Shown here: positions 1-64,000 of the stretch, one piece after another
How positions within the stretch are numbered: position 1 is the first letter of the stretch
Layout of the letters: each line of letters begins with the position of its first letter
Virus record (IMG/VR): IMGVR_UViG_2731957753_000001
Span: 12,324-76,323 of that record
Strand: one strand, 5' to 3'
Length of the DNA: 64,000 nt
DNA from: a virus
Lineage: Duplodnaviria; Caudoviricetes
Notes under the pieces: generated by a model
Told to the model about the DNA's origin: nothing
Databases searched by the model: none
What the model saw: the letters and a program-made list of their open reading frames with translations, nothing else
Position numbers and translations under genes: made by a program

Positions 1-117
1 GGTGGTGAGTGACCGGATGTGTTCTTGGATTGGGGCGGTGTCGGTGTATACCTGGATGTTGTTGGCTTTCCGGTACCGGTAGCGTTTCGTTCTGCGGGTG
101 CCTGACGTGATGGTCAT
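1..117 (-). CDS. Partial early gene (N-terminus), probable paralog of the two upstream HTH genes
   Basis: ATG at 117 overlaps the stop of 114..932; 'VYTDTAPIQEHIRSL' resembles 'GYTDITPLQQHLRWL'. Confidence 0.6.
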   Translation of the reverse strand, partial: MTITSGTRRTKRYRYRKANNIQVYTDTAPIQEHIRSLTT

Positions 118-932
118 GCCGCCTCCCGCAGGGTTTTATTTCGGGCACGCCTCAACCCGATGTCGGCGGCTTCAGCGGACACCTGGAGTAGTTCCGCGAC
201 ACGGGCGGCTGTGTATCCGCGCCGGGCTGCGAGCCGGTACGCGGCGCCCTTCTCTGCCCGGTTGAGCGGCCCAGAATCGACACCATCGACGACGCGTTCA
301 ATCCGCACCCAGTCCACCCCGTGCGCGGCGTCGGGGTCACCGAAATCGGGGCTACTGTCGGGATGGTCGATGTCGATTCCGTCCCACGCCATAGGGGGCG
401 CGTCCCCATTGAGTCGCGCGAGGTACGCCGCTTCATCTGACGAGCCAGGCACATGCGACAGGTCGCGGTAGAGGTCGGCTACCCGCAGCCAGGTGGCGCC
501 GGCGATGCGATGCTTATTGCAGATATTCGATACCGCGTTGGGGCCGACGCCGAGCAGTGGCGCGATATCCCGATTGGAATGCCCCAACGCTCGCAGTGCG
601 CGCAACCGTCGCCCGGCGCCGAGAGCAGGCACCCGGAACGATGCCTGATTCGCGGTGGGGACATGGGTAAGCGTCCGGATGCGTACTGCGCGACTGGTGT
701 AGACGATGTTCTGGTTGCGGTGCCCGATGCGGATGTGCCGGATCGCCATCTGGGAGATTCCCGCTTCGGCGGCGAGCGCCTGATCGGTGAATCCGAGACC
801 GGAAAGCCATCGCAAATGCTGCTGCAATGGCGTGATATCGGTGTACCCGGAAATTCCGCGGGCTCGCCGGATAGAACTGCTCTTGCAGCGAAGGTACGGA
901 TCTTGCACTGGGATCTGCGTGTACACGTTCAC
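114..932 (-). CDS. Multi-HTH DNA-binding protein
   Basis: GTG start at 932 overlaps the previous stop; HTH-like segments 'FTDQALAAEAGISQMAIRHIR', 'HSNRDIAPLLGVGPNAVSNI', 'YTAARVAELLQVSAEA'. Confidence 0.7.
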   Translation of the reverse strand: MNVYTQIPVQDPYLRCKSSSIRRARGISGYTDITPLQQHLRWLSGLGFTDQALAAEAGISQMAIRHIRIGHRNQNIVYTSRAVRIRTLTHVPTANQASFRVPALGAGRRLRALRALGHSNRDIAPLLGVGPNAVSNICNKHRIAGATWLRVADLYRDLSHVPGSSDEAAYLARLNGDAPPMAWDGIDIDHPDSSPDFGDPDAAHGVDWVRIERVVDGVDSGPLNRAEKGAAYRLAARRGYTAARVAELLQVSAEAADIGLRRARNKTLREAA

Positions 933-1372
933 GCGGCTACCCCCAGGTGATGGTTGATGCGGGTCCAGGAGATGCCGAGCTTTCGGGCGATCTGGTTGCG
1001 GTTCCAGCCGTGTTCCGTGTACAGGGCTCGCGCGTATGCGGGTTTGTCTACGGCGGCGACTGTGACGTCTGCACCGGAGATGATGCGGTCTAGGATGATC
1101 GCGTCCACATAGGGTGTGCCGCGGGAGTACTGGTCTATGGCGGTCTCCGGGTCGATCCGGTTTATGGCTGCGGCTAGGTTTGGGTGCACAAAGCTGGCGC
1201 GGCCCTGCCAGATCCGGTTGAGGGTGGTGGAGTGCACTCCGAGCCCGTTGGCGAGACGGTTCGGGACGACGCCTTGGTTGATGAGGTCGCGGAGTTTGGT
1301 TCGGCTCGGTTCGGCGGGCCGGTATCCACGGGCGAGCCAGTAGCGGCTGTTGCCGGCAGTGGTGCCGCTCAT
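929..1372 (-). CDS. HTH DNA-binding protein (two HTH-like segments)
   Basis: 'VPNRLANGLGVHSTTLNRIWQG' and 'WNRNQIARKLGISWTRI'. Confidence 0.7.
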   Translation of the reverse strand: MSGTTAGNSRYWLARGYRPAEPSRTKLRDLINQGVVPNRLANGLGVHSTTLNRIWQGRASFVHPNLAAAINRIDPETAIDQYSRGTPYVDAIILDRIISGADVTVAAVDKPAYARALYTEHGWNRNQIARKLGISWTRINHHLGVAA

Positions 1373-2058
1373 GCCGCAGTCGCTTTCTGGGTGCGCACGG
1401 GCCACTCGACGGAGACGTCGTCGAAGGGCCGGTTGTTGCGGCGGAGGTAGTCGATGTAGGAGTACTGGCGTTCCCGGTACCAGTTGGCTTGGGATTCCAT
1501 GAGACTGTCGGCAGACGCGAGAGCGAGGACGTGATAGACGCGCGGCATCTTCCACGCCAGGCGAGCCGCGGCGAGGGCGTCACCGTCGGCCGAGTGGGCG
1601 CCATCGAGGCGCACCCCATAGTGTTCGCAAACATCCGCGAGGGTCCGCTTACCTTTCCGGTATGCGTCGAATTCGCGGTCGATGGTGAACGGGTCCACGA
1701 TCAGACCCCGGACCTCGAACCCCGGCGAATGGTTCGCGATGACCGTGAAATCGAAGCTCGCGTTATAAGCGACGACGGCGCGACCGGACTCCCACGCGAC
1801 GTACAGGGCTTCCACAACCTCCGCGACCACTTCATCGTGCGGCCGTCCGTGTTCGCGGACGTACTCGTTCGTGATGCCATGCACGTCGGTCGCCTCAGCA
1901 GGTATTTCGATCCCGGGATTCGCTACCCAGGTGCGGGAGTCGACCTCGGATCCGTTGATTGCGGCGACGCATGCCGTGACGAGACGCGCGGTGTTCGGGT
2001 CTGCGGAGGTCGTCTCGGTGTCGACCGCGCAGAGCGGCATATCAACCCAGCTAGTCAC
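1369..2058 (-). CDS. DEDDh 3'-5' exonuclease (DNA Pol III epsilon-like)
   Basis: Motifs AVDTETT, AYNASFD, HSADGDA. Confidence 0.9.
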   Translation of the reverse strand: MTSWVDMPLCAVDTETTSADPNTARLVTACVAAINGSEVDSRTWVANPGIEIPAEATDVHGITNEYVREHGRPHDEVVAEVVEALYVAWESGRAVVAYNASFDFTVIANHSPGFEVRGLIVDPFTIDREFDAYRKGKRTLADVCEHYGVRLDGAHSADGDALAAARLAWKMPRVYHVLALASADSLMESQANWYRERQYSYIDYLRRNNRPFDDVSVEWPVRTQKATAA

Positions 2059-2263
2059 TGTTTTCCTCGGCTTCGAGAATGGATTCACCTGGCGCCATGT
2101 AGAGGGCACGGAATCCGGGATTGTCATTGGAATAGCGGAGGGCACGAAGTTCGGAGAGGTCGTCGTTCCCGAAGTAACGGACCTCGAACGCGTCCCCGCC
2201 GGCGCCTGGCTGGTCCCCGACGTTCGGATAGGCCAACCAGGCGCCGTTGTCGATGCGAGCCAT
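2051..2263 (-). CDS. Hypothetical protein
   Basis: ORF tightly packed in the early operon. Confidence 0.65.
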   Translation of the reverse strand: MARIDNGAWLAYPNVGDQPGAGGDAFEVRYFGNDDLSELRALRYSNDNPGFRALYMAPGESILEAEENSD

Positions 2264-2266
2264 TGC

Positions 2267-2905
2267 CTATCCCTGCGGATCCGGCGGGAAAATGCCCTCA
2301 TCGGCGGGCGGGATGTCGCTCTCTGTGGGGGCCTTGACCTCGTTGCTGAGGGTGTTGGCGCGTTCTTTCCAAAGCTGCACGAGCCGGTTCCGGTGCTGCC
2401 CGAGATCGAATGTCTTCAACTGGGCGGTGATCGCATCGAGTTCCGCGCGGTCGGCGGCGGTCTCGATCTCTGCTGCGATCTCATGCGCCTGGTCGTCGGT
2501 GATCATCGGCAGTCCGGCAGGCAACGGCTCGACGACGTACGGCGCCCGCTTCCCACGTGTCACAGTCAGGGCGAGGGTGAGCCGTTTGTCGATGTGCGAC
2601 ATGTGGGAGATGCGGATCCCACCGACCTTTTCCGGCCCGAACTTGATCTCGGGGTCGCGGTAGATCTTCAACCGGCGGCCCGCGTAGGTACTCGACTCGG
2701 CACCCCAGGCGTTGATGAGCACGCGGATCATGCTTTTCCCAGGCCGATACGGGCGTTTGGGCCCGAATTCGGCGGTCACGATCTCGACCGGCTGTTCAGC
2801 GTTGCCGCGGCGGGTTTCGACGATGGTGACGACCCGCGGCCCGGACATCAGATCATCTGCGTTGATCTGGTCGCTCTTGGGTGCGGCGGCTTCGGAGATG
2901 TCCAT
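2267..2905 (-). CDS. Conserved actinophage protein, putative ssDNA-binding/annealing partner of the exonuclease
   Basis: Starts MDISEAAAPKSDQINADDL; this family typically follows YqaJ-like exonuclease genes; acidic C-terminal tail. Confidence 0.6.
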   Translation of the reverse strand: MDISEAAAPKSDQINADDLMSGPRVVTIVETRRGNAEQPVEIVTAEFGPKRPYRPGKSMIRVLINAWGAESSTYAGRRLKIYRDPEIKFGPEKVGGIRISHMSHIDKRLTLALTVTRGKRAPYVVEPLPAGLPMITDDQAHEIAAEIETAADRAELDAITAQLKTFDLGQHRNRLVQLWKERANTLSNEVKAPTESDIPPADEGIFPPDPQG

Positions 2906-3367
2906 CAAATTGCCTTTCGGGAGCGTGCTTTTCGATGCTTGATGCCTGCCTGTCGTTGACAGGCGCGGCAGAAGCGTTTGCCTGATGGAGCCACGTACAG
3001 GTTGGCTCCGGAGTAGGGATGGCCCGCCGGGCACTGACTCTTGCGATGGTTGCCGAGGGAGCGCCGGTAGTTCTCGTCTCGGGTGACCGCTTCGAGGTGC
3101 CTGGGGTTGACGCACAGCCGGTTGCGGCACAGGTGGTCGATCTCCAATGCCCTCTGGGATGGGCCCGACGTAGTGCTCATAGGACCAGCGGTGCGCATAG
3201 ACGCGGCCCGTCTGGTCGAGGGATGTTCGCCCGGCAAAGAAGTACCCGTACCCCGACTGGCTCGCGGTGCCCGCAGTCCACACGACGCATCCGTTTTCGC
3301 CCGGTTCGGTCTTTTCGACGAAGCGCTCCAGAGCTGGCCGCAGCACGTGGCCGACCTCGAAGACCAT
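2905..3367 (-). pseudogene. HNH endonuclease split by a +1 frameshift
   Basis: '[17 protein letters not shown]' continues in another frame as '[26 protein letters not shown]'; one extra base at ~3148. Confidence 0.8.
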
Positions 3368-3369
3368 GG

Positions 3370-4110
3370 CTAGAACACCAACCCGTGCTCGATGACCCGC
3401 TCGGTCACGGGAAGTCCCTCGACGCGCTCCATGTACAGGCGCGTCATCTCTGCGGCGTTGTCTTCGAACGCCTGCAAAGCCGCGATGATCGCTTCGAACC
3501 AGCGCGGGTCCGGGTACACCCGCTTCGTCCACATCGGCATCCCGCCGCAATATGAGATGTAGTCCAGCCACTGACGACCCGACACGAGCAGCCCGCACTG
3601 CAACTGCGGCATGACCTCGGCCGGGGGCTGTCCGGCCAGGATGTGCGCGAGGTGGATTTTCGACTTCCGGGACTTGATCTCGATCAATCCGTCGCCGTCG
3701 ACGAGCCCGTCCGGTGAGTAGCCGATCCGGACACCTTCCAGTTCGCGGACCATGAAACCGGTTTCGTGGACGGGGGCGTAGTGCTGGCTGTAGATGTCTC
3801 GGGCGCGGGGTTCGTCTTCGATGCCACGGAACATGTCGTCGCTCATGAACGTCGGGTCGGTCCAGCCCGTGATGCGTTCGGCGACGAGCAGGGCGGTGAG
3901 TCCGCGGGATGTGTCGTTGTTGGCGGGTTTCAGCGTTTTCGCGGTGACGAGGTCGCCGATAACCGAGGCGGTGACGAGTCCGCGGCGTGCTGCCAACCAT
4001 TCGTCCGAGCCCTGGACGAGGTCCGGGTAGACGGTGATGGGTGCTTCGAGCCATGCGCGGGTGTCTGGTGTGTGGGGCTCGACGAGCCGGAGCCTGTTTG
4101 GGGTGGTCAT
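3370..4110 (-). CDS. YqaJ/lambda-type exonuclease
   Basis: QGSDEWLAARRG...TAS, YSPDGLV, IEIKS, PQLQCGL motifs. Confidence 0.9.
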   Translation of the reverse strand: MTTPNRLRLVEPHTPDTRAWLEAPITVYPDLVQGSDEWLAARRGLVTASVIGDLVTAKTLKPANNDTSRGLTALLVAERITGWTDPTFMSDDMFRGIEDEPRARDIYSQHYAPVHETGFMVRELEGVRIGYSPDGLVDGDGLIEIKSRKSKIHLAHILAGQPPAEVMPQLQCGLLVSGRQWLDYISYCGGMPMWTKRVYPDPRWFEAIIAALQAFEDNAAEMTRLYMERVEGLPVTERVIEHGLVF

Positions 4111-4316
4111 CAGTTGCTCCAGAGGGTGCTTGACCAGTCGAGGAGGTAGGCGATGGCGCCGAAGAACACGCCGGTCGCGATGCAGAACAGGGCGGCGATT
4201 GCGTTGTCGGCGAGGGCGCGGAGCCTGGATGGTTTGGGGGGTGCCGTATTGTTGGTGGTGGACATGCCACGGCCTTTCGGTTCGGTTTGGTGCGTGGGTG
4301 TCTGGCCCGTCTCCAA
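4110..4316 (-). CDS. Small membrane protein
   Basis: Hydrophobic segment AIAALFCIATGVFFGAIAYLL. Confidence 0.6.
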   Translation of the reverse strand: METGQTPTHQTEPKGRGMSTTNNTAPPKPSRLRALADNAIAALFCIATGVFFGAIAYLLDWSSTLWSN

Positions 4317-4355
4317 TGCCAGTTGGGGGCGGGCATTTTCGTTTAGGGGGCTCGC

Positions 4356-4577
4356 CTAGCTGGTGGTGAAGTAGACGTTCAACAGTTCGCCGGGGAAGGC
4401 GCGTTGGAAGCCTGCGACGAATCGGTGTCCGGGGTCGGCGTGGCCGTTGAGGATTCGGCTCAGGGTGGCGCGGTTGACGCCGAGGTGTTGGGCCATGCCG
4501 GTTTTGGAGGTGATGCCTCGACGGTGCATGAGCTGGGTGAATGGTTCGGGGCGGAGTTTGAGGACGGGTCGAGACAT
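4356..4577 (-). CDS. cro: Cro-like XRE HTH regulator
   Basis: 'KTGMAQHLGVNRATLSRILNG'; first gene of the early operon, divergent from the repressor. Confidence 0.85.
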   Translation of the reverse strand: MSRPVLKLRPEPFTQLMHRRGITSKTGMAQHLGVNRATLSRILNGHADPGHRFVAGFQRAFPGELLNVYFTTS

Positions 4578-4582
4578 GAGGG

Positions 4583-4648
4583 GTGTTTACCTTTCGGTGT
4601 AGTGGCTGTTCTACACCCTAGTGTAAACACGGACGCAGGTTACGTCAA
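4583..4648 (-). promoter_or_regulatory. Early lytic SigA promoter overlapped by a nested operator
   Basis: TTGACG(4648-4643)-N17-TACACT(4625-4620); inverted repeats GTGTTTAC/GTAAACAC and GGTGTAG/CTACACC. Confidence 0.8.
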
Positions 4649-4835
4649 CGCGACGGTGCCAGTACGGATGTACGGGTTGAAATGTGAATGTCTCAGATGC
4701 GCCGTGACCTGCGCGTTTTGTCCGTATCGGATGCGTAAATGTGACGGCCGGTACGAGTCAAACTGTTGGAACTAACAAGTGGTTGATCTACTATCGTGAA
4801 GTCAACCCTCTATACCCCTACCGGAAGGCCGCGCA

Positions 4836-5297
4836 GTGAGCGACACCGACAACGACAGCAGCCCCCCGGCCTCCTACAGCTGGATCGACTACGTCAACTC
4901 CCTCTGCCACATACACCACCTCACCCTCCACCAATTCACACAGAGAATCGGCGCCAGCGCCTCCGTCAGCACCAAATGGAAAGAAGGCGGCACCGTCCGC
5001 GCCGGCACCGCCCTCACCATCGCCCGCGAGTTCAACATCCCCTACCAGGAGGTGCTGATCGCGGCGGAACTGGCCGAACCCTCGGACTTCGACTACAAGG
5101 GCAGTTCGCAAGTCCTCCAGCTCGCGGCACTGCCGAACGACACACTCATCGAGATCTTGAAAGAGCGGTTGATCCCCGACGAGGAACGCGACCCCACCCT
5201 TGCCAAGCCCGCCCCTAAGTCCGGTGATCTGCGGCGCCGGCGGATACCTGTAGAGGAGCCGCCCCGGGTTGCGCGTCGTCGCACCAACGGGAAATAG
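4836..5297 (+). CDS. Immunity repressor (XRE HTH)
   Basis: 'LTLHQFTQRIGASASVSTKWKEG', 'YQEVLIAAELAEPSD'; divergent from cro and next to int. Confidence 0.8.
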   Translation: MSDTDNDSSPPASYSWIDYVNSLCHIHHLTLHQFTQRIGASASVSTKWKEGGTVRAGTALTIAREFNIPYQEVLIAAELAEPSDFDYKGSSQVLQLAALPNDTLIEILKERLIPDEERDPTLAKPAPKSGDLRRRRIPVEEPPRVARRRTNGK

Positions 5298-5362
5298 CGG
5301 AAACGTGGCCGCTCCCCCACCGGGACCGGCCACGACACCTAATCTGTCTTCTATGCGGCGGC

Positions 5363-5764
5363 TTACGCTGCCGTATCGCCCTGCACGGGCTGTTGCTGCC
5401 ATTCCGTGCGCTTCCTCAAGTCGTCGGCGCTGGACTCGATGCACATTGCGTACTCCCAATAGTCCCCGCGGTCGCCGTCTGTGCGCAACGTCCACCCCGT
5501 CTCATGTGAGGGCTTCCGGTAGGACGCTTCGAATCCTGCGCCGCGCAGTACTTCGAGGTCGCGGGCGTCTATGCCGATGTAGGGCCACAGTTCGATAACG
5601 CCGCCGGAGACGGTGACGCGGCCGATTTCCCGCCAGATGTCGCCGAGGTCGTCGGTTGAGTGCGTCCAGGGTTCGCTGGTGGTTCGGGTGATGACACCGA
5701 CGCGGGACAAGTCGACCGAAGCGGGGATCCGGCTGGCGTGGAACCGGTGATAGGAGTGGGGCAT
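5363..5764 (-). CDS. Hypothetical protein with its own promoter (moron-like)
   Basis: ATG at 5764; extended -10 TGTTATAAA at 5978-5970. Confidence 0.65.
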   Translation of the reverse strand: MPHSYHRFHASRIPASVDLSRVGVITRTTSEPWTHSTDDLGDIWREIGRVTVSGGVIELWPYIGIDARDLEVLRGAGFEASYRKPSHETGWTLRTDGDRGDYWEYAMCIESSADDLRKRTEWQQQPVQGDTAA

Positions 5765-6209
5765 GGTGTTCCTAATTGTGTCTATGGTCGTGCCCCCGGC
5801 CCCCGGTGGCATGTATTCAGGTTTTCCGGCATTCCCGGCCCTACCACCCGGCCGTAATGTCGTGTCGCGCTTCAGTCCCCGACTGTTTGGTGTAGACCGG
5901 TACCCGTCGGCGGAGTGTTTGCCGACGGGTACCGAGTTGCTCAGAGCGTACCGCTTGGCATGAATACTTTTTATAACAATCCTCTAAATCCTGCAATTAT
6001 GTTGCCGCAGGTTGAGAGGGGTGAAAAGTGTCGGGTGACCGAACTTTTCGGGTTCGAGCAAGAGGGAACAGAGGCCCGGCGGGTGGCTGATAGTCCGCGG
6101 GGGATCTGATTGCGAATCGGTAGCTATATGGGCTGTGTTACACACCTGCCACGCCGCGCATGATTACGCTATCGTGTAGTTACTACACTACACGAAAGCT
6201 GAGGCAGCG

Positions 6210-6401
6210 ATGATCGACACCGCCGAAGATTGGATGACCCGCCGAGAGGTTGCCGGATACCTGCGCGTCAGCCAAGGCACCCTCGCGAACTGGGCGACGC
6301 AACGCAAGGGCCCCAAGTTCGTTCGCCTCGGCGGCGGCAAAGTCCTATACAACCGCGCCGCCGTCAACGACTACCTGAACAGCCTCCAGACAGCAGCCTG
6401 A
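6210..6401 (+). CDS. xis: Excisionase-like MerR/HTH_17 protein
   Basis: 'WMTRREVAGYLRVSQGTLANWATQRKGPKF...VLYNRAAV'. Confidence 0.85.
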   Translation: MIDTAEDWMTRREVAGYLRVSQGTLANWATQRKGPKFVRLGGGKVLYNRAAVNDYLNSLQTAA

Positions 6402-6405
6402 CCTC

Positions 6406-7761
6406 ATGCCGAAGCAAGAACTCGCCCTCGGAGAGTTGGGCGACATCAGCTACACCGCCATACGCAAGGGCGGCAAGATCACTGGATACCGGGCGCGCGC
6501 ACGATGGCGCCGCCCCACCGACGGCGAGATCCTGCCGAAGGAACGATCCGGGAAAAGCAAGGGCGCCGCGAAGACCGCCTTGAAGAAGTACGTCACCGAG
6601 TTGAACGAGTACGCGGCCGGCGGCAGCGAGACCATCACACGGGATACGAAGATCCCGGTGTTGGCGGACCTGTGGCTGGCTGAGTGCGAGTTGGATGAGG
6701 GCATGGATGATGCGTCGGTGGAGCGGTATCGGGAGGAGATCGAGCCGACGGAGATGCGGTACCGGAAGGACGGCAGCCCGGACCGCAGGGTGAAGCCGGA
6801 TGCGTTGAAGATCAAGACGGCGTTCGCGAACATATCGGTGTGGGAGTTGAACACGCCCCGCTATGACCGGCATGAGAAGGCGATCCTGGCGACGGGTGCG
6901 AAGCAGAAGGCGCGGTTTCATCGGATCATCGTGTCCGGGATGATGGATCTCGCGGTCCGGCATGGGGCCATCAAGCCGGGGGATCATCCGGTGCGGAGTT
7001 TGAAGGCGATTCGCCGGGAGCGGAAGAATCCGCGGGCTCTGGAGCAAGGGCAACTGTCGGAGTTGCGGGCGCAGTTGCGTGCGTGGTTGCGGGGTGAGGC
7101 GATCGAGGGCACGGAGGCGTATACGCATGGTCCTGCGCGTGACCCGGATGTGGTTCGGATCGGTGATCTGATGTTGGCGACGGGTGCCCGTCCTGGGGAG
7201 GTTCTAGGCTTCCGGAAGTGTGATATTCATCTCCCTGCCAGTCCGGGTGACCCGTGGCTGGTGGATGTGTTCGGGACGGTGAAGCCGGACAGGAACGGGA
7301 AGCTGAACCGGGTTCCGCATACGAAGACCGGTGAGGACGGTAAGCGGACGGTGATCTTGCCGAAGTTCGGGGTGGCGGTGCTCGCGGAGATGGGCGCTTA
7401 TGAGTGGGAGCCGGGTGATGAGTCGCCGGTGTTTCCGTCTCGGGCTGGCACTTGGCGGTGGCCTGCGAATTTTCGGCGGTCGTGGCGTGAGGCGCGGGGT
7501 TCGAAGTTCGCGTGGGTGGAGCCGAAGACGTTCCGGAAGACTGTGGCGACTGTCATAGCTGACGAGTACGGGCATGAGCGGGCTGGGGCTCAGTTGGGGC
7601 ACACTCCGGGCTCGAAGGTGACCCAACTCAGTTACATCCAGCGCGCCTTGCTTGTGGCGGACTCCACTCCGGCCTTGGATAGGTTCTCGGAGATACCGGC
7701 CGTGACGGAGGAGGTGGAGGTTCTGGATATGGGCGAGTCCGACGGGGAAACTGTGGGATAA
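6406..7761 (+). CDS. int: Tyrosine integrase
   Basis: ATGARPGE (Arg), PKTFRKT, QLGH and catalytic Tyr (LSYI); adjacent attP. Confidence 0.95.
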   Translation: MPKQELALGELGDISYTAIRKGGKITGYRARARWRRPTDGEILPKERSGKSKGAAKTALKKYVTELNEYAAGGSETITRDTKIPVLADLWLAECELDEGMDDASVERYREEIEPTEMRYRKDGSPDRRVKPDALKIKTAFANISVWELNTPRYDRHEKAILATGAKQKARFHRIIVSGMMDLAVRHGAIKPGDHPVRSLKAIRRERKNPRALEQGQLSELRAQLRAWLRGEAIEGTEAYTHGPARDPDVVRIGDLMLATGARPGEVLGFRKCDIHLPASPGDPWLVDVFGTVKPDRNGKLNRVPHTKTGEDGKRTVILPKFGVAVLAEMGAYEWEPGDESPVFPSRAGTWRWPANFRRSWREARGSKFAWVEPKTFRKTVATVIADEYGHERAGAQLGHTPGSKVTQLSYIQRALLVADSTPALDRFSEIPAVTEEVEVLDMGESDGETVG

Positions 7762-8002
7762 CCGTGGGATGCGTCGAGTCCTGGCCGTTACCGCGTGGTG
7801 GCGGAGTGGCGTTGACCTGGTGTTTATGGTGCGCCATCAGGGACTCGAACCCCGAACCCGCTGTTCTCGGGTCGCGGGTAACGGTGAATCATTGTCGTTC
7901 ATGCTGAATCATGTCTACCTGCCGGTTTGCCCGATTGAGTGAACAAGCGTGAACCATCGTGAACCCACGTTATCGAACTCAAACCGTGGGGGAACCGTGG
8001 GA
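7749..8002. mobile_element. attP: Intact attP: tRNA-Lys 3'-end core (7827-7863) with arm-type repeats on both sides
   Basis: Reverse complement of the core is CAGCGGGTTCGGGGTTCGAGTCCCTGATGGCGCACCA (T-arm, acceptor strand, CCA); AACYGTGGGR pairs at 7749/7760 and 7982/7993; GTGAAC x3 at 10-bp period (7939-7964). Confidence 0.85.
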
Positions 8003-8047
8003 GAACGTCAAATCCCCACACTCCCAGACAACCACCCCAGACACACG

Positions 8048-8081
8048 AAAAGCTGCCCCTGAACCAAGGCTCAGGGGCAGC
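8048..8081 (-). terminator. Intrinsic terminator of the tail operon
   Basis: GCTGCCCCTGA-N8-TCAGGGGCAGC, followed by a T-run on the minus strand. Confidence 0.85.
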
Positions 8082-8103
8082 ACCCGCGGAGGACTCCACA
8101 CTT

Positions 8104-9051
8104 CTAAGGTTTCGTCACCCGGACATAACTAGCAGAATCATTGGCCGAACTGATCATCCCGGACTGACTTGCCTGGGCCGTCACACGAACCAGCGACCCC
8201 GCCTCCACAGTCACGCCAGAAACCGACGCATTAACAATCGTCCCGGAACCACTGGACACGGTCACGGCCCCACTGGACGCGACCTCCACACCATCCAGAA
8301 GAATCCTCAAAATAATCGTCCTACCACCAAGGGAGGCCGTGAACCTGATGGACGCGCTCAGGACCACTCCCTCACCAGCGGACTGCACCACCAGATCACT
8401 GCCGGACAACGACGACCCCGGATAGTTATCTGTATCGGGCGCCCACCCAGTGATCTGGGCCGGTGACGTACCGAATGACGACCCAGACCCGGACCTGAAC
8501 ATCCCGGACGGCGCGAACGTCTGAATCTCCACCGACGCCGTACCCTCCGATGTCGCGACCGGAGACAGCAGCCCGACCATCGTCGCCGACGCAGAAGTCG
8601 AGCCCTCCGAGTCTGCCGACGCGTCAATACCGAACTCGACCGCCGCAGTGCCCTCAGCCGACGCATCCACCGGCAACAGGGCCGCGACATCCGCTGATGC
8701 TGTGCCCTCACTGTCGGTCGTGACCGTGAGGCCTTTAGCATCCGTCACTTCAGCAGTGGCGGTGCCCTCACCGTCGGCGTCGACCGTCAAGTAGCGGACC
8801 GCAGCCAACCCCACGCTCGCGTCACCGGTACTGGTGGCGTCGGAGTAGATGTGGGTGTACCCGAGAACCGAAGCGGATGCTGTGCCCTCAGAGTCGGTGT
8901 CGACGAAAATCCGGGGCGGGATGTAGGGGATGACGCCCTTCGGGAGAACCGTTCGGGACGCCCGCGGCAACAATGCCTGAGCTTCGGTGCCTCCGGGGAG
9001 TGGGGCGCGCCACCGTGTAGCCCCGGGCAGTGATGCTGTAGTGGTGCCCAC
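8104..9051 (-). CDS. Minor tail/fibre protein
   Basis: Repeated D(S/A)EGTA(S/T)A motifs, then a beta-rich C-terminal domain; end of the tail operon. Confidence 0.7.
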   Translation of the reverse strand: MGTTTASLPGATRWRAPLPGGTEAQALLPRASRTVLPKGVIPYIPPRIFVDTDSEGTASASVLGYTHIYSDATSTGDASVGLAAVRYLTVDADGEGTATAEVTDAKGLTVTTDSEGTASADVAALLPVDASAEGTAAVEFGIDASADSEGSTSASATMVGLLSPVATSEGTASVEIQTFAPSGMFRSGSGSSFGTSPAQITGWAPDTDNYPGSSLSGSDLVVQSAGEGVVLSASIRFTASLGGRTIILRILLDGVEVASSGAVTVSSGSGTIVNASVSGVTVEAGSLVRVTAQASQSGMISSANDSASYVRVTKP

Positions 9052-9060
9052 CCCAACCCC

Positions 9061-9432
9061 CTATGTTTGCGTGTACCGGGGCGTGACCCGCAGCTTGCCC
9101 GCAGCGGACTCGAACGTGATATCGGCCGAATCAACCCAGTCGACGAGGTCGCCCTCACTGTCGAGGTAGCCGACGTGGGTTACCTCCGTGCCCATCGGCA
9201 CATCGAATTCGACTTCGTCACCGACCGCAGTCGCCACGGTGCCGTTGTCGGTCGCGCCATCCCACGATGCAGTCTTGCGGGCATACGCGGGAGACCCGCC
9301 CGTCACCTCGTTCGCGGGTGTCGGCCCGGATCCGGGGCTACCGGTGTGCAGGGACAGGGATACGACACGGGCCGCGTAGTCGTCTGCCTGAGCGATACGC
9401 GTTGCAGCGATTTTGATAGCCATGTTCACCAC
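9061..9432 (-). CDS. Minor tail protein
   Basis: 'SLHTGSPG...NEVTGGSPAYARK...FDVP' typical of a small tail-fibre-associated family. Confidence 0.7.
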   Translation of the reverse strand: MVNMAIKIAATRIAQADDYAARVVSLSLHTGSPGSGPTPANEVTGGSPAYARKTASWDGATDNGTVATAVGDEVEFDVPMGTEVTHVGYLDSEGDLVDWVDSADITFESAAGKLRVTPRYTQT

Positions 9433-9480
9433 CGAGTGATAAAGAAAGTGAGAAAGAACCGAGAAAGAAAGCGATAAAGA

Positions 9481-9792
9481 TCAGCCCTGGCGGGCGACTG
9501 GGCCCGCGTACCAGCAGTAGTCCGAGCCGTCCGAATAGTGGACGTACACACGGAATCTGGCTGGAATGTTGATCGTGTCCGCGACCGCTTTATCTACTTC
9601 CCAGCGGGCAATGTCCTCGTCGACCGTCGCGTCCCACGTCGCAACCACACTGCCGGCCTGGTCGTAAATGATCAGTTCGACAGTGGTAGTTGGCGGGAAC
9701 TCGACCCCCAAGGGCGGGCCGATTTCGTGAATGAAGTCTTGCCCATAAACCAGGACGATCGTCTCCGGGATGGGGTCATTACCAAGGGACAT
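9481..9792 (-). CDS. Conserved small virion-region protein
   Basis: 'SLGNDPI...L..GQDF' actinophage tail-region family; position. Confidence 0.65.
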   Translation of the reverse strand: MSLGNDPIPETIVLVYGQDFIHEIGPPLGVEFPPTTTVELIIYDQAGSVVATWDATVDEDIARWEVDKAVADTINIPARFRVYVHYSDGSDYCWYAGPVARQG

Positions 9793-9822
9793 ATTCGCCT
9801 CGCCTTGCAGAATTAGAGAGAA

Positions 9823-11082
9823 TCAGCCGAGACCCGAGAAGATCCTGACATCGTTCCAAGAATGGGAATTGCCGGAGCTACCGCGACCGACCCGAAGCCC
9901 TGCATAATTGTTCGCCGCAGGAACCACACCATGCATCCAGCCAACACATAGCTGCGGGACATCATTGATTTCGATCCAGCCGATACCGTTATATATCGAG
10001 AACGCCACCCGGTCACCGGACTTCACAGTCAAACCGAAGCTCTCCGGGAGATCCTGCATCATCGTGAACGAAGCTGTCGCGATGTTCCCCGACCAGTTAG
10101 ACACCCACAATTTGTTGCCGAAAATATTCGCGGCAAGCCCCTGGTCTGCGGCCGTGTTCGTGGCAAGAATCAACGCGCTCGCGGCACCATTGTTCGGTCC
10201 GATATTCCCGCCAACAGTCGCCTCGATACGCTGACGCCCCGACAGGTTACCGGTATCCCGCAGCAGCCCCTGCCAGTTCCCTTCCGTCGTAGCAGTGGTG
10301 GACCAGGAATCCGCAACTACGGCAGCATCCGCCCCGTACTGGACCCAGCCATTCACGCCATTCTGGTTACCGCTCCGACCATTGAAATCGTCGTAGAAAT
10401 CCTGCTGCCACACAGTCTTCGGCGGAATCGACGGCGGACGATCATAGTGGTACAACTTCCGGATCCACGTATCACACAAGGCCGCATTAACAAAACGAAG
10501 GCAACGCCGACCCGGCCCCAACCGGAACGCTGGACGGATCATCTGCGAACCCACATAGGTACCATTCATCCAAATACGGATCCACTTATCGTCCTCGCAC
10601 CAAATCTGCACAGTATGCCATTGCCCGAAGAACGAAGCCGGAGCACTCCAGTAGCTAAGATTGTCGTCCGCCGACATCATGCTATAGAAATGCACAAGCT
10701 GAAATACGTGACCGCTATACACCAATGGTGCATTCATCAACCGGACACCGACACAATTCTGGAATGCCCCACCGATCGTGGTCCAAGAGTCGGTAAAATA
10801 TATAGCGAAACTCTGAACCACCAAGCCTTCAACGGGGAAGTACACCTCCAGCTCGACACCCCAGTTCGGGGTAAACGGTTGATACGCATACGACTCGCCG
10901 CCGCCAGTGACAGTCGCCACATTCGACGGGATATGCAGCGTGTCATCCTCCGTGATGTCCGCTGTCGTACCGTCCCCGAGATGCCTCCAAGGAAGCTGAA
11001 TCGAGCCCGTCGTATACGACGTGAAATCATCAAACCAGCCCGCCCACGCAAGGGGCAGGTTCCGGCGCATCAGAAAACTCAT
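9823..11082 (-). CDS. Minor tail protein with two lectin-like (DDF-initiated) domains; candidate receptor-binding protein
   Basis: 'WFDDFTSY' and 'FYDDFNGR' domain starts; Trp-rich beta-sandwich character. Confidence 0.7.
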   Translation of the reverse strand: MSFLMRRNLPLAWAGWFDDFTSYTTGSIQLPWRHLGDGTTADITEDDTLHIPSNVATVTGGGESYAYQPFTPNWGVELEVYFPVEGLVVQSFAIYFTDSWTTIGGAFQNCVGVRLMNAPLVYSGHVFQLVHFYSMMSADDNLSYWSAPASFFGQWHTVQIWCEDDKWIRIWMNGTYVGSQMIRPAFRLGPGRRCLRFVNAALCDTWIRKLYHYDRPPSIPPKTVWQQDFYDDFNGRSGNQNGVNGWVQYGADAAVVADSWSTTATTEGNWQGLLRDTGNLSGRQRIEATVGGNIGPNNGAASALILATNTAADQGLAANIFGNKLWVSNWSGNIATASFTMMQDLPESFGLTVKSGDRVAFSIYNGIGWIEINDVPQLCVGWMHGVVPAANNYAGLRVGRGSSGNSHSWNDVRIFSGLG

Positions 11083-11411
11083 TCGACCTCGATCACGCCA
11101 GAAATCCGAGCATCCGGATAGTTCACAAGGTCCCGTCGAATAGACAGCAGTCGAGTCCTATAGCCGCGGACCCCCAGCTTCTCCTCCGAAGTGATCACCC
11201 TCCGGATATCGTCGCTACGTTCCGCCAGGCGGGCCACGGCCGCGTCGATGACAGGGATCGCATCCACCGACGCGGTCATATCAAAAAGGCCACTGAGGTC
11301 GTCCACGTCGAAAATCAGTTTCCAAGCCGCCTCTTGATAGTCATAGACAACCACGTTCTCAACCGAGGAACCGGACAGAAGTGTTTCAATCAGCTTCAAC
11401 GAATGCCCCAA
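11079..11411 (-). CDS. Hypothetical tail-region protein
   Basis: ORF overlaps both neighbours. Confidence 0.6.
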   Translation of the reverse strand: MGHSLKLIETLLSGSSVENVVVYDYQEAAWKLIFDVDDLSGLFDMTASVDAIPVIDAAVARLAERSDDIRRVITSEEKLGVRGYRTRLLSIRRDLVNYPDARISGVIEVE

Positions 11412-12027
11412 AAACTAGTATCTGCAACACCTGCGGCGCCACAGTCCCCGTAACGCTCGTCACATTGATGAAAAGGCGCTCACGATGGATGACGTTGTAA
11501 TTGATTGCCCAGCTCTGTCGGTTTGTTCCCGCGTCCATCGAATATGTGCCGAGCACCGAAGACACGGTGCCGTCCGGATCCCACTTCTTCAACTCGAACG
11601 TCAACCCGTTCGGCTGCGACAGAAATGCGATGTGCATATCCGTGATGACGCGTTCGAGCCCGCCCGGAACGTTCTGACACGGGCCGATCAACAACTCATT
11701 CACACCCAGAACCACGGCAGCAGACGCCACCACAAACTCTGTCTCCCAATAAGAGACAGCTTCGAGTGCTGCTGCCGCTGTAGCTTCAGCCGAAACGGCA
11801 GCATTGAGAGCAGCCTGAGAATCAGTTACAGCCTGATCCGCCGCGCCCTCAATAATTACAATCGGATCCCGGAACTGCGCACCCATATTCGAATGCGCAG
11901 TCCCATAAGACACGCGCGCACCCTGCGTCAACGACGCCTGAGTATCCTCAGCCGTCATATCCTGCAACGCCGCAAAAGTACCCGGAACCTGCGAACCCTC
12001 AGGAATAGGAGCATTAGGGGCAGTCAC
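11386..12027 (-). CDS. Minor tail protein
   Basis: 'MTAPNAPIPEG' start, Ala-rich coiled segment; position. Confidence 0.65.
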   Translation of the reverse strand: MTAPNAPIPEGSQVPGTFAALQDMTAEDTQASLTQGARVSYGTAHSNMGAQFRDPIVIIEGAADQAVTDSQAALNAAVSAEATAAAALEAVSYWETEFVVASAAVVLGVNELLIGPCQNVPGGLERVITDMHIAFLSQPNGLTFELKKWDPDGTVSSVLGTYSMDAGTNRQSWAINYNVIHRERLFINVTSVTGTVAPQVLQILVFGAFVEAD

Positions 12028-12049
12028 AGAAGATCACCCCCAACCCTCA

Positions 12050-12373
12050 TCAAATCTCGTTCAAAATCTCATCCGGAATAGGCGGCGGAGGAGGAGCAGG
12101 AACATGCGTACGAATAAACGCCAACAAATCCTTCACATAATCAACCAGCACGTCGATACGACGCACATCCTGAATATGCTGCAACGTATCCGCACGATGC
12201 TGAAGCTCAAGCTCATGCACCCGACCGCGAATGTCCCTCAACTCATCCCGCGTCGGAGCCAACACAGCCTCAAAATCCGCGCGCTGCGACTCCAGCGAAC
12301 GCGACCGCGGGGCAACAAACCCCACGACCACGCCCACAACCCCCGCAGCCGCCGGAATGACGACCTCCCACAT
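12050..12373 (-). CDS. Lysis-cassette membrane protein (N-terminal TM, coiled coil, poly-Pro tail)
   Basis: 'PAPPPPPIPDEI' ending; immediately downstream of the holin. Confidence 0.7.
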   Translation of the reverse strand: MWEVVIPAAAGVVGVVVGFVAPRSRSLESQRADFEAVLAPTRDELRDIRGRVHELELQHRADTLQHIQDVRRIDVLVDYVKDLLAFIRTHVPAPPPPPIPDEILNEI

Positions 12374-12379
12374 AGCGGG

Positions 12380-12718
12380 TCAGATCACAGGAGTCTTGTA
12401 CGCGGCCACACCAAGGCCCAGCGCAGCCGACACGACAGCAGCCACAGCCGACGCCTGAGCATCACTGAACACGCTGTACGCGACCAGGAGCGGCTGAGCA
12501 GCACCAAGAACGCCATACAGCCACGTACGCCAAGTACTCATCGAATTCGCGCCGGCCACACCGAAACCGACCAGAGCAGCAACAGCGCCACCCCACAGAG
12601 CAGCATCAGAATCATTGAGCAGACCAAGAGTTACCAGGAGAACCTGAACCGAACCCAGCGTGGCATAAATACGGCCACGAGCCTCAGCAGTCAGGTCACG
12701 GATAGCGTCAAAAGACAT
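12380..12718 (-). CDS. Holin
   Basis: ATG at 12718; several TM segments; 'RGRIYATL' repeat unit; follows the endolysin. Confidence 0.8.
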   Translation of the reverse strand: MSFDAIRDLTAEARGRIYATLGSVQVLLVTLGLLNDSDAALWGGAVAALVGFGVAGANSMSTWRTWLYGVLGAAQPLLVAYSVFSDAQASAVAAVVSAALGLGVAAYKTPVI

Positions 12719-12761
12719 GGAGGTACCCACTTCGAAAATAGAGGAATGGAATAGAAAGAGG

Positions 12762-13574
12762 TCAGGCGGCCTTGTCCGGGAATCCCGGGATGTTGATGAC
12801 CGGGCAGTCCTTCGCCTCAAGGGCGTCCAGCCGCTTCAGAACCTCGGCCACGGCGTCAACCAGGGTCGCGCCATTCAACTGCGGCCACCCCTTATACCCG
12901 CCCGCGTCACGCTGACCGAGACCGCACAACTGCTCCCGGATATCCTTCACATCAGAACCGATCGGGCCGACAAAGCCCTTAACAAAATCCTGGATCTGCT
13001 TAACTTCAGCAGCACTCATAGGGGCATCTCCCTTACGATCAATGATTGTCTGAACATCCCGGCGGAAGGCATTCATGTCGATGCCCCACGGGTCTATTTT
13101 TCCTTCGGACGAGTACTCGCGATGTGCGACACAATCACCCGAACCACGGCCAATGCGGCGCAGGATCGCAGCGCAACCGCGCTTATAGGCGTCCAACTGC
13201 ACCGCCGGCCATGGCTGCGAACCGGTGCCGCTATTCACGGCCTCGATGCCGATAACGCTGTAGTTCGCGTTGTTCGTCGGCCAGCCATTCCAGCTACCTC
13301 GACCCGCATGCCAGCAGACCCCAGCAGCAATCACGCGGTACGTACCGTCGCGTTCCAGGACTAGCTGGGCGAGAGGGCCAGGCAAGTCGGAGCGGCCGTT
13401 CTGCACGATGCGCCAGTCGTTCTCGCCGCCCCCTGCCGTGTGATGACAAAGGACGCCAATCACATTTCCGAAATCTCCATGACCGCGAAATTTCCAGCCG
13501 TCATGCTCAATTACTTTCAGACCCTCGGCGCGGAGAACATCCGCAAGCCACAGGGGATCCCCGGACCAAGCCAT
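12762..13574 (-). CDS. lysA: Endolysin LysA (N-acetylmuramoyl-L-alanine amidase)
   Basis: 'VLCHHTAG', 'WHAGRG', 'IGIEAVN', 'HREYSSEGKIDP' amidase_2 motifs. Confidence 0.92.
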   Translation of the reverse strand: MAWSGDPLWLADVLRAEGLKVIEHDGWKFRGHGDFGNVIGVLCHHTAGGGENDWRIVQNGRSDLPGPLAQLVLERDGTYRVIAAGVCWHAGRGSWNGWPTNNANYSVIGIEAVNSGTGSQPWPAVQLDAYKRGCAAILRRIGRGSGDCVAHREYSSEGKIDPWGIDMNAFRRDVQTIIDRKGDAPMSAAEVKQIQDFVKGFVGPIGSDVKDIREQLCGLGQRDAGGYKGWPQLNGATLVDAVAEVLKRLDALEAKDCPVINIPGFPDKAA

Positions 13575-13623
13575 TTTCACCGACTTTCGGCTTCCGCCAA
13601 TATGTTAGAATTGGAAGCTCAAT

Positions 13624-13690
13624 AGAAAGACCCCCGCGTCTGCGCCAACAGACCGGGGGCATGGCCGAACTTTGGAGGAGTTCGACGATG
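13624..13690 (+). promoter_or_regulatory. Two-hairpin leader of HNH gene (RBS-sequestering)
   Basis: CCCCCG-GTCTG-cgccaa-CAGAC-CGGGGG hairpin, then CGAACT-ttggagg-AGTTCG; homologous to 35618-35682. Confidence 0.7.
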
Positions 13691-14296
13691 ACTGATGTTA
13701 CATGCTCTGTTCCCGCATGCATACGACCGCGGGGTACCCGAGGATACTGCTCAGGCCACTACGACCGGTGGAAGAAATACGGGCACCCCGACGCCGCCCG
13801 ACCACTGAACACCAAAGTCCCCCGCGGGGCATCGCTTCGAGAGCGCCTGATGTGGCGCGTAGACCCCGATCTCAGCCCTGACGAATGCTGGATCTGGCGC
13901 GGAGCGCGAGGCGGCACCAAAAAGCGTACAGGCATCGGATACGGGAAATTCACCGTCAACGGTCGCCAATACGACGCGCACCGCGTGTCATGGGAGATCC
14001 ACAACGGCCAGCCCGTGCCACCCGGAATGCAGGTCCTGCACTCGTGCGATAATCCGCTGTGCGTCAACCCCAAGCACCTGAGCATCGGCAGCAACCGGGA
14101 CAACGTCGACGACATGGTCTCCAAGATGCGGCAGACCTACGGCGAGCGAAACCCGCAATCGGTACTCACCGATGAGGCCGTCCGCGACATACGATCAAGC
14201 TCGGCGAGCGACGCCGCACTTGCAGTGAAGTACGGTGTCGGCAAGTCATGCATCGCCGATGCACGTTACGGGCGAACCTGGCGGCACATCGCGTAG
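13688..14296 (+). CDS. Free-standing HNH homing endonuclease, antisense to the late operon
   Basis: 'AHRVSWEIHNG...VLHSCDNPLCVNPKHL...DNVDDM'; GGAGG RBS. Confidence 0.9.
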   Translation: MTDVTCSVPACIRPRGTRGYCSGHYDRWKKYGHPDAARPLNTKVPRGASLRERLMWRVDPDLSPDECWIWRGARGGTKKRTGIGYGKFTVNGRQYDAHRVSWEIHNGQPVPPGMQVLHSCDNPLCVNPKHLSIGSNRDNVDDMVSKMRQTYGERNPQSVLTDEAVRDIRSSSASDAALAVKYGVGKSCIADARYGRTWRHIA

Positions 14297-14317
14297 CAAT
14301 CGATCCCCGGAGTGGGG

Positions 14318-15016
14318 CTACACACCCACTTCGGGGAATCGATCCAAAATTGTCTTCCGGGGCCGCTTCGACAGGTGACGCTCAACCATCAGGACCCGTT
14401 CCCGCTCGGCGTCGTCGACGGCCGCCAGGTACTCCAGAACCTCGTCAACTGTGTGTAAAGCTGGATTCCAGCCCGGATCTTTGACGGGATAATTGGTCAC
14501 GTACGCACCGTCACGTGACACTGGCCCGGTCTTGAGCTGTTTGCCCTCCCCCGTCACCCCAGCAACGATCTGCCCGTCCTCCGGCAACGGCGCGTTCGTG
14601 TCGAACCCGAGCGCTTCCGCCAACTGCCGCTTCGTATCCTGCGGCAGCGACGCCACGAACTCTTTGATATCGAACTTCGAGCGGTCGGGAGCATCCGCCG
14701 GCACCCACACGCCCGGACTGGTGAGCCAGTGCGGGTCAGTGTTCTTCGGCTGCTGGTACTTGATCTTCCGTTCCGGCGGGATCACCGAGTCCATCGGCCG
14801 CACGCCACAATCCCACTGCCGACGCGAGACCTCTTTCAGGTACTCGATCGGAAACGGAAGCGGGGCCCCCTTCATGCCGGGCAACCCGGCGAAGGTATGG
14901 AGCAGAGCCTCCTCTGGACAATTTGGGTTGGTGTTCTCCAAGGTGGGAAACTCGCCCGGTTTCAACCAGGGCGAGGTATCCACTTCGACGGGACGCGAAG
15001 ACTTCTTCGACATCAA
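14318..15016 (-). CDS. Minor tail-region protein
   Basis: 'FPTLENTNPNCPEEALL...LPG' actinophage family; follows the tail hub gene. Confidence 0.65.
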   Translation of the reverse strand: MMSKKSSRPVEVDTSPWLKPGEFPTLENTNPNCPEEALLHTFAGLPGMKGAPLPFPIEYLKEVSRRQWDCGVRPMDSVIPPERKIKYQQPKNTDPHWLTSPGVWVPADAPDRSKFDIKEFVASLPQDTKRQLAEALGFDTNAPLPEDGQIVAGVTGEGKQLKTGPVSRDGAYVTNYPVKDPGWNPALHTVDEVLEYLAAVDDAERERVLMVERHLSKRPRKTILDRFPEVGV

Positions 15017-15026
15017 AACTCCTGGA

Positions 15027-16748
15027 CTATTTGCCCTGCACAGCCAACTGCTGCACGAGCGATCCGAGGTCAGCGATCATCGCCAACGCACGCTGCCCGC
15101 GGTCTTTGTTCTTTTCCTTCTCGCCGATGACGGGCAGCCACTCAGGCGGAGACTCCCGATCCCAAGCAAGCGTGAGTTCACGGACGCGGTCGACATAGAT
15201 GGTGTGGTCATCGACGTACAGCACCGTCGGGCCGTTCCCGACGACTGTGGAGCCGATCACCTGGGCGCCGATACGGTCACCGATGAAGAAATGCCCGCGC
15301 CCCTGATCACCGACGAACCACGGCGCCCCATCCCGGATGTTGATTTCGTGGCTGAACCACGATCTCGTGTCGTGCAGGGCTTTCCGCATCGACAGCAGCA
15401 TTTCCAGCGTGTACGCCCGGTCGGAGCCGGACGCTAGCACTTCGAATGGGCTCGCCCACCCACCATTTGTTGCGCGGCCGGCGGATTCCAAGTTGGCCCA
15501 GGCGGCGATGGTGTCCCAGTAGAAGATTTGGGCGACGGCGTCCACCGCGCCACCAATGGGCGGTACCACGATTGCCGCTGCGAGCAAATCGCCCGCAGTC
15601 TGGATGGCAGCCGAGATAAGCTCATTCACGAATGGGAAACTGTGTCCACCGGCCACAATTTGTTTCGCGGTGCTCGGCGTGAACGTGAACTTGGACGATT
15701 CGATACCCGTCTCTTCGCCCTCAAGATAGATGACGTACGGGCACGTCTTGTCCGTCAACCGCAGGCCAGGAACGTTGTACGACGCCGGGGTTTCCGGCGA
15801 CACAACGTCTTCCTCGATCACATCAAGGAAGTCCTCAGCCCACTGCGCGAACGTGCGTTCCAGCCCAGTGAACGGGTTACCGCCGTTCGACGTGTCCGTG
15901 AAGTACCCGGACTTGTCGACGATGTCCACGACCAGCGCGCCGTTACGCAGGGTTTGGCCTTCGATCGGCTGCTCGTCATCATCGGCGATGTAGCGGCGGA
16001 CCTGGATAGACAGTTGCGCGTCTTCCAGGATGTCCTTCGCCATATCGACCCAGCGTTTAAACCGGGAGTTCGGGACAGACCAGATCGTGCCCGCAGCCAT
16101 GTCCTCAGCGAATGTCGTCGGTTTTACAACAACGGACCAGTTGCCCATTCCGGGCGCCGACGAATTCTGGTCCATCGGGTCATCCGGCAAACCCCACAAG
16201 CTAATTTGCTCACGCATAACGTTCAGAAAAAGGGCCGTTTTCAATGCCCAAATCGACGGACCCGCGATGAAGAATACGCGCGGGAATTGTACGAAGGCGG
16301 GCAAGAACGGCGAGGCCCATGCCAGGTAGTAGTCCAGGACGCCCAGATCGTGGAGAAAGCGGACCACCAATACCCAGGTGCCGTCTTCTCTTTTTTCAAG
16401 AACCTGATCGTGAAGTCTTCCAGACCACCGGGCGCCGTCTTTGTCTACAGTGATGTAGACGTGCAGTTTCTCGCCGCGCTGTATGCGTGGCGCTACCTGG
16501 TATATCCACTTTGCCAACGGGTCATCGAGCGGAATTTCCACCTGGCCGGGGCCGACCTCGTTATCGAGCCATGTGAAGCTGGCAGAGTATTCCGAGTTCA
16601 GGATCCCCTGTAAACGAAAATCGCCATCCCAGAGCCTCATCAAAGGCGGTTCGAGGCGTGCCCTGCGGTCTGCTTCCTCCGCCGCGTTAGTGGCTTCCCA
16701 GATTGCTTCGCATTGCTCCTGCAAACTGAGGGTTGAGAGGTCCGTCAT
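15027..16748 (-). CDS. Minor tail protein (baseplate hub, Gp37-like)
   Basis: 'RLWDGDF...ITVDKDGARWSGRL' family; second gene after the TMP. Confidence 0.85.
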   Translation of the reverse strand: MTDLSTLSLQEQCEAIWEATNAAEEADRRARLEPPLMRLWDGDFRLQGILNSEYSASFTWLDNEVGPGQVEIPLDDPLAKWIYQVAPRIQRGEKLHVYITVDKDGARWSGRLHDQVLEKREDGTWVLVVRFLHDLGVLDYYLAWASPFLPAFVQFPRVFFIAGPSIWALKTALFLNVMREQISLWGLPDDPMDQNSSAPGMGNWSVVVKPTTFAEDMAAGTIWSVPNSRFKRWVDMAKDILEDAQLSIQVRRYIADDDEQPIEGQTLRNGALVVDIVDKSGYFTDTSNGGNPFTGLERTFAQWAEDFLDVIEEDVVSPETPASYNVPGLRLTDKTCPYVIYLEGEETGIESSKFTFTPSTAKQIVAGGHSFPFVNELISAAIQTAGDLLAAAIVVPPIGGAVDAVAQIFYWDTIAAWANLESAGRATNGGWASPFEVLASGSDRAYTLEMLLSMRKALHDTRSWFSHEINIRDGAPWFVGDQGRGHFFIGDRIGAQVIGSTVVGNGPTVLYVDDHTIYVDRVRELTLAWDRESPPEWLPVIGEKEKNKDRGQRALAMIADLGSLVQQLAVQGK

Positions 16749-16778
16749 TCGAAATCAACTCCAAACGAGCGGAACCGC

Positions 16779-17705
16779 TCAACCATTCAGCCACGGATGA
16801 GACCATCGACGCTGGCAATAAACTTCAACCCGGCCACCACCCGCCGGCGCGGCCTCGACTTTCACGGGCAAGTTGGTTTCGGGGGTCTTCGGGGGCACGC
16901 GATGAAGGAACGCTATTCCATTCATCCGGCCAGCAAGGTTCGTGCCGAATAAGTCGCGTACCTGCAACTTGTCTCGGTACAGGGTGACCCGCGCCCCACC
17001 CTCAACATCACCGAGACCAGGCAGAGTGATCTTCCGGTTGGCGTGTTCTCCGCCTGGTATTCGCTGGTGTTTCTTCCCGACCCACGAATAGTCCGGGAGT
17101 GTCCAAACGCCGCGAGTAACGACCCATTGCAGCCACATTGGTTGGTCGCACGGGTTAGATATGGTCACCCAGCCTTCCGAGGTCCCAGCCGACGAGGTTT
17201 CGAAATAGTCGACCGGGGTGTTCTCGTAGGCGTCTTCGAAATAGAGTGGCTGGTCGGCGACGACCGCCATTTTTTCGAGCGATGACCGGGTTAGATGCGG
17301 CGCATGCTCGTATTCGGACGGCACCGTGTCACTCAGCGCCAACCACAGAGAACGTGTCCCTGCGGTCGGCGTGGTGATCGACAGTTTCGTGAGTGTCGAG
17401 TCCAAATCCCACGGGTCGTTTTCGTAATCCCACATGGAATGCCACTCGTTGTGGAGTGACTGCCATTCCTCGGGGGTTTCGCCCTTAAGGTGGACACCGA
17501 ACGTGATGTCACGTTGGTCGTATGATTTCCCTTGGTACGTCGAACCCTTCTGGAACGCCGATGAACGTCGGCGCGTGACTACGGGCGCCTCGAATAGGCC
17601 GCGTGGATCTGTTGCCAGATACAGCTTTTTCGAGGCTCCTGAGCCGCTGATGACCATGTGTTTGCCATCTTTGAAGATTTCGACGCGGGGACCTTCCCGC
17701 ATCAA
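16779..17705 (-). CDS. Distal tail protein (Dit-like)
   Basis: Directly follows the TMP; 'GSTYQG' and 'NPCDQPMWLQW' motifs. Confidence 0.8.
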   Translation of the reverse strand: MMREGPRVEIFKDGKHMVISGSGASKKLYLATDPRGLFEAPVVTRRRSSAFQKGSTYQGKSYDQRDITFGVHLKGETPEEWQSLHNEWHSMWDYENDPWDLDSTLTKLSITTPTAGTRSLWLALSDTVPSEYEHAPHLTRSSLEKMAVVADQPLYFEDAYENTPVDYFETSSAGTSEGWVTISNPCDQPMWLQWVVTRGVWTLPDYSWVGKKHQRIPGGEHANRKITLPGLGDVEGGARVTLYRDKLQVRDLFGTNLAGRMNGIAFLHRVPPKTPETNLPVKVEAAPAGGGRVEVYCQRRWSHPWLNG

Positions 17706-17720
17706 CAGAGTTCTCCCCTT

Positions 17721-20700
17721 TTAACCGGTGTATGGGATTGCCCGCAGGTCCGCCATCTGGTTCAGTTTCCGGAACGCGTCAGCATCGTTCTTGACGGTCA
17801 GATTGACTGTCATCGAGTTATCGACGCTGCTGATCTGCGACCCGGACGGATTCGACTGGACCACTTGGTTCGCGGCCCCGACCGCATGCTGTCCAGCCTG
17901 GTAATACCCGGACTGGTTGAGCAACGCTTGCGAGTCGACGCCTGGTGCTTGGGCTTTCGCCTTGTTCCATTCGTCGAACGTTTTCGCGTACGCAGTGACT
18001 TCGGACGGGATCAAATCCCGCGGATCCGGCAGCCCCAACGGCCCCAAGGTGGAGTCGACAAGCGAGTTGAACCCGGTCGCGAACGCCCCAGACTCGCCGA
18101 AGAACCGATCCATGGTCTTCTTCTTCAGCGAACCGACCGTGTCCACACCCGCAACCGGCGGGCCACCCCAAATGTTGGTGTCCGGGGGTTCGGCGCCACC
18201 GTTGGGCGGCTGGTTCGGGTCGAACGGTGCCGGACCCCGCTGCTCCAGCGTTTTCGCCTGCGGCTTTGCGCCACCGTTGATGGCCTCCAACAGCGGACCC
18301 CACTGGCCGGCCGCGGCAGCATTCACGACGAATTCACCGTTGGACAGCAACGCCCGGATCTTGTCTGCGAGCGGACCACCAGGACCGTTCACCCAGCCAC
18401 CGTTGGCGTATCCGTGGCCGTGTCCCCACTCGGTGGTGAGGTCTGAGCCGTAGGTGTCCCGGTAGTAGTTGAGTGCGGCGACCATGTTCGCCATCGGGTC
18501 GGTGCGGTCGTTCGGCAGGCTGGGGTCACGGTAGGCGGCGAAGGTTCCGGGGATCACCTGAAGCAATCCCTGGGCTTCGTTACCACCACTGTTGACGTCC
18601 TGTACCTGCTGAAGAATCGACGGGTTACCGCCGGATTCGGACTTGATCTGCGCCATCATCGCGTTGACTTGGTTCTCGTCATCCGCGTTGAACCCCGTAC
18701 GCCGCATGGCCTCTTTCGCGAGGTCACGCCAGCGTTCAACATTCCCGGTGGCCTCGTAATCGACGAGACCACCACCGGACCCGCCCAGCTTGGACGAGAT
18801 GAACGAGGTGACAGCGTCGGCCATCTTCCGCGCGAACGCCTTCGGGATCTGCCCGAACTCACCCATACCGGGGAAGTCAGGGACACGATCCACCAAAGCG
18901 TTCAGCGGCTTGCGGACGAGGTTGTCGAGCGCGAAACCACGGCCGGCACCCATCGCGGACCCGAGAGCGTTCTTCACCCGGTCGAACAGGCCGGCCTTCT
19001 CCTCGTCGGAGAGCTGGGTGAGGAAGTCGTTCGCAGCCCAGTGGACGTGGTCCCTGTGCGCTTCGTTCGTCGCCGAACCAAAATCGAACGGCTTGCCTTC
19101 ATCGAGGTTCGACCACCCGTTGAGCGGCCAGTGAATCAACTCCGCGGACTGCGGATACGTGTCATAGATCCAGCGGGCAATCTCATCCATCGGCCCCGCA
19201 AGGTCGATAGCCTTGCCCTGCATGTGCAGGTCGTAGCCCGAGCCGACATCCACGAAGCGTTGCCCCGAAGTGAGGATCGCACCCGGAATCGCAGACGACA
19301 CCAGATCCCACAAATGCTGCTGAATCGGCTGCAACGGATCCGACGTGGCGACAATGCCGCCGTCCGCATAACCCGGCAGAGGGCCGTCAGCCTTCGACTG
19401 CTTCCCGCCCGTACCGAGCACGCCTTTACGCATGCGGTACATGGCGTCATGGCCGCCAGCCGCAGCAACCTCATCCGCAGTCCACACATGCTCGCCGGCC
19501 GACAACCGGTACAGTCCGGCTTTGTCTTCCTTCGGGCCACCAGGACCACGCACCGGACCACCAGGGCCACCCATCCAACGGGCACCGATCGGGGTTGCGG
19601 TCGGGTTCTCCTTGCCCATCTGCCCGACAGCCCCGACGTGCCCGAGCGGTTCCCATTTCGGGAGCCCGAGCTTGTCAGCGACCTTGTTCCAGATATCGCC
19701 GAACCCGTTCAGCACATCCACGACGGCATTGATCGGCCCATGGAACTGCGACGGCAGCTTCCCGAGAATCGAACCGAAATTCGAGACCGCGGCGTCGAAG
19801 AACGGGCCCAAGCTGTTGAACCCGTTTTTAAGCTTCTCAAGCGGGCCTTCAGTGCCGAGGATCCCATCGGTGATCTGACCGAGGTTCGTGCTGAACAGGC
19901 CCCAGAAACCCTCACCGTCAGTGAGGCTGGTGCCCATTTCGCCGATGAACGTGCTGATCTTCGTCTTGATGCTCGGCAGCGTCTCGTCGCCGAGGACACC
20001 GCCGAACTCGGTCGCCGAAGTCAGGACACTCTTGAACCCATTGGCGGCCTTGTTCTTGAAATCAACCCAAGTCTTGGCGCCCCATGTGCCGACCTTCGCG
20101 GACTGTTGCGGAAGCCATTCGTCGGTGAAACTAGTCCAAAGCTCCTTGGCCTCGTTGAACCCGAGCTTGCCGAGGAAGACGGGAGGGGACGGCGCCAGCA
20201 GCCCGCCACCGATGTCTTTAGCCCGGTCCCAACCAGTCTTCTGGGAGCCGTCTTCATTGGTGTCTTCGGTGAACCCTCCAACGACCTTCGCGAACGGGTT
20301 CCCTTCCATCGCCCCGTTGAGCCAGTCGGCCAGTTCGACAGCCTTCGTCAGCAGGGTCGTGATCGAGTTGACGGTGTCGCGGACGTCTTTGAAGAAGTCC
20401 TTGATCTTCTGCTGCCCCTCCTCCGAGGAGAGGAAGTCGTTCCAGCGGTCCAGGGTTTGCGTGATCGAGTCGAGCCAGCCCTCACCGGTCTCATCGCTGC
20501 CGCGGAAGATATTGCGGACCAGGTCGATAAGACGGGTGCCGATGCCCCAGATCTTCCCGAACGCGTCCAGCGACTCCCGCAAGAAGTCACGGAACTTCTG
20601 CTGCCCCTCCGGCGACTCGGCCCACTCCCGGAACTTCTGTGCGAAATCAGCGAACCCACCCGACAGGCCGGGCAGGAACTCGGATCCGACCTGAGACAGA

Positions 20701-22745
20701 GACAAGAAGCCCTGGAGGACATCGTTGATGCCGTCGATCAGCGGACCGACAGACTTAGTGGTGTTATCGAAGATCACGGACAGCTTGCCGCGGGTGGCCT
20801 CAGTGTTCAGATCGGCCAAGGCCCGCCGCAAACCCTCATTGATCTGCGTAGCGATCCCACCCAAACCGGTTTTCAGTGTCGGCAGGTAGGCGTAGGCGAG
20901 ATCTGACACCGACTGCCCGAGACGATCGAACAGAGCGTCTTGCAGTTCGTTTTTCAGGCCCTTGTATGCGTCTTTGACATCAAGGAGCTTCCGCACGAAA
21001 TCCTGAGCGTTCGGCGACAGCTTCGCCATCGCCTCGTCGAAAGCCTTAGCAGCAGTGCTGCCCTCATTCATGGCTTCAGTGACCGCGACCTGCGCTTCAG
21101 CAAGCGTGGCGTGGGCGTCCGCGAGACGTTCCTGAGCATCAATCTCGCCCTGCGCAGCGTCCGCTACAGCTTCCTTCGCAGCAACAACCTGGTCGCTGCC
21201 TTCGACACCCTTCGTGTTCGCGTCCGCTACCTTGTCGGCGAGCCGCTGGTTGTCAATGAGAAGGTCCGACTGGTCCGCCAACGCCTGGTTATACGAGTTG
21301 ACTGCACGAGCGCGGTCGATCGCGTCCGATTCCGGGTCGCTGAACGTCTGCAACATCTCCCGATGCGCTTCCGCTACAGCGATCGCGGCAGCCTGCTCTG
21401 TGAGCACGGTCCGACCCAATGCCCGGTTGAGGTCGTCGATCTCGTCTTTCGCGTCCTTACGGGCCCTGTTCAGGCCCTTCTGCGCACGCTCGGACGCCTT
21501 CTGCGCTGTGACAACACCACGCTCAGCCGACGCGACACCCTTAACCGCGGACGCGACCTGCTTCTGCGCAGCAGCGACAGCCTTACCGCGAGCCTCCATA
21601 TCGGAGCCTGCGGAATCGGATGCCTTCTTCGCTGCTTCGAACGCGTCATTAACCCCAGACAGGCCGATCTTCACCGCGGCGAATACGGACACGGCTCCGG
21701 CCAGGGCGGCCGGGAACAGCCCGAGCACGCCCGCGGCCTGTGCGAGCTGACCGATCAACGGCACCAGTGACACTGCGGCAAGAGCTATGAGTCCGACGAG
21801 GGCGACATTCACGATGTTGCTGAAGTTGAACATGTTCGCGGCGGCGGAACCGATGGCGCTGACGAGCCCGCGCATGCCTACGCCTGCGAGCCCAAAGAAC
21901 CCATTGCGGTCGTTGCGGGCGCCGTCGAGGCGCCGGCGGGCGTTGTGTTCGTCGTCCATCAGGGACAGCACGCGGCCCTGTGCGTCTGCCTGAGCGTTCC
22001 GGGCGCGGGTGAGTGCCTGTGTGGCGGCGAGACGCTGGGAGTCGGTCGCGGACGATCGCGCCATCACTTCGGCGTGCCGCTGCTCTGCGAGCGCCAACCG
22101 GTCCGTAGCAGTCGTCTGCTGGTTTCGGGCCTGCGAAAGGCGAGCCGCGACCGAAGCCACCTCAGCCTCAGCGCGCGCAACGGATGCCCGGTCGATCTCG
22201 ATCTGCATGCGGATCGCCCGCACGGGGCGCGTGAAAATACCGCCGGTCAGACGACGTTGGGTTGCGGGACTGAGCACAGAGCGCGCGTTCAACCCGTTGA
22301 CCTGATTCGTCACGGTAGACGCGAGGGACCGCAACGCCATCAACTGTGCGACGGCGGCCGTGGTGTCCACGTTGACATTCAGGGCGAGGGGCTGCGCTGC
22401 GACCTGCGTCCGGAACGCCTGCATCTGGGAGATCGCGCGTGTCAGGTCGAGGTCGACACCGAGGCGAGCGTTCGGCATGTTCGCGGTCGCTGCACGAACT
22501 TGGGAGCGGACGCGTGATGCGTCAACAGTGACGCCGACCCTCGCGTTCACTCCCTGCGAGGCGGCGCGGACCATGTTCCGGAGTTCGGTGCGGAATCGGG
22601 GGGCCAACTGGGGGCGGACCTGGACACGGATTGATTCGTTGATCGGCTGCAAGAGCGCGCGGACTTGAGACTTAAAACCGGTCGCTAGCTGCGGTTTTAA
22701 TGAAATTCGAGCGCTGCCGGCATGGAAGGCGGGCCAGTTAGCCAT
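17721..22745 (-). CDS. Tape measure protein with C-terminal peptidoglycan-hydrolase domains
   Basis: 1674 aa, Ala-rich coiled repeats, TM segments; SLT-like 'IKSESGGNP...GLLQVIPGTF'; Zn-peptidase-like 'HMQGKAID...HRDHVH'. Confidence 0.95.
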   Translation of the reverse strand: MANWPAFHAGSARISLKPQLATGFKSQVRALLQPINESIRVQVRPQLAPRFRTELRNMVRAASQGVNARVGVTVDASRVRSQVRAATANMPNARLGVDLDLTRAISQMQAFRTQVAAQPLALNVNVDTTAAVAQLMALRSLASTVTNQVNGLNARSVLSPATQRRLTGGIFTRPVRAIRMQIEIDRASVARAEAEVASVAARLSQARNQQTTATDRLALAEQRHAEVMARSSATDSQRLAATQALTRARNAQADAQGRVLSLMDDEHNARRRLDGARNDRNGFFGLAGVGMRGLVSAIGSAAANMFNFSNIVNVALVGLIALAAVSLVPLIGQLAQAAGVLGLFPAALAGAVSVFAAVKIGLSGVNDAFEAAKKASDSAGSDMEARGKAVAAAQKQVASAVKGVASAERGVVTAQKASERAQKGLNRARKDAKDEIDDLNRALGRTVLTEQAAAIAVAEAHREMLQTFSDPESDAIDRARAVNSYNQALADQSDLLIDNQRLADKVADANTKGVEGSDQVVAAKEAVADAAQGEIDAQERLADAHATLAEAQVAVTEAMNEGSTAAKAFDEAMAKLSPNAQDFVRKLLDVKDAYKGLKNELQDALFDRLGQSVSDLAYAYLPTLKTGLGGIATQINEGLRRALADLNTEATRGKLSVIFDNTTKSVGPLIDGINDVLQGFLSLSQVGSEFLPGLSGGFADFAQKFREWAESPEGQQKFRDFLRESLDAFGKIWGIGTRLIDLVRNIFRGSDETGEGWLDSITQTLDRWNDFLSSEEGQQKIKDFFKDVRDTVNSITTLLTKAVELADWLNGAMEGNPFAKVVGGFTEDTNEDGSQKTGWDRAKDIGGGLLAPSPPVFLGKLGFNEAKELWTSFTDEWLPQQSAKVGTWGAKTWVDFKNKAANGFKSVLTSATEFGGVLGDETLPSIKTKISTFIGEMGTSLTDGEGFWGLFSTNLGQITDGILGTEGPLEKLKNGFNSLGPFFDAAVSNFGSILGKLPSQFHGPINAVVDVLNGFGDIWNKVADKLGLPKWEPLGHVGAVGQMGKENPTATPIGARWMGGPGGPVRGPGGPKEDKAGLYRLSAGEHVWTADEVAAAGGHDAMYRMRKGVLGTGGKQSKADGPLPGYADGGIVATSDPLQPIQQHLWDLVSSAIPGAILTSGQRFVDVGSGYDLHMQGKAIDLAGPMDEIARWIYDTYPQSAELIHWPLNGWSNLDEGKPFDFGSATNEAHRDHVHWAANDFLTQLSDEEKAGLFDRVKNALGSAMGAGRGFALDNLVRKPLNALVDRVPDFPGMGEFGQIPKAFARKMADAVTSFISSKLGGSGGGLVDYEATGNVERWRDLAKEAMRRTGFNADDENQVNAMMAQIKSESGGNPSILQQVQDVNSGGNEAQGLLQVIPGTFAAYRDPSLPNDRTDPMANMVAALNYYRDTYGSDLTTEWGHGHGYANGGWVNGPGGPLADKIRALLSNGEFVVNAAAAGQWGPLLEAINGGAKPQAKTLEQRGPAPFDPNQPPNGGAEPPDTNIWGGPPVAGVDTVGSLKKKTMDRFFGESGAFATGFNSLVDSTLGPLGLPDPRDLIPSEVTAYAKTFDEWNKAKAQAPGVDSQALLNQSGYYQAGQHAVGAANQVVQSNPSGSQISSVDNSMTVNLTVKNDADAFRKLNQMADLRAIPYTG

Positions 22746-22851
22746 AGTCGGCCTCCGTATTCCAGCGCTATACGCTGCGTTTATGCCCTCATTGGGGTGT
22801 TCGGGGACCGCGCCCGCACGTTTGGGGGCTGCGTGTCTGACACGTGAATGG

Positions 22852-22883
22852 TTGACTGCACCGTGGTGTAGCGTTTACGCTAC
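22852..22883 (+). promoter_or_regulatory. Promoter with palindromic operator for the inserted cassette
   Basis: TTGACT-N18-TACGCT; GTAGCGT-TT-ACGCTAC at 22868-22883. Confidence 0.65.
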
Positions 22884-22948
22884 GGTGTAATATCGGAGCA
22901 TCGGGAAGGATCGACCATGGGGCAGCATCTTGCGAGCAGGTTCCTGGG

Positions 22949-23209
22949 ATGATCGACACCATGGCACTGACGAAGGAAGAGGCAGAGCGCTTGCTCAGGG
23001 AGGTCAAGGCGACATCCGACCGGTCGCGCGACGCGAAAGAAGAGGCCAACCGGATAGTTAGAGAGGCCGCCGAGGCGAGAGGGAACGCAGTCCAGGCCGC
23101 ACTAGACGCGGGCCTACCTCGCGAGTTGATCGCAGTATCGGCAGGCGTTCACAGGAACCTGCTCTACCGAATTGCCGGGAAAACGTCCCAGCAGAAAAAA
23201 CGCAACTAG
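22949..23209 (+). CDS. Small HTH regulator
   Basis: 'AALDAGLPRELIAVSAGVHRNLLYRI'; paralog of 60864..61103. Confidence 0.75.
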   Translation: MIDTMALTKEEAERLLREVKATSDRSRDAKEEANRIVREAAEARGNAVQAALDAGLPRELIAVSAGVHRNLLYRIAGKTSQQKKRN

Positions 23210-23280
23210 TACTGGTTGCATCGACGTCAAGCCGTAGTGTACAGTCGAGTTTGCAACCAGTACTGGTTGCAAACTCGACT
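23202..23280. repeat. 38-bp perfect palindrome (23243-23280) plus a 1-mismatch copy of its 18-bp core (23202-23219)
   Basis: AGTCGAGTTTGCAACCAGT|ACTGGTTGCAAACTCGACT; the two copies flank TTGCAT-N18-TACAGT. Confidence 0.9.
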
Positions 23281-23348
23281 AAACCTCGTTATGGCCTCCG
23301 TACCCGCCAAAGTCCGGGAAGCCATACTTAACCGAATGGAGATTCGGC

Positions 23349-24161
23349 GTGCCTCAGGGTACCAACTTTTCCCCCGTCCACGTCAACGCACAGGGCGGAG
23401 GTGATGCAAACAACTCCCCGTTCGACGCGATCAGGCGCGTCCGCCCGGACGGCTCCGAATACTGGTCGGCGCGTGACCTCATGCCGTTGCTCGGCTACGA
23501 CCGGTGGGACCGAGTCCCCGAAGTTCTCGATCGCGCCAAAGCATCCGCGCAAGCAAGCGGGCAAGACGTGGCGAACCTTTTCCGACCCTCCTCGGAAAAG
23601 TCAGGTGGACGGCCGCGCAGCAACTACGAGCTGTCTCGGGTCGCCTGCTACCTCGTGGCTATGAACGGCGATCCGAGAAAGCCGGAGGTCGCGGCGGCCC
23701 AGGCGTACTTCGCGATCCGCACTCGTCAGGCCGAGGTTGTCGAGGCTCACGTTCTCGATACCCGCGCCCGCGCCCAGATCGAACTGGCGAAGGGGCGCAT
23801 GGAGTTGATCCGCCTCGCTGATGGGCTCATCGATCCGAAGCATCTCGACGTCAAGGCCCGTGTTGTGCTGGCTCACGGCCTGGGGGAGACTCCCGAGATC
23901 GAGGCCACCAGTATGCCGCTCTATGTGCAGACCTTCCTGCACGAAAAGGTAAAGTCGGCGAAGCGCGTCAAGCAGCTCAATCGGCCGTTTGGTTCGGCCG
24001 TGAAGGATGCCTACATCCTGAAGTACGGAACCGAGCCGAAGAAGTACCCGCTCGATATCGGGAACGGCCAGGTTCGCCCCGCCAACGCCTACACGGAAGC
24101 GGATCGACACCTGATGGAAGAGATCTGGACTGCGCGTTTCGCAGGCGAGGAGGCGGCGTGA
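23349..24161 (+). CDS. Antirepressor-like protein (DinD/BRO-type N-terminus)
   Basis: 'SPFDAIRRVRPDGSEYWSARDLMPLLGY...YLVAMNGDPRKPEVAAAQAYFA'. Confidence 0.8.
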   Translation: MPQGTNFSPVHVNAQGGGDANNSPFDAIRRVRPDGSEYWSARDLMPLLGYDRWDRVPEVLDRAKASAQASGQDVANLFRPSSEKSGGRPRSNYELSRVACYLVAMNGDPRKPEVAAAQAYFAIRTRQAEVVEAHVLDTRARAQIELAKGRMELIRLADGLIDPKHLDVKARVVLAHGLGETPEIEATSMPLYVQTFLHEKVKSAKRVKQLNRPFGSAVKDAYILKYGTEPKKYPLDIGNGQVRPANAYTEADRHLMEEIWTARFAGEEAA

Positions 24162-24604
24162 CGAACGCGGATAATCCGAATTACACGTCGCTCGACGCGC
24201 TCAAGTACCTCGCACGCGAGGTCATCAACACCATCGAGTGGACGTTGGACAGCCTCTCAGGGAATGGCGTCAGCGAAGACGACCACTACGAGATCGAAGC
24301 ACTCTGGGGCTTGGCCGAGCAAACCAGCGAACTGCTGGGGCCGCTCGTCGAGGACTGGAACCACTACAGCGACGGCCGAGAAATATCCTCCCAAGTCGAG
24401 ATCGAGTACGGCCACGTATACGAACACCGCTGGCACCCCGACCCGACCGTCGACAAGCCGAGTGTTTCGACCGGGCGCCTGCTGGCGGACCCGGGCGAGG
24501 ACAACGGAACCTATGAGGTCCGTATCGTCCCGCCGCAGTCTGTGACCGTGCACAGGTTCCCGAAGGGGCCGGGGAACGTGGTCCCGCTCCGCCGACTGGA
24601 GTAG
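24158..24604 (+). CDS. Hypothetical acidic protein
   Basis: GTGA overlap with the antirepressor gene. Confidence 0.7.
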   Translation: MTNADNPNYTSLDALKYLAREVINTIEWTLDSLSGNGVSEDDHYEIEALWGLAEQTSELLGPLVEDWNHYSDGREISSQVEIEYGHVYEHRWHPDPTVDKPSVSTGRLLADPGEDNGTYEVRIVPPQSVTVHRFPKGPGNVVPLRRLE

Positions 24605-24670
24605 ACCTCACCGTTCCCCGGCAACCGTTGCCTTGGGAGCAACAGTTGCCCCTCCTCTAGGCCCCGCGCA

Positions 24671-25057
24671 ATGGGCCGTGCTCGTCGCGCGGGGCTTTCT
24701 CATACCCTCAGGAGCTTTGTCGTGCCCGAATCCATGCAGCACATCGACAGTTTCCATACCGCGCTCGGCATCCACCTCGAACCACCCGAAGGCGTCGGCC
24801 GATTCTGGGCAATCCCCGGAACCGCCATGTTCGAGGAAATCGGGAGCCTCCGCGTCTACCTCGACGGCACCACCCGCATCCTCCCGCGCAAGCGGGTCGC
24901 GGGTCTCGGACATATCGAAGCCTTGCGCAGCGCAGCAACACACGCCCTGTACGGGCCCGCCGTCACCATGTACGGCACCTGGGCGCAAACCCTCCACCCG
25001 GACGGCGAACTCCACTACGTCGAAACCGCCATCTCGGTACCACGCGGCCCACGCTGA
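24671..25057 (+). CDS. Hypothetical protein (true start possibly MQHIDSF at ~24734)
   Basis: ORF ends just before the terminator. Confidence 0.6.
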   Translation: MGRARRAGLSHTLRSFVVPESMQHIDSFHTALGIHLEPPEGVGRFWAIPGTAMFEEIGSLRVYLDGTTRILPRKRVAGLGHIEALRSAATHALYGPAVTMYGTWAQTLHPDGELHYVETAISVPRGPR

Positions 25058-25062
25058 ACACT

Positions 25063-25099
25063 CGAAAGGGCCCGGACCACACAGGTTCGGGCCCTTTCG
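25063..25099. terminator. Bidirectional terminator
   Basis: CGAAAGGGCCC...GGGCCCTTTCG between convergent genes. Confidence 0.8.
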
Positions 25100-25104
25100 T
25101 CACG

Positions 25105-25509
25105 TTACGCCTGAGGCGGCTTGCGGTACTCCGTCCACATCTCGCCATCAAACCAACGCAGTTGCCCTTGTTGGTCCGGATACCAACCAGGCGGCGGCAA
25201 AGTCATGGAAGGCGGAGGAAGCTGCCAACCATGCGCTTGCGGTCTGCCACTCTTCCGCACAAGGGCGAGAATCACGGCGAACAGCAGCACGAACGGCAAC
25301 GCCAGGAACAGCAGCAGCGTGATCGCGCCACCGCTCAAACCCATCGACGACAGCACCCAGCATGTCAACAAGAACCCGAACAGCAGCATCAGCGGCGTAA
25401 ACCACCACTGGGCACCGAACCAGTTCAACGACCATCGCGGGTGCGGGGCTGGGAATCCGGGCGGTATCGGTGGACGACGCCCGTAAGGTCCGGTAGGTGG
25501 CTGGTTCAT
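25105..25509 (-). CDS. DUF2510-type membrane protein
   Basis: 2 TM segments; 'PPPGWYPDQQGQLRWFDGEMWT'. Confidence 0.8.
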   Translation of the reverse strand: MNQPPTGPYGRRPPIPPGFPAPHPRWSLNWFGAQWWFTPLMLLFGFLLTCWVLSSMGLSGGAITLLLFLALPFVLLFAVILALVRKSGRPQAHGWQLPPPSMTLPPPGWYPDQQGQLRWFDGEMWTEYRKPPQA

Positions 25510-25913
25510 TCGGGGCCTCGCCGGAATTCGGTCCACGCCTGCCCGTCAAACCAGCGGATCACGCCCTCCGCGTCCGGGTACCAGCCCGCCGGCGGAAGCT
25601 GCGTAGTCGGGGGCGACACCACCACAGGCGGCGGCCGCTTGTTCCCCACCCGAATCAGAGCGCGAATAATGAGGACGAGCAGCACTAACCCGGTTACCGG
25701 GAGTGCAAGGACAGCTAAGGCGCCCAGACTGATGCTGTCCCAGAGGATCGCGGCGATCACTGCGCCGATCCCGACGAGAACGACAGGCGTCCAGCGTTCG
25801 GCATTCGTCTTCTGGCCACCGCTGCCGTAGACGAGCCAATTGCCGATGGATCTTCGCGGTAGTTCGACGCCAGGCCGCGGCAGGTACTGGTCGTCGCTGT
25901 TCGGATCGGTCAT
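25506..25913 (-). CDS. DUF2510-type membrane protein (paralog)
   Basis: 2 TM segments; 'PPAGWYPDAEGVIRWFDGQAWT'. Confidence 0.8.
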   Translation of the reverse strand: MTDPNSDDQYLPRPGVELPRRSIGNWLVYGSGGQKTNAERWTPVVLVGIGAVIAAILWDSISLGALAVLALPVTGLVLLVLIIRALIRVGNKRPPPVVVSPPTTQLPPAGWYPDAEGVIRWFDGQAWTEFRRGPE

Positions 25914-25993
25914 GGTGTCCCCTGCTGGGTGAAGGATGTCACCCGAGGATCGGATACCACGCTCAAGGCGTTACCGGAGGGTGTAGGAGAAGC

Positions 25994-26814
25994 CTAACCC
26001 TGCGATGCAACCCCAAGAATCAGATCCACCGCGTTCTTCACGTTCAGGGTTTCCAGCTCGTCCCGGATCCGCTCTTCAGCGGTTTGCGGGCGCGGTTCCG
26101 GTCGGATCGGCGGCGGCAGCTTGCCAGAGAACACGGACGCAGTGACCCGCATCAACTCTTTCAGCAGGTCGATCTGCCGCAGTTGCAGCAGAACCGGGAG
26201 ACTGTACCCGAGCGGCGATATCGGTCCAGCCTTCTCCGGCCTGTCCTGCATCGCCCGCGCATACCCGATCTCCTCATCCATCGCGATCGCCGACTGATAC
26301 CAGCCATGCGGCGGCAACCGTTTCAAAAACCGGAACAGTTGCCCCCACGGACGGACGCCACGAAAGTAGTCGAGGAGATCGACCCGCAAGTGTTCTTGCA
26401 GGTCGTATTCGATTTCCTCCCCGTACTCCTCAATCAGGAATACGAGGTTTACGAACCCCCCGGAACATCACCCGAACCGTTGAAATGGTTGGTGATGTCT
26501 TCCAGCAGCAGGATCAACAGCTCGGCAGGCTTATCCCGCAGAACCTCCCACGCCTCGTCGAACCGGGCACCGAAGAACAAGCCGAAGATACGGCGGATCC
26601 GTGGCGCGTCGAGGTCTTCGAGGTTTTCCATGATGAACCCGACCTCCAGGACGTCCTCCACAGTGCTGGGAGGAAGTACCTCGATCGGCGGCTCAACACC
26701 GTCGAACACGTACGGTTCAACCTTGGCGGTCTTCTCGTTGGCCTCAGCCAGCAGCCGCGCGAAACGCGACTCAGCCTTCGGCTCGATCTTCGGACGGGGG
26801 GCACGTGCAGCCAT
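25994..26814 (-). CDS. Tail assembly chaperone, long form made by -1 frameshift
   Basis: G GGG GGT at 26461-26455; the -1 frame stays open (FVNLVFLIEEYGEEIEYDL...) to 25994. Confidence 0.8.
26449..26814 (-). CDS. Tail assembly chaperone, short form
   Basis: Position after the major tail gene; ends at the slippery site. Confidence 0.85.
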   Translation of the reverse strand: MAARAPRPKIEPKAESRFARLLAEANEKTAKVEPYVFDGVEPPIEVLPPSTVEDVLEVGFIMENLEDLDAPRIRRIFGLFFGARFDEAWEVLRDKPAELLILLLEDITNHFNGSGDVPGGS

Positions 26815-26837
26815 AGCAGTCTCCTGGCAGAGAGTTG

Positions 26838-27074
26838 TTACTTGGAAGTGGTCTTGGGGGCCGGTTCCGGTTTCGGTTCCGGCTTCACCGCGGCAGGCTT
26901 CGACGCCTCCCGAATGAACTCCTGCGCGCTCGGGCTCAACTTCGCCTCAGCGGCCGGCAGTTTCGGGGCGGTCTCGCTGTAGCCCTTCACGCGGAGCTGT
27001 TCACGCTCGACGGCGGACCCGACCAGAGTTTTACGGCCGTCCGGCGCATACATGTAGATAGGTTCAAAAGCCAT
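26838..27074 (-). CDS. Small tail-region protein
   Basis: Starts MAFEPIYMYAPDG; Pro/Lys-rich tail. Confidence 0.6.
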   Translation of the reverse strand: MAFEPIYMYAPDGRKTLVGSAVEREQLRVKGYSETAPKLPAAEAKLSPSAQEFIREASKPAAVKPEPKPEPAPKTTSK

Positions 27075-27174
27075 TCGGGGTCTCCCGGCAAAGAATGACC
27101 TGGCAGTTTGGGAGAGAGTCGCCCCGTGCGCGGCCAGGAAACACGCACGGGGCGACGAACAGGGGCCTGACGAA

Positions 27175-28089
27175 TCAGGCGTAGGTGACGGAGTAGTTCG
27201 CCGAAGCACCGGTCGCGTTGGTCACCACGACGTTGTGAGCGCCCGCGGTCTTCGCCGGGCTGTTGATCGCCAGAGTGGTGTCATTCACGACCTGGAAATC
27301 ATCCGCAGCAGTACCACCCACAGTCACACCCGTAGTACCGGTGAAGTTCTTACCCAACAGCACCACAGACTCGCCACCCGCAGCAGCGAGCGTGCCCGCC
27401 GGCAGATGCGAAGACACGATCGGAACCGCAGCCGTAGCGGTGAAGCCCATCTCATCCAGGCGTGCAGCGATACCGGGACCACAGAACACGTTCTTCACGC
27501 TGTAGCCGAGATCCTCGTCGATCTTCGCGGACCACGTGATGTTGTAGGTCAGACCACCCTCCTGCGACCACGACTGCTCACCAACACTGGTGACAATCGC
27601 GCGGGGCAGGATCCGCAGATGGAAAATCGTGTCCGCACCCGCACCATCAACGAGACCGAACACCAGACGGTGATAACGGGACTCAGGCGAGGTCGGGTCG
27701 TTCCACTGGAGTTCACCCGTGGTGCCGTCCGCTTCGATCGCAGACAGGTCCAGGCCACCATAAAGTTCCAGCGTGCGACGCTTGGTCTCGATCAGAGTCG
27801 TCGAGACGGTCATCTTGCGGGAGATGATGTCAGTCCGGGGCGGCTCCAGAGCACCCCAGGCCTCGATATCGTTGGTCTCGACCTCGGGCGTCCACGACGG
27901 GGGCGCATCCTTAGCGGTCATACCCAGCGACTCGAAATCGGTGAGCGCCTGGAACTCCGCGGCGACACCATCAGTGAACGCGGTGGGAATGGTTGCGTCC
28001 AGGTCACCGATCAGCACAAACCCCTTGTTGGGGCGAAGCACCAGGCTCGACTTCCAGTCCGCGAGCTGTTCATAGGTAACAGCAGGCAT
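27175..28089 (-). CDS. Major tail protein with C-terminal IPT/TIG Ig-like domain
   Basis: ATG at 28089; 'IEAWGALEPPRTDI'; 'GGESVVLLGKNFTG...V.VGG...SPAKTAG.HNVVVTN'. Confidence 0.88.
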   Translation of the reverse strand: MPAVTYEQLADWKSSLVLRPNKGFVLIGDLDATIPTAFTDGVAAEFQALTDFESLGMTAKDAPPSWTPEVETNDIEAWGALEPPRTDIISRKMTVSTTLIETKRRTLELYGGLDLSAIEADGTTGELQWNDPTSPESRYHRLVFGLVDGAGADTIFHLRILPRAIVTSVGEQSWSQEGGLTYNITWSAKIDEDLGYSVKNVFCGPGIAARLDEMGFTATAAVPIVSSHLPAGTLAAAGGESVVLLGKNFTGTTGVTVGGTAADDFQVVNDTTLAINSPAKTAGAHNVVVTNATGASANYSVTYA

Positions 28090-28168
28090 AAGCTGTGTCC
28101 TTGCTTTAGGCACGCCCAGAGACCCGCAACCGAAAATTGGTGCGGGTGGCGTGCAGAAGAGAAAAGAG

Positions 28169-28546
28169 TTAGGCGCGAGGGCGCCGATAAGAGAAGCGGT
28201 TCGTAGCGATAAACTCACGCATATCCCGCTGCTGAGGCGACATCGGCATAGCGCCAGTCACTTCCTCAGCCACATCAATCAGAAACCCGCCGGGCGCAGT
28301 GTTCCCACAGTGTCGAACCCGCTCCTGACCAGCCTTCTTCAAAGCCTTAGAAGCGGCACGAGTCGGACCCACGTACTCGACATCGACGACAGGGTTATCG
28401 AACACCCCATCTTCACGGCCGCCGACACGCTGCACATAGATGTACTCGGCCGGCAGGTCATCGTCGATGAACGTCACCACCGGGGCGAGACCGTCGAACA
28501 GGGCCTTCAGGACTTCGTCGTACTCCGGATAATCAGGCAGAGACAC
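28169..28546 (-). CDS. Tail terminator
   Basis: 'LPAEYIYVQRVGG...DNPVVDVE'; position. Confidence 0.75.
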   Translation of the reverse strand: MSLPDYPEYDEVLKALFDGLAPVVTFIDDDLPAEYIYVQRVGGREDGVFDNPVVDVEYVGPTRAASKALKKAGQERVRHCGNTAPGGFLIDVAEEVTGAMPMSPQQRDMREFIATNRFSYRRPRA

Positions 28547-28554
28547 GGCGCCTC

Positions 28555-28854
28555 CTAGCCTTCGATATCGCGGATGAAGTCCCGCATGACGTGTTCGGCC
28601 TTGTTGTAGCGGGTGCCGTGCTCACGGAAGCGGGCGTAATGCCCGTGTGCGTAGACGACGCCTTCGATGCGGCCGTCATCGCCTGGACCGGACAGTGCTT
28701 GAACGCTCGTAGCGTTGTAGCCCGTCCGCCACTTGCTTCGTGCAGCCCACCTGTCGGCGCCCTGTTCAGCGAGTTCGTGAACGAACCTCTCCAGTTCGGC
28801 AGACTCCCGCATGAACGTCCGGTCGAGGTCGAAATCAGCTCCGTCGTACTCCAC
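28555..28854 (-). CDS. Neck/tail-completion protein (HK97 gp10-like)
   Basis: 'SKWRTGYNA...YARFREHGT'. Confidence 0.7.
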   Translation of the reverse strand: MEYDGADFDLDRTFMRESAELERFVHELAEQGADRWAARSKWRTGYNATSVQALSGPGDDGRIEGVVYAHGHYARFREHGTRYNKAEHVMRDFIRDIEG

Positions 28855-29206
28855 TGGAACCGTCCTTCGCGATCGTGAACCGCACCCCGGTAGACCAGCC
28901 CGTAAACGGATTCGGAGTCTCCCGAACCTGCCCGTCGATCACAAAGATTCGACCGTCAGGCAACTGGATCCGATCCGACGAGACGACATCCGAACCATGC
29001 GGCGCCGTCACCCGCGCCGTGAGCACGAGCAGTTCCCCGCGCTCGTTGTCCTCGGTGTCAGTCCCCCACTTGAGATCACACGGCCCGATCTGATGCGGCG
29101 CCCCACCAGCACCGACAGGATCGCCCTGCCAGTCACGATCAGGCGAATCCCGCAGGACAGTCAGCATCGTCCCGCCCGGATACTGCGGGTGCGCATACGT
29201 CACCAC
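28835..29206 (-). CDS. Head-to-tail stopper
   Basis: 'SSDRIQLPDGRIFVIDGQVRETPNPFTGW'. Confidence 0.75.
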   Translation of the reverse strand: MVTYAHPQYPGGTMLTVLRDSPDRDWQGDPVGAGGAPHQIGPCDLKWGTDTEDNERGELLVLTARVTAPHGSDVVSSDRIQLPDGRIFVIDGQVRETPNPFTGWSTGVRFTIAKDGSSGVRRS

Positions 29207-29619
29207 GTGTCCGGCCTTGTCGACGCGAGCCCAGCAGACTTGAGGATCCCGAGAGCGACCGGGGACAGGAAATTCAGCGACCGTTCGACCTCTTCAGCCG
29301 AGACACTGTCCCCATAGGTGACCGAGCCGCCATCCGCGGACTGTGACTGGATGCCGATCTCTCGGCCAGCAGAACCAGCGGCCGGATTGATACCGGCCTC
29401 GATCCACATCGCCGCATGCGCGCACGTAGCGTCACGCATCGCCTCGATCACATCCGGTTCAGTCGGCGAACCAGCAGGGTCGACCTCATAGTGGTCGCAG
29501 GATGTGGCCCGACGCACCAGCGCCGACGCGAACTTGATCGCCCGCAACGCAACCGGTTCTTCCGGTACGTCGACCAGCCAGCCGTCCATCAAATCATCAG
29601 GGGCGGCATACACCAGCAT
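29200..29619 (-). CDS. Head-to-tail adaptor
   Basis: 'YAAPDDL...ASALVRRAT...DATCAHAAMW'. Confidence 0.75.
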   Translation of the reverse strand: MLVYAAPDDLMDGWLVDVPEEPVALRAIKFASALVRRATSCDHYEVDPAGSPTEPDVIEAMRDATCAHAAMWIEAGINPAAGSAGREIGIQSQSADGGSVTYGDSVSAEEVERSLNFLSPVALGILKSAGLASTRPDTW

Positions 29620-29927
29620 TATTCGCTCCCAGCGACCTTCTTGGCCGGCGCCTTGCGAGGAGCAGCCTTCTTCGCGGGAGCTTTCTTCGGCTCAGGCGCA
29701 GGTTCCGGCTCGACAACCAGCTCAGGCTCAAATGCAGCATCTGCGGCAGGTTCCGGCTCCGCCACCTGGGCGGGCTCAACGACCGGTTCGACAACAGGCT
29801 CCGGCTCCGCCTCAGCGGGCGCGTCGACCTCAACCCAGTACGCCCACTCCAAAAGGTCAGGGCGCGGATCCTCGGACTCAACCAGCAAATCCTGGTCACC
29901 GCCCAAATACTTATAGAAGTAAGGCAC
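29619..29927 (-). CDS. Small acidic Pro-rich protein with PAKK tail
   Basis: Follows the capsid gene; EPEP and KKAPAKK repeats. Confidence 0.65.
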   Translation of the reverse strand: MPYFYKYLGGDQDLLVESEDPRPDLLEWAYWVEVDAPAEAEPEPVVEPVVEPAQVAEPEPAADAAFEPELVVEPEPAPEPKKAPAKKAAPRKAPAKKVAGSE

Positions 29928-29996
29928 TACCGTTCTCCAAGTCAGACAGCCGATCGACTGCGCCGCCCACCATTTGGCAGGCGGCGCAGGTCAAAA

Positions 29997-30914
29997 TCAG
30001 GCTTCCAGCGCGCCACGCAGCAGAACACTGCGGTTCGCATCGAGGGTCGACACGCCATACAGAACGCTGAAGCTGACAACGTTCTGCATCTTGTTCTGGT
30101 CGTACGCGCGGGTCACACGCAGGCTGATGCCCTTGTACGACTCGATCGCATACGCGGTGCCGTCCATCGGCCGCGGCAGAGCAGCCGAAGTGAACGTGAA
30201 CGCCGTCTCATGGAACGCCAAACCAACCTCAGTGGTCGGCTGACCGCTCGCGGGATCCGCAGCCGGCTGGACGATGTTCTGGGTCATGTAAGCGTCGAAA
30301 CCGAACAGATTCCGGCCGATCGAGCCCTGACGGAGGGCATCGGTAGAACCACTCTGGTCGGCCTGCTTGATCAGAGTCGAGTTCAGCCAGTTCGCGCGGG
30401 CGGTCGGACCAACGACGGCGTGACGCCGCTGAGTCGGAACCTTCGCGATGTTCAGCAGCCGGTCAGCCTCAATCAGGACTTCGGGCTTGTTCCACTCGAA
30501 CCCGGTCGGGGTCACGCCAGCAACGGCGGTGGTCGCCGTCTTGGCGTGGGCGATGATCGCGCGGTCGATGTGCTGAGCGATTGCCTCAGCAGCAGGCTGG
30601 GAGACCTGAGTGTCGAACGACTCCAGCTCAAGCAGGTACTGCTCATCCGGGATCGGCAGCGACACCTCAACGATCTTGTCCAGCTTCACCGGGACGCTGC
30701 CCTCTTCCGCGTCCTGCAACTGGATACCGTCTGCACGGTTAAACAGGTTCGCGGTCAGCACAGCAGGCTTGCGGACGTTGACGGTGTCACCGATCTTCGC
30801 ATTGAACTCCTGCGAATGATCCCGATGCACCAGCGGCAGCATGACCAGGTTCTCGTACAGGTTCGCGAGAGTCTGACGCGCAATAACGTCAGGGGTCAGA
30901 AAATTGTTAGCCAA
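29997..30914 (-). CDS. Major capsid protein (P22-coat/HK97-fold type)
   Basis: 'MANNFLTPDVIA...KIGDTVNVRKP...LYGVSTLD'; follows the scaffold gene. Confidence 0.9.
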   Translation of the reverse strand: MANNFLTPDVIARQTLANLYENLVMLPLVHRDHSQEFNAKIGDTVNVRKPAVLTANLFNRADGIQLQDAEEGSVPVKLDKIVEVSLPIPDEQYLLELESFDTQVSQPAAEAIAQHIDRAIIAHAKTATTAVAGVTPTGFEWNKPEVLIEADRLLNIAKVPTQRRHAVVGPTARANWLNSTLIKQADQSGSTDALRQGSIGRNLFGFDAYMTQNIVQPAADPASGQPTTEVGLAFHETAFTFTSAALPRPMDGTAYAIESYKGISLRVTRAYDQNKMQNVVSFSVLYGVSTLDANRSVLLRGALEA

Positions 30915-30928
30915 TTTAGGCTCCTAGA

Positions 30929-31678
30929 TCAGAATCCGTCGCGTTCACGCTGTTCGCGTTTACGCCGCCGGATTTCTTCGACAGAATCCCGACCGGGCGA
31001 CGGCTTAGGTGCCGCGTTCCCGCCGGAGAGGTCTCCGCCGCTTCGAGGAGCCGCCGCCTGGGCGGGCGCCTTTTTCAGCTTCGGATTAGCTTCGACAGCC
31101 TCCGCCACAATTTCGGCCACCTGGGCAGCGAAATCGTCGGAATCGGTGTCAAGTTTCTCGACGGCCTTCGAAATTTTGACCGAATCGAGAATGGAATCAA
31201 GGTCACCCTCAGCCGTCTTAGCGGCAGCAGAAAGGGCGTCTTTCCGTGCATAGTTGCGCAGCTTTTCAGCGACCGAGTCACGCTCGGTTGCCAGCTGCGT
31301 CTCCCGCTCCTGCGCTGCACGCAGCAGCTCCGCGGGATCAGGTTCAGCGTCGTCCTCGACGAGCCCCAGAACCTTGCCGAGCTTCGAAACCAGTTCTTCA
31401 CTGGCTTTCTTCGCAGCCTCCTGGGCCGCTTTCTCGGCTTTCTCGTTGCCCTTTACGCGGTTCGCGGCGGCTTCTTTACGGAGCCGATCCACTTCCTTGT
31501 TCAGGCGCGAGATTTCCGGGTCCGCCTCAGTTTTCGAGGCTTCAGTTTCGGCCGGTTTATCGGTTTCGGTGGCCTGTACAGCGTCACCGGCTTCCGAATT
31601 CTCGACCGAGGTGTCGACAGCTTCGTCGACGGATACATTTTCAGTTGTGGTTTCCTGGTTTGCGGCTTCGTCGGCCAT
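30929..31678 (-). CDS. Capsid scaffolding protein
   Basis: Acidic N-terminus, 'LRKEAAANR' coiled coil, 'RSGGDL' C-terminus. Confidence 0.85.
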   Translation of the reverse strand: MADEAANQETTTENVSVDEAVDTSVENSEAGDAVQATETDKPAETEASKTEADPEISRLNKEVDRLRKEAAANRVKGNEKAEKAAQEAAKKASEELVSKLGKVLGLVEDDAEPDPAELLRAAQERETQLATERDSVAEKLRNYARKDALSAAAKTAEGDLDSILDSVKISKAVEKLDTDSDDFAAQVAEIVAEAVEANPKLKKAPAQAAAPRSGGDLSGGNAAPKPSPGRDSVEEIRRRKREQRERDGF

Positions 31679-31797
31679 GAATGTCTCCTGGACATGTAGA
31701 AACACCCGAATGGCAACCTGGCCTATTCGGGTGCAGATATGACGAAACCCCCGAATAGAATTCGAGGGTCAGAACCCGCTATAGAAAAGCGGGAAGC

Positions 31798-32766
31798 TTA
31801 ATCGGATTGCGCCACATACCGGACGCGGTCATTACGGCGCTCACGGCGCGCCAACGCGCGAGCACGGCGGCGCTCAGCGCGCACAGAATCAGGGACACGC
31901 ACCGCACGGGGCGGCGCCGGATCATCCGGAGTCCACACGCTGGCTACGTGCCTACAGTTCGGGTGCCAGAGGCCACGTGCACGAGCCTCAGCAACCGAAC
32001 CCCACACTGTCACAGTGACAGTCCGGCCCGAGGTCGCTTCTCTCGCAATCGCGCCGACTGTAGCCCCCGAGATTGAGAGCACCTGACCTTCAAACGGCGA
32101 ACACAGCGGGCAGCTACCCGCCACATCGGACACCACGATCAGATCGTGCCCTGCCGCGGCAACCTGCGCACAATACGCATCCACCTCAGCGCGAGTAATC
32201 GCCGACCGGACCGCCATCTCCACATACGAGACGAGATCCCAACGCCGGCCACGCGCATCCACAAACCCCGTGATGCCGCGGCGCGCGAACGCATCTAGCG
32301 CGCGCTGCACGACACGGGCACGATCAGTGTTCCCACGGTCACGCTCCGCCCGCACAGCCTCATCAACGACAGCCCGATACGCGCCATCCAAGACAGTCGG
32401 AACATGCGCATGCGTACGCCGCACCGTATCGACCGCCTCATCAATCAGACGCTCCACCGGACCCTCATCAGCGCGAGGAGCACCAGGGATGTCATGTCGA
32501 GCCGCTGCAACACCGTCGCGCCACGCACCCAACACCGCAGCACGAACTGCCGGCGCCATATCCCGATCAGTCTCGGCAACATCACGCTCAACATTGCGCC
32601 GAAACCGCGGCAACCGAGCCAGCAGCCGCATCGCCCACACCACCGCATGCCCGACACCCGGCGCCACCGCCATAGCAAGACGCTCCAGCAGGCGACGCTC
32701 CAAGCGCCGATACAAGCGGGTGACCGGGCCGATACGACGATCACCGAAGGACGGAGTAAGAGGCAT
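31798..32766 (-). CDS. Minor capsid / capsid maturation (MuF-like) protein
   Basis: 'RGITGFVDARGRRWDLVSYVEMA', 'SCPLCSPFEGQV', 'GLWHPNCRH'. Confidence 0.85.
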   Translation of the reverse strand: MPLTPSFGDRRIGPVTRLYRRLERRLLERLAMAVAPGVGHAVVWAMRLLARLPRFRRNVERDVAETDRDMAPAVRAAVLGAWRDGVAAARHDIPGAPRADEGPVERLIDEAVDTVRRTHAHVPTVLDGAYRAVVDEAVRAERDRGNTDRARVVQRALDAFARRGITGFVDARGRRWDLVSYVEMAVRSAITRAEVDAYCAQVAAAGHDLIVVSDVAGSCPLCSPFEGQVLSISGATVGAIAREATSGRTVTVTVWGSVAEARARGLWHPNCRHVASVWTPDDPAPPRAVRVPDSVRAERRRARALARRERRNDRVRYVAQSD

Positions 32767-34379
32767 CAGGCCGCCTCCGCAACCTCAACGTCAGGCTCGA
32801 CCTCGTCCTGGAAGTCGTTGCGCGGTTCATCCTCGGCGGACTCGAACTCACCGCCGTCGGGGTCCGGGACCGTCAGCGCGACCTCATCGAGAATCCGCGC
32901 CACTTCCTCTTCGACCTCGTCGTTCGACCAGTTCGGGTTGAACATGCGCACCGCGGTTTCGGTACTGATCGCCTGCGCAATTTTCAGGTTGCTGATGGCA
33001 GTCGACAACGCGACCGGATCCTGATCCACACGCACCGGGAAGTGCAGCTCTGGGGCTTCCTTCAACCCGAAATCCGGACCGCCGAAGACCTTGTAGTCTA
33101 GACGGAGTGCCGCGAGTCCGAATGGCCGGAGTTCAGCCTGGACATATAGCAGTTTCCGGTTCCGGGTCTGATTCGACTTGTCCTTACGCGCAGACACCTC
33201 GGTAGCCGTCATCGACACCGAATCAGCGTCATCGAAATCCGCAGCCGAATAGCCCGCCCCCCGCAGGATCTGCTTCAGCAAGTCCTGGCAGGTCTTCGCA
33301 TGCTCCTCAACCCGAATACTGAACTGCTGCGCCTGCACCAGTTGGTTCGGGCCGTCCTCCGGCAGCATCTGATTACCAGGAACCGGAGTGAAAATCTCTT
33401 GCTCACGATCGAACGAAGACCCCATACCGGGGCCCTTGTCCTCCAGAGCTTCCTGCGCGACGAACAACCGGGCCTTCCCCAGGTCCAGGTCACGCATCCA
33501 GGACGACCACGCTTCATCAAGCGCATCGAACAAGGGCTCCAAACCCTCAAAATCCGAGCGTCCCAACGGCGACAAACCTGGAGTGTTACGCCACCTGCGA
33601 GTAGGGCGAACGTTCGGGATGTAGCAGGCCGTCAACTCGTCGATACCGGTCGGGATCGACGACTCCTCATCCACCAGCTCCGCGGCCCAGAGGGTTTCGT
33701 CCATCGCGTCCAGAGGCATCCGCCGGCCGATCGCGCCATCATCCCCGCAATACAGGGCATGCTCAATCCGGCCTGGCTCATGATGCTCCAAATGCCGCCA
33801 CGTGCCGAGCTTGTCTTTCCCGATGATCCGCCAGAACGTGACACCCGCAAGTTTCCCGTACCGCCATTGCGGCACGGCAGCGTCCGGGGCTACCGCGCCG
33901 ATCATGACCTTTTTCGCGACAGATTCGTCCCACCAGAGCCGCAAGTAGGTTCCGCCCAATGCGGCGGCCCCCTCAGCGGCTTCCAGAAGGGTAGCGAGGG
34001 TGTCAGCGCCATCCAGGATGGTGTTCACGCGATCCTGCGCACCCTTTACGTCTGTGGCCGTCTCCTCGGTGCACAGCCAAGTCGGAGGCTGCCCAAACAG
34101 CAGATCCGCCGACATGGTCGCCAAATCGGCAGCTACAGGGATGTGAAGACGCTTCGTGTCGTTGAAAACAGGACGCCCCCACCAGAATCGACTGAGTGCG
34201 CCCCGCACCCCGCCTAAAAGTTGACTTGGGCGCACAGGCGCGGAGGGGACGGCCCGGCTGTAGATCTCTGCCAGATCGTCAGAATTCCCACTCCACCACG
34301 CGGTGTACTCCCCGTACATATCGGCAGCCAGGTCATGAGGCTTTGGGGGCCACTCGCCAGAATAATCGGGCATCGGCAC
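32766..34379 (-). CDS. Portal protein
   Basis: 'HIPVAADLATMSADLLFG', 'GRSDF', 'TATEV' (SPP1/A118-like). Confidence 0.9.
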   Translation of the reverse strand: MPMPDYSGEWPPKPHDLAADMYGEYTAWWSGNSDDLAEIYSRAVPSAPVRPSQLLGGVRGALSRFWWGRPVFNDTKRLHIPVAADLATMSADLLFGQPPTWLCTEETATDVKGAQDRVNTILDGADTLATLLEAAEGAAALGGTYLRLWWDESVAKKVMIGAVAPDAAVPQWRYGKLAGVTFWRIIGKDKLGTWRHLEHHEPGRIEHALYCGDDGAIGRRMPLDAMDETLWAAELVDEESSIPTGIDELTACYIPNVRPTRRWRNTPGLSPLGRSDFEGLEPLFDALDEAWSSWMRDLDLGKARLFVAQEALEDKGPGMGSSFDREQEIFTPVPGNQMLPEDGPNQLVQAQQFSIRVEEHAKTCQDLLKQILRGAGYSAADFDDADSVSMTATEVSARKDKSNQTRNRKLLYVQAELRPFGLAALRLDYKVFGGPDFGLKEAPELHFPVRVDQDPVALSTAISNLKIAQAISTETAVRMFNPNWSNDEVEEEVARILDEVALTVPDPDGGEFESAEDEPRNDFQDEVEPDVEVAEAA

Positions 34380-34396
34380 TGGTGGCCTCCTACAAG

Positions 34397-35620
34397 TTAT
34401 GGGCGACTAGGCGACGCCCTTCGCATATCGGCGAAGTACGGCCATTTGTCAGATTTGGAAGAGTTGCAGGGTTGGCATATCGGGCGCAGATTCGCTGGCA
34501 TATGCGGGCCGCCCTTGTTCAGCGGCTTCACGTGGTCGGTCGCGGTCGCTTCACCACGGCAAACCCAGCAACGGTTACCGAAATACTCCCACCGAGCGGT
34601 TACCGATTCAGGGCCGAACGGAATGATCGTGGCATTCTTCTTTTTCGCCTCGTACGCCTGACCGTATGCGCGCCACCGGTCCCGGTTTTCAGCATTCCAG
34701 CGCGCGGATGCAAGCGCTGCGGCTTTCGGTTTGCAGTCCTTGCAGTATGTTGCGCCGGGTGTTGTGGCGCTGAATGTCGTGGCACACATAGCGCATGGAA
34801 TGCAGCGCGGCGGAGGGCCCGCAACATCGCCGTAGCGGTAATGCCGGTGCGCGTGGCGGCCGCAGTATCCCAGACTGCCAAGTCTCCCAATTACGTTCTC
34901 GCAGCCACTGACAGAGCACGGCGTTGCACGGTCCAGGACCGGCGGCTCCCGCAGTGGATCGCCGAAATGCTTCCAACGCCAGTGATGGCGGGAGCACATC
35001 CCCAGCTTCTCGACTGGGTTTCCGCACTCGTCGACCGAACATCTGCGCTTCGCGCGGCATTCTTTACAGAGATTTTGGGCGCGGCCCCGGTCCCGCCGCC
35101 AGGTCATGCCGCAATCCTCGCAAGTTGAGGTAGCGAATTTTAGTGGGTCACCGAATTGCCTGAACGCCCAATAGTGAGATGGGCACCAGCCGCGGCTTCC
35201 CTTTTCCCCAACGAGGTTCTTGCATCCCTCGATTGCGCAGGGCTGGTCCTTGACGTATACGGGATCGTCCGTAGTGCCTGTCGCCAGCAGTCGCGCATAA
35301 TGTGTCCCGCAGAGACTACGGGCGCTGACCGCCTTCGCGCAGCCTTCAACCTTGCACGCAACACCACGCCGCTCCCTAACCCGGGGAGCTAGGTCTTTTC
35401 CTCGATACCAGCGCTGATAATGCGGTGAGCAGTACCCGCGCCGGAGGTTCGGCCGTCCGCAGCCCTCCACCGTGCATTCACCGGAGCGTTCGACTTTAGG
35501 GAGCAAGGCCAGTTCGCCAGTGCGGCGAGCTATTGCATAGTGAGTGCCGCAGTATCCACGGGCACGAAGGGGCTTCTCGCAGTCCACGGCCGTGCAGACA
35601 CGTGGTGTATCCTTGGAAAT
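34397..35620 (-). CDS. HNH endonuclease with tandem Cys/His zinc-finger-like repeats; probable ATT start at 35620
   Basis: Five CxxxxC-x8-10-CxxH(Y/W/A) repeats plus extra CxxC pairs; 'CWVC...DHVKPLNKGG...NLRPICQPCNSSK'. Confidence 0.85.
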   Translation of the reverse strand: MSKDTPRVCTAVDCEKPLRARGYCGTHYAIARRTGELALLPKVERSGECTVEGCGRPNLRRGYCSPHYQRWYRGKDLAPRVRERRGVACKVEGCAKAVSARSLCGTHYARLLATGTTDDPVYVKDQPCAIEGCKNLVGEKGSRGWCPSHYWAFRQFGDPLKFATSTCEDCGMTWRRDRGRAQNLCKECRAKRRCSVDECGNPVEKLGMCSRHHWRWKHFGDPLREPPVLDRATPCSVSGCENVIGRLGSLGYCGRHAHRHYRYGDVAGPPPRCIPCAMCATTFSATTPGATYCKDCKPKAAALASARWNAENRDRWRAYGQAYEAKKKNATIIPFGPESVTARWEYFGNRCWVCRGEATATDHVKPLNKGGPHMPANLRPICQPCNSSKSDKWPYFADMRRASPSRP

Positions 35621-35682
35621 TGTCGACTCCTACTAGTCGGCCATGCCCCGGGAGTGTTAGCGCACTCGCCGGGGTCTTTTCT
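35618..35682 (-). promoter_or_regulatory. Two-hairpin leader homologous to 13624-13690
   Basis: CCCCGG-GAGTG-cgctaa-CACTC-CCGGGG, then CGACT-agtagg-AGTCG. Confidence 0.7.
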
Positions 35683-35725
35683 GTTGTCGTAATATCCAAC
35701 GGTCCTGGGCGGGTTCATGTTCCGC

Positions 35726-36862
35726 CTAAACCAAGGAAAGATTCTCGAATTCTCGTCCGCGCGTTGTGTAGATCAACGCGCCTTGCCGGGATTCGGCACC
35801 GGTCTTGTCGCGGTACCAGGCGCTCCCGCCGTCGAATGTTGGAGAGCAGATGATCGTCCGGGCAGCAGACTGCTGGATACCGGTCTCGTGATAGTGCCCG
35901 TGCAGAAGAAAGTCGGCACCAGCGGGATTGCCCTGATGGTATGCCTGCGAAGCCCACCACGCGTCAGCTTTGCCCTTCCGGAACTGGTGTCCGTGCAGCA
36001 GCGTGAACACGCTTTCGCCGACCCGGACTGTCATGTAGCCCTGGTCTTTCGGCGGCACCTGGACACGCACATGCCCGTAGGCCGCGGTGTTCTCGGCGAG
36101 GGCATCGGCTACCGCGATAGCGCCTTCGGTGGCCCAGTTGTCGTCTGCGCGAGTCCGCACAGGCACGCGGGTGGCGTCATCATGGTTGCCGCCGATCACC
36201 GATACCGCAACCTCATCGGCGAGCGGAGCAAACGCCTTGACGGTCTCCAGCAGAGTTCTGCGCCACAGTCGAACCTGTTCGGTCACGGTAAGCGACTGCC
36301 GCCATGCAAGCGCCCCGCCCTGGGAGACTCCACCGTTCTCGATGCAGTCACCGACAAACGCGAGATGCACGGCGCCAATCCGGTCCCGAGACTGCCGCCC
36401 CTTCAACTCCGCGAGCGCGCGATCTACCGACTGGAAGTAGCGGTTCACCGAGCCTTCCACGGAGTAGCCGTCGATCTTCCCAAATTGCATGTCCCCGGCC
36501 TGGTACACGAATACGCCATCGCCAGCCGACTCGGCCGGCCGATGGGGTTCACGGTCCCGGATCGAGGCAATCAGTTCTTCCAGCCCTGCGGCCGAAGCAG
36601 TTCGCGGCGCGATCTGGAACCGGTAGGCCGAGAGCCAGCGCTCATCGTAGGTTTGCCAACGGCTGATTCGTGGCGCGCCTACGATCTGCACTTCGTCCGG
36701 GTCGTACCCGAATTGCTTCAGCAACTCGACATGCGAGGCCGGCGGTTCGGCGAGCGGACCAGTCTGGAGATATCCACCCGTCTGACCGTCGTACTCGGTG
36801 CGCGCCCGATGCTCGGCCTCGACCGCGGTCGGCTGCTTCAAGAGATCATCAGCGAGACTCAC
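35726..36862 (-). CDS. Calcineurin-like metallophosphoesterase
   Basis: GDMQFG, VGDCIEN, GGNHDD, HGHQ, HGHYH motifs. Confidence 0.88.
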   Translation of the reverse strand: MSLADDLLKQPTAVEAEHRARTEYDGQTGGYLQTGPLAEPPASHVELLKQFGYDPDEVQIVGAPRISRWQTYDERWLSAYRFQIAPRTASAAGLEELIASIRDREPHRPAESAGDGVFVYQAGDMQFGKIDGYSVEGSVNRYFQSVDRALAELKGRQSRDRIGAVHLAFVGDCIENGGVSQGGALAWRQSLTVTEQVRLWRRTLLETVKAFAPLADEVAVSVIGGNHDDATRVPVRTRADDNWATEGAIAVADALAENTAAYGHVRVQVPPKDQGYMTVRVGESVFTLLHGHQFRKGKADAWWASQAYHQGNPAGADFLLHGHYHETGIQQSAARTIICSPTFDGGSAWYRDKTGAESRQGALIYTTRGREFENLSLV

Positions 36863-37113
36863 GCAGCAACCTCCAGGCCGATGTAGCAGGTGCAACGCTT
36901 CTTGCAGTGCACCCGGAACTGGGTTTCGGAGGCGTCGCAGTTGTTCCGAACGGCAGTGTGGTGCAGGGTCCGCAACTGGCCGCCCTCCGCCACATACCGT
37001 TCGAACGCTGCCCGGTCCCGCTCGTCAAGCCCAGCAAGCCACACACCAGTAGTGCATGCGACTGGGCCACGTTTCCGCTGCCGGATGCTGTCGAGTTCGT
37101 CAGCGAGGGACAC
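36859..37113 (-). CDS. Small Cys-containing protein
   Basis: 'HCKKRCTC'; N-terminus SLADEL mirrors SLADDL of the next gene. Confidence 0.7.
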   Translation of the reverse strand: MSLADELDSIRQRKRGPVACTTGVWLAGLDERDRAAFERYVAEGGQLRTLHHTAVRNNCDASETQFRVHCKKRCTCYIGLEVAA

Positions 37114-37143
37114 AATGCCTCCTGTTGATTTACCTACACGCAT

Positions 37144-37172
37144 ATGCTATGGGCGCAGGCAAACCACGAATT
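37144..37172 (-). promoter_or_regulatory. Phage-specific promoter motif, copy 1
   Basis: AATTCGTGGTTTGCC-N8-TAGCAT. Confidence 0.7.
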
Positions 37173-38514
37173 ATGACATCACACGCTTAACCAGCCGCGG
37201 TTCAACAGGCTCCGGCTCGACCGACAACGGCAGCTCGTTCAACTTGATCTGCCGCCGCCACTTCCGCTCAGCGGTAGTTAGGAGATAGCGGGCGGAATCG
37301 ATGCCGTGGTCATTCAACTTGATCGGCTCGTCCTTACCCTTCTCGGTCGCCTTCGTATCCCACACATACCCCGGAATCTCTTTGATCAACTCCGGGCAGC
37401 GATCGGAGAACTTCAGGCGGCCGGACGCGACAAGCGCGGTCATAGTCCGGATCCCGTACAACACGTCCTTTTTGGCGGGATGCGTCGGCAGTCCGTCTTG
37501 TTTCAACTGGACACGGAAGTCGGCAGCCGATTGGTCGGCGATCACATACCCGCGGAACCCTTCCGGGTTCTCCGGGTCCTCGCTGGGGTGATGTGCCTTA
37601 TTGAGCCATTCCCGCAGGCCAGCCGACAACTGGACGTTCGTTTTACGTGCTTCCGCGTTGCTGGCCTTGTACCGCCACTCATCCATGCAATACAGGACAT
37701 CGTCGGAACCGTGCCCGATCATCACAGCGTGAGTCGGGTTGGTGGTGCCGTGGTCGACACCTACACCGAGGATCCACCGCATGTCGGGCAACTCCGACCA
37801 GGGCACAACATGCTTGTCCGGGTCGAACATGTCGAAGATAGCGCCATCAGCAGCGACCCAGCGCCCGAGGATGTTCCGCAAATAGAACAAACCCGTGAAC
37901 TCGGCTTTGATCGCCGCCACATACTCCGGCGCCAGGCTCGGGTTGTCGTCGAGCGTGAAATGCCACGCCCCGAGATTCATTCCCGACTCGCCGGCGCGGT
38001 CGATGAAGTTGACCTTCAAATAGTGGTTCGGGTTGTCCGGGTTCGTCGTCGCCAAACAGCGGGCACCGGGCACGGACAGGCGGGCGAGGAGCTGGGTCCA
38101 GAAGTTCTCCGGCAACAAGGTCGCTTCGTCCACGAGTGCGAGGCAAGCTGTCAGGCCACGGAGTTTCCCTTCCGCCCGAACATCCGAGGCGCCGATCAAA
38201 TGCACGGTCCGCCCGAGGATCACCGCAGTGTTCGACCCGCGCGTGTGATGCACCTCGTGCGCCCACTCACCGAACACCATCTCGTCCTGCATCGGCTCGA
38301 TGATGTTGCGTTCGATGGTCTGCAATGTTCGGCCGACGACAACGATCAACCCTGTGTCGGGGGCGTGCACGATCGCGTCGTAGAACGCGAGAATGCTCGC
38401 GATCGTCTTGCCGCTTCGTACAGCTCCGGCCCAGATGGACACTCGATGACGCCGGGATTCGATGATGCTGACGATCTGTTTCCGGGATAGCGGCAGTTCG
38501 TCGAGGACGCTCAC
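37171..38514 (-). CDS. terL: Terminase large subunit (PBSX-type)
   Basis: Walker A 'GAVRSGKT', 'LRGLT...VDEA', 'TTNPD', nuclease motifs 'GVDHG' and 'DHGIDSARY'. Confidence 0.95.
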   Translation of the reverse strand: MSVLDELPLSRKQIVSIIESRRHRVSIWAGAVRSGKTIASILAFYDAIVHAPDTGLIVVVGRTLQTIERNIIEPMQDEMVFGEWAHEVHHTRGSNTAVILGRTVHLIGASDVRAEGKLRGLTACLALVDEATLLPENFWTQLLARLSVPGARCLATTNPDNPNHYLKVNFIDRAGESGMNLGAWHFTLDDNPSLAPEYVAAIKAEFTGLFYLRNILGRWVAADGAIFDMFDPDKHVVPWSELPDMRWILGVGVDHGTTNPTHAVMIGHGSDDVLYCMDEWRYKASNAEARKTNVQLSAGLREWLNKAHHPSEDPENPEGFRGYVIADQSAADFRVQLKQDGLPTHPAKKDVLYGIRTMTALVASGRLKFSDRCPELIKEIPGYVWDTKATEKGKDEPIKLNDHGIDSARYLLTTAERKWRRQIKLNELPLSVEPEPVEPRLVKRVMS

Positions 38515-39038
38515 TCGGATTCGCCCGGTTCGTCGGTGTCGGGTTCGTCGTCTTGTTCGCCGACTGTGGCCTGTTCTGCGGCTACGAGTTCTTCGAGCCG
38601 GCCGAAGAAGTTCCCGATCATCGACGCGGTTTCGGTCGCGAGCCCGCCCTTGGCCTCAGCGATCGCTTTCAGTTCAGCGGCCTTGTACGACCCTGTGAGC
38701 TTGGCGCGCTGTTCCATGATCGCCAGCGCCCGGTCGATGTTCCAGGTTTGCCTCTTGTATTCGTCGTCGCTGTCTGGGTCGACGATCTGCCCCCAGATAG
38801 CGGCCCACATCTCGTCTAGCCGCTGGAGTTCGAGTTCGAGGTATTCTTCGGCGTTTTCGCGGGTGATGTCCGCGATCGCGTCTTTGATGTATTTGGAGAC
38901 GTTCTGTTTGGACCAGCCGGTTTCTCGAACGATCTGGGCTTGTGTCATTCCGGAGAGCCGCAGTTCGAGCGCGTAGTTGCGTTTCTCTTGCGTTTCGACG
39001 AGTTTCTCGACGGGGATGTGTCGACGGTTTCGTGCCAT
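38511..39038 (-). CDS. terS: Terminase small subunit (HTH)
   Basis: 'ALELRLSGMTQAQI...ELQRLDEM...ERAKLTG'; overlaps terL. Confidence 0.8.
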   Translation of the reverse strand: MARNRRHIPVEKLVETQEKRNYALELRLSGMTQAQIVRETGWSKQNVSKYIKDAIADITRENAEEYLELELQRLDEMWAAIWGQIVDPDSDDEYKRQTWNIDRALAIMEQRAKLTGSYKAAELKAIAEAKGGLATETASMIGNFFGRLEELVAAEQATVGEQDDEPDTDEPGESE

Positions 39039-39225
39039 TTTCGGCGACCTCCGAGAGCGTGACGGCGCCTGGCCTGTGCACGCACGTTAGGGGGTGGGGG
39101 ATGGTTCGCCGCCTGGGCTGAACCATGAGCTGGGGTGGTCGCTGGAAATGTGCAGGTTCGGACAGGTGTCCGAGTTTGCACTATACGGTAGCGTAAGCAG
39201 CGAACCGAAGTGTAATCTCAAATGT

Positions 39226-39468
39226 ATGAACAGTGCTCGGGACACAGATACTGTGGCGAGGTTGCGCAGGTCGATTGCGGTGGTGAAGCGCGGTAAGGAA
39301 GCCGCTAAAGAACGTGATCAGGCGATTGCGCGCCTGAAGTTGGAGATCAATCCGGCGACCGGTCGGCTGTGGACGTGGCCGCAGATCGCTGCCCTGTCCG
39401 GCCTGTCACGTATCGGCGTAATCGATGCGAGCAAGCGGGCGTTGCAGGACCAGCAGGACGTTAACTGA
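39226..39468 (+). CDS. Small HTH protein, possibly leaderless
   Basis: 'WTWPQIAALSGLSRIGV'; TAATCT 7 nt upstream of the ATG. Confidence 0.65.
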   Translation: MNSARDTDTVARLRRSIAVVKRGKEAAKERDQAIARLKLEINPATGRLWTWPQIAALSGLSRIGVIDASKRALQDQQDVN

Positions 39469-39694
39469 CTGTTCGCGCGAGTGCCGCGATCGGATCCCAG
39501 TGGGGCGGCAGATCGTTCGTGAGGTGGCGGGCGACCAGTTCGATAGCTACGCGTGTGAGCAGCGGCCTGCGTTCTAAGGCTCTATCGACGCCCTCACTCA
39601 GGGTGTGCCCTTCTGGGGCGATTGCGTCCGCGACGACTACGACCCCGATCACGACTAGCCACAAATGCCACGCCTTCAAACGCGCCCGGGTCAC
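39461..39694 (-). CDS. Small membrane protein
   Basis: TM N-terminus; 'TLSEGVDRAL...HL...P.WDP'. Confidence 0.7.
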   Translation of the reverse strand: MTRARLKAWHLWLVVIGVVVVADAIAPEGHTLSEGVDRALERRPLLTRVAIELVARHLTNDLPPHWDPIAALARTVS

Positions 39695-39849
39695 GGTTCG
39701 TCCGCTTCCTCTTCAGGGCACAGCATGTGCGGCATCATGTCCTGCGACATTGCGGACCACAGTGCGGTCACCAAATCGGTGGGCGATATCTGCACTGGTT
39801 CGGGCATCTGGATTTCGAGTTCGAAAGGCCCCATTTTCAAACGGAATCT
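39691..39849 (-). CDS. Hypothetical protein
   Basis: Starts MRFRLKMGPFELEI; coupled to neighbours. Confidence 0.55.
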   Translation of the reverse strand, partial: RFRLKMGPFELEIQMPEPVQISPTDLVTALWSAMSQDMMPHMLCPEEEADEP

Positions 39850-39872
39850 CATCGGGGCCTCCAAGTAAGTGT

Positions 39873-40109
39873 TCAGGCGACCTGCGAGGCCGCCCATTTC
39901 AACCATTCGGGTGCATACCCGTGCTTGTGGTGTTCGCCGACCACAGTTACCGGGGTGGATGCGTATCCGAGGCTGCGCAGGTACTCCCCCGCGGCAGGGT
40001 CCTCGGTCACATCGATCTTCCGATAGGTGGCGCCGAGCTGATCTAGCTTCCGGGCGACCGCCTTACACGGTTGACAATCTGGGCGGCTATATACAGTTAT
40101 TTCAAGCAT
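39873..40109 (-). CDS. nrdH: NrdH-like glutaredoxin
   Basis: 'TVYSRPDCQPC...GYASTPV'. Confidence 0.92.
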   Translation of the reverse strand: MLEITVYSRPDCQPCKAVARKLDQLGATYRKIDVTEDPAAGEYLRSLGYASTPVTVVGEHHKHGYAPEWLKWAASQVA

Positions 40110-41050
40110 CAGGGCAGGCGAATTCCAAGGTCAGGCAGCGGCGGCAACACGAGCGCCGGCAACGGGGGCGGGATATAGGCGAGGGCTTCGGCCGGCAAGT
40201 ACTGCTCAACCTCGTCGGGCACGTACTCATGCAGCGGGGTCGGCTCGTACGGCGGCATGCCGTAGAAGTTCGGCAGTGGGCCTGGTTCCCATGTCGGGAT
40301 CGGCGCGGCCGGGTATTCGGTGGGCAGCCCGGTCGGGGTCGACTCGGGAAGCACCGGGATCGGTGTCGGCGCCTGCACCAGGGTTTCCTCACCCGCGGGG
40401 TATTCGTCGGCTTCACCGGGACGGTACGAATGCCAGCCCGACAGCGCACCAACAACACCCTGGACGAAACCAACAGGGTCACCGAGCGGGTTCGGCGAGT
40501 CGCAGGCTGCGTCGAATTCGTGGCAGACGCTCGTGGTGTTCGGGTGGTTCTCGCGCCGCCCCGGCGAACTCACACCCGGCAGGAACCCGGGCAGAGCATC
40601 ATAGATACCGCCAGCAGTCCGCGGATCCCCATACACGACAACCTCATCGGCCAGCGCGGCCTCATCCCCCGCGATCTCCGCACCCAGAGAATGCCCAATC
40701 ACCTTCACATGACCACCAGGGCACGCGGCGCGGTAGTCGGCGATAGTGTCCCGGAGGATAGCTTTCCCGTCGGCGACCGATTCATCCCTCGTGTACGGTC
40801 CGGTCGGCCAAACCGAGGACTTGTAGTCCACCGAGACCGTCTGACGCCCCAACGTGGCCTCACGATCCAACTGCCGGCTCATCAAATTCGGCAGCCCAGC
40901 CGTCTCGACCAACCTTTGCCCGTTCCCGCCGACACCGATCGTGACCGGACGACAGTCCGGGGCACCAACAGCGGGCGTGGCGAACGCAAGCGGCCCGAGC
41001 CATACGACACCAGCGGTCACGCATACAGCGGCCGTGAGACGACGAGACAT
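40109..41050 (-). CDS. Secreted PE-PPE/cutinase-type serine hydrolase with Pro-rich tail
   Basis: Signal peptide, GHSLG nucleophile elbow, 'YGDPR', 'CHEFDAACD'. Confidence 0.82.
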   Translation of the reverse strand: MSRRLTAAVCVTAGVVWLGPLAFATPAVGAPDCRPVTIGVGGNGQRLVETAGLPNLMSRQLDREATLGRQTVSVDYKSSVWPTGPYTRDESVADGKAILRDTIADYRAACPGGHVKVIGHSLGAEIAGDEAALADEVVVYGDPRTAGGIYDALPGFLPGVSSPGRRENHPNTTSVCHEFDAACDSPNPLGDPVGFVQGVVGALSGWHSYRPGEADEYPAGEETLVQAPTPIPVLPESTPTGLPTEYPAAPIPTWEPGPLPNFYGMPPYEPTPLHEYVPDEVEQYLPAEALAYIPPPLPALVLPPLPDLGIRLP

Positions 41051-41054
41051 GGCG

Positions 41055-41420
41055 CCTCCCGACGCTGCGAAGTTTGAGCCCGCCGGCTCCCAGGTAGCGA
41101 CAACCGGCCGGCGGGCAGCCGCGGCGCCAAAGGCAGCCAGCGGCGAACGCCAGCGAGATCACCTACAACCGCGGCGTGAGATCCTGCGGCGGCCCCGGAA
41201 ACGTGAATGGGGCACGAGAGCGCTGGCGAAATCTGTTAGAATGCAGGCGAAAGCCCCAGTGTGCGCCGCCTCTGCCATAGCATGCGGCATCGCCTCTACC
41301 CCTGCTAGGGGGCAAGCGCCTGGGGCTCTCGCCATTCTCGCGGTAGGTGTTCTCCTGGCAGCACCGCCACTACCTTCATTGCGATACCCCGCAGGGTCGC
41401 ACCACGCATGTATGCGCAGT
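41055..41420. other. Structured non-coding interval
   Basis: Stems 41078-87/41107-16, 41252-59/41320-27, 41246-50/41329-33; no credible ORF. Confidence 0.5.
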
Positions 41421-41426
41421 TAAGAT

Positions 41427-41519
41427 TCAGCCGATCAAGGCGAGAATGTCGATCAGTGCTTCGACAACGATCATGCCGATCTTGCCGAGCAACAGAACAG
41501 AATCAAGATCAATGCTCAT
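41427..41519 (-). CDS. 30-aa hydrophobic peptide MSIDLDSVLLLGKIGMIVVEALIDILALIG
   Basis: AGGAG RBS 7 nt upstream; absent from the ORF track because of its size. Confidence 0.65.
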   Translation of the reverse strand: MSIDLDSVLLLGKIGMIVVEALIDILALIG

Positions 41520-41533
41520 CCGGGGCTCCTAGA

Positions 41534-41710
41534 TCAGGCAGGGGTCTGCCAGGCATACCCGCCCGACGTCTTCGTGAGCACCTGACCTGTAGTACCGCCC
41601 GAGGGAACAAGCAGCAGTTCGTCACCGAGGACGTCTTTGATCGCAGCGACCAGTTCCTCAGCGGTGATGGTGCCGGACTCGCCGGCGACAGTGAATGTAT
41701 AGCCCGACAT
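41534..41710 (-). CDS. 58-aa protein with a tail-fibre-type motif
   Basis: GGAGG RBS; 'PSGGTTGQVLTKTSGGYAWQTP'. Confidence 0.7.
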   Translation of the reverse strand: MSGYTFTVAGESGTITAEELVAAIKDVLGDELLLVPSGGTTGQVLTKTSGGYAWQTPA

Positions 41711-41749
41711 GGGGCCTCCATGGTGATAGTGGGTTATTCGGTTCCTGGC

Positions 41750-42178
41750 TTAAGCCGCGGGACGCAACGTCACACGGATAGCGCCGTCATCGGCTGTTTC
41801 GCGCACGATTTCCTGGAACCGTCGCCCTTCGATCCACCAGTCAGCGCCCTCGATGGTCGGCGCGAACCCTGGGGTCGCATAGTCCTCCGGGGTCGGCCAA
41901 ACCAGCAGCGGCATCGACTTGTCCTCCAGCCACGACAACTCGACACCCCGGATACGGTTCTCTGTTACCACCGAGCGCCAGTTCTCCAGACGACCCGACC
42001 AGCGCTCACCCGACTCATCGTCATCGACAGTCAGGAACACAGGCTGGTCAGGGTCAGCGCTGCGGATAGCATGTGCGAGAGGATGCCCGAGATCCGGCAA
42101 CCGCGAATAGTCCTCACCGGGCTCGAACGTGTACAGCAGAGCGAAGTTCCGGTCCCACACGCGAGCGAACTTGGACAT
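41750..42178 (-). CDS. Stand-alone paralog of the tail-hub N-terminal domain
   Basis: RVWDRNFAL / HPLAHAI / VFLTVDDDESGERWSGRL align with RLWDGDFRL / DPLAKWI / VYITVDKDGARWSGRL of 15027..16748. Confidence 0.75.
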   Translation of the reverse strand: MSKFARVWDRNFALLYTFEPGEDYSRLPDLGHPLAHAIRSADPDQPVFLTVDDDESGERWSGRLENWRSVVTENRIRGVELSWLEDKSMPLLVWPTPEDYATPGFAPTIEGADWWIEGRRFQEIVRETADDGAIRVTLRPAA

Positions 42179-42372
42179 TATTCGAGTTCTCCTGGCAGAT
42201 AGTGTCGGCAGCCGCAATCCGGGCCACCCTTCGGGCAGGCACGCCACTCAACCTCGGGCGGATCAACGTACTCGGATTCCCAACGGGCAGTCTCACGCTT
42301 CTCACGCTGACGGGCAGTACCGCGCTCAGGTGGATGGCAGCAGCCCATCCAACAGTTCCGGTGCACCATCAT
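42178..42372 (-). CDS. Small Cys-rich protein
   Basis: 'CWMGCC...CPKGGPDCGCRH'; TAATG coupling to the next gene. Confidence 0.55.
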   Translation of the reverse strand: MMVHRNCWMGCCHPPERGTARQREKRETARWESEYVDPPEVEWRACPKGGPDCGCRHYLPGELE

Positions 42373-42396
42373 CGCCACGGGACGCCTCCGGAAAGT

Positions 42397-42439
42397 GAAA
42401 AGCCCGCCGAAGTGAGCACCGTTGGGAGGCTTGGCGGGC
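42397..42439 (-). terminator. Terminator-like hairpin after the tRNA
   Basis: GCCCGCC...GGCGGGC followed by TTTT on the minus strand. Confidence 0.65.
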
Positions 42440-42446
42440 ATCGTTG

Positions 42447-42521
42447 TGGCAGTGGTCGGATTTGAACCGACGTCCTCTTGGGTATGAACCAAGCGCGCTC
42501 ACCGAACTGCGCCACACTGCT
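42447..42521 (-). tRNA. tRNA with CAT anticodon (Met/fMet/Ile2)
   Basis: Full cloverleaf: D-stem GCGC/GCGC, anticodon arm CTTGG-TTCATAC-CCAAG, T-arm GTCGG-TTCAAAT-CCGAC; A1:C72 mismatch; CCA not encoded. Confidence 0.92.
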
Positions 42522-43080
42522 ATGAGGCAGGCACCCTTGCGGGCGGTCTGCCATGTAGTCGCCCACCGAAGCGGACTGGTGGGCTCTACCCCACTGCTCG
42601 GCATCCCAGAACCTTGTGGGCTCCGTCTGCCGCAATTACTAAACCCGCCGCCAAAGACAACGGGTGGTATTCCAATGTCCGCAGGGGGAGGCCGAAGCCC
42701 GCAAGTCCCGCGGCCCAGTATGCGGCCCCGACGCAAGGGGTGATCAAGTCCGCAATACGCCGGGGCGGTTCAGAAAAGACCCCAAGCTACGAGAGCATGG
42801 GGTGGGCGACCCGATACAACGCCTCAGGTAAGGCGTTCCCCGCTCGCTTCAACCGCAACTGCTGGTCTTTACACGACAAGGCCCACCGGCACGGGGAAGA
42901 TCATGCCCCCGGCGACTTGCATCAGCGGCCCACCGGGGGTTTCGCGAAGGTTGGGTGCCCGATTCCATCGGGAGACCGACCCCACTTCGGCACCCCAGAG
43001 GATGCCGCAACCGATGCCCACCAAGCCGGAACGCCGACTGGATTTGGGCCCAAGTATCCGAAGACAGGGTCTCACAAGTA
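42522..43080 (-). ncRNA. Candidate large structured ncRNA co-transcribed with the tRNA
   Basis: Three C(UUCG)G loops, two GCAA loops, many stems, no credible ORF; promoter TTGTCA-N18-CAAAAT at 43116-43087. Confidence 0.6.
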
Positions 43081-43193
43081 GGTAGGATTTTGCAAGTTTT
43101 GTTGCCGATTTGACAAGTATCTACCGCTTTTACCGCCCGCCAAAACGGCCCCCACCTGCAAAACAATCGCAAAATGTGATTTGTCCCACAATT

Positions 43194-43763
43194 CTAGGCT
43201 GCTGCCCGTTCGGGCGCCTCACTCGCTCGCAGGTCCTCGATGTGGTCGACCAAGCCGGGCGTCAACCGGAACCACTCCCTGGTATGCCGCGCCGACCGGA
43301 ACTGTCCGTGGCGCTTCTTCTCCAGCTTCCGCGCGCCGAACTCGATCGCCGGCACTTCATCGTGCACGAGATTCGAAAGGCGGACGCCCAGGTTGCCCGT
43401 GTATCCGATTTTCAGATACGGGCCGAACCGCAGGTAGTAGACGACGCTCTTCCCAAACCCGTGAAACAGATGCGATTGCGTAAGCCGCCGCCGGTACTCG
43501 CGTTCATCACGCTCGAACGAACAGGACACGCACCGCGTGGTCTCACCGAGACTGTCCACCCACAACGTGTCGCGATCACCGCATCCAGGACAACTCCACC
43601 GCAACCGCTCCGCGTCCGCGGGTACTACCTCGCGGACCTTCTCCTCACGCTCGAACTCGAACGCCCGCAAAGTCTCGGTAGCGACGTTGAAGTCCCGGAT
43701 AGCTTTCTGCCAGTGCCAGGTACACAAGCTGACGGACGAGGCGAACGCGTCCGCTGCTGGCAC
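43194..43763 (-). CDS. GIY-YIG/T5orf172-like protein with a Zn-ribbon (start may lie further upstream)
   Basis: 'VYYLRFGPYLKIGYT...RL...EKKRH.QF...EWF'; CPGC...CVSC. Confidence 0.75.
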   Translation of the reverse strand: MPAADAFASSVSLCTWHWQKAIRDFNVATETLRAFEFEREEKVREVVPADAERLRWSCPGCGDRDTLWVDSLGETTRCVSCSFERDEREYRRRLTQSHLFHGFGKSVVYYLRFGPYLKIGYTGNLGVRLSNLVHDEVPAIEFGARKLEKKRHGQFRSARHTREWFRLTPGLVDHIEDLRASEAPERAAA

Positions 43764-43900
43764 GTCGCAATCAGGCTGCCCGCAAAGCGCGTGGCCGAAG
43801 GCCGACTCTGCGCTCCACTGCCTCCCAAACCCTGCCTTGTAGTGATACGTCGACGATTCGCTAGAAATAGCAACCCCCGTGCTGGTTTGACCTTGCTTCT

Positions 43901-43929
43901 ATTCTCTCGCGCTGGTCAAACCACGAATT
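43901..43929 (-). promoter_or_regulatory. Phage-specific promoter motif, copy 2
   Basis: AATTCGTGGTTTGAC-N8-GAGAAT. Confidence 0.65.
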
Positions 43930-44533
43930 ACGCCGCTCTCCACCCGTACAGCGCGAGGACTTTCGGGATGTCTGGTGGCATGTAGGTGGGCGGTTTGACG
44001 ATCTTATTTGCGTCGTTTCGCAGCACTTTCCCGCCCACGATCTTGCTGAGGTTGGACGCCTGAACTGACCTCCAGACTGCTTCCATCGGCAACGCGAGGA
44101 TCGAACCGAGTGCCGCAACCGACAGGACCAGGATTTCGGCGTAGTTGCAGGTGAGATGGTGTTCGCGCCGTTCGACTGCATATTTGAGGTTCGCGACCGC
44201 GCTCTCGATCTTCTCCGGGTAGTCCGTGAATTCGCTGTCGTACACATCCCATCCGGGCGCACGATGGGTGATGTTGACGAGGTTCGGCAGATCAACAAGC
44301 GCACGCCCGCCGATCCGCAGAATCAGACCAGCGGTTACGTAGAGCAGGTCCGCGATTCCGTCGGCTACCTCGATCATGTCCCGCGCGTTGAGGGCGTCAC
44401 ACAGTTCGCCGGCTTCCTCGTCGATCAGTGCGAGCGCGAGATCGATATCGGGGTGCGGCGGCCAACCGGGCTCATTCAACAGCAGGACATCGGCCGCACG
44501 GTTGAAGGTTTCGACGTCAGAGAGCAGGTCCAT
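43928..44533 (-). CDS. MazG/HisE-like nucleotide pyrophosphohydrolase
   Basis: 'LIDEEAGEL...EVADGIADLLYV', 'VQASNLSK...KIVKP'. Confidence 0.85.
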   Translation of the reverse strand: MDLLSDVETFNRAADVLLLNEPGWPPHPDIDLALALIDEEAGELCDALNARDMIEVADGIADLLYVTAGLILRIGGRALVDLPNLVNITHRAPGWDVYDSEFTDYPEKIESAVANLKYAVERREHHLTCNYAEILVLSVAALGSILALPMEAVWRSVQASNLSKIVGGKVLRNDANKIVKPPTYMPPDIPKVLALYGWRAA

Positions 44534-44840
44534 GCTCGGGTTCCTTTCGTGCACAGCAGCCGCAGCAACCGTGGATGGTGTTGGCGAGTTGCCCGGTTTC
44601 CTCCCAGTACGCGTACTGGTCGGGGTCTGGGTGGCCGATGCCGTGTTCGGGGCACAGTCGTTCGAAGATGCCGCGGTCGTCCCGCCAGAGCAGCGTCCAA
44701 GCCCGCATGTGGTGGTCGGTGGGTGCGTGGATGACGCAGGCCCGTCCTTGACAAGCGGTTTCGGGGTGGACGTTGACGAGTTCGCTGATGGCGGCCCCGA
44801 ACCCATATCGGTCGGTGGCGAGCACCTGGAAGCCGCTCAC
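44517..44840 (-). CDS. Conserved actinophage His/Cys-rich protein
   Basis: 'HHMRAW...DRGIFERLCPEHGIGHPDPD...HGCCGCC'. Confidence 0.7.
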   Translation of the reverse strand: MSGFQVLATDRYGFGAAISELVNVHPETACQGRACVIHAPTDHHMRAWTLLWRDDRGIFERLCPEHGIGHPDPDQYAYWEETGQLANTIHGCCGCCARKEPEHGPAL

Positions 44841-45442
44841 TTCTCCCCCAGCGATTCGAGGCAGCTGGTGAGGAAGTCGGCGGGCAGGTCGCCGTCGATT
44901 TCCATGCCGCGGCCGATGTACTTGTAGAAGTTCACTTCGGCCCCGGTTGGCTTGTACAGGAAGTTGGGCCGCATCTCGGGGCATGTCTTCATGTGCGGGT
45001 TCTCGCGCTCCCATGCCTGATAGGCAGGTTCCCGCTCGCAGGTGCAGTGCATCATCGCACCCGTTTCGGGCAGTCCCCATTCGCGGGCGATCTCGAAGCA
45101 GTCGACCTCGTCATGCGCGGGCAGGTTGGGGTCGTATTCGCTGTCGCGGTAGTTCCATGCGCCGCGCCGCTCCAGTTCGGATTGGTAGCAGGTGTTCGAG
45201 TGGGGGTGGGCGTCGAGCCATTCCGCCGACAGTTCCTGCCAGCCGCACAAACAGTCGCCCCACCAGAACGGGAACATGGAGAACACGCTGGTCTCGTAAT
45301 CGAACCCGTAGCCGTCTGGCCCGCCGAGCCCGCCGGCGAGTTGTTCACCGGTCACCTTGGCGATTGCGCGGGTCAAATGTCGGAGGTCGGTAGATACTTT
45401 GTCGCTGCTGATGGCAGGCAGGACGATCCGCAGTTCGGTCAC
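44837..45442 (-). CDS. Hypothetical protein
   Basis: 'FSMFPFWWGDCLCG...NFLYKPTG...YKYIGRGME'; coupled ORF. Confidence 0.75.
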   Translation of the reverse strand: MTELRIVLPAISSDKVSTDLRHLTRAIAKVTGEQLAGGLGGPDGYGFDYETSVFSMFPFWWGDCLCGWQELSAEWLDAHPHSNTCYQSELERRGAWNYRDSEYDPNLPAHDEVDCFEIAREWGLPETGAMMHCTCEREPAYQAWERENPHMKTCPEMRPNFLYKPTGAEVNFYKYIGRGMEIDGDLPADFLTSCLESLGEK

Positions 45443-46000
45443 TGGTCTGCTTTCTCGATTTCATGAGTACGGAACACGCATTCGGGGTGCAGGTCGCCGC
45501 TCTCATCCTCGATGGTGAACGCGACACCCACCGTGTCTCCGGACGTGTAGAGGACGACGCCCGCGAGACGGTCAGCGCCGAACGGGATCCACACCTTGTC
45601 ACCGGGTTTCAGCGTCCCCATCCGAGCCTCCTGAGGTTGCGTGCACGTGCACCGTGTTCTTTCTTCATGTACGTGCGGACAACGGCCCGGTCGTGGCGGC
45701 GGCAAAGCCAATGCCCACCACCGAGTGGCACTTTGAACCATTCGTGCGCGATGTTGTCGATCACGCACCAGACCATGGTTCCCTCGCAGTGGCAGAGCAC
45801 CCCAATACGGTGCGCGTAATACCACCAATCGGCGAGTTTGGTTCTCACTGCGCCTGTCCCAGCGCGGTCACGAGCATCGTTTTCACCAGATCCATTGCCT
45901 GTTCTTCATCGAATCCGGCCTGCACGTATGCTTCGTACTGGTCGTACAGCAGGGCTGCGTGCTGGCGGGTGTTCGCAGCGGGTTCGAAATAGGGGTTCAT
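45439..46000 (-). other. Three small coupled ORFs (45439-45621, 45609-45848, 45845-46000)
   Basis: Overlapping start/stop codons. Confidence 0.6.
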
Positions 46001-46671
46001 TCCAAAACTCCTTCGGGCAAGGGCGCGCCCAGGTCGTACGCGAGTGCTCGGTAGTTTTCAGGCGCCCAGTTCATGCCGCACGCCAAGCATTCGGCGCTGG
46101 ACTGGCTGGCTTGCAGCACGTATTTGCGCACCATCTCCCCCGCCCCGTCATCCACCGACAGATACGTTTCACCGCAGGACGGGCAGGCTGCACGTAGCTC
46201 GTAGGTGTGCCGCTGGTCGGGTGCGAGCATGCTGTTGGCGCGCTCTACCCATTGTTCGACGGTGCGGGTCATGCGTTTCAGGTCCGCCAACTCGTCAGGC
46301 GTCCACGGCCAGTCGCACAGCGTGTACAGGCGGGCAACGGTCGGCTGATGTTCGGCACTGTCGACGTTCGGCCACCACGAGCGAACAGTGCGGTCGATAT
46401 CGTCGAGCAGGGAGATCGCGGAAACGTTCCCTGGCGCTGCGGAACCATGCGTGGCCCGCCGAACCGACTCGCTGCCTTGCTTCTCCCCGAACCGAAGCTC
46501 CTGCAACTCCTGGTACAGGCTGTCCAGGATCACATGCTCACGCATAAAATCGTCACGCTCAATCGAATCCGCACGCAAACCCACCAACAGGTGCACGGCA
46601 TCGCTGAATGCAGTGCGCGCGCCGGCGACTAGCTCAGGAGTCTCGGTCAATCTCGTCTCCGTTGTCTTCAA
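45997..46671 (-). CDS. Conserved actinophage protein with C-terminal Zn-ribbon (possible regulator)
   Basis: 'ACPSCG...AECLACG.NW'. Confidence 0.7.
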   Translation of the reverse strand: MKTTETRLTETPELVAGARTAFSDAVHLLVGLRADSIERDDFMREHVILDSLYQELQELRFGEKQGSESVRRATHGSAAPGNVSAISLLDDIDRTVRSWWPNVDSAEHQPTVARLYTLCDWPWTPDELADLKRMTRTVEQWVERANSMLAPDQRHTYELRAACPSCGETYLSVDDGAGEMVRKYVLQASQSSAECLACGMNWAPENYRALAYDLGAPLPEGVLE

Positions 46672-46779
46672 CCCACTCGTAGATGCACATGCCGTCGTGG
46701 CCGATTCCGACGCGGACGGGTTTCATTCGCGGGAGGTCGGCAGGCAGTAGCCCTCCGACCGTGTACTTCTCGTCGCCGC

Positions 46780-48158
46780 TCATCGGCCGGGGTGCTGCAT
46801 CTTGGAGAGGTTCGCGATCCGCTGGACACTCTTCGCGGCCTCGGCGACGTCGGTCACGTTGATAGTCACCGAGTGATCCGCCGAAACCGCGTCCCGCCGA
46901 AGCTTCGTGTTCTCCTCGGACAGTTCACGGATCGCCTCGTTGCGGGCTTTCACCATCCCCGCCCACGCAATGCAGGCAACGTTCAATACACCGATGGTGA
47001 GCAGCAGGAACCCATCGAGGTAGTGGGTAGTGGCGAAGTTCAACACGGATATAGCGAACACGATCCCGGCAAGGACACGGGCCGAGGTGCTCGCCGTGTT
47101 CCACGCGAGAACGAACACGGATTTGAGGCTTCCGAGCATTATTTCTCTCCGGACTGGACGGCGGGAACGGTGTCGACGAACGAGCATTCGCGGCCGTGGG
47201 TGCCGGACCACTGCCACTTCTTCTTGCAGGACAGTTCGAGCACGTCACCGCGTTTCACGGCAGCGCAACGGGTGTCATCGCACCGGTAGTCGATGGCTTC
47301 ACCGGTGAACCGGACTGCGAACATTTCGGACATGCCGCCCGCACCGTCGCCGAGCATCCGGGATTCGATCTGCGCTACTTCACCGCGCACGGGTCGATGC
47401 TGGTGATATTCCCAGTTGAAAGGCCACCACACGGCCACGAACACACCGACGGTGCACAGCGCCGCAAAGAGGCCGCCGACGGCAACCCCGATCGCGAGCC
47501 CTGTATCGCCGTACCGCTGGTCTTTCTCATGCTGGTACCCGAGGTAGCCGAGTCCAGCTACAGCAAGGAACAGCAGAACAATGATTGCGGCGGCGGGAAG
47601 TCCGATCAATGTTCCAGCCGAATACCGGACGTCACTGATGGGCTCAAGCATTGGGTTTCTCCTGGTTCGGGAAAATATCGTTGGGTGTCGTCGGCCGGTG
47701 CATAATTACGTGCGCGTTCCGGACGGCTTGTATTTCCTCGGCATTCAACGGCCGACCTTCATACACCAAGCAGTTGTGTGTCACGCAATAGAATCGGACG
47801 GCCGTAACAGGTTTACTCATCTTCGGCCGATTCCAATAGGCCACCCAAAACAGCAGGCCAGCACACACCCACCGCAACACCCACTCCACTAATCGCAATC
47901 CGGTCCACCGGGCTCCCCTTCCCGAGCCGCACCTGTCAGGAACTCGACAGCCCCAGCGATTTCCTGCCGTTCACTGTCGGGGATCAACCCACTGCTGTAG
48001 TCCGGTGACTGTATGCCCGCGAACCCCTGGATCGCGTCGTGAATGGCAATCAACGCATTCAACTGTGCACCCTGCACCTCGAATGTGGAGGGCTGCCCAA
48101 ACCCTGACCGCAGGTGCAGCAGTTTCGCTATTCTTCGAGCGTTCTCGATCGGCTCCAT
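46780..48158 (-). other. Four ORFs, including two membrane proteins (46780-47139, 47139-47651, 47644-47898, 47889-48158)
   Basis: Coupled ORFs; TM segments in the first two. Confidence 0.65.
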
Positions 48159-48289
48159 GTTCACTCCTCGTCAAAGTCGACGGCAAGGAGACGAACAGTT
48201 CGCGGAGGGCCTTCATCGTCGGAGTGCGGCCATTCTGTCGGCCGACTATTCTCGAATAGATCCACTACCCACCTCCTTGCCTTAAAACA

Positions 48290-48318
48290 AGAATATGGCG
48301 GGAGTCAAACCACGAATT
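48290..48318 (-). promoter_or_regulatory. Phage-specific promoter motif, copy 3
   Basis: AATTCGTGGTTTGAC-N8-TATTCT; AAGGAGG RBS downstream. Confidence 0.75.
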
Positions 48319-48505
48319 CGACGCTAATTCTCGCCGCAGAAAAGCCGATGCCCGCGCGTGTACTTGCTCAACTGTTCACGAGACAACGACTGCTCGAAAT
48401 CATCCACTTGTCCGCAGGCTCGACAGAACCAGAACGTCCAACCAAAGTCGTCGACGTAAGCGGTCGCGGGCGGCTCATGGTCCAGCAGGAGAACGAAACG
48501 GCCGC

Positions 48506-48940
48506 TCATTCCTCGTCGGTATCCTCGGTGTAGATGTCTGCCAGGTCAGCAAATATCGCGTCGTACAGCCCGATTTCGACCCGGTACCCGTCGCACTGCT
48601 CGCACTCATGATCCAAGCCCGCGAGACCATTCCGGGTCGCGATCATCTGGCGCACAACCGACACCCAACGAAGCACACGCGCAGGATCATGAGCGGCGAT
48701 ATGTTCCGCGACCCCGATATCCCGCGGTCCTCCACCGCTGTCCCCCTCCCAAATCGGGTCCGCAGCACCATTCACAGTCACCAAGTCGCAGAATTCATCA
48801 ACCCGCCACCGTTCGGGCTCCCACGGCGGCCGCTTCTCAGGCCACTTCGTAACCGGTCGCGGCAAGTCCGTCGCAGCCCGCGCGAGCCGCTCGTCACGCT
48901 CCAGGCCGGCCAACAAGCGGGATATCGCATCCGCGCTCAT
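48506..48940 (-). CDS. DUF6221-like protein
   Basis: 'DERLARAA...AEHIAAHDPARVL'. Confidence 0.7.
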   Translation of the reverse strand: MSADAISRLLAGLERDERLARAATDLPRPVTKWPEKRPPWEPERWRVDEFCDLVTVNGAADPIWEGDSGGGPRDIGVAEHIAAHDPARVLRWVSVVRQMIATRNGLAGLDHECEQCDGYRVEIGLYDAIFADLADIYTEDTDEE

Positions 48941-49308
48941 GCTGCCCACTCCCACTCCGGATCGAAATCCTCATGCGCGCGCCACACCCGAGCCAACGGC
49001 CGCAGATCATCGTGGAATAGGGTCTCGTCGAGTGTGTCGTCGTCGATGTAGTGCGCCAGCCTCAGGCTCGCGATCATGCAACGCAGGGCACGGCACATCT
49101 GAAGCGCCCGCGCCGGGTCGTGGCGGGCGATGTGCTCGGCCTCCTTCGGCCACGTGTGCTTGACGACCAGCGTGGAATCGGCCGATCGAACCTCGGGCGC
49201 ATCGGCGGACCACTGGGCAGTAGTCGGCGTGCCTGCCAGAAAGGCCGCACGGGCGATCCGCTCGTCCTCGCCGAGCCGGGCCTCGATGAACTCCTCGATG
49301 GAGGTCAT
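48937..49308 (-). CDS. DUF6221-like protein (tandem paralog)
   Basis: 'EFIEARLGEDERIARAA...AEHIARHDPARAL...H.DFDPEW'. Confidence 0.75.
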   Translation of the reverse strand: MTSIEEFIEARLGEDERIARAAFLAGTPTTAQWSADAPEVRSADSTLVVKHTWPKEAEHIARHDPARALQMCRALRCMIASLRLAHYIDDDTLDETLFHDDLRPLARVWRAHEDFDPEWEWAA

Positions 49309-49696
49309 TTCCGCACGGCCTTCACTGCTTCAGTGACCCCAACCCATATGCCTGCTGCGATAAACAACCCGACAACCACCCCGACGGCCTGCGCGGGCCA
49401 CAACCAGATAGGCATAGCGACCCGCGTCCACGACCAGTCGAGGTTATCGGTGTATTTCAGCAACGCGAAAATGGCCGTGAGGACGATGTCGACCCTGAGT
49501 ATTTTCAGCGAGAGGTTCCCGATAGACTTTGCGAGTTTCTTGTTGGGGCTGATTTCTGTTGTTGCGCTCATTGATTCACTTTCTCCAGTATGTCGTCTAC
49601 CTCGGAAACCAACGCGCAATAGTCCGCGAGCCCAATCACGTATCCTGCGAGCCGCAATTCCATCCACGACATGGCGATTGGTCGATCGTCTTCCAT
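49305..49696 (-). other. Two ORFs (49568-49696; membrane protein 49305-49571)
   Basis: AGGAG RBS; ATGA coupling. Confidence 0.6.
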
Positions 49697-49717
49697 CAGG
49701 TCTCCTCGAATAGATCA

Positions 49718-49746
49718 AACGTATTAGGGGTGTCAAACCACCAATT
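49718..49746 (-). promoter_or_regulatory. Phage-specific promoter motif, copy 4
   Basis: AATTGGTGGTTTGAC-N8-TACGTT. Confidence 0.7.
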
Positions 49747-49978
49747 CCGGGTCAAGCAACCCGACGCCATACACTGGTGTGCACGGTCTGTTCCTCCACC
49801 GCAACCGCATATCCACAATCGCGTAGCTGCCGTTCGTACGCGTGCCTGGTGATCTCATCCGCGTACACCTCGAACAGGTCTCCAGCACTATCCCGGTACG
49901 TGATCCGGTACTTGCGCACACTGCGGGCGGGCGGGCTGGGACGGAGTTCGATCGGCTCCAAATCCCGTTCAGTGAGGT

Positions 49979-50530
49979 TCACGCTGCCTCCACAGTCGGG
50001 ACCGAAAGCTTTTCGAGCACAGACCGGTTCAGCGCGGGAAGTTCGGCGAGTGGCCGGCCGATTAGATGCATGCCGATGTCGAGCAGTGCGACCGCGTCGG
50101 CCACATCGTTTCCGGTGACCTCGATATCCAGGTATCGGCGGACGACCGCAGCGAGAACGGCGTCTTTGTCTGCGTTGCCTTTCCCGGTAGCGAACCGTTT
50201 CAGCACGGTCGGTTCGATCGGGAGGACAGTGCATCCGATGTCATGCAGGGTGTCCACTACCCGCCACCACAGGCCCGCCCGATCCCACACAGACCCGGTA
50301 GACGACCCGTAGGCGGGTGCCTCCACCAACACGAACGCATCGAAACTGATGCTGTCGGTGACCTGGTCGGCGAGTCGGTTGATGCGAGCCCTGCGCTGCC
50401 TCCACGTGTCGGTTTTAGCGCCTTTGGAACGGATCCGATGCGTCCGGATGTCACCGCGCGCATCCCAGGCCGCGATACCGGTTGAGGTAAGCGAAAGGTC
50501 GAGGCCCACCACTTCGGGATAGTCGGTCAA
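49979..50530 (-). CDS. ruvC: RuvC-like Holliday junction resolvase
   Basis: 'VVGLDLSLTSTG', 'VLVEAP', 'ATGKGNADK', 'NDVADA'. Confidence 0.88.
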   Translation of the reverse strand: MTDYPEVVGLDLSLTSTGIAAWDARGDIRTHRIRSKGAKTDTWRQRRARINRLADQVTDSISFDAFVLVEAPAYGSSTGSVWDRAGLWWRVVDTLHDIGCTVLPIEPTVLKRFATGKGNADKDAVLAAVVRRYLDIEVTGNDVADAVALLDIGMHLIGRPLAELPALNRSVLEKLSVPTVEAA

Positions 50531-53500
50531 AGTTCGCTCCAGGTCAAATAGTCGTGAAGTGTCGGGTATTCGTGCCCGCAGCCGTCGCACGGGATGGGTT
50601 TCGTGCGTCGTCGGTAGGCGTCGGCAATAGCTTGCAGGCAGTCGGCGCACGCGTTCCGGGTTGCGCATCCATGCCAGTTGGTGACGTATTCGGCGGGCGG
50701 GGCGGGAGCGAACGGACCAAACAGGTGCAGATCCGATTCGCACAGGGCGGTCATAACGGGGTCACCTGAACGCAGTCCTCGAACACGCGGAATGACTGCT
50801 TACAGGCGAAACAGTTCACCGCACCCTCCAGGACGACAATCTCATTGAATCGCTGGCGCCCAACCTTCATGCAGGCGATACAGAGGGGGCCACCACCGCA
50901 ACCGTGCTGGTCGGTGATGTAAGACGCCCGAGGGCGGTCGCCCTGATGGATGCTGGCGCAGCACTCGGGCGTGAAGTCCAGGTGCTCGATGCTCTCGACC
51001 CGTTCGCTGGTTTGGGTGCTCATGCTGCTTCTGCTTTCTTGCTGAGTGTTGAGGTGGTTTTGGTGGTGTGCCAGTGCTTCCCGGACGGGCACAGGTAGAC
51101 GCGGGTGGGGCGGGTACCAGGACGCGGGGTGCGCAGGAATTTCGTGATCGCGTTCTCGGCTTGCTCGCGTGTGTTGTGCGCTTTCTTCCCCGGTGTCGGA
51201 CAGGGACGTTCCGTCACAGTGATGATGTGCGCGTAAATCAGGGCCCGAGCCTTCGCACGCTCCGAATGCCGTCGTTCCGCCCCGCACGAACAGCGAGCCA
51301 GGAACCCGCTGTTCGTGCGACCCGTGTCCGGGATCAGATAGTGCGGCCGGCGGTTACGCATGGCCTAGTTGCGCTTCGAGTTCAGCGATCCGGGCCGCGT
51401 CTCGCTGCTGCTTGGCTGCGATGGCGGCGTAATCCTGCTGCACGGCCTGCTGCAACCGACCGAGCGTGATGTGAGCGCCTTCCAACTGCTCCAGCAGCAG
51501 GGAGAGGTTGTTCACGGCCCAAGCGATCAGTTCGATATTCGGTTCGGCGGGCTCGTGATGCATGCGGGTCTGGTCGACGGTCACGATCCTCTTGCAGAAA
51601 CCGGTGTCACCGGCTTTGATGACCGTTTTCCGTCCGGCGCGCGTTCCGTCGATCTCCTCGACGACCTCCCACGGCCCGTCTGTTGCGGCTTCCAGGAGCT
51701 TTTTTCCTTCGGCGATCAAGTTCAGGTCGATCATGATTGCGCCTCTCGTGGGTGTCCAAGCACATGAACCTCGGTGTGGTCCTGCGCGTCGATATAGGCG
51801 GCAATCACTTCGGCCGCGGCCTCGATCGCCCATCTCTCCGGGGGTTTCGAAAGGTCGTCCTGCGCTATGTAGGCGGCCTCAATCAGTGCGGGCGTGGGAT
51901 TTTTAGCGTCCGGCCGTTGCACGATTTCACCGCCCAGTGGGGAACGCTGCGCTGCCTCCAGTTCGGCGATGCGGTCGCGGGCGTCCTGAAGGTCTTCCGC
52001 CAACACGGCGGCCCGAGACTGCGCCTCGTCACGGTCACGGATCGCCTGCATGGACTGACGGTGGGACAACGGCAACGCCTGCCGCTCGTTCACGGCCTGC
52101 ACGATCGTCTCCGCCCACTCGTCCGCCCAAATCGGCAGTTCGGTGGTGAGCGCATCCAGGTTGCCGTCACCGCGGTCAACCCAGAGTGCCCGGTCGATGA
52201 CCCGAAGCTGTTCCCGGTCACTCACCGCGCGCCGCCTTACGCTCATCAACCCAGTCGGAGAGTTCACGCATCATCGCGGACACCGCATTCGAGGCACACG
52301 CCCACAACAGGCCACCGCTCTCCTCGTCCTCGAACGGTTTGAACGCCGTCCCGATCACGCGATCCTGGAATTCGAATGCTGCGAGCGGCTGCCCGGACTC
52401 TTTGGCGGCTTTCGATACTGCGAGGAAGGTGCTGACGACGTGCGGGCCGTTGCCGTCGTGCATGTGCGATTCCCACACGTTTGCGAGTCGGTCTTGGATG
52501 GCTGGGGTACTCATGCGTTCTCCTCCTTGGTTTTGCGGGTGCGCCGCCAAACAGTGGCGATCCCTTGATGTGAGCGGGATGTCGAAACATCAACCCCGGC
52601 TTTCTCAATCCACCCGTCCCGCTTCAACCGGACGAGCATGGGACCGAACTGGCGGGGTTCACCCATGCTCGGCCAACCCGCAACACGCATCCGCGCGTAA
52701 ATGTCGGCGTTCACGAACTCGGTACCGGCGGGCAGGTCGTGAATCAACCGGGTGGCGCGTTCCAGGTACACGAACGGCGGCGGGATGGTCGCGGTCATCG
52801 GAACATCAACCAAAACAGCCAGGCCCCGAACGCGAGGAATCCGAGGATGATGATGGTGTCCGCGATTGGGTTACCGGTTTGGACGTTTTCGCACTGTTCA
52901 GCGAGGATCATTGGTGCACTCCGGGTAGTAGTCGACGGGCCCGGATTCGAACCCGTCAGGGCAGCCAGCAAGTCGGCCGCATTTCTTGTGCATCGGCCAT
53001 TCCTCGCCCACGTGGTCTACGAGGTGGTCGCCTGCGGGGATCGACTCGTAGCAGTAGGCGCACGACTCGGCGGCGGTCATGCGGCGTCCTTCTCGTTAAT
53101 GTCCGCGAACGCGTACGCCGTGTAACTCTCGATATCGACCCCCGCATAGGCAGCGAACGACAGTGCGAGCGCGGTGAGAGCTTGCACGGTTTCGGAGACG
53201 TTGCAGTCGGCGAGGATCAGATTGATGGAGTCGACTTCGCCACGGTGACCCGCACGAAGGAGCGCGAGACCGGAACGCAGCGCGTCCTGCTCGCTCGGGT
53301 TGAAGTCCTGCCATTCACCCACGGTTGGCCCTCCGACTCTTGCGGGCGGCCTTGTTCCGGGCGCGACGTTTCTGCACTTCCGCCGGCGGGACAGTGCCCG
53401 CGTAGATGTGTCGGAAGCCTTGCAAGCCGCCGAGGATGCTGCGGCCGAACGTGGTGTCGTAGTTGTTGCGGTCGGTCATTCGGACTCCTCGGATGCGATA

Positions 53501-55037
53501 CGGGCTTCCTGGCGCCCGCGGTGTTCGTTGATGAGGTCGTCGGCGTCGTCCTCGTGCTTGTCCCACCAGGCGTCGATCTCGTCTTTGTGATAGGAGATCG
53601 CGCGGGCAAGGGGTTTCGCGCGCCCCTCGATCGCGGCGAGGTTCAACGAGAGGTCGTCGAATCGCCACGGCCAGTTTTCGACGGTGTACTGAAGGTCGCC
53701 TTCCCATTCGTCTTTCTGCTGGAGGGAGATCAGTTCGAGAAGGTCGCGGTCGGTGAGTTTGCGGTCAGTCACTTCTGGTCTCCGTTCGCGGCTTCCAGGT
53801 CGATCAGGGCCAGGGCAGCGCTGTAGCGGTCGCACAGTTCCGCGGCGCGCATATCGTCGCGGTCGGACTGCAAGAGTTGAACGATCCGCGCTTCGACGCA
53901 TTCGCGGTCCGCTACTTCGGCGACGACGATGATCCCGTCGTCGGCGCGCTGGCGGATGTTTCCCTGTTCGTCGCGGTAGGCGTCGGTTTCATGCATGACG
54001 GTTCTCTCCTCTAGTGGCGGTTCGTTGGATGACTTGGGTGGTGCGGCTATTGCGATGGCAGCGTTTCGGGGTAGGCGCGCACGAGTGATGCGATCAAGAT
54101 CCGGAGGTCGGTCATTGCCGCATCACGGTCGCTCGTCTCCCATGCGCGCCCGATGACGGTGAAGAACCCGTTGGGCCCGGTGACTTCGATAGACCCGAGT
54201 TCTGTCCCGGTCTGGTACATCAGTTCTGATGCGGGGTCGTCGATGGTGGGCGCGGTCACTGGTCGCCTCCGAGTTCGGTGAGGATGTTTCCCAAAATGAC
54301 GGGCAGGGCAGGGTCGTGCATGGTGCGACCACTTGTGTTGTCCCGGATCACGTACTCGGTCCCCCGCTTGTGCGCACCGACGAGAACGGCCAGCGCTTGG
54401 ACGGCGGTGTTGTACAGTTCCGCTTTCGAAATCCCCGTAGCACCCGACAGCTTCTCGATGTACTGCTCACTGAACGGGGTCTGCGTAAAGGTCAGCCGCC
54501 GATCGGATGCGCTCACGACGGGGCGCCATTCTCGTCTGGCACGTACAGGACGCGCGCGGGAAACCGAACCCAGTTGTGACGAATGCCTGCCGCAATGCAC
54601 TCCCAACCGGAAGTGCGGCGTTCCCATACGGCCCCGTAGTCGCATCCCGATACCGGAGCGGGACCGACAATTTCTCGGACAATCGAGAGGAACGGCAGAG
54701 CGTCGAGCGCTTCGGGCGTCTCGATGACGCGGGCGGGTGGACGCCAGCCAGCGGCGAGCGCGGCGTCTGCGCAGTCCTGGAATGTCCCATCGGCTGGGAG
54801 CCCGTAGTCGTCCTGGTAGGTGTCGCCGATGAGTTCGGCGAGCTGATCGCGGGGCGTGAAGGTGGTGACCCACGAGTGGCCCATGCGGCAGTGCGAATGG
54901 TTCAAGTGGAGGTCGTGTTCACCGGATCGTTCGCATTTGATGGTGCCGTCGATGCAGACACCGCCGAATCCTCCGATCCGGGTTGTCGCGTCACATGACG
55001 CTTCGTTCTGGTTCACGGGTATAGCTCCTGGATTCAT
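50527..55037 (-). other. Run of ~16 small coupled hypothetical early genes
   Basis: Continuous ATGA/GTGA-coupled ORFs, e.g. 50527-50754, 51020-51361, 51354-51734, 51731-52225, 52218-52514, 52511-52798, 53476-53772, 54256-54516, 54513-55037. Confidence 0.7.
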
Positions 55038-55447
55038 GCGGCTTTGGGCCAGCAGTCGGTTTTCGAAATGAACGACGTCTGTCCGACCGGGTCTGCGTGC
55101 GGGCGGTCAGGGAAGATGCGGCCACCCCACACACCCGGGATCAGCGCGTCTTTTTCACGCACCCCGGACGAGTAGTTGGGGTCGGCGCGCATCTTCCGCA
55201 GGTTCTCCGCCACCAACGCTGTATGCCTGTCCAGGCACTTCGACCGCAGCGGGCAGGACATGCACAGGCGGGCAGCGTGTTTCCGACGAGACGCAGCAGC
55301 CTTATCCCCTTCCCCATCGATCGCGTAGTCCCAGATCGACCCCCGATGCTTCCGCGCCCACTCATCGAATTCCGGGCGCGCACACACCGCCGCGGTCTCC
55401 GGGTGCGCGGCTTGCGGATTGCTGGGGTCGACACGGGGTGCGGTCAC
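55034..55447 (-). CDS. whiB: WhiB-like Fe-S transcription factor (divergent, with an insertion)
   Basis: Cys pattern C...CMSCPLRSKC plus GVWGG turn. Confidence 0.8.
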   Translation of the reverse strand: MTAPRVDPSNPQAAHPETAAVCARPEFDEWARKHRGSIWDYAIDGEGDKAAASRRKHAARLCMSCPLRSKCLDRHTALVAENLRKMRADPNYSSGVREKDALIPGVWGGRIFPDRPHADPVGQTSFISKTDCWPKAA

Positions 55448-55539
55448 AGATAGCTCCTAAACGGGGCGAGGGGAAGGTGAGGCTCTTGCCTCGATTGATC
55501 ACTACTCTACACCGTAGTGGCTCATTTATTCTATAGTGC

Positions 55540-55572
55540 AAACCGGGAGATTCGTGTTGAATCTCCCGGTTT
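55540..55572. terminator. 13-bp stem hairpin, probable bidirectional terminator
   Basis: AAACCGGGAGATT-N7-AATCTCCCGGTTT. Confidence 0.7.
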
Positions 55573-55586
55573 GTTTGATGAGGGTT

Positions 55587-58500
55587 TTAGGCGGCGTGCC
55601 CGGAGGATGTGTGCGCGCGAGGGACAGCGTGCGCATACCCGCGTGCACTCGGTGATTTGCCTGGTTTGAGGGTGACCGGCCGCCAGCATTCAGGCTGTTC
55701 AAGGGCTACGTCTTCAGCGGCCCTCAACCCGGCGAGAGCATGCAACGCGACCTGGTAGTCCTTGAATGCCTGCTCGTACTCCGGGGTGCCTTTCTGTGCC
55801 CAGTCCAAGTAGTCGGCGATTTGTTCCATGCGCGCGTACAGGGGCGAGTCGAGCCCGCCGACCCGGGTTTGCTGATCGGCTTCATACGCTTCGAGGCAGC
55901 GCCGGCAGCGGCATCCTTGCTGCACGTATTTGGTGAGGGTGCCGTGGTAGGTGGCGTGACGAGTCATGACAGCGGCTCGCTCAGTTCACGACGAACCAGG
56001 GCAACCCTCTTCTGCGACGCCTCATACACCAGATGCCGATAGGCGGACATCACGGATGCGGCGTACAGAAGGTCTTCGCGAGTGAGGTGATCCGACGCGT
56101 ACCGCAACCGCCACTCCACCGCATCGAGATCAGGATCATGCTCCATCACGGGCCATGTCGAGCCGTCGGAGAGACGGCGCCACTGCTTGTTGTCGGAGCC
56201 GAGGAGACGGGATTCGGTCATGACTCCACCGCCCGCCAGTCGGTGCGGTACTGCTGCACCAGATATTCGTCGCCGGTGGTCAGGTCTACGCGGTCCCGAC
56301 GCACCGCCTCTACCGGCAGCAGCCCGGCCGCGGCGAGAGCATCGACGGCCCGAGTGGCTGACCGGCGGTACATGGCCCGCATCCCCTCCGCGACGTTGCC
56401 CCATTCCCACGCCTGCGTCTTGATCTCGGCTCGATGGTTCTCCTCGAACTCGGCGCGAGCCAGCACCTCGACGTACTGGGCCCGGATCTGTTCGGCGTTC
56501 ATCGGATCACCCGCCCCGTGTCATTGCCGGACAGTTCGGCGACGTACCGATCCCATACGGCGGTGTCGTGTGCGGCGAGGATGTCTTCCAGCCAGGCGAT
56601 AGCGTCCTGGTTGTTGCAGGCGAACAATCCAGCGGCTTCCTCTCGGTGCAGTCCGAGGAGTTCGCCCGCGAGGTCTTCCGTACCGCGCAGTTCACCGGTC
56701 CGGAAGTGGACGGCCTGCACACCGGACGCGCGCGGGTCGGGGTGCTTCAACAGGCCGTGCTCACCGTAGAGGCGAACGGTGTGGCCGGCGAGGCACGTCA
56801 TCCACGAGCCTTGATCGAGTGTTTCGGGGTTGCGGGTAACGTGACGGTGGACGCCGCGGATGCGGGGGATGTTGTAGGTCATCAGTCCTCCAAGTAGGTG
56901 GGGTTGAGGGTGCGGCGGGTGATGTAGTAGCCGTCGACATAGCGAAAGAACTCGCCCGTGTCGGGATAGACACCGTCGCGGATGGCATGAGCGAGACTGT
57001 GGTCTGGATCGTTGCCGGGCTGGCCGGTGTGCCATTCGAGCGACTGCCCTGCCATGCGTTCGGCGTAGACTCGGGCTGCTTCGCGGGTTGTGAACACGCC
57101 GTCGATGCTGCTGTGCTCGTCGCTGTCCGGGCGGGATTCAAGCACGTACACGTGGTTCATCGGGTCTCCTATCAGTAGGTTTCGGTGATTCGGGCGATGC
57201 GGGCCAACCAAGCTGGTACAGCGATCACGTCGCCGCATTTCCGGCAGCGCCGCGGGAACCAGTGGTCTATCGACTGGTGCTCGTACAGCCAGCGGCGGAG
57301 CGGCCGATACAGGTACGGCATTACGGCGTGACAGGTCGGGCAACGATGCGGTTTATCGCTGTTCTCGTGCAGGAGGCGAGTCATCGGGTCTCCCGTCGGG
57401 CGAGCAGTCTCGCCTTGCGTTGCTCGTTGGTGGGTTCGGTCCAGAGATGCCATTTCACTGCGGGCACCCAACGCTGTAGATGCCGTTCACGATCAGCGCC
57501 GCAGTACCGGCACCCGTTCGGGTTCGGGCCAGCGGCGCTATCGCCTGACTGTCGACTCACCGCAACTGCGCTTTCACCAGCTCGGCGAGTGCGATGATCT
57601 CGTCTGCCGGGATGCGGGTGGCTTGGAACTTGTCGTTCGCGTAGAACTCCAGCACCACGTTGGGGTTGTAGCCGCCGTTGACGGTGATGTCGGCTTCGGT
57701 CTCTACCCATTCGGGGCTGCCGTCGATTTCGGTTTGGGCTTCGCAGTTGATTTTGATGTCGCTGATTCGCATTACGTTCCTTCGCTGGTGTTTGGTGGGG
57801 GCGACGCCCGAAAGACTTTGGGTCGATCTCGGGCGCCGCGCTCCCCCTCGAATGCTGCCGCTCAGCGCGCTGCTCCATGGGTCGCTGCGGTCAACAGTCG
57901 AGGTCTTTTAGGCGGCGATGGATTCCATCACCGCGCGTACTTCGTTCAACTCGTGTTGGTCGACGGTGAACCAGTCCCAGCCGCCGAATGCGTCGCGCTC
58001 ATAGCGTTCGACACCCCATTTCGCGGGGTCCTGCACGCCGCGGGTTGCGAGGTGATCGGTGACCGCTTGGAAGGACTCGACGAGTTCCAGGGCTGCTATC
58101 AGGTCGGGGATGTCGTCCCGCTGCCAGCCTTCGGACGGCTCCCCCATCGGGTCTGGCGTGTACCAAACCCGGATCGCGAATCGTCGCGGCGCCGTCACTC
58201 GGTGTCCTCCCGGGGTATCTGTCGGGCGATCTGGACAGCGATCTCCGCGTAACGACCTTGCCCCTCGAAACGCAGGTCACGCGCGAGATCGAGCACTGCG
58301 GCACGCACAGATTCGAGGTCAACAACTCGGGCGGTCATGACCGGACCTCGCTGAAGCCTTCGGGGTGCATCTCGTTGAGCGACTGATGCCCGTAGTGGTG
58401 GCCTTCAGTGAACGGGTCCAGGTTGACGGTGCGCGCGCCGTTCAACACCCGCTTGTAGTGACGGTTCCCTGCGGCTGGCACGAACCGAACACCCATCGGG

Positions 58501-60315
58501 ATATCCTGGGCGCGCCGCCAAGTCCGAGGCTCATCCTCGACGACCTCATGGTCTACGACGGGGTCGCCGGCGAGTTCAGGGTCGAGGATTTCGACGGTGG
58601 TCCGCACCTTCACCACCATCGACTGTTCCTTCAGCAACTCGTCCAGGCCCCACTTACTCACCTCATCAGCAAGGGCGGCGCGAGTCTGACTCACATGGTG
58701 CGCTTCATCCTCGCCCCACAGGAGAGCGATAGCGCCATTCGGCAGAACCTCAGATTTCGGGTAACCGCACAGGAACTCGCGGCGGACGTCGTGCGCGAGT
58801 TCCCCATTCGGGAGCCGCAACGCATACCGGATACTGACGTTGTCGCTCACCACACGACCTCGCTCACGTTCCGGGCAGCCAACGCCGCCTTGCAGAACCG
58901 CTGCTGAGTCAGGAACGGCAACCGATCCCACGGGATACGGTCGAACGCATCCCCGTAGATCGTGTCGCCGAGTTCGGCGTAGATGGCTTCCGCGGCGGCT
59001 TCGAGACCGGGATCGAACACCGATCCGTCTTTGAGGTTCACAAGTTCTCCTTGATTGATTGGGGTTAGCTTGAGACGGCGCCGGCGGCGAGGATCAGCAG
59101 CGCGACCGAGCACACCGCCAACACGACAATGAGCAGCAGTTCGCCGTACGCCTTCCGCCATTCGGTGACAGCGCGCGGGGCCGACATCACGCCGCCGCCT
59201 GTTCGGGCGCCTGATGCTCGCGGGCGCACAAGTCCCGAATGAACTCGCACTGCCAGTCCGCGAGCGCTTTACGTTCTTCCCGGTACTTGCGCCACATCTC
59301 GATCGACCGCTCCTTGTAGAGCTCCACGTTCTTCCCGTTCGGGGAATCCTGACGCCACCGCGGTATCGGCCCGATCAGCCCATACAACCGCCAGCCGTCG
59401 TAGCAGGCGGCACAGTCCGGGCACAGGCGGGACATCAGGCCGCCGCCCGATGCGGGGCGTACAAGGCCGCCCACGCGAGCACGGTCACGTGCACGCCGTA
59501 GTCGTCGTTCAATCCCGGATGAGCGAGCAGACGAGACAAGCCCTGCCCCGCGTACTCCCACGAGTAGGCGTCAGCTCCGGCGACGGTGAACGGGCCGTCA
59601 TGGTCGACCTCGATGAGGGAGAAGTCGACGTGGACGGCGGCGGGGTCGCCGGTGCGGACACAGTAGGTGCCGCGGAAGTCGGTTCCGTCCCAGTCGATGT
59701 CGATGGTCATGCGGGGGTCGGCGGGCAGCCCGAGCGCGTCCCGGACGGCGGCGGTGGTGATCTCGTTGTGACGCATGGCGGGCCCCTTTCAGGCGGCGAG
59801 CTGGTTGTTGAGGGAGTGGGGGGCGTAGACGGTGAGGTCGTCGCAGTCGCCCCATTCGGCGAGGTACCGGATGTGGTCGGGGGCGCAGTCGAGGCAGAAG
59901 TAGTGCGTGCCGCACTCCCCCGCTGTGATGACATCGACTGATACGACGGCGGAAGAAGGGCATTCGTCGCAGTGCTGCCAACGAACCGCTACCGGGACGA
60001 ACCATAGTTCGTGGCGCTGGATGCCGAACATGTCGGCGAGCCCGGTCACGCGGACGCCCACAGGTTGTCGTTGATGCTGACGCACGGCCCGCACAGCGGG
60101 GCGCGACCGATGTAGTCCCAGCCGCCGGGCCGGTAGTGCAGTTCGTGGCAGGTGTCCCCGGCCGGGTTGCCGCACCAGCAGCAGGTTTCGGTCAACGGGC
60201 CCGCCTGGTCGCAGACGGTGACGTAACCGATTTCCGGCGAGTACATGACGTCGCAGGTGTTGATGTGCCCGCAGATGGGGATCGGGGTGAGGGTCGAGAT
60301 GTCGGGGTCGATCAT
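55587..60315 (-). other. Run of ~17 small early genes driven from the promoter at ~60.4 kb
   Basis: Coupled ORFs, e.g. 55587-55967 (HGT..Y...GCRC), 56499-56882, 56882-57160, 57557-57772, 57908-58198, 58335-58850, 59435-59776, 60046-60315. Confidence 0.7.
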
Positions 60316-60371
60316 CGGATGCTCCTCGGGGATTCGGTTCTTACCGGTGCCAGCCGGTGGTGTTGCACTTG

Positions 60372-60400
60372 AGTTTAGTCACAACACTGCGGTGTAAACA
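60372..60400 (-). promoter_or_regulatory. Leftward promoter TGTTTACAC-N14-TAAACT
   Basis: Same architecture as 62566-62594. Confidence 0.65.
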
Positions 60401-60460
60401 AGGCCCAATTTCGGCGCGTCAACGAGACAGCCCTGAACGGGCGCCGGCGAGGAGGATCCG

Positions 60461-60785
60461 GGAGCTTCCGACGGAAGACGTAGGAAGCTCCGACACTTTC
60501 CGCGGAACCTCCGTGCACCCTCCGGAATTTTCCGGAGACCGTCCGGAGGGTGTCGGGAGGACGGCGGGGAACGGGCAGGAACGGCGTTCGAACGGCGTCC
60601 CGAAGGGTTCCGGAAGGGTTCGCGAAGGGTTTCGAAACCCTTCCGAAAGGGTTCGGGATTGGTGATCGAAACCGTTCGGGATTGGTGATCGGATTACCAA
60701 TCGGATTGGTAATTGACCTGCGGAAACACCGAGATACATGCGCGTGCATGTCACGTGACATGTCACGGTTTGTCACGGCGTGACA
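60461..60785. repeat. Mosaic of six short, phased direct/inverted repeat families (iteron-like)
   Basis: GGAGCTTCC IR; TCCGGA x3; ACGG x4; AAGGGTT x4 plus 1 inverted at exact multiples of 11 bp; GATTGGT x3 plus 1 inverted; TGTCACG x3 plus 2 inverted. Confidence 0.85.
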
Positions 60786-60863
60786 GCGCGAAACGCTGAG
60801 CAGTTGACTAGGCGCACGAGAGCCCCGAACCCAACACGGATCCGGGGCTCTGCGCCAGGACGA

Positions 60864-61103
60864 CTAGCTACGGCTCGCCCGACCGCCAATCAGCTGATAG
60901 CAGCGCATCCACGAAAACCCCGCAGCCGACGCAATATCCTTCCGCGGCACACCAGCATCCAACGCCGCACGAATCGCATTCTTCAACGGCTCACGAACAA
61001 TCTCTCGTCGCTCCAACAATTCGTCATCCAGGCGTCGTAATTCACGGCTCACCCCCAGTGACGCAGACTGAATCGTGCACAACAGTTCCATATTCGCGCT
61101 CAT
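60864..61103 (-). CDS. Small HTH regulator (paralog of 22949..23209)
   Basis: 'AALDAGVPRKDIASAAGFSWMRCYQL'. Confidence 0.75.
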   Translation of the reverse strand: MSANMELLCTIQSASLGVSRELRRLDDELLERREIVREPLKNAIRAALDAGVPRKDIASAAGFSWMRCYQLIGGRASRS

Positions 61104-61801
61104 GCGGCCATCTCCTCGCTAAACAACGAAATCAATTGATCCAGACCGGAGGATGTCAATTCCACTCCACCGGATTCAACTTCGTTGGCCTCCACATCCC
61201 TTACCATCCCCAAGCGCACCGATTCGAGATCGGCCCTGAGGTCACCCCACCGGTCGCGGTATACCCAACCGAACTCGCGCAGCAACTTTGTGAGCCGACG
61301 CTTGCCAGTGTCGAACCCCATGACACGTAGCTCCTGCGCCGCTTCGTCGATCCTGTAGCTATCCGCGTGAACCAGCCGTTCTCCACTGGGGGGCGTAGGA
61401 ACCTGGCGAGGCAGTTCGACGGGCATGGACTCAACCAGCTCCTCGCGCCGGCGTCGCGCCACCGTTGCGCGGGCCATGCTGAGGCGCCGAGCGCGTGTCA
61501 GCGCGGTTTCGAAGTCCACGTCCATGTATTCACGTCCGGAATCTCCGAGTCGTTTAAGTATTTCCTCGTTCGCGCGGGCGTCGGCATGGGGCATAGAAAT
61601 CCACACTCGCCCTATTTCTCGACGGTAGGCCGCGGCGTCTCGTCGATGTTGGGCAATCCTTCCGCGCGGGTCGCTTGTGATGCCCACCTTCACGCCAATC
61701 TCAAGTATCTCGACTATGTACAGGTGGTGTTCAACGCGCCGCATTATTGGTTCGTAGTCTTCGAGCGGTGCACCCGATCGAGAACGATTCTCAAGCCCCA
61801 T
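61100..61801 (-). CDS. GIY-YIG-like / KilAC antirepressor-like fusion, leaderless
   Basis: 'LYIVEILEIGVKVGITSDPRGRIAQH' plus 'YRIDEAAQEL...TGKRRLTKLLREFGWVYR'. Confidence 0.7.
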   Translation of the reverse strand: MGLENRSRSGAPLEDYEPIMRRVEHHLYIVEILEIGVKVGITSDPRGRIAQHRRDAAAYRREIGRVWISMPHADARANEEILKRLGDSGREYMDVDFETALTRARRLSMARATVARRRREELVESMPVELPRQVPTPPSGERLVHADSYRIDEAAQELRVMGFDTGKRRLTKLLREFGWVYRDRWGDLRADLESVRLGMVRDVEANEVESGGVELTSSGLDQLISLFSEEMAA

Positions 61802-61807
61802 AAAGCA

Positions 61808-61836
61808 ATTCTATTTGCTTTGTAAAACCACGAATT
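61808..61836 (-). promoter_or_regulatory. Phage-specific promoter motif, copy 5
   Basis: AATTCGTGGTTTTAC-N8-TAGAAT-N6-ATG. Confidence 0.8.
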
Positions 61837-62565
61837 TCGCAAATCTCCTGCGCGGCAACGCCGATCGGCAACCGCACGCGCAACCGGGGGTGGGCACGAG
61901 GGCCGCGACACGCCCGGCGGTCTACCCCTGCGCGCGGGAGAGCGAGTGAACGTGTGCGCATATACGCGTGCGCGGAGTGACTTGAACGCGGGCGCGCGTT
62001 ACTTAACGCAACGTGGTTGCGAAACAGACGAACACGCTGCGCGCCGATTCGTCGAGAACGGATCTCACGTCCCATAGGTGGCTGGCTGAAAGACGCCGCA
62101 AATGCATGCTGCTGCATCTTTTCCGTGACCCCTTCGGGAACTGCCGGTTTTCGACGTGGAGATTCCCCGGGCTGCTTTTGCCGCTCTTTTCGAGGTCCCT
62201 ACGGCTCTCAGCGTGGGGTCCGTGGTTCTTCCTGAGGTGACCAAACGACCGCGGGCGCGAGGCTGCGGATTTCGCGCGGGTTCGTTGCGGATTTCTCGCC
62301 GGCAACCCTGATTCGGGGCAAGGTCGGCTCAGCGTTCGAACCAGAGGGCCCCGTAATGCTTCCGTAGGACGCTCTCTCGCGGACTTTCCCCCCTTCCATG
62401 GCATCTGTGTACCCCCAAGGTGTTTCGATCGCTTAGAGAGCCGTTTACGCCATGGTTTAAACCTCACCGGGATGACGGACAGCGACACCTACCCGTCGAA
62501 CTGCCCGTTTCCCACACCCACCGCCTCGGCCGCCAAAACTTCCCCAGCATGAGTTTGCGCAAAGG

Positions 62566-62594
62566 TGTTTACACTTTGGTGTAGTTCCTATACT
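62566..62594 (+). promoter_or_regulatory. Rightward promoter TGTTTACAC-N14-TATACT
   Basis: Upstream of the + operon starting at 62651. Confidence 0.7.
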
Positions 62595-62650
62595 GTGGTG
62601 TCAACGCAGCAAACCGGCTGGCACCGGAAACCGAACCAAGGAGCACGACG

Positions 62651-63025
62651 ATGCGAAACACCCGCTACAGCGTCACCCGCGCCCAATTCGTCACCGCCGG
62701 CAAAGCCATCCGCAACCGCTACCTCCACGCCGCCTACCGCCCGACCCTCACCATCGGACTCGCAGTGCAGGCGCCCGGAACCCGCTACCGCACCGGGCTC
62801 ACCAACGTGTTCTACGGGCTCGGACGCGGACAACTGTCGAACCGCGGGCAAATGGCCGTCACCGTCACCCACGGCCGCGCCTCCCTCACCTACACCAGCG
62901 ACCAGGCCAACGGTCCCGCCGAACGCGTCATCCACGGCGACGTCCTGCTCATCGGCGACACCCTGTACCGCGTCCACTGCCCCGCCGACTACCGGGCCAC
63001 CATGCCCGCCCTCCACCGCATCTGA
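62651..63025 (+). CDS. Hypothetical protein
   Basis: AAGGAG RBS. Confidence 0.7.
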   Translation: MRNTRYSVTRAQFVTAGKAIRNRYLHAAYRPTLTIGLAVQAPGTRYRTGLTNVFYGLGRGQLSNRGQMAVTVTHGRASLTYTSDQANGPAERVIHGDVLLIGDTLYRVHCPADYRATMPALHRI

Positions 63026-63057
63026 CCCGCCCCTACGTACTCCAGGAGCAAACCAAT

Positions 63058-63423
63058 ATGACCACCTACAACATCGGCGACCTCGTCCACGCCGACGGCA
63101 CCACCTGGAAAGTCCGCAAGACCTTCACCAGCGAAATGGACGGCAGCCCCGCCGTCTCGCTCGTCGACGCCGACGACCCCAACCACGGCACCGCGTTCCG
63201 TACCTCCGTCCTCGACAAGATCGGCACACGTATCCCCCACCCCAGCAACGACCGGGCCGCAGCGGCGAATCGGCTCGCACACGTTGTCGCGGCTTACACC
63301 GGCAAACCAGACAACGAATTCGTTGTCACCGCCACCCGGAAAGCAATTCACGGGTTCGACAGCCCGGGGGTGACGTGGGGTGACCTCCGGGCGCTCCTCG
63401 CCGAGGTCCGCAACCGCGCCTGA
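63058..63423 (+). CDS. Hypothetical protein
   Basis: AGGAG RBS. Confidence 0.7.
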   Translation: MTTYNIGDLVHADGTTWKVRKTFTSEMDGSPAVSLVDADDPNHGTAFRTSVLDKIGTRIPHPSNDRAAAANRLAHVVAAYTGKPDNEFVVTATRKAIHGFDSPGVTWGDLRALLAEVRNRA

Positions 63424-63528
63424 ACCCACTGAATGGTGGTGGCTGGTTCCCGCACCAACGCTGCTGCGAGGGGACCAACGATGTTCCCCGCGCGAACCAG
63501 CCACCACACGACACGAAAGGACACGCCG

Positions 63529-63849
63529 ATGCCGATCCTGACGCGTGAAGCCATCGCCCACATCAACAGCTACTACGAGTACGCCGAACGCTGCGACGAA
63601 GCCTACTTTTACGGCCGATACGAGGACGAGAAGTATTACGGCGACCTGTCCCGCGCCGCAGAAGCGAAGGTCACCCCCGCACAGATGGACGCCTACCTCG
63701 ATGCCGGCATCCGACCGCCCTACAACGTCGGGCAGAAAACCCACGACACCCAGGTAGACGCCTACTTCGCGAGCTTCGAACCGGATCCGCCCACGTTGAA
63801 CAATGCAGTGATCGCGGGAATCCAGCACGTCACACCTGCCGGCGAATAG
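63529..63849 (+). CDS. Hypothetical Tyr-rich protein
   Basis: AAAGGA RBS; starts MPILTREA. Confidence 0.65.
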   Translation: MPILTREAIAHINSYYEYAERCDEAYFYGRYEDEKYYGDLSRAAEAKVTPAQMDAYLDAGIRPPYNVGQKTHDTQVDAYFASFEPDPPTLNNAVIAGIQHVTPAGE

Positions 63850-63855
63850 CACGTC

Positions 63856-63923
63856 GGGTCGCTCTGGTGAGTGCCGCGAATGGCGATTAGCGGCAGCAGG
63901 TTCGAATCCTGCACGACCCGCCA
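63856..63923 (+). ncRNA. tRNA-like RNA (acceptor stem, T-arm, CCA; no D-stem or anticodon loop)
   Basis: GGGTCG/CGACCC stem, GCAGG-TTCGAAT-CCTGC, G73-CCA. Confidence 0.6.
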
Positions 63924-64000
63924 ACACAGTCCCAACCTCACGAGAGGAAACCGCATGTTTTACCGACACCTGCCCGGCCCGCTCGGTGTCATCGTGGCTT

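What the first reader, a model, noticed from the sequence alone, without database searches (positions are those of the whole stretch)
41750..42178. Stand-alone copy of the tail-hub N-terminal domain: candidate tail-assembly interference factor
Seen: the 142-aa protein aligns by eye in four blocks with the N-terminal ~130 residues of the phage's own hub protein (RVWDRNFAL~RLWDGDFRL; HPLAHAI~DPLAKWI; VFLTVDDDESGERWSGRLEN~VYITVDKDGARWSGRLHD; WLED~FLHD) but lies 25 kb away in an accessory operon. Established: truncated tail-tip homologs can poison competitor tail assembly (Tai-type defences). Inference: a dominant-negative baseplate mimic against related phages, or an alternative hub subunit or chaperone.
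Basis: partly seen in the sequence, partly recalled or inferred. Interest (0 to 1): 0.7.

Follow-up and report, generated by a model that had tools for sequence, protein, structure and literature searches.

The report
Stand-alone copy of tail-hub domain
A small gene in a Nocardia-type phage encodes a free-standing, diverged copy of the first domain of the phage's own tail-tip hub protein, in a fast-shuffling cassette of tiny genes, so it may be a structural mimic that meddles with tail assembly, but its function is untested.

Summary
Residues 1-95 of the 142-aa protein (41750-42178, minus strand) are homologous to residues 38-136 of the phage's own baseplate hub (15027-16748). A family profile built without this protein hits only this protein and the hub among 71,336 genome ORFs (E 6e-10). 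hhalign gives 99% probability. The best solved-structure matches are the Bxb1 gp25 and Douge gp18 hubs.

- The protein has two modules. Residues 96-142 are a separate ~55-aa gene in related phages and weakly resemble a later hub segment.
- It belongs to a rare family of stand-alone small forms that separates cleanly from hub domains (branch support 100/97) and is under purifying selection (dN/dS 0.18 in one pair).
- It lies in a hypervariable cassette of tiny genes whose modules are fused, split and reordered between relatives.
- Only 5 of 15 lineage members carry it, and a relative with about 80% identical hub domain lacks it, so it is dispensable for tail assembly.

A mimic that binds a tail-tip partner is the most likely mechanism. 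Whether it serves interference, counter-defence or self-regulation is open. Tai and Tab defences are not truncated tail homologs, so that premise was overstated.

The parts
41750..42178 (-). Gene for the 142-aa two-module protein (P0001), stop codon included
   Evidence: ORF list and translation. AGGAG ribosome-binding site and TAATG stop/start overlap with the upstream ORF. Coding-type GC3 of 0.73. AF2 model with mean pLDDT 84.6.
41894..42178 (-). N-module, residues 1-95: stand-alone homolog of hub domain I (tail-tube fold)
   Evidence: Leave-one-out HMM against the genome. hhalign 99%, E 9.6e-18. PDB profile search: Bxb1 gp25 hub 8.5e-10, Douge gp18 hub 1.9e-4. Foldseek and VIA top hits 9d93_Oa (Z 8.9, rmsd 2.6, 86 aligned) and 8zdo_s (Z 8.1).
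41753..41893 (-). C-module, residues 96-142: three-stranded beta unit that is a separate 51-71-aa gene in other phages
   Evidence: phmmer hits P0005, P0006, P0008, P0010, P0012, P0013 and P0016 to residues 96-142 only. Separate gene in the syntenic locus L002:7351-7566. Weak similarity to hub residues 322-342: hhalign score 30.3 against shuffle maxima of 21.6 and 25.6. AF2 of the module alone gives pLDDT 77.
15027..16748 (-). The phage's own baseplate hub (573 aa)
   Evidence: Pfam Sipho_Gp37 2e-95 and phrog_110 3.9e-170. Match to Bxb1 gp25 hub, PDB 9D93, at 2.3e-100.
16341..16637 (-). Hub residues 38-136, the domain I segment matched by the N-module
   Evidence: HMM and hhalign alignments. 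It corresponds to the first half of the 'core beta-fold' (residues 42-147) of the Douge hub (PMC13033339).
15723..15785 (-). Hub residues 322-342, weakly matched by the start of the C-module
   Evidence: hhalign score 30.3-30.6, with 0 of 200 shuffles reaching it in either of two null models. BLASTP second alignment segment at the same place, E 0.27. Suggestive only.
42178..42378 (-). Upstream 66-aa Cys-rich ORF (cys66), its stop overlapping the start of P0001 (TAATG)
   Evidence: Sequence. Homologs found in 9 of 14 lineage relatives, and directly abutting the N-module gene in L035 and L082.
41534..41710 (-). Downstream 58-aa ORF (p58) resembling an internal piece of a large minor tail protein
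   Evidence: phrog_36751 minor tail protein 3e-7. 54% identity over 48 aa to about residues 195-239 of Gordonia phage Utz gp30.
41427..41519 (-). 30-aa hydrophobic peptide ORF (p30) with an AGGAG ribosome-binding site, the last gene of the mini-operon
   Evidence: Sequence. A 34-aa ORF occupies the same position in L034.
42447..42521 (-). tRNA-Met directly upstream of the mini-operon
   Evidence: ARAGORN and Rfam tRNA at 66 bits.
16779..17705 (-). Distal tail protein (Dit), the likely partner of hub domain I
   Evidence: phrog_106 minor tail protein 2.1e-62 and a weak Sipho_tail hit. Lies between the 1674-aa ORF taken to be the tape measure gene (by size and position only) and the hub gene.

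Best explanation
Shown: the gene encodes a small two-module protein. Residues 1-95 are a diverged, free-standing copy of domain I of the Sipho_Gp37-type baseplate hub. Domain I has the tail-tube fold, and in solved mycobacteriophage baseplates it forms part of the sheet that receives the beta-hairpins of the Dit ring (the tape-measure C-termini insert into the Dit-hub lumen). Residues 96-142 are a separate module that related phages encode as its own tiny gene.

The gene sits in a mini-operon of tiny genes (Cys-rich 66 aa, this protein, a 58-aa tail-fibre-like piece, a 30-aa hydrophobic peptide). This mini-operon is a hypervariable cassette in a lineage of Nocardia-type phages. The cassette's modules N, C and D are found fused, split or reordered in different relatives.

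The N-module is under purifying selection, but only a minority of the lineage carries it, so the phage does not need it to build its tail.

Inferred: it acts as a structural mimic of hub domain I. It would bind a natural partner of that domain (the lower face of the Dit ring, the tape-measure C-terminus, or neighbouring hub protomers) and so compete with a hub during tail-tip assembly. The most likely use is interference with co-infecting or resident related phages. The fused or adjacent C and D modules would be interaction partners that tune or restrain it.
For: Homology and fold.

Role of domain I at the Dit interface: PMC13252515 and PMC13033339.

A real gene under selection: ribosome-binding site and translational coupling; GC3; dN/dS 0.18 for the P0014/P0021 pair; confident AF2 fold.

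A separate family, not a recent duplicate: the small forms are separated from the hub domains by a single branch (support 100/97) and share a 13-residue deletion.

Accessory and fast-changing:
- The N-module is present in 5 of 15 lineage members. The module combinations seen are N-C, N-D, D-N, D|N, C|D, cys66|C and D alone.
- A relative (G174) with about 80% identical hub domain has no N-module.
- N-module identity between relatives is 34-45%, against 70-82% for the large terminase.
- No stand-alone copy was found in 50,697 phage records.

A second tail-derived miniprotein lies next door.

Precedents: small phage proteins block tail assembly (Tai, Tab), and a structural-protein homolog redirects assembly (SaPIbov5 Ccm, PMC8569155).
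Against: There is no functional, interaction or expression data. No multimer co-fold could be run.

The gene is on the same strand as the packaging and late genes, and I found no promoter of its own. If it is made together with the phage's own tail proteins, it must spare them, and nothing shows how.

The host genome holds no second hub of this type as an obvious resident target.

The neighbours (abiF-motif RNA, tRNA, MazG-like gene) suggest a counter-defence island rather than a defence island.

Tai and Tab are not homologs of their targets, so there is no direct precedent for a hub-derived blocker.
Confidence: 0.4

Rival explanations
1. Counter-defence decoy. The free hub-like domain is made during infection to occupy a host immune sensor that recognises the hub or other tail-tube-fold proteins, so that abortive infection is not triggered.
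For: The immediate neighbourhood looks like a counter-defence island. It holds an abiF-motif RNA at 42402-42438 (Rfam 37.7 bits, gathering score 37), a phage tRNA-Met, a MazG-like pyrophosphohydrolase and a T5orf172/GIY-YIG-like gene. Patchy distribution and rapid shuffling fit an arms-race gene.
Against: No sensor of hub proteins is known in these hosts. There are no PADLOC or Pfam matches. The three motifs most conserved in hubs are also conserved in the small family, which is as expected for keeping the fold or an assembly interface and is not specific to a decoy role.
Confidence: 0.2
2. Accessory part or assembly helper of the phage's own tail tip. It would be an extra tube-fold subunit, adaptor or chaperone that docks on Dit or hub and brings the fused C or D module to the baseplate.
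For: It is co-oriented with the late genes and translationally coupled within a mini-operon. Tail-tube-fold domains typically stack in tails. Mycobacteriophage baseplates carry diverse accessory proteins (PMC13252515). A second tail-like miniprotein is adjacent.
Against: It lies 25 kb outside the tail module. It is absent from 10 of 15 lineage members, including one with about 80% identical hub domain. It was not found as a stand-alone gene in the 50,697 phage records searched, where about 2,500 records carry this hub family. N-modules are degenerate in some relatives (L072, L075).
Confidence: 0.15
3. Functionless relic. It would be a fragment of a hub gene captured by illegitimate recombination that has stayed open by chance.
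For: Degenerate copies exist: the L072 N-module scores only 17 bits, and the L075 copy has lost the RWSG motif. The family is rare.
Against: The ORF is intact, with a ribosome-binding site and translational coupling. dN/dS is 0.18 in the one measurable pair. The motifs are kept across about 13 sequences that are only 30-47% identical to P0001. The position is conserved in four syntenic phages. The predicted fold is confident.
Confidence: 0.08
4. Chance or motif-level resemblance only, for example a WD40-like 'RvWD' strand, with no true homology to the hub.
For: The pairwise BLASTP match is short. The profile search among longer proteins returned WD40-repeat proteins.
Against: The WD40 hits are sums of 9-19 repeats, each matching only profile positions about 5-30 at 13 bits or less. 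The hub gives one 37.8-bit match over positions 9-86. Genome-wide, PDB-wide and fold searches all single out hubs.
Confidence: 0.02

Closest known systems
Domain I (N-terminal half of the 'core beta-fold') of actinophage baseplate hubs: Bxb1 gp25 (PDB 9D93), Douge gp18 (PDB 8ZDO), Pfam Sipho_Gp37
   Same: The sequence is homologous (E 8.5e-10 and 1.9e-4) and the fold is the same (Z 8.9 and 8.1). The three hub motifs are kept: RxWD, LPxxHPxA and TVDxxGxRWSG.
   Different: The matching part is about 95 residues instead of about 575. It lacks the N-helix, the peripheral and fibre-binding domains and the C-helix. It has a shared 13-residue deletion. It is encoded outside the tail module. It is fused to unrelated tiny modules. 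It scores below Pfam's threshold.
Tab / anti-Tab of Pseudomonas phage JBD26 (PMC10884400)
   Same: Tab is a small phage-encoded accessory protein near the terminase genes. It blocks tail assembly, its effect maps to the tape-measure C-terminus, and it is paired with a partner gene.
   Different: Tab is not described as a homolog of a tail protein. [quoted passage not shown] No sequence relation was tested or found here, and no function has been shown for the present protein.
Tai / Ati tail assembly inhibition systems (PMC11364771)
   Same: These are accessory genes of prophages and satellites that yield tail-less particles. Escape mutations map to tail-tip proteins, and a counter-defence partner is present.
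   Different: They are found in Gram-negative hosts and act on the C-terminus of J or on the tail needle. They are not described as truncated tail homologs. No similarity to them was detected here.
SaPIbov5 Ccm (PMC8569155)
   Same: Ccm is a homolog of a phage structural protein, encoded by a competing element, that acts by joining the target's assembly pathway.
   Different: Ccm is a full capsid-protein homolog that redirects capsid shape. The present protein is a single-domain copy of a tail protein, encoded by the phage itself.
Tail-tube-fold superfamily (Hcp, T4 gp27 domain I, Dit N-domain, tail tube proteins)
   Same: The fold matches at Z 5-7 to many members.
   Different: Sequence relation is detectable only to Sipho_Gp37 hubs. 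No ring formation or stacking has been shown.

Membership tests
Pfam PF14594 Sipho_Gp37 (baseplate hub) | Whole-protein score at or above the gathering threshold (26.2 bits) | tested here: not met
   15.5 bits, E 0.009, covering profile positions 41-104 of 370 only.
Pfam PF14594 Sipho_Gp37 (baseplate hub) | Homology of the N-terminal domain I segment | tested here: met
   hhalign 99%, E 9.6e-18. Leave-one-out HMM 6.4e-10 against the genome. PDB hubs at 8.5e-10 and 1.9e-4.
Pfam PF14594 Sipho_Gp37 (baseplate hub) | Full hub architecture: N-helix, core beta-fold in two halves, peripheral domain, fibre-binding domain, C-helix | tested here: not met
   The protein has 142 aa. Only hub residues 38-136 are matched, plus a weak 21-residue match to hub residues 322-342. 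Domain scheme taken from PMC13033339.
Pfam PF14594 Sipho_Gp37 (baseplate hub) | Position in the tail module, after the tape measure and Dit genes | tested here: not met
   It lies 25 kb from the tail module, in a cassette upstream of the terminase genes.
Tail-tube-fold superfamily | Beta-sandwich/barrel fold shared by Hcp, gp27 domain I, Dit and tube proteins | tested here: met
   VIA Z 8.9 and 8.1 to the hubs, and Z 5-7 to Dit proteins of phages Chi and JBD30, Hcp1, T5 pb3, T4 gp27 and tube proteins. The model's alignment included hub segments, so this fold match is not fully independent of the sequence evidence.
Tab (tail assembly blocker) | [quoted passage not shown] | tested here: not met
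   The gene is about 2.7 kb upstream of the small-terminase-like gene and on the same strand. No promoter was found by the consensus scan. Features taken from PMC10884400.
Tab / Tai | Blocks tail assembly of target phages (tail-less particles) | not testable with these tools
   Needs expression, plating and electron microscopy.
Tai (tail assembly inhibition) | Sequence relation to described Tai proteins | tested here: inconclusive
   No PADLOC-DB 2.0 hit, but that library dates from 2023, before the Tai paper. No Tai sequences were available here for comparison.
WD40 repeat proteins | Tandem repeats of about 40 residues forming a propeller | tested here: not met
   P0001 has a single domain. 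The WD40 hits match only profile positions about 5-30 at 13 bits or less per repeat.

The most novel reading that the evidence does not exclude
Actinophages carry a modular, rapidly shuffling cassette of miniproteins cut out of tail-tip proteins: hub domain I, a later hub segment, and a fibre segment. These would work as homology-guided poisons of competitors' tail-tip assembly, with fused or adjacent partner modules acting as built-in restraint or self-protection. That would be a Tab/Tai-like strategy in which the blocker is derived from its own target.
Probability: 0.2. Interest if true: 0.8.

Novelty: new variant of a known kind. Interest (0 to 1): 0.55.

Why it matters
Assembly-blocking defences (Tab, Tai) are recent discoveries, and how they recognise their targets is unknown. 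A blocker that is itself a copy of the target's docking domain would give a simple, testable recognition rule. It would also give a way to find such genes by sequence: look for small stand-alone paralogs of tail-tip domains outside the tail module.

Even without that function, the locus defines a previously unnamed family of stand-alone hub-domain proteins. It also defines a gene-fusion network of tiny modules (N, C, D, Cys-rich) that predicts physical partners. The solved Bxb1 and Douge baseplates provide a structural frame for designing binding tests.

Tried and rejected
**Searches that found nothing**
- Megablast and tblastn of the locus and of P0001 against 50,697 phage records gave no match.
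- The word-indexed search of 5.8 billion proteins found only P0001 itself.

**WD40 hits**
- The profile search among longer proteins returned WD40 proteins. These are an artefact of many weak repeats of one motif.

**C-module against the hub**
- I guessed that the C-module matches the hub's C-terminal half of the core fold ('GAPWFVGD...'). HMM search does not support this.
- The best profile match is instead to hub residues 322-342, and it is weak.
- The C-module folded alone gave no significant Foldseek match.
- The VIA wide search gave only Z<4, although many of the top rows are hub, Tal or J-type tail-tip proteins. I treat this as suggestive only.

**Other cassette modules**
- The D-module shows no similarity to the hub.
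- No cassette module has a significant Pfam hit or any PADLOC hit.
- The protein atlas gave nothing usable.

**Expression signals**
- The promoter/terminator consensus scan found nothing above chance near the gene.
- The hairpin after the tRNA is not more stable than shuffled sequence (z -0.3). It is better explained as an abiF-motif RNA.

**Other checks**
- I looked for an integrase on the contig and found none.

Full report
**Setting**

The window is most of a 76.3-kb contig (C25) of a 7.44-Mb actinobacterial assembly. The whole contig has an even 62% G+C against 67% for the genome. It carries phage genes from end to end and has no tyrosine or serine integrase. It is therefore a phage genome, unplaced or extrachromosomal, rather than a clearly integrated prophage. 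One family member is annotated as Nocardia wallacei.

Nearly all genes run on the minus strand. The tail module includes a 1674-aa ORF taken to be the tape measure gene from its size and position (17721-22745), Dit (16779-17705) and the hub (15027-16748). The hub scores Pfam Sipho_Gp37 2e-95 and phrog_110 3.9e-170. It matches the Bxb1 gp25 hub of PDB 9D93 at 2.3e-100.

**The observation**

The 142-aa ORF starts at ATG 42178. It has an AGGAG ribosome-binding site about 10 nt upstream. Its codon-position G+C is 0.66/0.48/0.73, like the hub gene.

BLASTP against the hub finds only the 20-residue block around TVD..G.RWSGRL (E 5e-4). The by-eye alignment alone would therefore be marginal. Profiles settle it:
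- phrog_110 matches residues 31-97 at 1e-6.
- An exhaustive phmmer scan of 1.8 billion representatives found six short proteins (85-178 aa) that match residues 1-95.
- Five of the seven family members hit phrog_110 on their own.
- A profile of the six homologs from other genomes, run with all filters off against the 71,336 six-frame ORFs of this genome, finds only this protein (5e-20) and the hub at residues 38-134 (6.4e-10). The next hit has E 1.4.
- hhalign of the family against 22 hubs gives 99% probability and E 9.6e-18 over hub residues 38-136.
- The same profile, searched against all PDB sequences, returns only the Bxb1 gp25 hub (8.5e-10, residues 37-146) and the Douge gp18 hub (1.9e-4) as significant hits.

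**Fold**

An AF2 model built on a 35-row alignment has mean pLDDT 84.6, with residues 1-70 mostly above 90.
- Foldseek ranks the Bxb1 and Douge hubs first.
- VIA gives Z 8.9 (rmsd 2.6, 86 aligned residues) and Z 8.1 to the two hubs.
- These are followed at Z 5-7 by Dit proteins, Hcp1, T5 pb3, T4 gp27 and tail tube proteins.

This is the tail-tube fold. The alignment used for the model contained hub segments, so the fold match is supportive but not independent of the sequence evidence.

In Douge the matched stretch is the first half of the hub's 'core beta-fold' (residues 42-147; PMC13033339). [quoted passage not shown] In Douge the tape-measure C-termini insert into the Dit-hub lumen.

**A two-module protein**

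The phmmer hits split cleanly. Residues 96-142 match a different set of tiny proteins (51-68 aa) with the consensus Y-x-T-P-G-x-x-P-T-x-P-G-A-D-W-F-I-E-G-R-R-[FY]-R-E-V. In the syntenic phage of locus L002 this C-module is a separate 71-aa gene located upstream of the N-module gene.

The C-module profile does not reach the hub in an HMM search. hhalign, however, aligns its first 21 columns to hub residues 322-342 (TPASYNVPGLRLTDKTCPYVI) with a score of 30.3. The score is 30.6 without the window's own sequence. None of 200 column shuffles of the hub alignment reached this (maximum 21.6), and none of 200 shuffles of the query did (maximum 25.6).

Folded alone, the C-module is a three-stranded sheet (pLDDT 77). 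It has no significant Foldseek match. In the wide VIA search all Z values are below 4, yet at least a dozen of the top 50 rows are hub, Tal or J-type tail-tip proteins.

I read this as a hint, not a demonstration, that the second module is also hub-derived. If so, P0001 would be a collinear 'mini-hub'.

**The family and its history**

In a tree of N-modules and hub domain I segments, a single branch separates the nine small forms from the 19 hub domains (support 100/97). P0001 pairs with its positional ortholog P0004.

The small forms share a 13-residue deletion after the first strand and a shorter loop before the TVD motif. They are therefore an old, separate family, not a recent copy of this phage's hub. 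P0001 is 35% identical to its own hub segment and 23-35% identical to other hubs.

For the one pair close enough to measure (P0014 and P0021, 72% identical), Nei-Gojobori dN/dS is 0.18, with dS about 1.1. This indicates purifying selection.

The family is rare:
- About ten representatives turned up among 1.8 billion.
- Only one further stand-alone copy (L007) was found in 200 genomes of the same bacterial family. All other hits there lie in hub-sized open frames, apart from one 444-aa frame that I did not examine (L018) and a spurious 292-aa hit (L030).
- None was found in 50,697 phage records. There, family member P0009 matches 476 records, and the listed hits all fall in annotated minor tail (hub) genes.

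**Context: a shuffling cassette**

The gene is second in a tight mini-operon:
- A 66-aa Cys-rich ORF whose TAA stop overlaps the ATG of P0001.
- P0001 itself.
- A 58-aa ORF that is 54% identical over 48 residues to an internal piece (about residues 195-239) of the 1,057-aa minor tail protein gp30 of Gordonia phage Utz.
- A 30-aa hydrophobic peptide.

Upstream lie a tRNA-Met, an abiF-motif RNA, a T5orf172/GIY-YIG-like gene and a MazG-like gene. Downstream, after about 370 non-coding bases, lie a secreted cutinase-like esterase, an NrdH-like glutaredoxin and the terminase genes. The same order holds in three other phages found through the N-module (L002, L034, L035).

To remove ascertainment bias, I searched 266 genomes of the same genus with the large terminase. 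Fifteen had relatives at 67% identity or more. I fetched 10 kb upstream of the terminase gene for 14 of them. Profile scans gave these results:
- The N-module occurs in four: L069 as an N-D fusion, L075 as a D-N fusion with the RWSG motif lost, L076 as a D gene followed by an N gene, and L072 as a D-N fusion with a degenerate N-module.
- The C-module occurs in three.
- A third module, D ('CDIEIVE...'), occurs in six.
- The Cys-rich ORF occurs in nine.

Counting the window itself, five of 15 lineage members have an N-module. The G174 phage has a hub domain I about 80% identical to this one but has none of N, C or D. The module is therefore dispensable for building this type of tail.

Between syntenic relatives, the N-module is 34-45% identical. 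The large terminase is 70-82% identical and the small terminase 57-68%.

The repeated fusion and adjacency of N with D, N with C, C with D, and cys66 with N or C predicts that these small modules work together.

**Mechanism**

What is shown: this is a selected, accessory, free-standing copy of the hub domain that faces Dit. It sits in an arms-race-like locus.

What is inferred: it binds a partner of that domain and competes with a hub. This could poison tail-tip assembly of related phages. Tab and Tai show that small phage proteins do block tail assembly (PMC10884400, PMC11364771). SaPIbov5 Ccm shows that a structural-protein homolog can act by entering the target's assembly pathway (PMC8569155). 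However, neither the Tab nor the Tai paper describes its protein as a truncated tail homolog.

Several points argue against a defence role:
- The gene is co-oriented with the late genes, and I found no promoter of its own.
- The host genome has no second hub of this type.
- The neighbours look like counter-defence genes.

A decoy for a host sensor of tail proteins is therefore a serious rival. An accessory role in the phage's own baseplate is less likely, given the patchy distribution. A functionless relic is unlikely, given the selection signal, the translational coupling and the conserved motifs.

**Verdict**

This is a new variant of a known kind: a hub domain of the tail-tube fold exapted as a modular miniprotein. 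It is of moderate interest until binding or plating data exist.

Noticed in passing
window 42402-42438 (-): There is an Rfam abiF RNA motif (RF03085) match at 37.7 bits, just above the gathering score of 37. It lies directly after tRNA-Met and before the Cys-rich ORF. As a plain hairpin the sequence is not more stable than shuffles (z -0.3).
   Followed up: partly
window 42178-42378 (-): An unannotated 66-aa Cys-rich ORF (CxxxCC...ACPKGGPDCGC) has a GGAGG ribosome-binding site, and its stop overlaps the next gene's start. It is the most widespread member of the cassette, with homologs in 9 of 14 lineage relatives. It abuts the N-module gene in L035 and L082. It looks like a small zinc-binding protein, and no family match was found.
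   Followed up: partly
window 41534-41710 (-): A 58-aa ORF is homologous to an internal segment (about residues 195-239) of the 1,057-aa minor tail protein gp30 of Gordonia phage Utz. This makes it a second tail-derived miniprotein next to the first. It was not found in the 14 lineage relatives or elsewhere in this genome.
   Followed up: partly
L002:8001-8537, L004:185-463, L071:7121-7420 and others: A third tiny module (D, 'IPDC.DIEI[IV]E...RINGKPVL...VTLTVFAR') occurs alone, fused before the hub-like module, or fused after it. It is present in 6 of 14 lineage relatives but not in this window. It has no known family (phrog_9911, of unknown function, at E 0.001).
   Followed up: partly
contig C25 (window plus 12.3 kb upstream): The whole 76.3-kb contig has an even 62% G+C against 67% for the genome and has no tyrosine or serine integrase. 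Related phages sit on contigs of 85-95 kb in several genomes but lie inside large contigs in two others. The element may be extrachromosomal in some hosts.
   Followed up: partly
profile search: The family profile pulls out long WD40-repeat proteins with apparently strong E-values. This comes only from 9-19 weak matches per protein to the 'aRvWD.d.nLvhtF' strand pair. It is a caution for profile searches with short beta-rich domains.
   Followed up: yes
window 41050-41426: About 370 bases with no credible ORF lie between the 30-aa peptide gene and the cutinase-like gene. Gaps of comparable size (about 340-630 bases) occupy the same position in L002, L034 and L035. This could be a regulatory RNA or the packaging site.
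   Followed up: no
L002:7733-7954: In the syntenic phage, the ORF just upstream of the hub-like gene (73 aa) matches phrog_6439. It also matches a segment found inside head maturation protease and virion structural proteins (E 1e-10). This is another small gene resembling a piece of a virion protein.
   Followed up: no

Follow-up and report, generated by a model that had tools for sequence, protein, structure and literature searches.

The question raised by this locus is what a hairpin-rich stretch of 595 nt (42522-43116), free of credible open reading frames (ORFs), encodes directly in front of a prophage tRNA gene. Giant structured non-coding RNAs (ncRNAs) such as GOLLD and ROOL are found in prophages close to tRNA genes, and the sequence-only reading that preceded this analysis had seen here a single RNA of that kind. 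The results presented below lead to another answer. Very probably, the stretch belongs to a prophage 'RNA cassette', of which it forms the part other than the tRNA; it is a mosaic of modules, one of which (module A) is an orphan homologue of an Abi-linked small RNA.

The locus and its setting

The window, i.e. the whole stretch of DNA analysed (64,000 nt; G000:C25:12324-76323), is part of a 7.44-Mb actinobacterial genome, and the region is a prophage. Downwards on the minus strand, a DUF7341/7340 gene, a MazG-like gene, and a T5orf172/MUG113 (GIY-YIG-like) gene (43194-43763) precede the flagged gap, which is followed by tRNA-Met(CAT), an ORF for a Cys-rich protein of 66 aa, a cutinase-like gene, and the gene of the large terminase. 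Since tRNA-Met(CAT) occupies 42446-42521 on the minus strand (ARAGORN; 66.1 bits with the Rfam tRNA model), the stretch, which stops at 42522, ends exactly at the tRNA 5' end, as had been claimed. This is the end at which RNase P cleaves. The 66-aa ORF (42178-42378, minus strand; GTG start with GGAGG 5 nt upstream of it) gave no family match, and the DNA of its region (42377-42182) is kept in the related prophages L012, L014, L018, L022, and L028 (blastn). It is a downstream neighbour and lies outside the RNA.

The promoter proposed for the stretch (TTGTCA-N18-CAAAAT) is present on the minus strand at 43087-43116 and agrees with the consensus at 9 of 12 positions. A consensus scan of 42100-43400 found this one site, against 0.3 expected from shuffles, and transcription of the RNA cassette may begin here. 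The cassette could also be transcribed by read-through from the T5orf172 gene upstream.

The structural motifs on which the earlier reading was built are in the sequence, with one misplaced. Three CUUCGG motifs exist on the minus strand, two of them where they had been reported (42697-42692 and 42571-42566), the third at 43063-43058 and thus off by 10 bases from the position given for it (43053-43048). Three such motifs on one strand of 595 nt compare with ~0.36 expected from the density in the window (78 per 128 kb of strand). Both GCAA loops (42920-42917 and 42540-42537) and the stems CCCCCGG/CCGGGGG, AACGCCT/AGGCGTT, and CGGCATC/GGTGCCG are likewise present. G-U pairs, UUCG and GNRA loops, and compensatory changes all suit the strand of the tRNA, in agreement with the minus-strand reading. 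The analysis supports a real structured ncRNA on the minus strand, in the orientation of the tRNA and ending at its 5' end.

Conserved pieces in the tRNA arrays of related prophages

Homologues were searched for in 400 genomes of the family and in all 267 genomes of the genus. Only two pieces of the stretch recur in related prophages, at ~42714-42669 (module A) and ~42605-42522 (module B). They reside inside tRNA arrays in the prophages L012, L013, L014, L018, L022, L023, L028, and L071, and in those of two metagenome phage contigs (L114 and L115) as well. A further conserved element of the relatives, element X (~230 nt, not a tRNA), has no Rfam match, and its nhmmer profile found nothing in the window. 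The order of these pieces is not fixed: L014 shows tRNA, X, A, B, and tRNA, and in L071 and L114 module A is followed by a tRNA or tRNA-like unit, X, other hairpins, and finally module B. The spacing from A to B ranges from 21 to ~390 nt across the loci. Because order and spacing vary among the tRNA genes of the relatives, A and B are regarded as independent units, like the tRNAs themselves.

Searches for known relatives of these pieces were negative. Rfam at permissive thresholds, applied to the stretch, seven related prophage loci, and the host small-RNA loci described below, yielded nothing for A, B, or X; when the stretch and module A were compared by blastn with 50,697 phage records, the tRNA alone matched; and ARAGORN detected no tmRNA in the relatives. 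With filters switched off, no extra copies of A or B were found in the window, where A, B, and an abiF motif are each present in single copy, and no tandem repeats of an antitoxin unit occur.

Module A and its family of small RNAs

In module A (42666-42722, minus strand), an outer stem of 7 bp is followed inwards by a C-rich internal loop and by a hairpin of 4 bp with a UUCG cap. A covariance model (R1) built from 23 non-phage (chromosomal and plasmid) copies only detects it in the window over its full length (positions 1-57) with 62.1 bits (E ~1e-19), and the window copy has a standard pair at each of the 11 pairs of the model. Among 35 distinct copies, 98% of the cells are paired. Within the phage lineage, one G-C pair has changed to U-A and metagenome copies show further double changes, with the loops invariant. 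The G-U pairs and the UUCG/GNRA caps assign the module to the strand of the tRNA. A 44-nt match had also been considered as a fragment of the 23S rRNA L1 stalk, a candidate rejected since the loci are without rRNA match.

Outside prophages, the ~45-nt core of module A is found in six other genera of the family. A genome-wide pattern scan of 185,579 species genomes revealed 23 loci of the module A family, located in Actinobacteria (Nocardia, Rhodococcus, Prescottella, Microbacterium, Herbiconiux, Nocardioides, and a Solirubrobacteraceae MAG) and in Proteobacteria (Pseudomonas, Winslowiella, and Trinickia). At these host loci, the small RNA has its own predicted promoter, with a TACACT-like -10 box in Actinobacteria and a pair of TTGACA and -10 box at two Proteobacterial loci, and a directional intrinsic terminator downstream. 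Canonical promoters and directional terminators fix its strand in both phyla; together with the UUCG/GNRA loops and G-U pairs, they led to the rejection of a functional strand co-oriented with the abi gene. The family is also encoded on 30 plasmids, where the match is unannotated; on Serratia pSMC1, the one plasmid record inspected, the RNA lies beside a 'hypothetical protein' gene adjoining parA. The small RNA belongs to no Rfam family, and blastn of a Proteobacterial copy against complete E. coli genomes gave no match.

Most host copies have a protein-coding neighbour. Among 21 distinct non-phage loci, a full-length gene for an Abi-like protein of ~224 aa is adjacent to the RNA in 15, a remnant in four, and none in two. 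Wherever the layout was examined, this gene is divergent, with its start ~20-25 nt from the 5' end of the RNA. The protein matches the PADLOC model PD-T4-5 (E 4e-12) and, weakly, Pfam Abi_2 (E 6e-4, at an R-x4-H motif); phmmer against PDB sequences returned chance matches only. Among PDB entries, its AlphaFold (AF2) model (pLDDT 89) is matched best by the complex of PbAbiF with its ncRNA (8vz6_A; Foldseek probability 0.99, TM 0.61), on which it superposes with Z 11.0 and an rmsd of 3.4 Å over 196 residues in VIA-align, the next entry reaching Z 4.2. The relation to 8VZ6 is thus visible by fold only, as judged from the predicted model. The module A family accordingly stands back-to-back with a PD-T4-5-type, AbiF-like HEPN gene on chromosomes and plasmids of Actinobacteria and Proteobacteria.

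In the window, no PD-T4-5/AbiF-like HEPN gene stands back-to-back with module A. Elsewhere in G000, the PD-T4-5 model aligns only with its N-terminal 168 of 309 positions to a 208-aa ORF on contig 16 that is devoid of the HEPN motif, and Pfam identified no Abi_2 genes in this genome. The lysogen therefore carries no intact gene of either toxin family, and because the only toxin gene of this type in G000 is truncated, module A of the window is an orphan RNA member and not part of a complete system.

The core of the window copy is 92-95% identical to host-type copies vs 81-89% to other phage copies. Directly after it follows a 10-bp hairpin with a U-rich tail (42632-42665, minus strand; -15 kcal/mol, z -1.67), which occupies the position of the intrinsic terminator of the host copies and would be its counterpart; the terminator scan did not call it. 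A host-type -10 box directly upstream of the window copy was not found. The host-like core and the hairpin at the terminator position suggest that module A may have been captured fairly recently and separately in this prophage.

An orphan abiF motif behind the tRNA

A second RNA element with a link to Abi genes is situated on the other side of the tRNA. It is an orphan abiF RNA motif (RF03085) at 42402-42438 on the minus strand, the sole match of this family in the 7.44-Mb genome, with 37.7 bits, i.e. only 0.7 bits above the gathering score of 37. Of 150 sister genomes sampled, seven have the motif 27-64 nt ahead of candidate ORFs whose N-termini are Abi_2-like, in leaders composed of a -10 box, the motif, a U-run, and a G-rich ribosome site. 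The window hairpin aligns with these Abi_2 leaders (alignment A6) and shows compensatory changes in the closing stem; the alignment runs on through the U-run, the Shine-Dalgarno sequence, and the GTG (to 42376) and then diverges into the 66-aa ORF. On the strength of this alignment, the window element appears to be a homologue of the Abi_2 leaders of the sister genomes, with the Cys-rich ORF in the place of Abi_2 downstream of it. Related prophages harbor a variant hairpin at the corresponding site after tRNA-Met. The abiF hairpin also resembles an ordinary terminator or attenuator of the tRNA unit.

Module B

Module B (42522-42637, minus strand), defined by covariation, comprises four hairpins (P1-P4) linked by conserved strands and extends to the tRNA 5' end. 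In a MAFFT alignment of nine copies, 8 of 21 predicted pairs show compensatory changes. With the model-fitted alignment, 94.7% of the cells are paired and the number of compensatory pairs rises to 9 of 21, which was reached by one of 500 shuffles; the covariation score is 0.446, whereas shuffles score 0.178 and slid controls no more than 0.114. P3 and P4 take up insertions of variable length. The module ends within a few bases of the tRNA 5' end in six of the nine aligned copies and in L115, the tRNA being tRNA-Trp in most relatives and tRNA-Met here. Since module B stops at this end, RNase P would create its 3' end.

It was detected only in phage or prophage tRNA arrays, in 9 of 267 genus genomes and on two metagenome contigs. 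A search of 150 family genomes with the module B model gave only matches at chance level (E 0.003-0.009) and no bacterial partner locus; weak matches at L080, L083, L084, and L086 are coding-like and were taken as chance. Module B is thus an RNA of four covarying hairpins whose occurrence is restricted to phage tRNA arrays. Most likely, it is a further decoy-type unit or serves the processing or stability of the tRNA next to it.

Precedents and a proposed decoy function

AbiF toxins controlled by a neighbouring RNA are documented. The Clostridioides difficile RNA RCd22 neutralises AbiF in cis and in trans (10.1101/2025.04.15.648962), and PbAbiF-AbiFr, an AbiF toxin with a neutralising neighbour ncRNA, has been solved as 8VZ6 (summarised in PMC12737573). 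PD-T4-5 is described as an Abi-type, TA-like defence that is carried on a plasmid and distantly related to AbiF/D (Vassallo et al., 2022; PMC9519451). For phage phiTE of Pectobacterium, it was shown experimentally that a toxin-less copy of ToxI allows escape from a type III system (Blower et al., 2012; PMC3475682).

The window resembles the AbiF-ncRNA systems in several respects. These combine a HEPN (Abi_2-type) toxin with a small structured RNA encoded next door; the partner protein of module A superposes on PbAbiF as described above, and the hairpin at 42402-42438 passes the threshold of RF03085. Module A itself is without sequence or Rfam relation to the abiF motif. AbiFr, RCd22, and ToxI are located upstream of their toxin genes on the same strand, whereas the module A family is divergent from its toxin gene, and whereas AbiF systems carry their toxin, both window RNAs stand without any toxin gene. 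With PD-T4-5, the module A family shares the PADLOC model matched by its host partner and the location on plasmids; the passages of PMC9519451 covered here mention no RNA partner, and the module A small RNA is unannotated in plasmid records. As has been shown experimentally for PbAbiF-AbiFr and for AbiF-RCd22, the host families of module A and of the abiF motif would be RNA antitoxins of their HEPN toxins; for the module A family, this is judged from gene neighbourhood and fold likeness.

On this basis, a decoy mechanism can be proposed. The cassette would consist of small structured modules that evolve separately and are probably co-transcribed with tRNA-Met. Host tRNA-processing enzymes would probably excise them, with RNase P cutting in front of the tRNA and, at other sites, probably RNase E or Z. 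The phage copies would be made in quantity together with the tRNA. The freed RNAs could then bind the toxin of the infected cell and hold it silent during the collapse of host transcription. Abortive infection would thereby be blocked, following the principle of the pseudo-ToxI of phiTE. Like the latter, which neutralises the abortive-infection toxin of its host, the window RNAs are phage-borne and toxin-less copies of putative RNA antitoxins. Unlike phiTE, with its tandem ToxI-like repeats against ToxN (not a HEPN protein), the window contains single copies of two unrelated families, which are known from sequence alone, are embedded in a tRNA unit, and would target AbiF-type HEPN toxins.

A comparable layout exists in phage T4. 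Its tRNA gene cluster encodes the species 1 and species 2 stable RNAs (rnaC and rnaD), which are co-transcribed and excised by the tRNA-processing machinery and lie next to a gene for a homing endonuclease of the GIY-YIG type. These RNAs have no known function, and the analogy with the window cassette is one of layout only.

The decoy cassette is considered the most economical reading because two unrelated Abi-linked RNA families lie at most 320 nt apart, neither of them with its toxin, and one of them is maintained by compensatory changes in many phages. That orphan copies of RNA antitoxins act as decoys against host Abi toxins is judged an even call. Since it has no known partner, module B lends the decoy idea no support, and the 5' two thirds of the flagged stretch stay outside its account.

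Alternative readings

Counting against decoys, recombination with host Abi loci could have left the copies behind as passive remnants. Taken further, the whole stretch would be a functionless mosaic of such debris and of decayed spacers of tRNA arrays, surviving only as tRNA leaders, spacers, or terminators that do not act in trans. In favour of this, tRNA regions of phages are hot spots of recombination, and the gene immediately upstream is of the GIY-YIG/T5orf172 type. Moreover, the 5' part is confined to this phage, the abiF-like hairpin and its U-run might do no more than terminate or attenuate, and the near identity of module A to host copies suggests a recent capture. What makes a neutral mosaic unlikely is the conservation of its parts: module A persists at nine or more loci of prophages or phages, where its loops are invariant and changes in its stems are compensated, 9 of 21 pairs of module B are compensatory, and two different Abi-linked families in such proximity without a toxin gene would be improbable if neutral.

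The RNAs could instead serve the prophage or the lysogen, either as cis-acting leaders or attenuators timing the tRNA and late genes, or as antitoxins against a resident toxin, in the sense of addiction or superinfection exclusion. The layout of the host abiF leader (promoter, hairpin, U-run, and Shine-Dalgarno sequence) attenuating a downstream gene, the cis action of RCd22, and the identical register of the window element before the 66-aa ORF are in accord with the first version, and the truncated PD-T4-5-like gene on contig 16 with the second. The 7.44-Mb genome yielded no intact HEPN partner, however, and module A has no downstream gene to regulate, the copies of the relatives being flanked only by tRNAs and RNA modules, which leaves a service to the lysogen quite unlikely.

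The reading of the stretch as one large RNA of ~560 nt, a divergent relative of GOLLD and ROOL or a new class that RNase P would release from the tRNA precursor, is very unlikely. It shares with GOLLD and ROOL the prophage setting beside tRNA genes, the absence of ORFs, and the wealth of hairpins, it has one promoter-like site at its 5' end, and the minus strand folds somewhat better than shuffled sequences, with z -1.76 over the whole stretch (plus strand, -0.38). This value is too modest to show a high degree of structure along all ~560 nt; by parts, z amounts to -1.25 for the 5' 364 nt, -2.10 for the 3' 201 nt, and -3.21 for module B alone, and covariation lifts only the 3' third beyond chance. 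A collection of homologues with covariation analysis, along the lines suggested as a check, divided the stretch in the same manner into covarying 3' modules and a 5' part of ~390 nt without homologues in the genus. The proposed likeness to GOLLD and ROOL was not borne out, as no Rfam family matches the stretch even at E up to 10: cmscan (run on the whole window with gathering scores and on 42300-43300 with E values up to 10) reported only the tRNA, the abiF motif, and one chance match. Furthermore, the whole is not conserved, and the conserved parts are modules of 57 and 116 nt, compared with an architecture of 500-800 nt in GOLLD and ROOL. A single RNA, be it a known or a new large class, is unsupported because the 5' part is without homologue in the 267 genus genomes and the conserved modules change their order and can be parted from each other. 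A and B of L071 and L114 even have element X and a tRNA or tRNA-like unit between them, and no conserved long-range helix connects the parts.

The 5' segment proper (42723-43086, minus strand) consists of GC-rich hairpins private to this prophage and contains no copy of A, B, or X. A hairpin followed by a U-run at ~42778-42803 (minus strand; z -2.6) is a possible partial terminator, and a hairpin at ~43015-43040 (minus strand) is, by comparison with L013, common to that prophage only. A recurring 32-nt match (42782-42813; seven genomes) was taken as chance because the conserved stretch surrounding it reads as coding sequence.

The claim that the stretch holds no credible ORF was upheld, with no frame in 42250-43190 showing the codon-position GC pattern of the neighbouring genes, no PHROG match for ORFs of 155 and 107 aa, no Pfam match for the former, and no tblastn match for the 155-aa and a 68-aa ORF among the 50,697 phage records. 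That the 5' part conceals a small protein gene such as this 68-aa ORF (42872-43075, minus strand; two hydrophobic stretches) is most improbable. The frame is open and mildly gene-like (GC by codon position 0.67/0.57/0.71), but it lacks a Shine-Dalgarno sequence as well as tblastn matches in phages, its GTG lies 11 nt beyond the -10-like hexamer and thus too distant for a leaderless start, and its sole homologous stretch (L013) carries a frame-breaking 1-nt indel.

Implications for actinophages and their hosts

Phage mimicry of RNA antitoxins as such is known; to this the locus adds a small RNA family that Rfam does not contain, and with module B a phage RNA whose pairs covary. A broader and rather doubtful extension of the decoy cassette would regard the tRNA arrays of actinobacterial phages as general 'RNA anti-defence islands', in which every non-tRNA module decoys a different RNA-controlled toxin. 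It would encompass module A, the abiF-like hairpin, module B, the 230-nt element X, and a hairpin with conserved loop (C) of the relatives. If this tentative view were correct, B and X would point to RNA-partnered bacterial defence systems so far unrecognised.

If the decoy function itself holds true, PD-T4-5-type 'single-gene' defences would be two-part RNA-protein systems, whose RNA part is a highly conserved, unannotated small RNA that ranges from Nocardia to Pseudomonas and is carried by many plasmids. The AbiF family is regarded as the origin of Cas13. Temperate actinophages would carry RNA antidotes against suicide RNases of this family, expressed via tRNA processing, and the long-puzzling non-tRNA RNAs of phage tRNA clusters would acquire a testable function. 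The orphan modules B and X could be used as probes for new RNA-controlled toxins. Mimicry of RNA antitoxins, known from phiTE as an escape event in the laboratory, would then also be a natural strategy with several targets.

Genes and leaders around the RNA cassette

Directly upstream of the RNA cassette, the minus strand carries a T5orf172/MUG113 (GIY-YIG-like) gene (window 43194-43763). The tRNA regions of T-even phages contain Seg-type homing endonuclease genes, and the placement of the prophage gene resembles theirs. Directly 3' of tRNA-Met, on the same strand, lies an abiF motif (RF03085) with a U-run, a ribosome site, and a GTG (window 42376-42446), the only match to this motif in the whole genome. 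In sister genomes, the leaders that precede Abi_2 genes are homologous to this element, U-run, ribosome site, and GTG included. No Abi_2 gene is present in the lysogen genome. In the window, a 66-aa Cys-rich ORF is fused to the abiF element.

The lysogen also harbors a PD-T4-5-like gene on its contig 16 (G000:C16:108016-108531; L065:1075-1701, minus strand). The match to the model is partial, being confined to its N-terminal half, the HEPN R-x4-H motif is missing, and no module A RNA adjoins the gene. It is probably a decayed copy.

RNA-like elements of related tRNA arrays

Element X, an RNA-like, non-tRNA stretch of ~230 nt, is strongly conserved across related prophage tRNA arrays (L012:1257-1488, L014:1205-1434, L018:1190-1417, L023:1086-1320, L071:1615-1845, and L114:7187-7417, the latter on a metagenome phage contig) and is absent from the window. 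Its start is flush with a tRNA 3' end, and its 3' CCACC-type strand, beside a T-arm-like hairpin, is pairable with a G-rich 5' strand. Neither Rfam nor ARAGORN (tmRNA) returned a match.

A third mobile hairpin, module C, shows a conserved loop of ~16 nt and a fully covarying 8-bp stem in two related prophage loci. It is found on opposite sides of module B, between module B and tRNA-Met in L013 and before module B in L023. Immediately 5' of the L023 tRNA array, a sub-threshold match to the DUF3800-IV RNA motif (L023:925-982; 48.5 vs 60.7 bits, E 1.7e-5) is possibly another phage-captured, gene-associated RNA motif. Between the RNA modules of L071 (1545-1620) and L114 (about 6915-6990) lie tRNA-like sequences that possess an acceptor arm and a T arm and are not called by ARAGORN; these may be decayed tRNAs retained as processing signals.

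The module A family on plasmids and in Pseudomonas

At one Pseudomonas locus (L062), two copies of the module A small RNA (1162-1218 and 2008-2064) border an AbiF-like gene, one on each side. The family is further found, unannotated, on 30 plasmids, with carriers among Xanthomonas, Pseudomonas, Serratia, Enterobacter, Burkholderia, Rhodococcus, Nocardia, Streptomyces, and others. On Serratia pSMC1 (NZ_AP013064.1, 39263-39308), the RNA is divergent from a 'hypothetical protein' gene adjoining parA/parC. This layout is compatible with a plasmid-stabilising RNA-protein toxin-antitoxin pair.

What the first reader, a model, noticed from the sequence alone, without database searches (positions are those of the whole stretch)
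60461..60785. Mosaic of six different iteron-like repeat families: possible multi-origin decoy array
Seen, in 325 bp without a credible gene: (A) GGAGCTTCC/GGAAGCTCC IR enclosing CTTCC-GAC-GGAAG; (B) TTCCGCGGAA, CTCCGGAA-TT-TTCCGGAG and a third TCCGGAG; (C) ACGG at 60561/71/81/92; (D) AAGGGTT at 60603/14/25/47 with inverted AACCCTT at 60636, an exact 11-bp phase; (E) GATTGGT x3 plus inverted ACCAATC, including an 18-bp direct repeat; (F) TGTCACG x3 plus CGTGACA x2. Established: lambda-O-type initiator genes carry one such phased iteron family in their linker. From memory, the translations here (RDMSRD, ITNPIGNPITNP, KPFANPSGTL, SGKFRR) resemble linkers of different actinophage Rep proteins. 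No rep gene is present in the window. Inference: a compact library of foreign origin sites that titrates initiators of competing phages or plasmids (incompatibility-type defence), lets this phage borrow several helper initiators, or yields antisense RNA against rep mRNAs.
Basis: partly seen in the sequence, partly recalled or inferred. Interest (0 to 1): 0.82.

Follow-up and report, generated by a model that had tools for sequence, protein, structure and literature searches.

The report
Second, intergenic iteron site in actinophage
A temperate actinobacterial phage carries, far from its replication-initiator gene, a non-coding array that repeats the initiator's own binding words beside conserved words typical of a different initiator clade; it most likely acts as a second replication-control or origin site rather than a library of decoys.

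Summary
The repeats are real and lie exactly where reported. This is the most repeat-dense 325 bp of the 76-kb phage contig and it is non-coding.

The "six independent foreign families" reading does not hold:
- Modules B to E form one ~11-bp-phased run of about 18 units.
- Module E is the phage's own Rep iteron. The rep gene lies 1.8 kb outside the window and carries the same word about ten times.
- Module D is the iteron word of another clade of the same Rep family (Tardus, Nubi and Jeon type). No such Rep exists in this phage or its host genome.
- Modules A, B, C and F match no Rep origin.

Two collinear relatives carry a homologous orphan array with the same A, B, C or D islands. One of them (G072) has an unrelated O-like initiator, and its array holds copies of that initiator's iterons instead of E. 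So the own-iteron part co-varies with the initiator.

The array belongs to a larger non-coding module with a conserved GC-rich core and a very AT-rich patch.

My best reading (about 0.5) is a secondary, initiator-bound cis element: an auxiliary origin or a handcuffing/control site, comparable to P4 crr or P1 incA. It remains open why D words are conserved without a cognate Rep, so a decoy or initiator-borrowing role is still possible for that module alone.

The parts
60316..60420 (-). Promoter-like region and conserved 5' leader (..GTTTACAC..TAAACT..ACCGGCTGGCACCGG..GAGGAG-ATG) of the long minus-strand small-gene operon that starts at 60315
   Evidence: A homologous cassette occurs at 62545-62650 (+) and at the head of the same operon in G072 (~24,012) and G027 (~26,041). 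The consensus promoter scan found nothing, so the promoter is inferred from sequence only.
60461..60491 (.). Module A: 13-nt-arm inverted repeat GGAGCTTCCGACG / CGTAGGAAGCTCC (hairpin). The word CTTCCGACG is conserved in G072.
   Evidence: (I12). It folds at -19.7 / -21.7 kcal/mol, z -3.3 / -4.5. It matches no Rep-origin dialect.
60498..60560 (+). Module B: TTCCGCGGAA, the CTCCGGAA-TT-TTCCGGAG palindrome, and 11-bp-phased TCCGGAG/TCGGGAG units. Includes the island GGAGGGTGTCGGG (60545-60557), identical in G072.
   Evidence: The words are common in the genome and match no Rep dialect.
60561..60599 (+). Module C: four GGAACGG/CGAACGG units at 10-11-bp spacing. Similar GAACGGCG words occur in the G027 array.
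   Evidence: 21 nt at 90% to G027. A weak word on its own.
60600..60654 (+). Module D: five 11-bp units nnGAAGGGTTn, the fourth inverted. This is the iteron word of the Tardus/Nubi/Jeon-type Rep clade.
   Evidence: The word occurs at 3 or more copies in 21 of 85 Rep-family origins. It has 23-24-nt exact matches to the G027 and G072 arrays. It is the only AAGGGTT cluster in the 7.4-Mb genome. No D-type Rep is present in the phage or the host.
60655..60716 (+). Module E: four copies (three direct, one inverted; 23-, 12- and 12-bp spacing) of the phage's own Rep iteron GATTGGT(A/G)AT / ATTACCAATC
   Evidence: 18-nt and 16-nt exact matches to the intragenic iterons at C25:9895-10010. 22 shared 8-mers against a null mean of 1.6, with 0 of 1441 windows reaching it.
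60747..60785 (.). Module F: perfect 16-bp palindrome CATGTCACGTGACATG, a third TGTCACG, and the 15-bp palindrome TGTCACG-G-CGTGACA.
   Evidence: It is the only such cluster in the genome, is absent from the relatives' arrays and matches no Rep dialect.
60817..60855 (-). Strong hairpin directly after the HTH gene; a probable factor-independent terminator without a U-tail
   Evidence: I13. -34.3 kcal/mol, z -5.0. Not called by the T-run-based scan.
60864..61801 (-). Two genes: a 79-aa HTH protein (60864-61103) and a 233-aa T5orf172/KilAC (Ant-like) protein (61100-61801). They are probably an insertion that separates the array from the core element.
   Evidence: GC3 is 0.61-0.64 against 0.76-0.93 in the neighbours. 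There are no homologues in G072 or G027, where array and core are about 100 bp apart.
61798..61846 (.). AT-rich patch (70% AT), the second most AT-rich 40-bp window of the 76-kb contig; a candidate unwinding element
   Evidence: fraction of windows at least as AT-rich: 0.00017
61907..62003 (.). Conserved GC-rich alternating core (..GCGCGCGGGAGAGCGAGTGAACGTGTGCG..GCGCGCGTTAC)
   Evidence: 29 nt are identical in G072. It is 79-93% identical in elements of G097, G009, G168, G122 and G107. In G097, G009 and G168 it is followed by an AT-rich patch, and in G097 and G009 by further repeat families.
62200..62262 (.). Conserved non-coding element (..CGTGGTTCTT..GGTGACCAA..CGCGGGCGCG)
   Evidence: Matches G027 and G072. 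The G072 and G027 copies are 93% identical over 61 nt.
62545..62650 (+). Second copy of the promoter/leader cassette, driving the plus-strand genes from 62651

Best explanation
The array is a non-coding, initiator-binding cis element of a temperate actinophage, and it is a second site for the replication initiator. The phage's Rep gene lies just outside the window at C25:9395-10495. Like lambda O, it holds its primary iteron set inside its own linker.

I infer that the same Rep binds the four E-type iterons at 60655-60716. Those sites continue, on the same helical face, into the 11-bp-phased D, C and B units. Together with a conserved GC-rich core and an AT-rich patch, the array forms a ~1-kb origin-like module. 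In this phage a two-gene insertion splits that module.

The most likely function is one of two: an auxiliary origin, or a pairing (handcuffing) and titration partner of the intragenic origin that tunes when and how often replication fires. Its position beside the promoter of the long pre-terminase operon could also couple replication to transcription.

Shown: the identity of the words, their phasing, non-coding status, conservation in relatives, and co-variation of the own-iteron part with the initiator in two phages.

Inferred: binding by Rep, and the effect on replication.
For: 1. Own iterons. ATTACCAAT-type words occur only in the rep linker and in the array. The two places share 18-nt and 16-nt exact matches, and the array reproduces the rep array's 12-bp spacing and head-to-head flip.

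2. Co-variation. G072, a collinear relative with 50-80% identical structural proteins, has an unrelated O-like initiator plus DnaB. Its orphan array carries two look-alikes of that gene's palindromic iterons. In the 3x3 matrix of shared 8-mers, C25 on C25 gives 22 (0 of 1441 null windows reach it) and G072 on G072 gives 9 (4 of 1626). All cross terms are at background.

3. Selection. Short islands are identical between phages while the DNA between them does not align: D 23-24 nt, B 13 nt, core 29 nt, tail 61 nt at 93%.

4. Origin-like anatomy.
- About 18 helically phased units.
- The second most AT-rich window of the contig lies about 100 bp from the core.
- The same core sits next to an AT-rich patch in G097, G009 and G168, and next to further repeat families in G097 and G009.
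- G027's version has a phased cluster of four DnaA-box-like words, including TTGTCCACA.

5. Non-coding, with no Rfam match.

6. Rarity. No remote second iteron cluster was found in 33 Rep-family loci or in 8 whole phage records. The arrangement is therefore specific, not a by-product of the Rep family.
Against: - No binding or replication data exist.
- The third relative, G027, shows no enrichment of its own initiator's iterons in its array.
- In C25 the AT-rich patch and the core are about 1.1 kb from the iterons.
- There are no DnaA boxes in the C25 module.
- G072 and G027 already have complete lambda-type origins (iterons plus an AT-rich patch) inside their initiator genes, so a second origin is not obviously needed.
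- The D, C, B and A words are conserved although no protein that reads them is identified. The model does not explain them.
- The closest Rep relative, L013 (65% identity), has no such array.
Confidence: 0.5

Rival explanations
1. Heterologous-initiator site (a narrowed form of the first reader's idea). The D-type iterons exist to engage Rep proteins of other phages of the Tardus/Nubi/Jeon type. They would either titrate them or mis-fire replication, which is exclusion, or let this prophage be replicated by a co-infecting phage's Rep, which is piracy.
For: - D words are indistinguishable from genuine D-type origins: the same core, the 11-bp phase and one inverted copy.
- They are conserved as exact islands in three related phages, none of which encodes a D-type Rep or any second Rep-like domain.
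- D-type Rep prophages do occur in the host genus, in G055 and G101.
- Cloned lambda ori iterons, together with oop transcription, exclude rep-lambda phages in trans (PMC3349717).
Against: - Only one of the six modules fits.
- The array is single copy, whereas the lambda precedent needed multicopy plasmids plus oop transcription.
- D-type Reps are rare among prophages of this genus: 2 of the 29 A1-family Rep loci typed, with 36 of 266 other genomes carrying a Rep of the family at all.
- The neighbouring module is the phage's own iteron, which a decoy does not need.
- The array is an inherited unit, not an accumulating library.
Confidence: 0.18
2. Evolutionary debris. The array is a fossil record of successive replication-module swaps: pieces of rep-linker origins left by illegitimate recombination, with no present function.
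For: - The minus-strand ORF reads like fused Rep linkers.
- The three related phages have three different initiators, so module swapping is frequent.
- The D, E and C words are related variants of one unit.
Against: - There is no Rep N- or C-terminal remnant around the array.
- Relative to the D-word orientation, the GC-rich element lies on the opposite side from its position in D-type rep genes.
- Perfect words and exact phasing persist, while the DNA between the islands has diverged beyond alignment.
- Own iterons are present in two phages with unrelated initiators.
Confidence: 0.12
3. Transcriptional control region. The words are operators for several regulators, possibly including Rep acting as a transcription factor. 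They would set the activity of the two outward-facing homologous promoters at about 60380 (-) and 62560 (+).
For: - The array abuts the promoter/leader of the long operon, and a second copy of that cassette lies 2.2 kb away.
- Module F consists of perfect palindromes typical of dimeric repressors.
- An HTH gene is adjacent.
Against: - In G072 and G027 the homologous array is not next to that promoter. It lies behind the lysis genes.
- A, B and F words occur nowhere else in the phages, unlike dispersed operators.
- Eighteen phased units are more than known operators use.
Confidence: 0.1
4. Packaging recognition site (cosB/pac-like terminase binding repeats at the virion genome ends).
For: - In the reverse orientation the module would sit at the left end of a conventional temperate-actinophage map.
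- The module sits between outward-facing promoters.
Against: - It is 21 kb from the terminase genes here, and behind the lysis genes in the relatives.
- The words are initiator iterons, not shared with terminase type.
- No terminal repeat or overlap was found at the contig ends.
Confidence: 0.03

Closest known systems
Intragenic iteron origins of lambda O and of the actinophage 'RepA-like / replication initiation protein' family (phrog_3171; e.g. Gordonia phages Tardus gp58, Nubi gp61, BrutonGaster gp84, Mycobacterium phage Jeon gp56)
   Same: Identical iteron words (D and E), 11-12-bp helical phasing, one inverted copy within a direct series, and nearby GC-rich alternating tracts.
   Different: Here the words lie in non-coding DNA, more than 12 kb from the rep gene on the assumed circular map. 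Two dialects sit side by side. The GC-rich element lies on the opposite side relative to word orientation.
Secondary iteron clusters of iteron replicons: P1 incA, F incC, and the crr (cis replication region) of satellite phage P4 (from my own knowledge, not checked in the paper library)
   Same: A second cluster of the initiator's own binding sites, away from the primary origin, on the same replicon. Expected action is looping, handcuffing or titration, or a requirement in cis for initiation.
   Different: Those clusters hold only cognate iterons and lie within a few kb of the origin in plasmid-type replicons. This one is in an integrase-encoding temperate siphophage. It is mixed with conserved non-cognate words and is linked to a separate GC/AT core.
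Lambda 'inhibition phenotype': exclusion of rep-lambda phages by cloned ori iterons plus oop (PMC3349717)
   Same: Iterons supplied in trans can silence initiation by the cognate initiator. This is the mechanistic precedent for a decoy reading of module D.
   Different: It is an artificial multicopy plasmid system that also needs oop transcription. No natural prophage-borne heterologous iteron decoy was found in the literature searches.
RepA-dependent and RNA-based prophage origins of extrachromosomal mycobacteriophages (Wetzel et al. 2020, PMC7157519)
   Same: They are actinophage replication functions located outside the lytic replication genes, and some are wholly non-coding.
   Different: Those phages lack integrases and carry parABS, and no repeated motifs were found at their origins. 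Here there is an integrase, no parA, and a dense iteron array.

Membership tests
Intragenic lambda-O/actinophage-Rep type origin | Iterons lie inside the initiator's own coding sequence (linker) | tested here: not met
   The array is intergenic and non-coding. The feature is met instead by C25:9895-10010 inside rep.
Intragenic lambda-O/actinophage-Rep type origin | Repeated words identical to those of a cognate initiator, helically phased | tested here: met
   E words match the own Rep iterons, with 12-bp spacing. D words match the D-clade origins, with an exact 11-bp phase.
Intragenic lambda-O/actinophage-Rep type origin | AT-rich or easily unwound element directly adjoining the iterons | tested here: inconclusive
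   A top-ranked AT-rich patch exists, but it is about 1.1 kb away, behind a two-gene insertion. In G072 the array and core are adjacent, but the AT-richness there is modest (0.55).
Secondary iteron cluster (P1 incA / F incC / P4 crr kind) | Same iteron word as the primary origin, in a separate cluster on the same replicon | tested here: met
   The two clusters are 62 kb apart on the contig, or about 12.6 kb if the contig ends are joined. Joining is assumed, not shown: there is no terminal overlap and no relative bridges the junction.
Secondary iteron cluster (P1 incA / F incC / P4 crr kind) | Cluster co-varies with initiator specificity among relatives | tested here: met
   Met in C25 and G072 but not in G027, with all cross terms null.
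Secondary iteron cluster (P1 incA / F incC / P4 crr kind) | Bound by the initiator, and changes copy number or is required in cis for replication | not testable with these tools
   Needs EMSA or footprinting, ChIP and deletion phenotypes.
Iteron decoy / incompatibility-type exclusion | Carries iterons of an initiator that the element itself does not encode | tested here: met
   Met for module D only. There is no D-type Rep or second Rep-like domain in the phage or in the 7.4-Mb genome. A, B, C and F match no origin, and E is the phage's own iteron.
Iteron decoy / incompatibility-type exclusion | Dosage or accessory function sufficient to titrate (multicopy; oop-like transcript in the lambda case) | tested here: inconclusive
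   There is a single array on the contig. Copy number of the element in the cell is unknown. No Rfam RNA was found.
DnaA-dependent origin | Cluster of DnaA boxes (TTGTCCACA-like) | tested here: not met
   None within 60300-62650 at up to 1 mismatch. A phased four-box cluster is present only in the G027 homologue.
parS centromere | Cognate ParA/ParB partition genes on the element | tested here: not met
   Among the roughly 30 larger or neighbouring ORFs scanned, the only ParB-like hit is a ParB-N-like/nucleotide-kinase fusion at C25:1364-2005, and no ParA was found. The many small ORFs were not scanned.
cos/pac packaging site | Adjacent to the terminase genes or at mapped genome ends | tested here: not met
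   21 kb from the terminase genes, in a different position in the relatives, and no terminal repeat.

The most novel reading that the evidence does not exclude
The D-type iterons are maintained by selection in three related temperate phages that encode no D-type Rep. They would act as a landing pad for the initiators of other phages. A superinfecting or co-induced D-type-Rep phage would fire or jam this orphan origin. The prophage would then either be amplified at the invader's expense (initiator piracy), or the invader's replication would be silenced, or replication from an unexcised prophage would kill the infected cell (abortive-infection-like). The module would thus be a natural origin that answers to both its own and a foreign initiator.
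Probability: 0.18. Interest if true: 0.85.

Novelty: new variant of a known kind. Interest (0 to 1): 0.58.

Why it matters
Actinophage replication origins are almost unstudied, and the Rep family concerned is widespread: 267 phage records, and 14% of genomes in the host genus.

This locus gives a directly testable case of a phage initiator having a second binding locus away from its gene. That locus is rebuilt to match whenever the replication module is swapped.

It also shows non-cognate iterons conserved without their initiator. This bears on how co-resident phages interfere with or exploit each other's replication.

As a by-product, the survey gives a catalogue of iteron 'dialects' for this Rep family. 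It also identifies a conserved origin-core-like element in mobile elements of the host genus, which could help in building vectors.

Tried and rejected
- Megablast of 52.5 kb of the window against the phage collection found nothing.
- A genome-contig scan with the single Rep protein gave only distant Alcanivorax hits, which were of no use.
- The closest Rep relative (L013, an 89-kb provirus) has no homologous array.
- Eight IMG/VR relatives were found through the lysis-region protein. The repeat-dense spots downstream of that gene are coding repeats of fibre-like proteins, not arrays.
- L116 and L118 hits to modules B and C are chance matches inside genes.
- The core-element pattern in IMG/VR gave six chance matches without shared flanks.
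- I looked in G097 and G009 for a second cluster of the repeat families that flank the core. None lay within the 17-18 kb fetched, so this is inconclusive.
- The core element is not tied to the A1 Rep family. Four of five genomes with the core have no such Rep, and in the fifth it is on another contig.
- Rfam gave only a sub-threshold chance hit.
- The sigma-70 and T-run terminator scans found nothing in the region. Promoters and terminators are therefore inferred from homology and folding only.
- DnaA boxes are absent from the C25 module.
- I considered the 133-aa minus-strand ORF as a real 'linker-only' gene. I rejected it on flat codon-position GC and the lack of an RBS.
- From memory, module F resembles the MtrA or PHO-box type direct repeats of actinobacterial response regulators. 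I did not test this and it is not used.
- Circularity of the contig could not be shown. There is no terminal overlap, and synteny with G072 and G027 does not bridge the junction.

Full report
**Context.** The window is the last 64 kb of a 76,323-bp contig, C25. The contig is 62.0% GC, in a 7.44-Mb, 67% GC, 70-contig genome. It has no terminal overlap or inverted ends. It is a temperate siphophage-like element:
- a 1,674-aa tape measure, terminase and capsid genes on the minus strand
- a tyrosine integrase (window 6406-7761) and a repressor (4836-5297)
- a RecE-like exonuclease, an SSB and methyltransferases
- just outside the window, a replication initiation protein at C25:9395-10495 on the minus strand (phrog_3171, E = 3e-60)

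Megablast against 50,697 phage records found nothing.

The 325 bp score 141/49 on a strand-collapsed 7-mer repeat statistic. Dinucleotide shuffles give 31+-9 / 2.4+-3, and all windows of the contig give 28+-12 / 2.6+-5. The only comparable place on the contig is inside the rep gene. ORFs through the array have flat GC at all three codon positions (about 0.6) and no RBS, while neighbouring genes have GC3 of 0.76-0.93. Rfam finds nothing.

**Anatomy.** From left to right on the plus strand:
- a promoter/leader cassette facing left (60316-60420)
- hairpin A (60461-60491; -20 to -22 kcal/mol)
- two perfect palindromes, module F (60747-60785)
- a -34 kcal/mol hairpin that ends the minus-strand HTH gene
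- the HTH (79 aa) and Ant-like (233 aa) genes
- a second, right-facing copy of the promoter/leader cassette (62545-62650)

That 840-bp tract contains the second most AT-rich 40-bp window of the contig (61807, 70% AT). It also holds a conserved GC-rich core (61907-62003) and a conserved tail element (62200-62262).

**Module E is the phage's own iteron.** The rep linker carries about ten ATTACCAATCSG units at 12-bp spacing (C25:9895-10010). The exact 9-mer ATTACCAAT occurs five times there, twice in the array, and at 0.4 per Mb in the rest of the genome. The two places share 18-nt and 16-nt exact matches. Genome-wide, E-word clusters exist only at these two places. The array reproduces the 12-bp spacing and the head-to-head flip of the intragenic set.

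**Module D is the iteron of another clade of the same Rep family.**
- Module D hit inside, or in Mufasa8 and Vibaki next to, replication-initiator genes of Gordonia (Tardus, E = 7e-6; Nubi, ViaConlectus and others), Mycobacterium (Jeon and others) and Arthrobacter (Mufasa8, Vibaki) phages.
- Module E hit the BrutonGaster rep gene.
- Reading those sites shows the same phased words, including one inverted copy in a direct series.
- The proteins share a conserved N-terminal ~135 aa and a hypervariable linker that the iterons themselves encode. This explains why the array's minus-strand translation looks like Rep linkers.
- The family is large: 267 phage records.
- Among 85 origins collected, D words are present at 3 or more copies in 21 and E words in 12. 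Other dialects include GATACCCTATCG, GGTGACCCC, TTTACCCC and CATCGGTTTACC.
- A, B and F words match none, and C is a common high-GC word.

So two of the six modules are genuine iteron dialects, and one of those two is the phage's own.

**No reader for D is encoded.** Sensitive HMM searches with the Rep N-domain over six-frame translations find only the phage's own Rep. This holds for the three related phages and for the whole host genome. D-word clusters occur nowhere else in the genome.

**Relatives.** A scan of 266 other genomes of the host genus found no close copy of the region. It did find two collinear relatives of the phage:
- G072:C1, an 85.6-kb contig with structural proteins 50-80% identical
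- an integrated prophage in G027:C1

Both carry a homologous orphan array behind the lysis genes and a terminator.
- The G072 array has the words GGAGGGTGTCGGG, CTTCCGACG, CCGCGGAAC and four D units.
- The G027 array has two D units, four to five C-like units, and then four phased DnaA-box-like words including TTGTCCACA.
- Conservation comes as sharp islands in otherwise unalignable DNA: a D block of 23-24 nt exact, a B word of 13 nt exact, a core of 29 nt exact, and a 61-nt element at 93% identity between G072 and G027. This argues for selection on the words rather than recent transfer.
- In G072 the array and the GC-rich core are about 100 bp apart. In C25 they are separated by the HTH and Ant-like genes. 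Those genes have atypical GC3 and no homologues in the relatives, so they are probably an insertion.

**Co-variation with the initiator.** The three phages have three different initiators:
- C25 has the A1-family Rep.
- G072 has an O-like HTH_36 protein plus a DnaB-type helicase.
- G027 has another HTH_36 protein plus a helicase.

G072's initiator gene holds four lambda-style palindromic iterons followed by an AT-rich patch. Its orphan array holds two look-alikes, CGTGCGCAGATTTTGGGCAGGGTC and GACCCTGCGCAGTATTCGCGCACG, between the D units and the core.

| Own iterons vs own array | Shared 8-mers | Null mean | Null windows reaching it |
|---|---|---|---|
| C25 | 22 | 1.6 | 0 of 1441 |
| G072 | 9 | 2.0 | 4 of 1626 |
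| G027 | 1 | 1.3 | 982 of 1675 (not enriched) |

All six cross-comparisons are at background. So in two phages with unrelated initiators the array carries that phage's own iterons. This is the strongest argument that initiators act at this site.

**The arrangement is unusual.** None of 33 Rep-family loci with clear iterons has a second own-iteron cluster within +-10 kb. In eight whole phage or provirus records the words cluster only at rep. The closest Rep relative, L013 at 65% identity, has no such array.

**The core element.** The sequence GCGCGCGGGAGAGCGAGTGAACGTGTGCG also occurs at 79-93% identity in otherwise unrelated elements of five further genus genomes. In G097, G009 and G168 it is followed by an AT-rich patch. 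In G097 and G009 that is followed by several further repeat families. It is absent from IMG/VR and is not tied to the A1 Rep family. Similar GC-rich alternating tracts flank the iterons inside D-type rep genes. This supports an origin-type role for the module as a whole, but it is circumstantial.

**Interpretation.** The best-supported reading is a secondary, initiator-bound cis element. It could be an auxiliary origin or a pairing and control partner of the intragenic origin. From my own knowledge, the closest analogues are P4 crr and P1 incA.

Weaknesses of this reading:
- There are no binding data.
- G027 does not show its own iterons in the array.
- G072 and G027 already have complete intragenic origins.
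- The conserved D, C, B and A words have no identified reader.

Against it:
- The array is single copy.
- D-type Reps are rare among prophages of this genus. They account for 2 of the 29 A1-family Rep loci typed, and 36 of 266 other genomes carry a Rep of the family.
- The array is an inherited unit rather than a library.

Fossil, operator-cluster and packaging-site readings are less likely, for the reasons listed under the rival explanations.

**Verdict.** This is a new variant of a known kind: a secondary iteron cluster, here in an integrase-type actinophage, mixed with conserved non-cognate iterons. One real puzzle remains, namely what reads the D words.

Noticed in passing
window 61802-62640: About 840 bp without a credible gene. 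It contains a 70% AT patch (61807), a GC-rich alternating core (61907-62003) shared at 79-93% identity with elements in six other genomes of the genus, and a further conserved element (62200-62262) shared with G072 and G027.
   Followed up: partly
window 60316-60420 (-) and 62545-62650 (+): Two outward-facing homologous promoter/5'-leader cassettes (GTTTACAC...; ACCGGCTGGCACCGG; RBS) bracket the 2.2-kb segment. The same leader heads the long small-gene operon in G072 (~24,012) and G027 (~26,041 in 765,000-based coordinates).
   Followed up: partly
window 60864-61801: The HTH (79 aa) and T5orf172/KilAC Ant-like (233 aa) genes have GC3 of 0.61-0.64 against 0.76-0.93 in their neighbours, and have no homologues in the two related phages. 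This looks like a recent insertion.
   Followed up: partly
L001 (C25) 9814-9872, inside the rep gene: A second repeat family (GGTCTGC[CT]GTATGC, GGTATG) lies next to the iterons. Other Rep genes of the family have analogous strand-biased short tandem repeats beside their iterons (CTACTAC, CCTGCAC, CCAGTAC, GGGGCTTA, CTCCTTAA). These may be the unwinding or ssDNA-binding part of these origins.
   Followed up: no
L117 1655-1700 (G027:C1 about 845,554-845,599): Four phased (12, 11, 12 bp) DnaA-box-like words, TTATCAGCA, TTATGCACA, TTGTCCACA and GTAGTCCACA, lie about 100 bp from the orphan array of the G027 prophage. Such clusters are rare: 12 in the 7.4-Mb G000 genome and 3 in G027's 100 kb.
   Followed up: partly
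L137 8880-9360 (G097:C52): Another ~500-bp non-coding stretch next to the same core element, with at least three different repeat families (GTGAGTTACGTCACAATCCA x4; AATTSNCACCTTCATATATGTAGRG x3; CGAAAWATNACACCTGATTACTTASTGAGGG x2). This is a second 'mosaic' of repeats in an unrelated element.
   Followed up: partly
window 63881-63923 (last 120 bases of contig): The sequence TGGCGATTAGCGGCAGCAGGTTCGAATCCTGCACGACCCGCCA looks like the 3' part of a tRNA (T-arm plus acceptor). ARAGORN calls no tRNA there. It could be an attachment-site core or a truncated tRNA at the contig end.
   Followed up: no
window 42446-42521: A phage-borne tRNA-Met (CAT) on the minus strand, within the long small-gene operon.
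   Followed up: no
L120 9011-9196 and L126 9248-9410: Textbook lambda-type intragenic origins in the O-like initiator genes of the two relatives. They have four palindromic (G072) or five 23-bp (G027) iterons, followed immediately by one of the most AT-rich windows of each phage.
   Followed up: yes
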